Assembly: GCA_016839605.1 (NCBI GenBank)
Contig: JAEOTX010000008.1
Span: 1-12,656 of the forward strand
Direction: 5' to 3'
DNA from: Candidatus Thorarchaeota archaeon
GTDB lineage: Archaea; Asgardarchaeota; Thorarchaeia; Thorarchaeales; Thorarchaeaceae
Length of the DNA stretch: 12,656 nucleotides
Part shown: piece after piece, positions 1 through 12,656 of the stretch
Numbering within the stretch: position 1 is the first letter of the stretch
How the letters are laid out: each line of letters starts with the position of its first letter
Notes under the pieces: generated by a model
What the model was told of the DNA's origin: nothing
The model's database searches: none
Seen by the model: the letters and a program-made list of their open reading frames with translations, nothing else
Translations under genes and position numbers: made by a program

Positions 1-54
1 AACGATAAATACTGAATAGTAAACAGAACAAGTATAGACAGGTGGACTACCCTG

Positions 55-759
55 ATGCGAGAGAGAATGACTGCAGTACGTGCCGCAGTGGTCGATATTG
101 TAAAAGGAACCTATGGAGAGGATAATGGCCCTCATGTTGTTTCTCCCTATGGTGTGGAGCTAAGAAGAGTTGCTCTTGTTGGTCTAATAATCGACCAATA
201 CTCAGGAGAAGGATTTGCAAGCATAACCATTGATGATGGAACTGAAACGATAAGGGCAAAGGCGTGGGGAGGTGAAGCAGCCTCTCTTGATAAGGTTCAG
301 ACGAACATTCTAGCCCTTATTGTCGGAAAAATCAGGGAGTATGAGGGCGAACTCTATGTGGTTCCTGAAATAGTGCGTGAACTTGATGACCCAAATTACC
401 TGACCGTCCATAAAATGGAAAGATATGTAGCCATGCTCACTCGCAGTGGCGTAACCCCTGAGTTGCCTTCCGAATTGGAGGATTTTATCGAGGAATCAGC
501 TCCACCTCCAAAACCTGAAGCCCCCACAAAGAAGCCTAAGAAGAAAGGGACGCCTGTCACAGGTAAAATCTACAAGCAGATTATGCAATACATAGAACAG
601 AACTCGAAGGAAGAGGGTGTTCCTATTGCATCCATTGTAGATTTCTTTGAGGAAAAGGGTCATGACCGTACAGACATCCAGCTGAAAGTTCTTGATCTTC
701 AGGGTCAGGGAAACCTAGTTGAAGTGAAAGTAGGAGTCTATCGTCCAGCTGACTCCTGA
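55..759 (+). CDS. Replication protein A, RPA32/RPA2-like subunit (OB fold + Pro/Lys linker + C-terminal winged helix)
   Basis: OB-fold motifs RVALVG, TIDDGTETIRAKAW, IVGKIREYEG and helix DPNYLTVHKME. The C-terminal QIMQYIEQ..EG...LQGQGNLVEVKVGVYR matches the RPA32C winged-helix pattern. SD-like AGGTGG at 40-45. Confidence 0.85.
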   Translation: MRERMTAVRAAVVDIVKGTYGEDNGPHVVSPYGVELRRVALVGLIIDQYSGEGFASITIDDGTETIRAKAWGGEAASLDKVQTNILALIVGKIREYEGELYVVPEIVRELDDPNYLTVHKMERYVAMLTRSGVTPELPSELEDFIEESAPPPKPEAPTKKPKKKGTPVTGKIYKQIMQYIEQNSKEEGVPIASIVDFFEEKGHDRTDIQLKVLDLQGQGNLVEVKVGVYRPADS

Positions 760-808
760 ACCAAGTACGGAACGACAGCTTAATAGCGAAAACGGAGTGA
801 TTTGAGTT

Positions 809-1222
809 ATGGACGACTACGAAAGTCTACTAGAAAGGGCGCGTTCTCAAATTCCAGAAGATGCCTTCAAGAGATCCGGAGAGCGATTTCAGGTTCCAAA
901 AGTACAACTGATGGTTCAAGGTAACAGGAGCTTTTGGCAGAACTTTCAGGAGATTATCAACATTCTAAACCGACCAGGGAAAGAAGTGCTCAAGTATGTC
1001 GCTGGTCAGCTAGCCACAGCAGGCAATATTGAAGGGAGCAATGCCATTTTCAATGGAAAGTTCATGTCGGAACAGGTAGAAGACGTACTGAACAGCTACA
1101 TCGAGTCGTATGTGATCTGCCCAGTGTGCACTCGTCCAGACACTAGCATGGCTAAAGAGGGCAACGCATATTATCTGAGTTGCTCTGCATGCGGAGCTCG
1201 AACATCCGTGAGACCGGTCTGA
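809..1222 (+). CDS. eif2b: Translation initiation factor 2 subunit beta (aIF2-beta)
   Basis: N-terminal YESLLERA, then ERFQVP, QLATAG, YIESYVICPVC..PDT...CSACGA zinc ribbon. SD-like GGAGTGA at 794-800. Confidence 0.96.
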   Translation: MDDYESLLERARSQIPEDAFKRSGERFQVPKVQLMVQGNRSFWQNFQEIINILNRPGKEVLKYVAGQLATAGNIEGSNAIFNGKFMSEQVEDVLNSYIESYVICPVCTRPDTSMAKEGNAYYLSCSACGARTSVRPV

Positions 1223-1238
1223 AAGGAGGGACTACTCT

Positions 1239-1541
1239 TTGCCAAATGTCTACATGCGCGCACAAGAAACGCACGATGGACATTATGTAGTCGCCATGTG
1301 CGATGAAACACTTCTCGGTAAAACACTGATAGAAGGAAACGTCAAGTTCAAGGTTTCTCCAGAGTTCTATGGTGAAGAACTGGTTGATGTCAAGATTTGT
1401 GTCGAGCACCTCAACAAAGCAACTATCGCAAATATGGTCGGATCAACTAGTGTCAAGACTGCAATGAAGGCTGGTTTTGTACATGAGCAAGCCGTTGCTT
1501 ATATTGAGGGGCATCCACATGCGCAGTGGGTACGCCTCTAA
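1239..1541 (+). CDS. DUF424 family protein
   Basis: VVAMCDETLLGK, VSPEFYG, ATIANMVG, IEGHPHAQ. TTG start with GGAGGG at 1225-1230. Confidence 0.9.
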   Translation: MPNVYMRAQETHDGHYVVAMCDETLLGKTLIEGNVKFKVSPEFYGEELVDVKICVEHLNKATIANMVGSTSVKTAMKAGFVHEQAVAYIEGHPHAQWVRL

Positions 1542-1924
1542 TGATGACCTGATCCCCCGCCACAGAGTGCGTCCGTTCCCATATCAGAGGAGCTTCCTTC
1601 TAGATAATTCTGCAGGACTTCCCTCACAGTGGTGCCTTCTGCTCTAACAACCGCTATTCCCACCTGTTGAGTCACCATGTAGGGACGTTGGCCCATACCC
1701 AAAGCTATCAGGATCTTCACTCCTCTATCAGCCAAGGCCATCACAGGTTCAGCACAGCTTGAATGTCCTGCATTCATCACTGTTTCCACCTCGACTATTT
1801 TTCCGTCCTCAATAGTGGACACAACAAACATTGGACTCTTTCCAAAATGTCCACTTATTGGACTGTCGAGTCCCTCTTCTGAAATCGCTGGTACTGCTAT
1901 TTTGTGCGTAGTCATTTGTATCAT
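1538..1924 (-). CDS. NifB/NifX family (FeMo-cofactor-biosynthesis-like, COG1433-type) metal-cluster-binding protein
   Basis: KIAVP, SGHFGKSPMF, GMGQRP, GIAV, TVREVLQNYLEG and a Cys/His tail LCGGGSGHH. The start may be ATG 1915 rather than 1924. Confidence 0.88.
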   Translation of the reverse strand: MIQMTTHKIAVPAISEEGLDSPISGHFGKSPMFVVSTIEDGKIVEVETVMNAGHSSCAEPVMALADRGVKILIALGMGQRPYMVTQQVGIAVVRAEGTTVREVLQNYLEGSSSDMGTDALCGGGSGHH

Positions 1925-2352
1925 TCCTCGTCTGCTTTGAGCTGTTTCTTTCTGAATAGGGTGTCCGAGTCACACTGAGTACAGGTCTTGGGCCTCGGTT
2001 CCCCCAGCGGGGCATCTATTGTAGTCCCACAGTCTTTGCATTCAAACACACGGACGTCGCAGGGCAAGACGTACTCTCCCCCCTCAATCCGCAGTACAAT
2101 TCCTCGTACTATGGTCTCTGCAATCTTCTTTCTTGCTGAGGTCAGAATTCGGTTGAACGTAGGTTGGCTGACGTGCATAACATCGCTGGCCTCTCTCTGA
2201 TTCATTCCCTCAAAGTCTGCCAATCTTACAGCCTCAAATTCGTCAACTGTAATGAATATCTCATCAAGCTCTTTTGCAGGAATGCCAGCAGGCTTAAAGA
2301 TGGATATTAGTGGTTCTTTGGAAACCTTTCTGAACTGTTTCCTTCGAGGCAT
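1921..2352 (-). CDS. DUF134 (UPF0251) HTH protein with C-terminal zinc ribbon
   Basis: MPRRKQFRKV, FKPAGIP, DEFEAVRLAD.EGMNQ.EA..M.VSQPTF.RIL.SARKKIA..IV.G..LRIEGG, followed by CKDC...CTQC. ATGA overlap with the downstream gene. Confidence 0.93.
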   Translation of the reverse strand: MPRRKQFRKVSKEPLISIFKPAGIPAKELDEIFITVDEFEAVRLADFEGMNQREASDVMHVSQPTFNRILTSARKKIAETIVRGIVLRIEGGEYVLPCDVRVFECKDCGTTIDAPLGEPRPKTCTQCDSDTLFRKKQLKADEE

Positions 2353-2371
2353 AAAAAATTCTTAATCATAA

Positions 2372-2388
2372 TTCAAAAAAGGCTTCCG
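2372..2388 (-). promoter_or_regulatory. Putative BRE/TATA promoter for a leaderless DUF134-NifX transcript
   Basis: Minus strand reads CGGAAGCC-TTTTTTGAA, about 20-28 nt upstream of ATG 2352, with no SD. Confidence 0.35.
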
Positions 2389-2428
2389 ATGAGTCGATAG
2401 TATCAAGATGCTGGTACATCCTACCACG

Positions 2429-2435
2429 TTTTAAG
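2429..2435 (+). promoter_or_regulatory. Putative TATA box for a leaderless nmd3 transcript
   Basis: TTTTAAG about 22-28 nt upstream of TTG 2457. Confidence 0.4.
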
Positions 2436-2456
2436 GAATCAGAGAAACTAACACGG

Positions 2457-3536
2457 TTGAGAACCTTGACTGCCCCCTGTTATGAGTGCGGAGAGAAGTC
2501 TGTGATTGATGGACTCTGCGCCGAATGCTACAGAAGAGCACATCCATTAGTTGAGGTCAGGTCTCCACTCAAACTACTTGCATGCAAGAGATGTGGTTCG
2601 GTCAAAGTGCCCGGTGGATGGAAGACAATCCCTGAACACCCGTCTGATTCTGAAGAGATGATAGAACGCCAAATCGCGATTCTTCTACAGCAAGAGGTCA
2701 AACTGAAAGCTGACGATGTTCAAATAGAGTACTCTGAGGAGAAAATTCTGGATAGAGTCCGTCATATTTTGGTTGTAGCCTCGGGACGTTCTGATTCCTC
2801 TATAGCAGAGCACTCTGAGAGTTATCCTGTTGAAGTGCGATTCAGCTATGCTACTTGCGACACATGTGCGATGATGAGTGGGGGCTACTACGAAGCAACT
2901 CTCCAAATCAGAGCAGATGAGAGGTCGATTACTGACAAGGAAGCGGATGAGATCGTTTCGGTGGTCACGGACTTGACTGTGGCAAAGTATGGCAAGGATG
3001 TAAAGGCCTTCGTGACAGAGGTGAACAGGGATAGGTATGGATTGAACTTCAAGATTGGCTCTGAGCACCTTTGCAAGCGAATAGCAGATAATCTTCAACA
3101 AAGGTATCTTGCCCAACGCAAGGAGAACTACAAGCTCATTGGTGAAGATAAAGGGGGTAAGAAGAAGTATCGGATAACTATTCTCATTCGACTTCAAAGA
3201 TTCACACTCGGCGATTTCCTGCAAATAGAATCTGCGCCATGTCAGGTCACTGCAATGGGACGTGGAGGTCTCAGTTGCTACAATCTCAGGGATGGAAATA
3301 GATTCACAATCAATCCAAAAAGCGCAAGATGGAGGACTATCGAGTTTATTGCACCAGAGTCAGACAAACGCCAATTCATGGTTGTATCAAACCTCCCTAA
3401 TCAACCCGTCCAAATAATGGACTCTGAAAGCTTCGAGATGCATGAGATTGACCAGCAGGATTTGACAATAGATGTATCTAATGGTGATACCGTTTTTGGA
3501 CTCTGTCTAGATAATCGAGTATTCCTATTTCCTTGA
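2457..3536 (+). CDS. nmd3: NMD3 family ribosome-biogenesis protein with eIF5A-like C-terminal region
   Basis: Four CxxC pairs (CYEC, CAEC, CKRC, CDTC), GGYYEATLQIR, KLIGED..GKKKYRITILIRL and C-terminal VQIMDSESFE. TTG start. Confidence 0.93.
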   Translation: MRTLTAPCYECGEKSVIDGLCAECYRRAHPLVEVRSPLKLLACKRCGSVKVPGGWKTIPEHPSDSEEMIERQIAILLQQEVKLKADDVQIEYSEEKILDRVRHILVVASGRSDSSIAEHSESYPVEVRFSYATCDTCAMMSGGYYEATLQIRADERSITDKEADEIVSVVTDLTVAKYGKDVKAFVTEVNRDRYGLNFKIGSEHLCKRIADNLQQRYLAQRKENYKLIGEDKGGKKKYRITILIRLQRFTLGDFLQIESAPCQVTAMGRGGLSCYNLRDGNRFTINPKSARWRTIEFIAPESDKRQFMVVSNLPNQPVQIMDSESFEMHEIDQQDLTIDVSNGDTVFGLCLDNRVFLFP

Positions 3537-3627
3537 ATGTGTAGAGAGCTACGCTTAAATGGCCTCTCTCGGCAATGACAGTCAGGCCATTGCTATCCCA
3601 TTGCATGGCTACGAATGGAGGATTATT

Positions 3628-3960
3628 TTGTCCCGAAGAGGTAAACGTCGCAAGCCCCATGGTCCCCCGACCGAAGAACTAGTCCGTGTCAGGACTCCTA
3701 GACGTAACGATGGAGAGATGTATGGAATCATCATCCAAATGCTAGGTTTTGACAGGGTCAGAGTACGATGTGAGGATGGCGAGATTCGCATAGGGCGCAT
3801 ACCCGGTCGAATGAAGAAACGAGTCTGGATGCGTGTTGGTGACACTGTTATACTTACACCTTGGGACTTCCAAACCGATCAGAAGTGTGATGTTGTCTAT
3901 AGATATCGAGGCAATGAGCTTGACTGGCTTCAGAAGAAGGGACTTCTGAAGATGTTCTAG
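3628..3960 (+). CDS. eif1a: Translation initiation factor 1A (aIF1A)
   Basis: MLGFDRVRVRCEDG..RIGRIPGRMKKRVWMRVGD.V...PWDFQ...K.DVVYRY....WL. Start reassigned to TTG 3628 (GGAGGA at 3617-3622) instead of ATG 3559. Confidence 0.96.
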   Translation: MSRRGKRRKPHGPPTEELVRVRTPRRNDGEMYGIIIQMLGFDRVRVRCEDGEIRIGRIPGRMKKRVWMRVGDTVILTPWDFQTDQKCDVVYRYRGNELDWLQKKGLLKMF

Positions 3961-3967
3961 GCTAACC

Positions 3968-3972
3968 TTTTT
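3968..3972 (+). terminator. Possible oligo-T terminator after aIF1A
   Basis: T5 run (CCTTTTTCT) 7 nt after the stop codon. Confidence 0.25.
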
Positions 3973-4038
3973 CTGAATAACTATCAGATTAGTACTGAAA
4001 TTCGGTTCCTTTCGCGTCTGATAGGAAGTATTAGCAAG

Positions 4039-4827
4039 TTGAAAGATCTGGACAAGAAGCATGAGCGATTTCTATCTGAGCTCGATCGCCGAAAGATGAA
4101 ACGACGAAAGGACTCTGATGAATTCAAAGTAGTTGAAGGTGTGATTGATACTTCTACCCTTAAGGCTCTCTACAAGCTTCTCGGCAGAGGAACAATCAAT
4201 GCTCTTTATGGCTCCATTAGCACTGGAAAAGAAGCTAATGTCTATGCTGGAGAAGACGTGGAAGGTACTCCTGTTGCTGTCAAGATATACCGTATAAGTA
4301 CTGCTGAAACAGACTATATGCTTGAGTATATCATTGGAGACCCGCGTTTCAAACGAGTCGGTCGTCGCAGCAGGACCTTGATTCCCCAGTGGGCCCTCAA
4401 GGAGTACAAGAACCTGCATAGATATCACGAGGCAGGTGTTCGCGTTCCCAAGCCTCTTGACATTCAACAAAATGTCCTCGTTATGGAGTTCATTGGTGAC
4501 GTTGATTCTGGGACACCTGCAAGATTGATGAAGAATGTAGAAATCGAGTCTCCTGTTGACACGTTCAACGAAATCATCGATATGATTCAGACAGGCTATG
4601 TAAAAGCTGGACTAGTCCATGCTGACCTTAGCGAGTATAACATTCTGTGGCATAATGGTCCTGTAGTAATAGATGTTTCACAAGCGGTCCTCAAGACGCA
4701 CGACAATGCAAAGCGTTACATGCTCCGGGATATTAGCAATATCACAACCTTTTTCCAGAAACTCGGGGTCGAAGCTGAGAACCCAATAGAGATAGCAAAA
4801 GAGATACTGTCCTCTGGTGAAGAGTAA
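4039..4827 (+). CDS. rio1: RIO1 family atypical serine kinase/ATPase
   Basis: ISTGKEANVY, AVKIYR, WALKEYKNL, NVLVMEFIG, LVHADLSEYNIL, IDVSQAV, RDISN. TTG start. Confidence 0.96.
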   Translation: MKDLDKKHERFLSELDRRKMKRRKDSDEFKVVEGVIDTSTLKALYKLLGRGTINALYGSISTGKEANVYAGEDVEGTPVAVKIYRISTAETDYMLEYIIGDPRFKRVGRRSRTLIPQWALKEYKNLHRYHEAGVRVPKPLDIQQNVLVMEFIGDVDSGTPARLMKNVEIESPVDTFNEIIDMIQTGYVKAGLVHADLSEYNILWHNGPVVIDVSQAVLKTHDNAKRYMLRDISNITTFFQKLGVEAENPIEIAKEILSSGEE

Positions 4828-5394
4828 ATGCACTTGTATGAAACTGTCAGGGTGCCAGCTGAGCGTGTTGGCGTGATTGTGGGTCGTAACGGCAGAGTGA
4901 GAAAGAGAGTAGAGAAGCTCACGAATACAAATATCGAAGTGGACTCGGAAGGCATTGTAAAGATAACTGGTCGCGAGGACACAGAGGACCCAGTCTTAGC
5001 GTGGAAAGCCAAGGACATAATTCGAGCCATGGCTCGTGGCTTCAGCCCAAAGAATGCACTGTCTCTCATCGATGAAGATTCACGTCTGGTTGTCATCTCA
5101 TTGCGCGAAGTGGTAGGGTCTTCTCCTAACCAACTAAAACGAGTAGCTGGAAGAATCATTGGAGAAAATGGACGAACCAGACGAGCAATAGAGCAGATCA
5201 CAGAGGCTAGAATATCAATCTATGGAAGAACAGTGTCTCTCATCGGATATGATCCTGGTCTCCAATATGCCCAGAAAGCCGTTGACATGCTCATTGGTGG
5301 AGCCCCCCATGGTGCAGTTTATGCGATGTTAGAAAGAGCACGACGAGATATGACCAGAATGGGGGCAGAGCTCTGGGAAGACACTGACCTTTGA
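4828..5394 (+). CDS. dim2: KH-domain pre-rRNA processing protein Dim2/Pno1
   Basis: KH GxxG loops IVGRNG and GRIIGENGRT, plus RAMARGFSP and MLIGGAPHGAVY. Directly abuts the rio1 stop (TAA-ATG). Confidence 0.93.
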   Translation: MHLYETVRVPAERVGVIVGRNGRVRKRVEKLTNTNIEVDSEGIVKITGREDTEDPVLAWKAKDIIRAMARGFSPKNALSLIDEDSRLVVISLREVVGSSPNQLKRVAGRIIGENGRTRRAIEQITEARISIYGRTVSLIGYDPGLQYAQKAVDMLIGGAPHGAVYAMLERARRDMTRMGAELWEDTDL

Positions 5395-5447
5395 TGCGAT
5401 GTAATACCCGAGCTAATAATGCCAATGTCCTTCTCAGCAGTTGAACA

Positions 5448-6965
5448 ATGACCGTGCTTAATCAGTCTGTGGAAGGTTTTCGTAGTATTTCGCCTGCTGA
5501 GTTCTTCTACAGAAACCGCCAAATGGCAGGGTTTGGGAACCCAACACAATCAGTCTACTCTGCTGTGAGAGAGCTCGTTGAAAACAGTCTAGACGCTTGC
5601 GAAGACGCACAACGTATTCCTCAGATAAGGATTGCAATAGACAATCAGTCTTCTGACATATTGAGTATCAAAGTAGCTGACAATGGCTCAGGGCTTCCAT
5701 ATCAGCATGTGCCTGAGGCATTTGGGAGGGTTTTGTACGGGAGCAAGTATGATCAGAAACAGAAGAGAGGCACGTTTGGGCTGGGAGTGACAATGGCGGT
5801 CCTGTATGGCCAGATCACTACAGATTCATCAGTAGTTGTTCATACTCAAAACAGCTCCGGGCCGGGAAGAGTCTACAGTCTCCTGATTGATGTAGAAGAG
5901 AATATGCCAATTATAGAGAGTGAACGGGAACAGGTCCGGTCTGATGATGGTACGACTGTGACTATCAAACTCAGGGGTGATTTGAAACGGGCTCGAGAAC
6001 GAGTTGTTGAATACATTCGATTGACCACAATCGCCTCGCCACACGCGGTCATCGAGTTGGACTTTGGCGGTAGCGAGATGATCAAAGTAGGTGGTTGGTC
6101 TAAGAGAGTCCCTGAAGTTCCTATACCCTCCAAACCACACCCTAGATCTGCGGATTTGGAGATATTGAGGAGATTGATCACCAAGAGCCCGTCAAAAAAG
6201 CTTCACGATTTCCTAGTCGACTCATTTCAGCAGGTGGGCTCCAGAACCGCTTCGCGCTTTCTAAAGTTCCTTGGTCTTGACTCAAGCGCTAGAATCGAAT
6301 CACTTTCCCGTGCTGATATTTCTCGCCTAAGTACGTCCCTTCAGAGGTTTGATGGATTTGGCCGTCCAGATAGCAGATGCCTCAGTCCAGTTGGCGAGGA
6401 AGCCTTCCTACTCTCTGTAAGGTCACTCTTCAGTCCATCATGGATACTGTATTCGAAGCAGAAGCCTTCCGAATGGCAGGGAAACCCCTTCTTCGCAGAA
6501 GGTGTCATTGCACTCGGTAGCAAGTTTCCAAATGTGGATACACCAACCCTCTATCGATTTACAAACAAAGTGCCCCTGCTGTATGATGCAAACGATGATG
6601 TAATGACGAAGATAATGAGGCGTCTCAATTGGAAACGCTATGGATTCTCTGGACCCCTGCCTGTCGCTCTATTCATGCATTTTGGCTCAACAAAGGTGCC
6701 TTACAGAGCGGCTGGAAAGCAGTCATTGGCGCATATGATAGAAATCGAAACAGCGGTTACTGGTCTAATTCGAACGCTAGGACGAGCATTGAGGAAGCAA
6801 GCGGGCCGCCGTGACCAATCCAGACGCGATGCAAGAAAGATGCGCGAGTTCTCAGAGATGTTTAACATTATAGCCAAGTACGGTCCAGCCCTCGCAGAAG
6901 CAGAACCCCCTTCTTCTACGGCACACATGGTCAAAACCCTCTTTGAGGTGAACACTGATGTCTGA
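5448..6965 (+). CDS. top6B: DNA topoisomerase VI subunit B
   Basis: SPAEFF..N; GHKL motifs ELVENSLDA, DNGSG, RGTFGLG, GTTV; H2TH region; RFTNKVPLLYD; WKRYG; switch-lysine motif KVPYRAAGKQS. Confidence 0.95.
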   Translation: MTVLNQSVEGFRSISPAEFFYRNRQMAGFGNPTQSVYSAVRELVENSLDACEDAQRIPQIRIAIDNQSSDILSIKVADNGSGLPYQHVPEAFGRVLYGSKYDQKQKRGTFGLGVTMAVLYGQITTDSSVVVHTQNSSGPGRVYSLLIDVEENMPIIESEREQVRSDDGTTVTIKLRGDLKRARERVVEYIRLTTIASPHAVIELDFGGSEMIKVGGWSKRVPEVPIPSKPHPRSADLEILRRLITKSPSKKLHDFLVDSFQQVGSRTASRFLKFLGLDSSARIESLSRADISRLSTSLQRFDGFGRPDSRCLSPVGEEAFLLSVRSLFSPSWILYSKQKPSEWQGNPFFAEGVIALGSKFPNVDTPTLYRFTNKVPLLYDANDDVMTKIMRRLNWKRYGFSGPLPVALFMHFGSTKVPYRAAGKQSLAHMIEIETAVTGLIRTLGRALRKQAGRRDQSRRDARKMREFSEMFNIIAKYGPALAEAEPPSSTAHMVKTLFEVNTDV

Positions 6966-8007
6966 ACACGGTCCAGTCGACACACTCAAGGCAATAGGAA
7001 AGCGAATAACTGAAGCCATAGGAGAAGGTAGATTTCCTGTAGTAGATCTTCCAAATCGAGCCACTGACAATATAGAGTTCGATTCAAAACTCAACCAATT
7101 TGTACTGGGTAGCTCTCGGGTGAAGAGAGACTCAAGCAATCTGAAACATATCCGTAGCTTTGCTCAGCTCACATGGGTGGCATACTTCGCAAAACAACTC
7201 CTAGAGAGCGATCGGACAAGCTCTTTGAGGGATCTATACTATTCAAGTGAAGCTTTTGGTGTAAGATTCAATGACCAAGCGGAATCAGACCGCATCATCA
7301 CTGATCTTGAATGTCTGACAGGTCAGCCCCGTGAAGCCTTTGGTATCTTTCCAGAGGAGCGCTCATCCATTTTCGGGTCAGTCAAGCTGAATTACACTGT
7401 TCCTGGATACGAAGGACGCGAAGTCGATCTCACCTTGAGCCCAGATGGATTTCCAATAGGGAGAGCACTGATGACCGCTGAGCCTGTTGAAACAGATGCA
7501 GAGATGATTTTGGCTGTTGAATCTGGTGGAATGTTTTCACGACTAATAGAGACCAAAGCCTGGAAACGTTATCAGGCGATTCTTGTACAGCTAGGAGGTC
7601 AACCCCCACGATCCACTCGTGCCCTCATGCGAAGACTGCATGAAGCGTTTGGACTCCCTGTGTTTCTATTCACTGATGGAGACCCCTGGGGAATGCATAT
7701 AGCTCAAGTTGTAAAAAGCGGCAGCGCTAATGCAGCCCATATCTTAGGGCTAACGATACCCTCTGCTAATTGGATTGGTGTGACTCCAGAAGACATTCGT
7801 GAATATTCATTGCCTTCTGAACCAATGGCCAGTGCAGACCTCAAACGACTCGACGAACTTGCTCGTGACATCAGATATGAAGGGCCCGACTGGCAGAATC
7901 ACATAGCTGAGTTTCGCAGCCTCAGCAGAAAAGCTGAGCAACAGGCTTTCAGCAGATATGGCATGGATTTTGTAGTTGATACCTATCTTCCTGACAAGCT
8001 AGAATAG
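6958..8007 (+). CDS. top6A: DNA topoisomerase VI subunit A
   Basis: Catalytic SLRDLYY, QAESD..I.DLE, TOPRIM AVESGG, GQP.RSTR, FTDGDPWG, KAEQQA. 8-nt overlap with top6B and SD GAGGTGA at 6945-6951. Confidence 0.96.
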   Translation: MSEHGPVDTLKAIGKRITEAIGEGRFPVVDLPNRATDNIEFDSKLNQFVLGSSRVKRDSSNLKHIRSFAQLTWVAYFAKQLLESDRTSSLRDLYYSSEAFGVRFNDQAESDRIITDLECLTGQPREAFGIFPEERSSIFGSVKLNYTVPGYEGREVDLTLSPDGFPIGRALMTAEPVETDAEMILAVESGGMFSRLIETKAWKRYQAILVQLGGQPPRSTRALMRRLHEAFGLPVFLFTDGDPWGMHIAQVVKSGSANAAHILGLTIPSANWIGVTPEDIREYSLPSEPMASADLKRLDELARDIRYEGPDWQNHIAEFRSLSRKAEQQAFSRYGMDFVVDTYLPDKLE

Positions 8008-8017
8008 TGTCAACGAC

Positions 8018-9025
8018 CTATAACACAAGCAGGAAAACTGCACCAAATGCAATAATTGCCTGCAGCAATATCAACAGAGCAACGTTTCTTTCTTCAGTGA
8101 TGTTTTTTGAAAGGTGAGGTAGCATCCAATACATTGTGAATGGTCCTACTACCTTGAGAGTCCCATCCTCTCTAGGGCTGGCAAACTTCACATATTCAAT
8201 TCCTTTGTGTCGCACATAGAGCTTGTATATGATGTATAGGAGAAAATTGAGAGCGAATGGTGCGTACAGGAATATGGCAAGTCTATCCATATTTCCCAAT
8301 ATGAGTGCTGCAGCAATGGCCGCCCCCATGGGTAACCTTCCAACGTCTCCAGGCAATATCTTTGCTGGATACCTGTTAAAGATCAGAAATGCAATGGACG
8401 CACCAAGAAGCGCACCTGCCACCACTCCTGAGTCCAAGAGTGCTTGTGTAGTTTCGGTTCCATCGATAAGCGACAGGAGCAGCACATAAAGAATCAAGGC
8501 TGCAGAGTTGATAGCCGAGAGGCCTGCCTCCAAGCCATTCATTCCACCATACATATTGGTTGAATCAATGATGAAAGTCGTCATCAGCGGAATGACAACT
8601 AGTGGATAGAGAACACCAAAGTCAACAGTTCCGACTAGTGGAATGGACATCGTTGTTGTACCCTCCTGCATCACCATCATTGGGATAGCTGCAAGCATAG
8701 GAAGTACAATCTTGGTCCGATTCTTGAAATCGAGAGTGTCATCCAAAAGTCCAATCATTCCAGCCAGGAGTATCGAGACCAGTGCGGCTAGAAGTCCAGT
8801 ATCAACTTCTTGCCCCTGAAAAGTTGTGATTCCTATCACAATCAGCAAAGAGGTTACCAACGCAAACAGAACTACGAATCCGCCTCCTTTCGCTACCTCC
8901 GGTTTGTCGGGCTTGTGGACATCTATCCCCATTATGCCCTTTTCCTTCAGTAGTCTGATGGTGTTTGGCAATGCAAGGACTACTATTGCGAATGCAAGAA
9001 TGATGACTATGAGGACTGTTAACAA
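8018..9025 (-). CDS. aglH: UDP-GlcNAc:dolichyl-phosphate GlcNAc-1-phosphotransferase (AglH/Alg7/DPAGT1-like, PNPT superfamily)
   Basis: Polytopic hydrophobic protein with G.DVHKP..P.VA..GG, GLLDD, NMYGGMNGLEAG and FNRYPAKILPGDVG. TTG start with AAGGAGA upstream. Confidence 0.85.
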   Translation of the reverse strand: MLTVLIVIILAFAIVVLALPNTIRLLKEKGIMGIDVHKPDKPEVAKGGGFVVLFALVTSLLIVIGITTFQGQEVDTGLLAALVSILLAGMIGLLDDTLDFKNRTKIVLPMLAAIPMMVMQEGTTTMSIPLVGTVDFGVLYPLVVIPLMTTFIIDSTNMYGGMNGLEAGLSAINSAALILYVLLLSLIDGTETTQALLDSGVVAGALLGASIAFLIFNRYPAKILPGDVGRLPMGAAIAAALILGNMDRLAIFLYAPFALNFLLYIIYKLYVRHKGIEYVKFASPREDGTLKVVGPFTMYWMLPHLSKNITEERNVALLILLQAIIAFGAVFLLVL

Positions 9026-9062
9026 TTCGGGCTTTTCTCCTTTGCCGGCTCATCTATACTTC

Positions 9063-9077
9063 TTTTTACACCTTTCG
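9063..9077 (-). promoter_or_regulatory. Putative BRE/TATA promoter of aglH
   Basis: Minus strand reads CGAAA-GG-TGTAAAAA. Confidence 0.4.
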
Positions 9078-9112
9078 GATAGAAGAATGCAGTGGTACAA
9101 CGATTCGCATGA

Positions 9113-9127
9113 CGAAACCTATTTAAC
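9113..9127 (+). promoter_or_regulatory. Putative BRE/TATA promoter of the ribophorin-like gene
   Basis: CGAAA-CC-TATTTAAC. SD GGTGAT at 9200-9205 precedes TTG 9211. Confidence 0.55.
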
Positions 9128-9210
9128 GAATCCAGAGGTTCGAGCGCATCGTTCGCGGCCTATCTAGTAGACACTATACCGCGGACCCCATTGATTCACG
9201 GTGATCTGGA

Positions 9211-12189
9211 TTGAGCCTGCTGCATAGAAGAATAGGGACAATTGCGATAATGACGCTCTTCCTAACAAGTAGCGTCCTAGCTATGATTCCCTTAACAGGA
9301 ACTTGGGATTCTGATAATCTGGCTCACGATGCAACGCGGCTAAGCTCAGTGGCTGAGTCCACGAATAGTCTATCAATTTCATTTACGGACAGACACTATG
9401 GAGCTGCTGACGGGATTATTGACCCGTGGGAGTATGCATCTAACTTCACAGATTCTGTGACAGGAATAACAGCATACATGGAACATAATGGTACGACACT
9501 CTATCTCGGGCTAGAGGCTCCAACTTCTGGCTGGATTGGTGTAGGCTGGCAGAACTATACTGACAGTTTCACCACAGCTGGTCTGAACAATAGCGATCTA
9601 ATCTACGGATATTCACCTGGGACTCCGTCAGATGCAGTCCTGAGGGCTATTGGCACTGACTCTGTCACCGTTCACTATATACTGACTCTCCCCAATGGTA
9701 CAGAATTTCAGGAGGGTGATTACCCAAACGATGAATCATCAGAGCAGTTAGCTGCTCTCCCCTCGCTTGTGATGTACCGAGAGTCGATATTCGGTATGAG
9801 GATCGGAGAGGTGCGTAATTTCATCATTCCTGCGGTAGAGGCTTACAATGATCCAACCCACGATCTCTACGGACTTGACCTTGAGTATGACATAACTCTT
9901 ACTAGAATCACAAGAGATGCGCTGACCTATACAGACAATCCTGCTGACGAAAGTCAAATCGTCTATAGTGATGAGCATGGTGTGAGCACACTCCAACATG
10001 TTGCAGATGGCAATCAAGACAGAATACTGTCTGCAAATGCATCAGATGACGGTACCACCACTCAACTGGAGTACATCATTGCGATGAATAGTACTGATTC
10101 TGATGACATACCGCTCTTCAATAGCACCGATATCATGTACCCATTCTTCTTTATGTACGGCAATACAGAGGACACTGCTAAGCTTCCAGCTCAACGTACT
10201 CATTGGTCCGCGGCGCCAAAGTTTAAGCTGGTTCCAAACACAGGACCCACTATTATCGTAGTAAGTCCTACCTCGGGAGAGTCCCTTGCATGGGTTGCAA
10301 CTCTCGAGGTCAACGCAACCGACAATACTCGAGTAAAAAATGTCCAATACCGATTTGATGATGAAGAATCATGGACTGATATGGTATACAATAGTGAAAC
10401 CACCTTCTGGGAAGATCGCTTGGACTTAACAAGCTACGATGAAGGCTTCCATACTATCTGGTTCAACGCCACAGATCCAACTAATACAACCAGCATAGTC
10501 TCTGTTGACATAAACTTGGAACGCCCATTCATTCCTCTGCTTGGCATGCAGATTGATGTGGAAAGAAGAATAGGCACAGAGTCCTACATGAGGACTAGTG
10601 TACAGGACAAGTTCACCATTACAAACAACGGGTCATCTGTGATTTCTGCAATGGAAATGTATCTCCCAGTGAAGTGGGCGTCGAACCTCCTCACGGTGAC
10701 CGCAGTCGATATAGACGGAAATTCCATGGAGGTAGTACGACTTGAAGACCAGAATGGAATGATACGCTGGCGCCTTCTTTTCCAGAAAACAATCAACTAT
10801 GGCCAAGCCTATACTTTCACTACGACCATGCAGATGCACTCTCTAAACACTCTGACGCACACTACAAACAAGGAATATGACTTCACATTCCTAAAATTCC
10901 CAGTAGTTCCTTATGTCATCAGAGAAGCAGCTCTTGCCATAATTTACAGGACAGGTGACTCACAGTCCCCTGACTATCCCTCTCCAGACACTACTGCAAC
11001 AAATCTAGAGCCACTCACCATTGAAGAGTTCACTAATGCGTTTAGATCCTTCACACCACACCTCGTAGCTGATCGAACAACGGTGATCCGAGTAGATCCT
11101 TGGGGCTGGCTATCATATAAGGAAACAATTCGCGTTAGCAACATTGGTTTGTCACCTGAGAGTCTGATAGGAATCGACCTGCCTGCCTATGCTACGAATA
11201 TCAAAATCTATGACCGAGTTGGCTTGCTGGTCCAATCACATCAAGCGATAACCGGCGAGTGGAATGAGTCTAGGCATATAGGCATTGCACTCTTGGAAGA
11301 CAGGTTTGGACCAGAACAGTTCAAGCCAGGATTTTCCTACGAGTTCAACCTAGAATATGTGGTTCAGATCAACCCGTATGAGGAACTCGCAGAAGGTGGT
11401 AACCTTCTCGATGTTCCAATGGGTACGCTGAATGAGATTCTCATAGAGCACCATTGTGTTGATCTAGTTCTGCCCTATTCTGTGAATACGCTGAGTGTTT
11501 CTGGGGAATACAGACTATTACATGGCGTGTTCGACACCACTCTGAGATATGATGTGTACAATACGACCAACTTCAACCCAGCAGAAATCCAGCTCTTGTA
11601 TCAGGTATCCCTCATCATCACAGCAAGGCCACTCACCCTCACTGCAATTGTAGGTCTTATAGCTCTTGCTTATGTTTCCTACAGGGGAGTACGTCTAGGC
11701 ATTGAAGGAGGAGAGTTTGATGAGGAAGATGTTACCGTGGAAGATCAGAGACAGACAGGAGCTCCACCAGAGCTTCTTCGAGAATTTGCAAATCTCTACT
11801 CGAGGAAGACCGCTCTGAATATGGACCTTGAGAAATTGGAGGCTGCAAGACGGCGAGGTAAGGTCAAGAAGCGGGAGTTCATGATTCGAGAACGTGACAT
11901 AAAGTCCCAGCTCGATAAGATTGACTCAGGTCTGCCAAAGGTGAAAGAAGAACTATCAGGTCACGGTGCAAGATATCGCGATATGGTGTCTCAGCTTGAG
12001 CTTCATAATGAGAGGATTGAAGGTGCTAAAGCAGGTCTTCGTCAGTTGCTGCTCCGGAAAAAGAAACAGAGAATCAGTCGAGTTGCCTTTGAGAAGTCTC
12101 GTCAGGACTATCTAAAGACAATTCAGAAGGCGACAAGCGCAATTGACCGCACTCTACTTACCATCCAAGAGGAAGCCGGAGACCTTTAG
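9211..12189 (+). CDS. Ribophorin I (Ost1/RPN1)-like type I membrane protein with N-terminal DOMON-like, FKBP-type PPIase and Ig-like domains
   Basis: Signal peptide aa1-~24. DOMON-like aa~66-135 plus ~248-335. FKBP-like aa~145-234. Ig-like aa~343-437. Ribophorin-like aa~447-805 (DVERRI, PY, IRVDPWG...KETI, LPAYATNIKIYDRVG, RF...PGFSYEFNLEY). TM aa~807-824. Charged helical tail. Confidence 0.75.
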   Translation: MSLLHRRIGTIAIMTLFLTSSVLAMIPLTGTWDSDNLAHDATRLSSVAESTNSLSISFTDRHYGAADGIIDPWEYASNFTDSVTGITAYMEHNGTTLYLGLEAPTSGWIGVGWQNYTDSFTTAGLNNSDLIYGYSPGTPSDAVLRAIGTDSVTVHYILTLPNGTEFQEGDYPNDESSEQLAALPSLVMYRESIFGMRIGEVRNFIIPAVEAYNDPTHDLYGLDLEYDITLTRITRDALTYTDNPADESQIVYSDEHGVSTLQHVADGNQDRILSANASDDGTTTQLEYIIAMNSTDSDDIPLFNSTDIMYPFFFMYGNTEDTAKLPAQRTHWSAAPKFKLVPNTGPTIIVVSPTSGESLAWVATLEVNATDNTRVKNVQYRFDDEESWTDMVYNSETTFWEDRLDLTSYDEGFHTIWFNATDPTNTTSIVSVDINLERPFIPLLGMQIDVERRIGTESYMRTSVQDKFTITNNGSSVISAMEMYLPVKWASNLLTVTAVDIDGNSMEVVRLEDQNGMIRWRLLFQKTINYGQAYTFTTTMQMHSLNTLTHTTNKEYDFTFLKFPVVPYVIREAALAIIYRTGDSQSPDYPSPDTTATNLEPLTIEEFTNAFRSFTPHLVADRTTVIRVDPWGWLSYKETIRVSNIGLSPESLIGIDLPAYATNIKIYDRVGLLVQSHQAITGEWNESRHIGIALLEDRFGPEQFKPGFSYEFNLEYVVQINPYEELAEGGNLLDVPMGTLNEILIEHHCVDLVLPYSVNTLSVSGEYRLLHGVFDTTLRYDVYNTTNFNPAEIQLLYQVSLIITARPLTLTAIVGLIALAYVSYRGVRLGIEGGEFDEEDVTVEDQRQTGAPPELLREFANLYSRKTALNMDLEKLEAARRRGKVKKREFMIRERDIKSQLDKIDSGLPKVKEELSGHGARYRDMVSQLELHNERIEGAKAGLRQLLLRKKKQRISRVAFEKSRQDYLKTIQKATSAIDRTLLTIQEEAGDL

Positions 12190-12258
12190 AATATTTAGTC
12201 ACCTTTCGCAAGTCTTATCATAAGAACCAACAAGTGGATTTCCCCTCGAGGGCTTACT

Positions 12259-12656
12259 ATGAAGGAATTCCTTAATCGCGATGAAGTCAGTGTCCGTGAA
12301 CTCTTGACTCCGAATACTAAGGCATTACAGATGTATCAATATCTTGCAGGATCTCCTAAGGTACAATCATACCTTCGGACAGCGAACAGGATGGCCGTTT
12401 CAAGGCTTGGGTACACTGATCATGGACATGTCCACGCCGAAGTAGCTACGTGGAACGCACTGAAGGCTTTTGACATCCTAGATGAAACATTTCAGCCCAA
12501 CATTGTAGCGGAGGGCATTGGTGACACTGATGATGCAAGACTTGTCATCCTGGCCTCTACATACCTCCACGACATTGGAATGGTTGTCCATAGAACTGAA
12601 CATCCTCAAGCATCATTGTCGTTGGCAATCCCAATTCTTGAACCCAAACTAGTTGA
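12259..12656 (+). CDS. HD-superfamily metal-dependent phosphohydrolase (partial, truncated by window end; probably COG3294-like)
   Basis: Not in the ORF track because it has no stop. Manual translation from ATG 12259: MKEFLNRDEV...ANRMAVSRLGYTDHGHVHA...LASTYLHDIGMVVHRTEH..., open to the last base. Confidence 0.88.
   Translation, partial: MKEFLNRDEVSVRELLTPNTKALQMYQYLAGSPKVQSYLRTANRMAVSRLGYTDHGHVHAEVATWNALKAFDILDETFQPNIVAEGIGDTDDARLVILASTYLHDIGMVVHRTEHPQASLSLAIPILEPKLV

Follow-up and report, generated by a model that had tools for sequence, protein, structure and literature searches.

The product of the open reading frame (ORF) at positions 9211-12189 (+) of the window is a type I membrane protein, which homology and predicted fold show to be the Thorarchaeota orthologue of OST1/ribophorin I. 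By the window, we mean the whole stretch of 12,656 nucleotides that was analysed. We are highly confident that this protein joins OST1/ribophorin I to an N-terminal head of DOMON, FKBP, and Ig domains. The ribophorin I family itself is already known in Asgard archaea and eukaryotes. The head is the novel part, and our literature search found no paper reporting this architecture. With this head, a likely chaperone would be built into the exit site of secreted proteins. Taken together, the OST1 identity and a head working at nascent chains make, as a blended estimate, a fairly probable explanation of this gene.

The ORF is uninterrupted over 992 codons, and homologues of 992 amino acids cover it end to end. 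Table 1 lists its features and those of its neighbourhood.

Table 1. Features of the OST1 gene and its surroundings in the window.
Feature	Position (strand)	Basis
Alg7/AglH-type polyprenyl-phosphate GlcNAc-1-P transferase gene	8018..9025 (-)	Pfam Glycos_transf_4, E 2.3e-28
GGTGAT Shine-Dalgarno-like hexamer	9200-9205 (+)	5 nt ahead of TTG start (sequence read)
TTG start codon	9211-9213 (+)	992-aa homologues align from residue 1
N-terminal hydrophobic signal/anchor segment (aa 1-26)	9211..9288 (+)	hydropathy windows >1.6 start at aa 7-12
DOMON-fold beta-sandwich, first part (aa 46-140)	9346..9630 (+)	VIA-align structural matches
FKBP domain in DOMON loop (aa 141-238)	9631..9924 (+)	Pfam FKBP_C and VIA-align
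DOMON-fold beta-sandwich, second part (aa 239-344)	9925..10242 (+)	same structural matches, bridging the FKBP insert
Ig-like domain, Big_7 type (aa 345-439)	10243..10527 (+)	Pfam PF17957 and VIA-align
Ribophorin I/OST1 extracytoplasmic domain, two beta-sandwiches (aa 446-800)	10546..11610 (+)	Foldseek, phmmer, profile
Single transmembrane helix (aa 801-825)	11611..11685 (+)	hydropathy windows start at aa 799-802
Cytoplasmic four-helix domain, ribosome-binding type of OST1/RPN1 (aa 853-989)	11767..12177 (+)	profile and model

The C half of the protein (predicted model, pLDDT 87.9) was compared with known structures using Foldseek. The best 8 matches were all human RPN1 or yeast Ost1, with E values from 6.1e-28 to 2.1e-17. 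The first fold other than these two appeared at E 1.6e-7, the level (about 1e-7) of generic beta-sandwiches. The segment aa 447-805 thus matches RPN1/Ost1 at least 10 orders of magnitude better than sandwiches of the aminopeptidase-N or integrin type. At the sequence level, an exhaustive phmmer search with aa 430-850 reaches Asgard OST1 proteins of 560-620 aa that pass the PF04597 cut-off. PF04597 matches 12 of 22 close relatives (best E 9.6e-10). It gave no match to the window's own copy in the Pfam scan, and a profile made only from Thorarchaeota did not reach the RPN1 lumenal domain by sequence in the PDB. Neither search gives a direct match, so the ectodomain is assigned by transitive homology and by fold.

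A mixed family profile aligns to human RPN1 residues 15-604, tail included (6S7O_E, E 4.7e-38). The original prediction had proposed that the C half follows the motif order of RPN1/Ost1, and the alignment bears this out. Its four pairings coincide with columns in the HMMER alignment of the family profile to human RPN1 (6S7O_E): DVERRI with DVKRTV, IRVDPWG..E with IEVSHWG..E, LPAYATN..YDRVG with LPAAAQD..RDEIG, and RPL with EPL ahead of the transmembrane (TM) helix. The topology is that of a type I protein, with hydrophobic windows only at aa 7-30 and aa 799-821. The segment aa 1-26 has low pLDDT and is followed by the folded ectodomain. The TM helix occupies residues 370-399 of the C-half model (aa 801-830) and aligns to the TM helix of RPN1.

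An unbroken fusion is present in 67 independent assemblies (67/77 species-level loci), one of them labelled as a chromosome-level record, always as the same uninterrupted frame of about 985-1010 aa. This excludes the misassembly that the original prediction had listed as a risk. The source assembly of the window is fragmented (259 contigs, 80% complete). Together with the missing PF04597 match in the window's copy, this might have suggested an assembly or gene-calling artefact, or a generic beta-sandwich in aa 447-805 with ribophorin I-like motifs arisen by chance. Such a reading has practically no probability left. It is refuted by the Foldseek matches to RPN1/Ost1 and by the 67 contiguous assemblies, and the tail also matches the solved OST1 cytoplasmic domain 8WHN.

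Four helices are predicted in the cytoplasmic domain at aa 853-989. The tail matches 8WHN, from the OST1 of strain MK-D1, at E 4.6e-6 over aa 835-982 with the Thorarchaeota-only profile, and at E 4.2e-38 with the mixed profile. It is the best-conserved part of the protein, with 52-98% identity across Thorarchaeota, compared with 35-74% for the RPN1 ectodomain. Ribosome binding has been demonstrated for the MK-D1 OST1 and human cytoplasmic domains, and the MK-D1 domain pulls down ribosomes (PMC11417166).

The genome of the window has one AglB with the WWDYG motif, on a different contig from the OST1 gene. We predicted the complex of AglB residues 1-600 with OST1 aa 447-831. An interface is predicted, although weakly (score 0.55, best control 0.00). 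At least 75% of the contacts agree between runs, and the partner pLDDT is at least 78. The score mark is reached by 58 of 80 solved complexes and by 2 of 110 mismatched pairs. Scores at the mark but not above 0.60 include only 7 of those 80 complexes, plus both passing mismatches. Since the yeast and human OST complexes are solved, the AglB-OST1 score may reflect only likeness to them.

The gene neighbourhood points to N-glycosylation. The Alg7/AglH-type gene lies directly upstream of the OST1 gene, in divergent (head-to-head) orientation, in 70 of 77 related loci. Its closest solved relatives are human DPAGT1 (E 1.6e-16), compared with 4.9e-11 for MraY. The N-X-S/T sequons of this protein all lie in the ectodomain (14/14; about 8 expected from composition). 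An OST1-profile search of four Thorarchaeota genomes (the window's own and three others, one labelled chromosome-level) found this frame as the sole match. These observations bear on another possibility, in which the ribophorin fold and the docking tail were kept and the partnership with AglB was lost. Its role would then be confined to the Sec translocon, as ribosome receptor or chaperone, and the genomic link with N-glycosylation would be incidental. The strong conservation of the tail, the weak AglB interface, and the location of AglB on another contig are in line with it. However, the pairing with the Alg7/AglH-type gene, the single OST1 homologue in each of the four genomes (with an AglB in the window's own), and a full-length ribophorin ectodomain whose fold matches RPN1/Ost1 from OST complexes make it very improbable.

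In public records, these proteins are named 'Ig-like domain-containing protein', 'FKBP-type peptidyl-prolyl cis-trans isomerase', or 'hypothetical protein'. With such names, surveys that use only names or the Pfam model can easily miss OST1 and count Thorarchaeota as lacking it. A six-frame PF04597 search of the window's genome likewise missed the gene.

The full head is present in all 44 sampled genomes of the Thorarchaeal order (43/43 in the family and 1/1 in the sister family). Elsewhere, among about 200 Asgard genomes, no full head was found, and matches were to single domains. The head-bearing long forms make up one side of a branch with 100/99 support in the tree. The head has a single origin, in the Thorarchaeal order. 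Its probable source is a free DOMON-FKBP-Ig protein anchored in the membrane. Paralogues of that protein persist as DOMON-FKBP-Ig-PKD-TM proteins with no OST1 part. The original prediction regarded the architecture as a 'proto-ER' quality-control arrangement, in which a folding catalyst would sit at the translocon exit beside AglB. Its limitation to one archaeal order makes the architecture a Thorarchaeal innovation, off the line to eukaryotes.

The head accounts for the roughly 420 extra extracytoplasmic residues noted at the outset. All the modules then named (FKBP, DOMON, and Ig) are present by Pfam and VIA-align, although FKBP and DOMON do not lie side by side. The FKBP domain (aa 141-238) is nested inside one loop of the DOMON-fold sandwich, and the Big_7 Ig domain comes after them. 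In the N-half model (pLDDT 82.4), the DOMON matches together cover residues 17-315, equivalent to aa 46-344. The sandwich aligns best with NxrC (7b04_C; Z 14.5, 183 aligned residues, rmsd 3.4). It is followed by the ethylbenzene dehydrogenase gamma subunit (2ivf_C, Z 14.4), the DOMON of dopamine beta-hydroxylase (4zel, Z 13.1), 1d7c (Z 11.5), and CBM9 (1i82, Z 11.5). The Pfam DOMON signal is weak (2 of 22 relatives, E 1.2e-3).

The alignment of 24 sequences, from which positions were read rather than from coordinates, shows no invariant Met or Lys in the DOMON columns, whereas cytochrome-type DOMONs bind haem b through axial Met plus His or Lys. H92 and H263 are conserved in at least 90%, yet both are lost in the divergent member P0129. 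These two facts argue against a conserved haem site. H263 also seems to be lost in the free paralogues, in a reading by eye without alignment. The invariant DOMON residues are D67, D71, E74, Y75, D81, E91, W113, N115, D129, Y134, D279, and E287.

The Ig domain is found by Pfam Big_7 (PF17957) at aa 346-416 (E 2.8e-8; 34.7 bits, cut-off 24.1). It aligns at Z 11-13.4 with Ig-like modules of mannanases and sulfite oxidase. For the nested FKBP, FKBP_C (PF00254) scores 20.6 bits over aa 149-217 of the window's copy, just below the cut-off of 21.1, and it matches all but one of 22 relatives (21/22, best E 4.7e-11). A profile match to FKBP2 (2pbc) has E 4.1e-5. Structural alignment gives Z 12.5 to SlyD and Z 11.5 to FKBP13 (rmsd 2.2 over 92 residues).

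The FKBP pocket presents substitutions at several of the canonical positions, which in FKBP12 numbering are Y26, F36, D37, F46, V55, I56, W59, Y82, and F99 (mapped by sequence alignment to FKBP2, not by coordinates). Y26 and Y82 are retained in 22/22 sequences, and the H87 equivalent in 21/22. Conservative changes occur at F36 (L or I), V55 (A), and I56 (L). The non-canonical changes, D37 to Q or E, F46 to S, W59 to Y, and F99 to Y, are fixed across the family, with Q/E37, Y59, and Y99 invariant in 22/22. The strand that carries F46 is absent from the predicted N-half model. With these four positions (D37, F46, W59, and F99) no longer canonical, catalysis is uncertain, and the prolyl isomerase (PPIase) activity of the nested FKBP may be low or absent. 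On the other hand, the strict conservation of the pocket residues argues for a maintained binding site.

With these elements, we can propose how the protein might work. The tail would dock translating ribosomes at a site of SecYE-beta and AglB in the cell membrane, as proposed likewise for other Asgard OST1, and the ribophorin domain would sit beside AglB. The head, on its Ig spacer outside the membrane, would encounter polypeptides emerging from the channel and undergoing glycosylation. The FKBP pocket would bind, and possibly isomerise, proline-containing unfolded segments, as a holdase or foldase. The DOMON sandwich would offer a second ligand site, for which a glycan or the chain itself seems likelier than haem. 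That the head acts on nascent secretory chains has, in our judgement, a little less than an even chance. The fuller proposal is more tentative. It would be a co-translocational folding station, fixed covalently next to AglB and the SecY exit, in which the FKBP binds emerging chains, the DOMON binds new glycans or another ligand, and folding is coupled to glycosylation.

The same protein may be read differently, as an OST1 whose head is a ligand-binding or redox module led by the DOMON, with the FKBP as a structural pseudo-enzyme insert. Candidate ligands are a glycan, a lipid-linked oligosaccharide, a component of the cell envelope, a metal, and haem. The role of the head could be attachment to the surface layer, sensing or holding of glycans, or recruitment of a partner through the FKBP pocket, in the way that FKBP11 brings in CCDC134. 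The best structural matches of the sandwich (haem-b subunits, the dopamine beta-hydroxylase DOMON, and sugar-binding CBM9) agree with this, and the invariant acidic and aromatic DOMON residues would be in keeping with binding of a sugar or a metal. The non-canonical FKBP pocket also speaks for it, as does the adaptor role of human FKBP11, whose pocket is buried (PMC12804085). The stand-alone paralogues suggest that the module has a function independent of OST. Nevertheless, the aromatic FKBP pocket is strictly conserved, as expected of a working peptide-binding site, and the fusion to a ribosome-docking OST subunit puts the head where unfolded chains emerge. We regard this second reading as somewhat unlikely.

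Ribophorin I is a 'eukaryotic signature' translocon protein, cited for the assembly of the ER secretory machinery in Asgard archaea. Here, a whole order replaced plain OST1 with a version bearing chaperone-type and ligand-binding domains outside the membrane. This gives a concrete, testable model of archaeal folding help coupled to translocation and glycosylation. The natural fusion also points at a functional link between FKBP and the OST/translocon, recently seen in non-covalent form in human cells (PMC12804085). If the protein is indeed a folding station as outlined above, a chaperone or lectin function intrinsic to an OST subunit would be seen in a prokaryote for the first time. The arrangement would also parallel those of FKBP11 with OST-A and of malectin with ribophorin I in the eukaryotic ER. 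Such a parallel would mean either independent invention or common use of the outward-facing membrane FKBP family of Asgard archaea.

Compared with known systems, the protein belongs to the same family as the OST1 of other Asgard archaea, such as 'Ca. Prometheoarchaeum syntrophicum' MK-D1 (8WHN; PMC11417166), with a ribophorin ectodomain, a single TM helix, and a four-helix tail. The canonical Asgard OST1 has 560-620 aa and begins directly at the ribophorin domain, whereas the thorarchaeal form adds about 420 N-terminal residues. Over its whole length, the C half has its best structural counterparts in eukaryotic RPN1/Ost1 (human 8B6L, 6S7O; yeast 6EZN, 7OCI), with 448-605 aligned columns. Topology and motif order are the same, but identity is only 10-13%. 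The eukaryotic proteins have no FKBP, DOMON, or Ig head and reside in the ER instead of the cell membrane, and the long cytosolic domain is missing from yeast Ost1.

Members of the DOMON superfamily (the cytochrome domain of cellobiose dehydrogenase, ethylbenzene dehydrogenase gamma/NxrC, the DOMON of dopamine beta-hydroxylase, and CBM9) share the fold of the sandwich, with Z 11.5-14.5 over 139-183 residues. In the thorarchaeal protein, however, a complete FKBP interrupts the sandwich, and the alignment holds no conserved Met/Lys haem ligand. Chaperones with PPIase-type domains are also tethered at the channel exit or the ribosome elsewhere, as are the periplasmic PpiD of E. coli at SecYEG and, on the cytosolic side, trigger factor. 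Their folds and families are different, PpiD having a parvulin domain. They have no link with glycosylation and are separate proteins rather than fusions to an OST subunit.

Other Asgard families have membrane-anchored extracytoplasmic FKBPs (about 210 aa; L107:556-1191 and L108:535-1176). These are 30-35% identical to the nested FKBP, also face outward, and have in common the loop motif GY..P.H.LYG. They are single-domain proteins, with a signal peptide, FKBP, TM helix, and Cys-rich cytoplasmic tail, lacking DOMON, Ig, and ribophorin parts. With F-D at positions 36-37, their pocket comes nearer to the canonical one.

In human FKBP11 (9N9J, 9YGY; PMC12804085), one chain carries both an exoplasmic FKBP, located at the Sec61/OST-A translocon with its bound ribosome, and a cytosolic element in contact with the ribosome. 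Searches with the nested FKBP by structure and by sequence include FKBP11 among their matches. The likeness in arrangement is an analogy and does not imply orthology. CCDC134 buries the FKBP11 pocket, and the paper speaks against a role as isomerase on nascent chains (PMC12804085), so the closest analogy gives catalysis no support. FKBP11 is a separate small membrane-anchored protein recruited non-covalently, whereas the thorarchaeal FKBP is covalently fused to its OST subunit.

The OST1 gene lies among archaeal genes (eIF2-beta, DUF424, NMD3, eIF1A, RIO1, a KH protein and topoisomerase VI B and A), and in the window a Glycos_transf_4 gene on the minus strand comes after the topoisomerase VI genes. 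Homologues of equal length can be aligned with its product from residue 1. On the 992-aa protein itself, only two Pfam domains were seen, Big_7 and FKBP_C (see the table). The Pfam and NCBIfam scans of this protein gave no ribophorin match. The Pfam ribophorin model, PF04597, was also run on all six frames of the genome; it gave a single chance match on a different contig (E 0.55) and missed the OST1 gene. Therefore, the Pfam model alone is unusable as a test in this case. The public records name these proteins Ig-like, FKBP-type or hypothetical.

Elsewhere in the window, at 1538-2352 (-), a DUF134 protein with a sigma-70 region 4-like helix-turn-helix adjoins a small Nitro_FeMo-Co (NifX/NifB-type) protein. 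Translation-factor genes surround this pair.

Features of the OST1 locus and protein, and related Asgard FKBP proteins (aa, residues of the OST1 protein; L107 to L110, loci)
Feature	Position	Strand	Evidence or remark
OST1 ORF	9211-12189	+	992 aa
TTG start codon of OST1 ORF	5 nt downstream of GGTGAT hexamer	+	
Glycos_transf_4 gene	8018-9025	-	divergent, upstream of OST1
DOMON-fold sandwich	aa 46-344		NxrC Z 14.5; ethylbenzene dehydrogenase gamma Z 14.4
FKBP domain	aa 141-238		SlyD Z 12.5; FKBP13 Z 11.5
FKBP_C	aa 149-217		Pfam, 20.6 bits, slightly under the 21.1 cut-off
Ig domain	aa 345-439		model
Big_7 Ig domain	aa 346-416		Pfam, E 2.8e-8
Transmembrane helix, single	aa 801-830		model
Four helices	aa 853-989		model
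Asgard FKBP protein, ~210 aa	L107:556-1191		
Asgard FKBP protein, ~210 aa	L108:535-1176		
Asgard FKBP protein, ~210 aa	L109:560-1225		
Asgard FKBP protein, ~210 aa	L110:610-1236		

The C-terminal half of the protein is ribophorin I/OST1, and five lines of evidence concur. Among 22 relatives (50-91% identical, from named Thorarchaeota or Promethearchaeota MAGs), PF04597 was matched in 12, with a best E of 9.6e-10, and FKBP_C in 21. An exhaustive phmmer search with aa 430-850 as the query found 47 proteins. Leaving aside the long forms, which carry the head of about 420 aa, and their truncated pieces, these are mostly proteins of 560-620 aa that align with nearly the complete query. PF04597 was above its cut-off in nine of the ten members scanned, and the named members belong to Odinarchaeia and Lokiarchaeota-type MAGs.

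A profile made from the C-terminal half and the canonical forms (Asgard OST1 proteins without the head) matched human RPN1 (6S7O_E) over residues 15-604 with E 4.7e-38, and yeast Ost1 with E 8.7e-19. This strong RPN1 match was obtained with the canonical Asgard proteins included. The original prediction had paired RPN1 motifs by eye, and identical pairs appear in the alignment of this profile with 6S7O_E. We also compared a full-length profile of Thorarchaeota only with the PDB sequences. It matched the tail (8WHN, over aa 835-982, E 4.6e-6) and FKBPs, and at E up to 1 it did not reach the RPN1 lumenal domain. For this reason, the assignment of the ectodomain is based on the fold and on the transitive phmmer links.

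The AlphaFold model of aa 432-992 has a pLDDT of 87.9. In the Foldseek ranking, the first eight places go to human RPN1 and yeast Ost1 chains of OST cryo-EM structures (E from 6.1e-28 to 2.1e-17). Sandwiches of inter-alpha-inhibitor, integrin and aminopeptidase N follow, with E 1.6e-7 or weaker. The original prediction had set ribophorin I against a generic sandwich of the aminopeptidase-N or S-layer type. With RPN1 and Ost1 so far ahead, this ranking rules out the generic beta-sandwich.

The tail is the most conserved section of the protein: across Thorarchaeota it is 52-98% identical, versus 35-74% for the ribophorin ectodomain. Its match 8WHN, a crystal structure, shows the four helices of the cytoplasmic domain of OST1 from a Lokiarchaeal organism (MK-D1); like its human counterpart, this domain pulls down ribosomes (PMC11417166). 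By homology and fold, the protein is a type I membrane OST1 whose tail is of the ribosome-binding type and whose head faces outward.

The head was modelled over aa 30-445 (pLDDT 82.4). With the whole N-terminal half model, Foldseek gave a list dominated by Ig-repeat proteins and did not resolve the DOMON part. An exhaustive VIA-align search of the aa 30-445 model against 48,161 PDB representatives did so. Besides the best matches in the table, the DOMON sandwich resembles the DOMON domain of dopamine beta-hydroxylase (Z 13.1), and the cytochrome domain of cellobiose dehydrogenase and CBM9 (Z 11.5). The range of the FKBP falls within that of the DOMON sandwich, so the FKBP is nested in a DOMON loop; the Ig domain follows. 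The architecture of the fused protein is certain.

In the FKBP pocket (FKBP12 numbering), Y26 and Y82 are present in all 22 sequences and H87 in 21. The replacements at F36, V55 and I56 are conservative. Other changes are fixed in the whole family: D37 to Q or E, F46 to S, W59 to Y and F99 to Y. Hence, the site is maintained yet non-canonical. As for the DOMON part, we considered whether it binds haem. The aligned columns contain no invariant Met or Lys, and both well-conserved His residues are missing in P0129, a divergent member. Judging from the alignment, a conserved haem site is unlikely.

We scanned one genome per GTDB species and obtained 77 related loci, almost all titled Thorarchaeota. 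In 67 of them, the protein runs without a break from the head through the ribophorin domain to the tail, which rules out a misassembly. The others are cut by contig ends, except two loci with free paralogues of the head. We also sampled 200 Asgard genomes. The complete head occurs in every one of the 43 that belong to the same family, and in the single genome sampled from the sister family. In the remaining genomes, no more than individual Ig, FKBP or DOMON domains matched. Where contig ends do not truncate it, the full-length head match falls within a frame of about 950-1030 aa; one such frame has 1233 aa.

The maximum-likelihood tree of the OST1 part places the 24 long forms on one side of a branch (support 100/99). 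This is consistent with one fusion event only. The OST1 profile matches a single frame, a long form, in the genome of the window (80% complete) and in three other Thorarchaeal genomes, one of them labelled a chromosome-level record. With one such frame in each of the four genomes, the fused protein is the OST1 of the lineage and not an extra paralogue.

In some Thorarchaeal genomes there are also proteins of about 570-600 aa, free paralogues of the head, that have no ribophorin part. Two of them, translated from L065:4836-6623 (+) and L067:4830-6590 (+), have a DOMON with a nested FKBP, an Ig, a PKD-like domain and a C-terminal transmembrane helix, after which hardly any cytoplasmic tail remains. 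With the OST1 head they share 39% identity. The proteins P0202-P0204 and P0207, of similar lengths, match most of the head with 47-54% identity. A further free paralogue is found on a genome contig at G195:C23:20701-21876. A free paralogue is the probable source of the module joined to OST1.

Proteins of about 210 aa from other Asgard families combine a signal peptide, an FKBP, a transmembrane helix and, on the cytoplasmic side, a zinc-ribbon-like tail rich in Cys. Between their FKBP and the nested one the identity is 30-35%, and both have the GY..P.H.LYG loop. Their topology is reminiscent of human FKBP11. Given these membrane FKBPs and the free paralogues, a likely history runs in three steps, from an outward-facing membrane FKBP to its insertion in a DOMON protein and then to the fusion of the resulting module with OST1 in the Thorarchaeal ancestor.

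The Glycos_transf_4 gene is head-to-head with OST1 in 70 of the 77 loci. The closest solved relatives of its product are human DPAGT1/Alg7 (E 1.6e-16), with MraY behind. Upstream of this pair, the window carries RIO1 kinase, a KH-domain protein and topoisomerase VI B and A (4039-8007). The topoisomerase VI genes occur in about 60 of the 77 loci. Loci L026, L028, L036, L044, L070 and L076 are without them, and there RIO1 and KH abut the Glycos_transf_4 gene directly. The gene at 12259-12654 (+), which extends past the window end, is always 3' of OST1. It is highly conserved, with 65-96% identity across Thorarchaeota (63 of 77 loci). Its orthologue in locus L003 has weak HD/phosphohydrolase-like matches (Pfam HD, E 0.042; NCBIfam PRK10119, E 7e-4).

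The genome has one AglB/STT3, a protein of 918 aa with the motif WWDYGYW, on a different contig. All 14 N-X-S/T sequons of OST1 lie within the ectodomain (about 8 expected from composition). The predicted complex of AglB 1-600 with OST1 aa 447-831 passed weakly, with a score of 0.55 (best control 0.00), in a range, 0.60 or under, that holds only 7 of the 80 solved complexes and both of the mismatches that passed. The mark itself was reached by 58 of the 80 solved complexes and 2 of 110 mismatches. The contacts agree between runs by at least 75%, with a partner pLDDT of at least 78. This predicted score may only mirror likeness to the solved yeast and human OST structures.

The same AglB (P0214; G000:C101, L002:1408-4164) is extended at its C-terminus by about 170 aa (aa ~750-918). 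This extension opens with KLDGNLSSSE and is conserved among the close relatives aligned. By eye, its opening sequence is like the motif of the first strand in CBM9/DOMON-type sandwiches. The extension has no Pfam match.

Asgard OST1 is already well known, and the papers on ribophorin in Asgard, as far as their available text goes, treat it as present. In the openly accessible literature, we found no description of an FKBP-in-DOMON head on OST1, and none that joins Thorarchaeota with FKBP. The accessible records on ribophorin with FKBP and archaea, and the titles and abstracts on DOMON with Asgard, gave nothing relevant. The new element, for which we found no description, is this head on an otherwise known protein.

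In the mechanism that we propose, the OST1 tail would dock translating ribosomes at the Sec/AglB site, and the head would encounter the emerging, newly glycosylated chains. The FKBP pocket could bind or isomerise these chains, and the DOMON part might supply a second binding site. A serious rival, drawn by analogy, is that the head may work as an adaptor or a ligand-binding device. Its weight comes from human FKBP11, whose pocket is buried by CCDC134 and for which the authors favour an adaptor over a catalytic role (PMC12804085). For an FKBP that would meet chains at the translocon, as we propose, this same protein, a membrane FKBP binding the ribosome-bound OST-A translocon (PMC12804085), is the closest precedent for the Thorarchaeal head.

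Follow-up and report, generated by a model that had tools for sequence, protein, structure and literature searches.

An FKBP domain nested in a split DOMON fold at the N terminus of a Thorarchaeial Ost1/ribophorin I

Gene layout and identity of the host protein

The window, meaning the whole 12,656-nucleotide stretch of DNA that was analysed, belongs to a metagenome-assembled genome of a Candidatus Thorarchaeota archaeon and carries the gene for a type I membrane protein whose extracellular ribophorin core is followed by one transmembrane helix and, in the cytoplasm, by a four-helix tail. In the Thorarchaeial order this protein gained an N-terminal extracellular head, which is composed of a DOMON domain with an FKBP domain at its beta5-beta6 hairpin turn, followed by a Big_7 domain. 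The features of the locus are:

8018..9025, minus strand: GT4 glycosyltransferase, AglH/Alg7-like by family (Pfam Glycos_transf_4, 2.3e-28)
9211..12189, plus strand: whole gene, Thorarchaeial Ost1/ribophorin I with N-terminal head (992 aa, TTG start; from the ORF list and translation)
9211..9300, plus strand: N-terminal signal peptide or anchor, aa 1-30 (HRR, then a hydrophobic stretch)
9352..9615, plus strand: DOMON N-terminal half, aa 48-135 (five strands, ending ...NNSDLIYGY)
9616..9951, plus strand: nested FKBP domain with two linkers, aa 136-247 (Pfam core aa 149-228)
9952..10245, plus strand: DOMON C-terminal half, aa 248-345 (starting ...ESQIVYSDEHG)
10246..10458, plus strand: Big_7 Ig-like spacer domain, aa 346-416 (Pfam PF17957)
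10546..11607, plus strand: ribophorin I/Ost1 extracellular beta-rich core, aa 446-799 (AlphaFold2, Foldseek)
11611..11703, plus strand: single transmembrane helix, aa 801-831 (hydropathy windows starting at aa 799-802; long helix 372-402 of the core model)
11767..12177, plus strand: cytoplasmic four-helix tail, aa 853-989 (8WHN profile match; four long model helices)

The signal-like N terminus and the single transmembrane helix seen in hydropathy profiles predict that the head lies outside the cell. Specifically, Kyte-Doolittle windows starting at aa 7-12 exceeded 1.6 within the first 30 residues, a region that had low pLDDT in the head model. The head contained eight N-X-S/T sequons, against 3.3 ± 1.6 expected. 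The Big_7 spacer was recognized by Pfam PF17957 (E 2.8e-8, 34.7 bits against a cut-off of 24.1) and was present in 21 of the 42 family members, while the cytoplasmic tail was the best-conserved part of the protein, with near-invariant columns. Approximately 190-220 near-full-length homologues of the frame were recovered, and those that were named came from Thorarchaeota/Promethearchaeota MAGs.

Identification of the frame as Ost1/ribophorin I, an accessory subunit of the protein-glycosylation machinery, came from both fold and profile comparisons. The eight best PDB matches of the AlphaFold2 core model (pLDDT 88) in Foldseek were all RPN1/Ost1 structures (6.1e-29 to 1.3e-18; among them 8b6l_O, at 6.1e-29, 6s7o_E, and 6ezn_A), with 11-14% identity, and the next family, integrins, followed at 6e-8. 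Fold comparison alone matched the eukaryotic proteins, as a sequence search of the PDB with the family profile returned no eukaryotic RPN1/Ost1. For the tail, that profile matched 8WHN, the cytoplasmic domain of MK-D1 OST1 (E 1.1e-6, 140 of 161 residues). The Pfam ribophorin I model, PF04597, had no match in the window's protein, was found in 10 of the 42 family members (best 4e-8), and covered nearly its full length in non-Thor Asgard homologues of the core (4.6e-32, profile 2-435/437). The genome held a single match to the Ost1 core query, alongside a single STT3/AglB match in a 928-aa frame (195 bits).

The overall plan is that of OST1 from 'Ca. Prometheoarchaeum syntrophicum' MK-D1 (8WHN; PMC11417166), which shares the type I topology, ribophorin beta-rich core, single transmembrane helix, and cytoplasmic helical domain, and whose cytoplasmic domain pulled down human ribosomes (PMC11417166). 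Likewise, human RPN1 (8B6L, 6S7O) and yeast Ost1 (6EZN) resemble the Thorarchaeial core in their lumenal domains, transmembrane helix, and cytosolic bundle. The other Asgard Ost1 proteins searched, in contrast, occupied frames of 560-727 aa, about 400 residues shorter at the N terminus than the Thorarchaeial protein; Pfam Ribophorin_I began at approximately aa 37-71 in the ones tested, soon after the signal peptide, and DOMON, FKBP, and Big_7 gave no match there. The identity of the host as Ost1/ribophorin I, which was absent from the earlier note on this DNA, largely sets the likely role of the head.

A DOMON sandwich divided by an FKBP domain

The earlier note, made from the letters alone, had proposed that an FKBP domain is inserted in a loop of one DOMON sandwich rather than fused to it end to end. 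The motifs it quoted were all present in the plus-strand frame at 9211-12189, at the residues given, and its boundaries of 9406-10215 needed only slight widening, to about 9352-10245. Split matches, a deletion test, and an AlphaFold2 model all bore out the insertion.

A phmmer search with aa 30-345 against 1.84 billion representative proteins returned 119 matches, and the best E-value to carriers of the Pfam DOMON model (PF03351) was 2.2e-22, these carriers scoring 42-97 bits on PF03351 itself. Upon re-scoring, 76 uninterrupted DOMON segments aligned to the query as two stretches, aa ~50-135 and aa ~245-325, and the interval between these had a median length of 18 aa on the target side versus 133 aa on the query side (for example P0139, in which q56-134 aligned to t37-110 and q248-317 to t114-183). 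Stand-alone FKBP proteins, by comparison, matched aa ~135-257 only. Pfam DOMON was above its curated cut-off in 10/10 of the insert-less matching proteins that were tested, and the motifs DGxIxxxEY and GWxxxGF were common to the window's DOMON and to Pfam-verified DOMON proteins. In the alignment, the insertion point fell exactly in the hairpin between '...NIIIGY' and 'vvlsDeiG'.

We built a local HMM from the 76 uninterrupted segments, which had been picked by similarity to the query, and the intact head split this model exactly at positions 86|87. The N-terminal half took up positions 4-86 and the C-terminal half positions 87-167, in keeping with the first and second phmmer stretches, respectively, and with the alignment to insert-less DOMONs. 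Removal of aa 136-247 in silico, the deletion that the earlier note had put forward, joined the halves into a single continuous DOMON match of 133 bits over positions 4-168, versus at most 1.1 bits for 20 shuffled controls; the insert alone did not match the model.

The expectation that domain scanners would miss the host fold was also borne out. PF03351 was not found in the whole protein, nor in either half even at E<=10, and it reached E<=0.01 in only 7 of the 42 family members (best 6e-5). A PF03351 search of the window's own genome gave no match, but control genomes likewise had none, which makes this search uninformative. Because the nesting conceals the host fold from Pfam, database labels read only 'FKBP-type isomerase', 'Ig-like domain-containing' or 'hypothetical', so that neither the DOMON of these proteins nor their relation to ribophorin I is apparent.

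The AlphaFold2 model of the head (aa 26-345) was of moderate confidence (mean pLDDT 78.4, pTM 0.70; 63-78 across five models) and folded the two halves, with their strands, into one sandwich that matched solved DOMON-type domains. In VIA-align comparisons, both halves were covered by 2ivf_C (Z 14.8, 163 residues, rmsd 2.7), by the DOMON of human dopamine beta-hydroxylase, 4zel_B (Z 13.8, 142 residues, model 49..320 on chain 46..203), and by 7b04_C (Z 13.8), 1d7c_A (Z 12.4), and 1i82_A (Z 11.0), with the fold matches extending to model residue 317-320. FKBP structures, SlyD and FKBP13 among them, aligned only to the middle (model 116-213, Z 11.2-12.2). Several FKBP rows had model ranges beginning at residue 31-38, which we took to be alignment spill-over since FKBP13, which has no insert-in-flap (IF) domain, fits wholly within 117-213. 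The window's copy therefore has the topology of the DOMON superfamily (PF03351; DBH 4ZEL, CDH cytochrome 1D7C, EB_dh gamma subunit 2IVF, CBM9 1I82; Z 11.0-14.8) but is broken by a 112-aa guest at the central hairpin and has Leu in place of the haem Met. These results confirm that one DOMON beta-sandwich is built from aa 48-135 together with aa 248-345, and that a complete FKBP replaces its beta5-beta6 hairpin turn.

For the guest, Pfam FKBP_C (PF00254, threshold 21.1 bits) scored 26.1 bits on the insert alone, over profile positions 8-91 of 94, and fell to 22.8 bits on the head and to 20.6 bits, just below the threshold, on the whole protein; 38 of the 42 family members had the match. Foldseek gave 32 matches at E<=0.001, and the rows listed at that level were FKBP types. 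The insert had the FKBP fold, that of a five-stranded sheet enclosing a short helix, and in VIA-align it matched 3cgm_A (Z 12.2, rmsd 1.9), 4nnr_B (Z 11.3, rmsd 2.2, 92 of 101 residues), and 2pbc_A (Z 11.2). The ER-lumenal FKBP2/13 and FKBP14 were among the better sequence matches. The earlier note was also right that a SlyD-type IF domain is lacking, given that the flap from Tyr212 to Tyr226 has only 13 residues and that IF-less FKBP13 aligns along the full length of the insert. SlyD and archaeal IF FKBPs have the same FKBP fold (3cgm_A, as above; SlyD delta-IF 4odp_A, Z 10.3), and domain nesting involves an FKBP in both systems; however, in SlyD the FKBP hosts the IF chaperone domain, whereas in the Thorarchaeial head the FKBP, with its short flap, is itself the guest.

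The head was carried in 26/26 of the other family genomes searched and in 1/1 sister-family genome, always in the Ost1 frame, and on no Ost1 of the other Asgard genomes searched. Orthologues lacking the insert, which the earlier note had advised looking for, were not found: in 27/27 other genomes searched in the order the DOMON-bearing Ost1 also had the FKBP, and the head query recovered no Ost1 with a DOMON but without an FKBP from 151 Asgard genomes or among its 119 representative matches. Insert-less relatives were separate DOMON proteins only, those named coming from Hodarchaeales MAGs. As an instance of one domain sitting inside the central hairpin of another, the head is clean and old, being order-wide.

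The FKBP pocket and the possible role of the head

Relative to FKBP12, the pocket was kept or conservatively changed at Y26, F36 (hydrophobic), I56L, Y82, F99Y, and W59Y, and was replaced at D37Q, R42P, F46S, and V55A/S. Several of these positions were fixed in the family: Y26, P at R42, Y at W59, and Y82 in 42/42 members, and Q at D37 in 40/42. The D37Q, R42P, F46S, and W59Y changes, together with the whole-protein Pfam score just under threshold, indicate that catalysis may be lost. The sister-family orthologue, by comparison, kept canonical FDTS/VIEGF motifs (Pfam FKBP_C 6.9e-13), so the insert probably began as an active FKBP.

We consider it fairly probable that, in the head of this Ost1, the DOMON scaffold places the FKBP to engage secreted proteins at the translocon, where the head would act as a foldase, holdase, or adaptor. 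The DOMON may be a former haem-type domain that, its Met ligand lost, has become a rigid scaffold or a platform for binding a ligand or glycan. The earlier note's suggestion that the DOMON may provide substrate or glycan binding would fit the loss of that Met, which is Leu in 42/42 members. The DOMON would hold the FKBP beside the Sec translocon and AglB, where, while secreted proteins are leaving the translocon and receiving glycans, the FKBP could engage proline-containing stretches of the nascent chains. Rather than a classical FKBP12-like enzyme, this FKBP is more probably a module for binding or holdase action whose isomerase activity is weak or specialised. A stronger version, in which the head is a built-in co-translocational folding or quality-control station that grips nascent polypeptides, and perhaps glycans, at the Sec-AglB exit, is offered here only tentatively.

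A known parallel is human FKBP11 at the OST-A secretory translocon (9N9J/9YGY; PMC12804085), where an FKBP is likewise non-cytoplasmic and adjoins OST; 9ygy_A aligned to the insert with Z 10.7 and 23% identity in VIA-align. FKBP11 is, however, a separate single-pass protein recruited by ribosome binding, whereas the Thorarchaeial FKBP is covalently part of Ost1 and nested. Since the head is confined to one archaeal order, common descent with the FKBP11 arrangement is unlikely. Eukaryotic RPN1/Ost1 have neither a DOMON nor an FKBP head, and FKBP comes to their translocon in trans. Malectin is another factor recruited to the eukaryotic OST in trans.

Our literature search found no paper on an FKBP-in-DOMON head of Ost1. 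If the stronger version above is correct, this would be the first oligosaccharyltransferase subunit with a folding aid built into its own chain, and archaea would have arrived independently at a counterpart of eukaryotic OST factors that act in trans, such as FKBP11. Asgard archaea have eukaryote-like OST and translocon subunits, and the Thorarchaeial lineage would have made Ost1 a platform for an extracellular FKBP, which recalls FKBP11, recently seen at the OST-A translocon in humans. It would thereby offer a natural experiment in how secretion, N-glycosylation, and folding are coupled on the ATP-free side of the membrane. Being lineage-specific, the head bears on the diversification of the archaeal OST, not on the ancestry of the eukaryotic complex.

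Of the other explanations, the one that survives best is that the FKBP is a non-catalytic adaptor, the remodelled pocket of which permanently binds a partner protein, or a segment of the OST/translocon or S-layer, rather than nascent chains. We judge this rather unlikely. The fixation of D37Q, R42P, F46S, and W59Y in 40-42 of 42 members suggests a conserved, different ligand, the Pfam FKBP_C score is marginal, and in human FKBP11 the pocket is buried at the translocon by CCDC134, which FKBP11 recruits, with the authors arguing against a prolyl isomerase role (PMC12804085). Yet the pocket retains its aromatic floor, through unchanged residues (Y26, Y82) or conservative changes (Tyr at F99 and W59), canonical catalytic motifs persist in the sister-family orthologue, and no candidate partner has emerged.

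We regard as improbable a second alternative, that the DOMON is the working part, binding a glycan or other ligand (for example lipid-linked oligosaccharide, glycoprotein, or S-layer glycans), with the FKBP mainly a structural embellishment. The superfamily takes in sugar-binding CBM9, to which the model matched (1i82_A, Z 11.0), the haem Met has been lost, and many DOMON residues are invariant across the family. Against this, the best structural matches were cytochrome-type and DBH-type DOMONs, not CBM9, no sugar-binding residues were identified, and the FKBP was about as tightly conserved as the DOMON, which argues against a passive role.

It is highly improbable that the DOMON is a haem-b cytochrome domain for extracellular electron transfer, as in cellobiose dehydrogenase and CYBDOM proteins, although both its top fold matches and its nearest insert-less relatives speak for this reading. 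The former were haem-binding DOMON-type domains; among the latter, 63 of 76 segments had Met at the ligand position, each of these with a His 80-110 residues downstream, most often at +92/+93, the same spacing as between the proposed ligands of CG8399, Met286/His379 (PMC10691727). In the family, by contrast, the Met position was Leu in 42/42 members, on which ground haem binding was rejected, and the His position was Arg in the window's protein and in 10 of the 42 members, against His in 30.

Three sediment runs labelled as metatranscriptomes yielded contigs of close relatives (90-99% identity) covering parts of the gene, and two of these contigs, from independent studies, crossed the upstream DOMON-FKBP junction without joints. 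We did not count them as proof of transcription, as RNA libraries can hold DNA and the shares were small (0.06-0.10). The probability that the architecture is an artefact, whether through chimaeric assembly, half-domains that are independent of each other, or resemblance by chance, is negligible: the metagenome-assembled genome behind the window does have a completeness of 80% and a contamination of 4.6%, but the uninterrupted frame recurs in 27 other genomes and across the clustered homologues, the contigs above pass through the junction, and the shuffles stayed far below the 133-bit match, so that this reading was refuted by the other genomes and the shuffle control.

Finally, the GT4 gene lies divergent from Ost1, 185 bp off the Ost1 start, and the head-to-head pair was kept in 6/6 of the order loci fetched. 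This glycosylation context, divergent and conserved, was counted in favour of the reading in which the DOMON places the FKBP at the translocon.

An FKBP domain nested in the DOMON domain of Ost1

Features of the window
55-8007: upstream block of ribosome-biogenesis and DNA-topology genes, comprising OB-fold, NMD3, RIO1 kinase, KH (KRR1/PNO1-like KH domains) and topoisomerase VI B and A
8018-9025, - strand: GT4 glycosyltransferase (AglH/Alg7-like by family), divergent from the Ost1 start at 9211 (+), with 185 bp between
9211-12189, + strand: Ost1 ORF, 992 aa, containing the whole head
12259-12654, + strand, running off the window: ORF downstream of Ost1 without a Pfam match, 47-89% identity, syntenic in 6/6 loci

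Pfam searches of the whole 992-aa Ost1 protein identified a Big_7 Ig domain at aa 346-416 (E 2.8e-8) and, marginally, FKBP_C at aa 149-217 (20.6 bits vs a cut-off of 21.1). DOMON was absent from this result, and neither DOMON half alone had a Pfam match; the earlier note had thus been right in expecting the host fold to escape domain scanners. The insert alone (aa 136-247) passed the FKBP_C threshold (26.1 bits, profile 8-91 of 94). Homologues numbered approximately 190-220 clustered proteins of 940-1000 aa; the named ones all came from Thorarchaeota/Promethearchaeota MAGs and carried the labels 'FKBP-type isomerase', 'Ig-like domain-containing' or 'hypothetical'.

A phmmer search with the head, the N-terminal extracellular part of the protein (query aa 30-345), against 1.84 billion representatives returned 119 matches, the top ten of which (E <= 1.7e-38) were colinear orthologues or their fragments. 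The remainder were mostly proteins of ~150-600 aa that aligned to the query in two stretches, and ordinary FKBPs formed a distinct set confined to aa ~135-257. After re-scoring, 76 segments covered query aa ~50-135 and ~245-325, with a median gap between the two stretches of 18 aa in the targets vs 133 aa in the query. Pfam recognized DOMON in all ten two-stretch proteins scanned (42-97 bits), and those with names were DOMON proteins of Hodarchaeales MAGs. The MAFFT alignment placed the insertion where, in the uninterrupted domains, the strand '...NIIIGY' makes a tight turn into 'vvlsDeiG'; the window's protein has 112 residues (aa 136-247) at this point, its uninterrupted relatives 2-4.

The 76 uninterrupted segments were used to build an HMM, which the intact head matched twice, dividing the model exactly at 86|87. 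Removal of aa 136-247 in silico joined the halves into a single match across positions 4-168 (133 bits); 20 shuffles scored <= 1.1 bits, and the insert alone scored nothing against this HMM.

For aa 26-345, AlphaFold2 with an alignment of 42 homologues gave a model with a mean pLDDT of 78.4 and a pTM of 0.70, unstructured in the signal/linker region. In an all-against-representatives search, the top structural neighbours of this model were DOMON-superfamily domains.

Structural neighbours of the head model
Ethylbenzene dehydrogenase gamma, 2ivf_C: Z 14.8, 163 residues, rmsd 2.7
NxrC, 7b04_C: Z 13.8
Human dopamine beta-hydroxylase DOMON, 4zel_B: Z 13.8, 142 residues, model 49..320 on chain 46..203
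Cellobiose dehydrogenase cytochrome domains: Z 11.7-12.4
CBM9: Z 11.0

Every DOMON-superfamily alignment spanned both halves, with more residues than either half contains, and FKBPs fell on model 116-213 only (SlyD 3cgm_A, Z 12.2; FKBP13, Z 11.2-11.3), with Foldseek concordant for the FKBP part. Thus, the two halves fold as one sandwich in the model, with the FKBP as guest. Together with the split match and the deletion test, this bears out the earlier proposal of a domain insertion into a DOMON loop. The note's observation that a SlyD-type IF domain is absent also holds: the Tyr212-Tyr226 flap has only 13 residues. On its extracellular side, Ost1 carries a DOMON whose central hairpin holds an FKBP, and an Ig spacer comes next.

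Ost1 identity and distribution of the head

The protein as a whole was identified as ribophorin I/Ost1. Human RPN1 and yeast Ost1 took the first eight places among PDB matches to the AlphaFold2 model of aa 430-992 (pLDDT 88.1), at 6.1e-29 to 1.3e-18; the next family ranked at 6e-8. Pfam Ribophorin_I was found in 10 of 42 family members. This model comprised a beta-rich domain region, one long TM helix, an acidic disordered linker and four long helices; hydropathy revealed an N-terminal signal-like segment and a TM helix at ~aa 800-820, and no others. The family profile matched PDB 8WHN (E 1.1e-6), the OST1 cytoplasmic domain of MK-D1 ('Ca. Prometheoarchaeum'), which pulled down human ribosomes in vitro (PMC11417166). 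The related cytoplasmic tail (11767-12177, aa 853-989), which is basic and for which the model shows four long helices, is more highly conserved than any other part of the protein, with long runs >= 90% conserved across 42 homologues.

N-X-S/T sequons were in excess in the head (9442-10122, aa 78-304; 8 vs 3.3 +/- 1.6 expected from composition shuffles, fraction 0.009), which fits an extracellular, glycosylated location, and were not enriched in the ribophorin core (3 vs 3.3).

The Ost1 core was present in 128 of 151 Asgard genomes sampled. It lay in frames of ~950-1230 aa in each of the 26 other genomes searched in the family that the window belongs to (one gene split at contig ends excepted), and in a 1034-aa frame in the one sister-family genome. 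Full-length frames in the other Asgard families searched were 560-727 aa; in those scanned, Ribophorin_I began soon after the signal peptide (~aa 37-71), and FKBP, DOMON and Big_7 were all missing. The head query recovered the same 27 other genomes, each time within the Ost1 frame, and elsewhere only stand-alone DOMON or FKBP genes in unrelated locations; no orthologue with an uninterrupted DOMON was found with it among the 151 genomes. Given this restriction and the identical FKBP position in the sister-family orthologue, the nested head is an order-wide feature of single origin. No paper describing an archaeal ribophorin I with an FKBP or DOMON came up in full-text literature searches. In one own-family genome the orthologue lay in a 1233-aa frame rather than ~990, which could reflect read-through from upstream or additional N-terminal sequence.

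Ligand residues and putative role

In haem-type DOMONs, the ligands are a Met from the loop that precedes beta5 and a His ~93 residues further on (Met286/His379 in CG8399; PMC10691727). Among the uninterrupted relatives, 63 of 76 segments had Met in the ligand column, each of them with a His 80-110 residues downstream, most commonly at +92/+93. By these residues, the insert-less DOMON proteins, the named ones from Hodarchaeales MAGs, may function as b-type cytochromes outside the cell. All 42 Thorarchaeial family members have Leu in the Met column; in the His column, 30 have His and 10, among them the window's copy, have Arg, so that Met/His haem binding by this DOMON is effectively excluded.

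FKBP pocket columns were read from an alignment with Burkholderia and nematode FKBPs. Y26 and Y82 were invariant, F36 remained hydrophobic, and I56 and F99 were Leu and Tyr, respectively; replaced were D37 (Gln, 40/42), R42 (Pro, 42/42), F46 (Ser, 36/42) and W59 (Tyr, 42/42). These replacements beside the invariant tyrosines indicate a pocket that is, as aligned, remodelled yet strictly conserved. The sister-family FKBP retains the canonical archaeal motifs FDTS and VIEGF (Pfam 6.9e-13).

We infer that the DOMON lost its cytochrome function and became a scaffold or ligand-binding platform, which would present the FKBP beside the Sec-AglB site. There, the FKBP would bind nascent chains that contain prolines, acting as a holdase or as an isomerase of weak, specialised activity. 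The main alternative is that the Thorarchaeial FKBP is a pure adaptor, as was concluded for human FKBP11, which adjoins OST-A and whose pocket CCDC134 buries (PMC12804085).

Gene neighbourhood and RNA-labelled contigs

The gene order OB-fold, NMD3, RIO1, KH, Top6B, Top6A, divergent GT4, Ost1 was kept in 6/6 loci retrieved from the order, including the sister family, and with it the divergent GT4-Ost1 pairing. The window's genome also had one STT3/AglB match and two further FKBP genes. In RNA-labelled sediment runs of close relatives, contigs covered parts of the gene, two of them spanning the upstream junction without joints; expression of the gene in these relatives is weakly suggested. The contig of a wetland relative had, at 11169-11289, two pairs of a one-base deletion and a one-base insertion, 9 and 8 bases apart, which are either assembly errors or short frame shifts within the ribophorin core that compensate each other.
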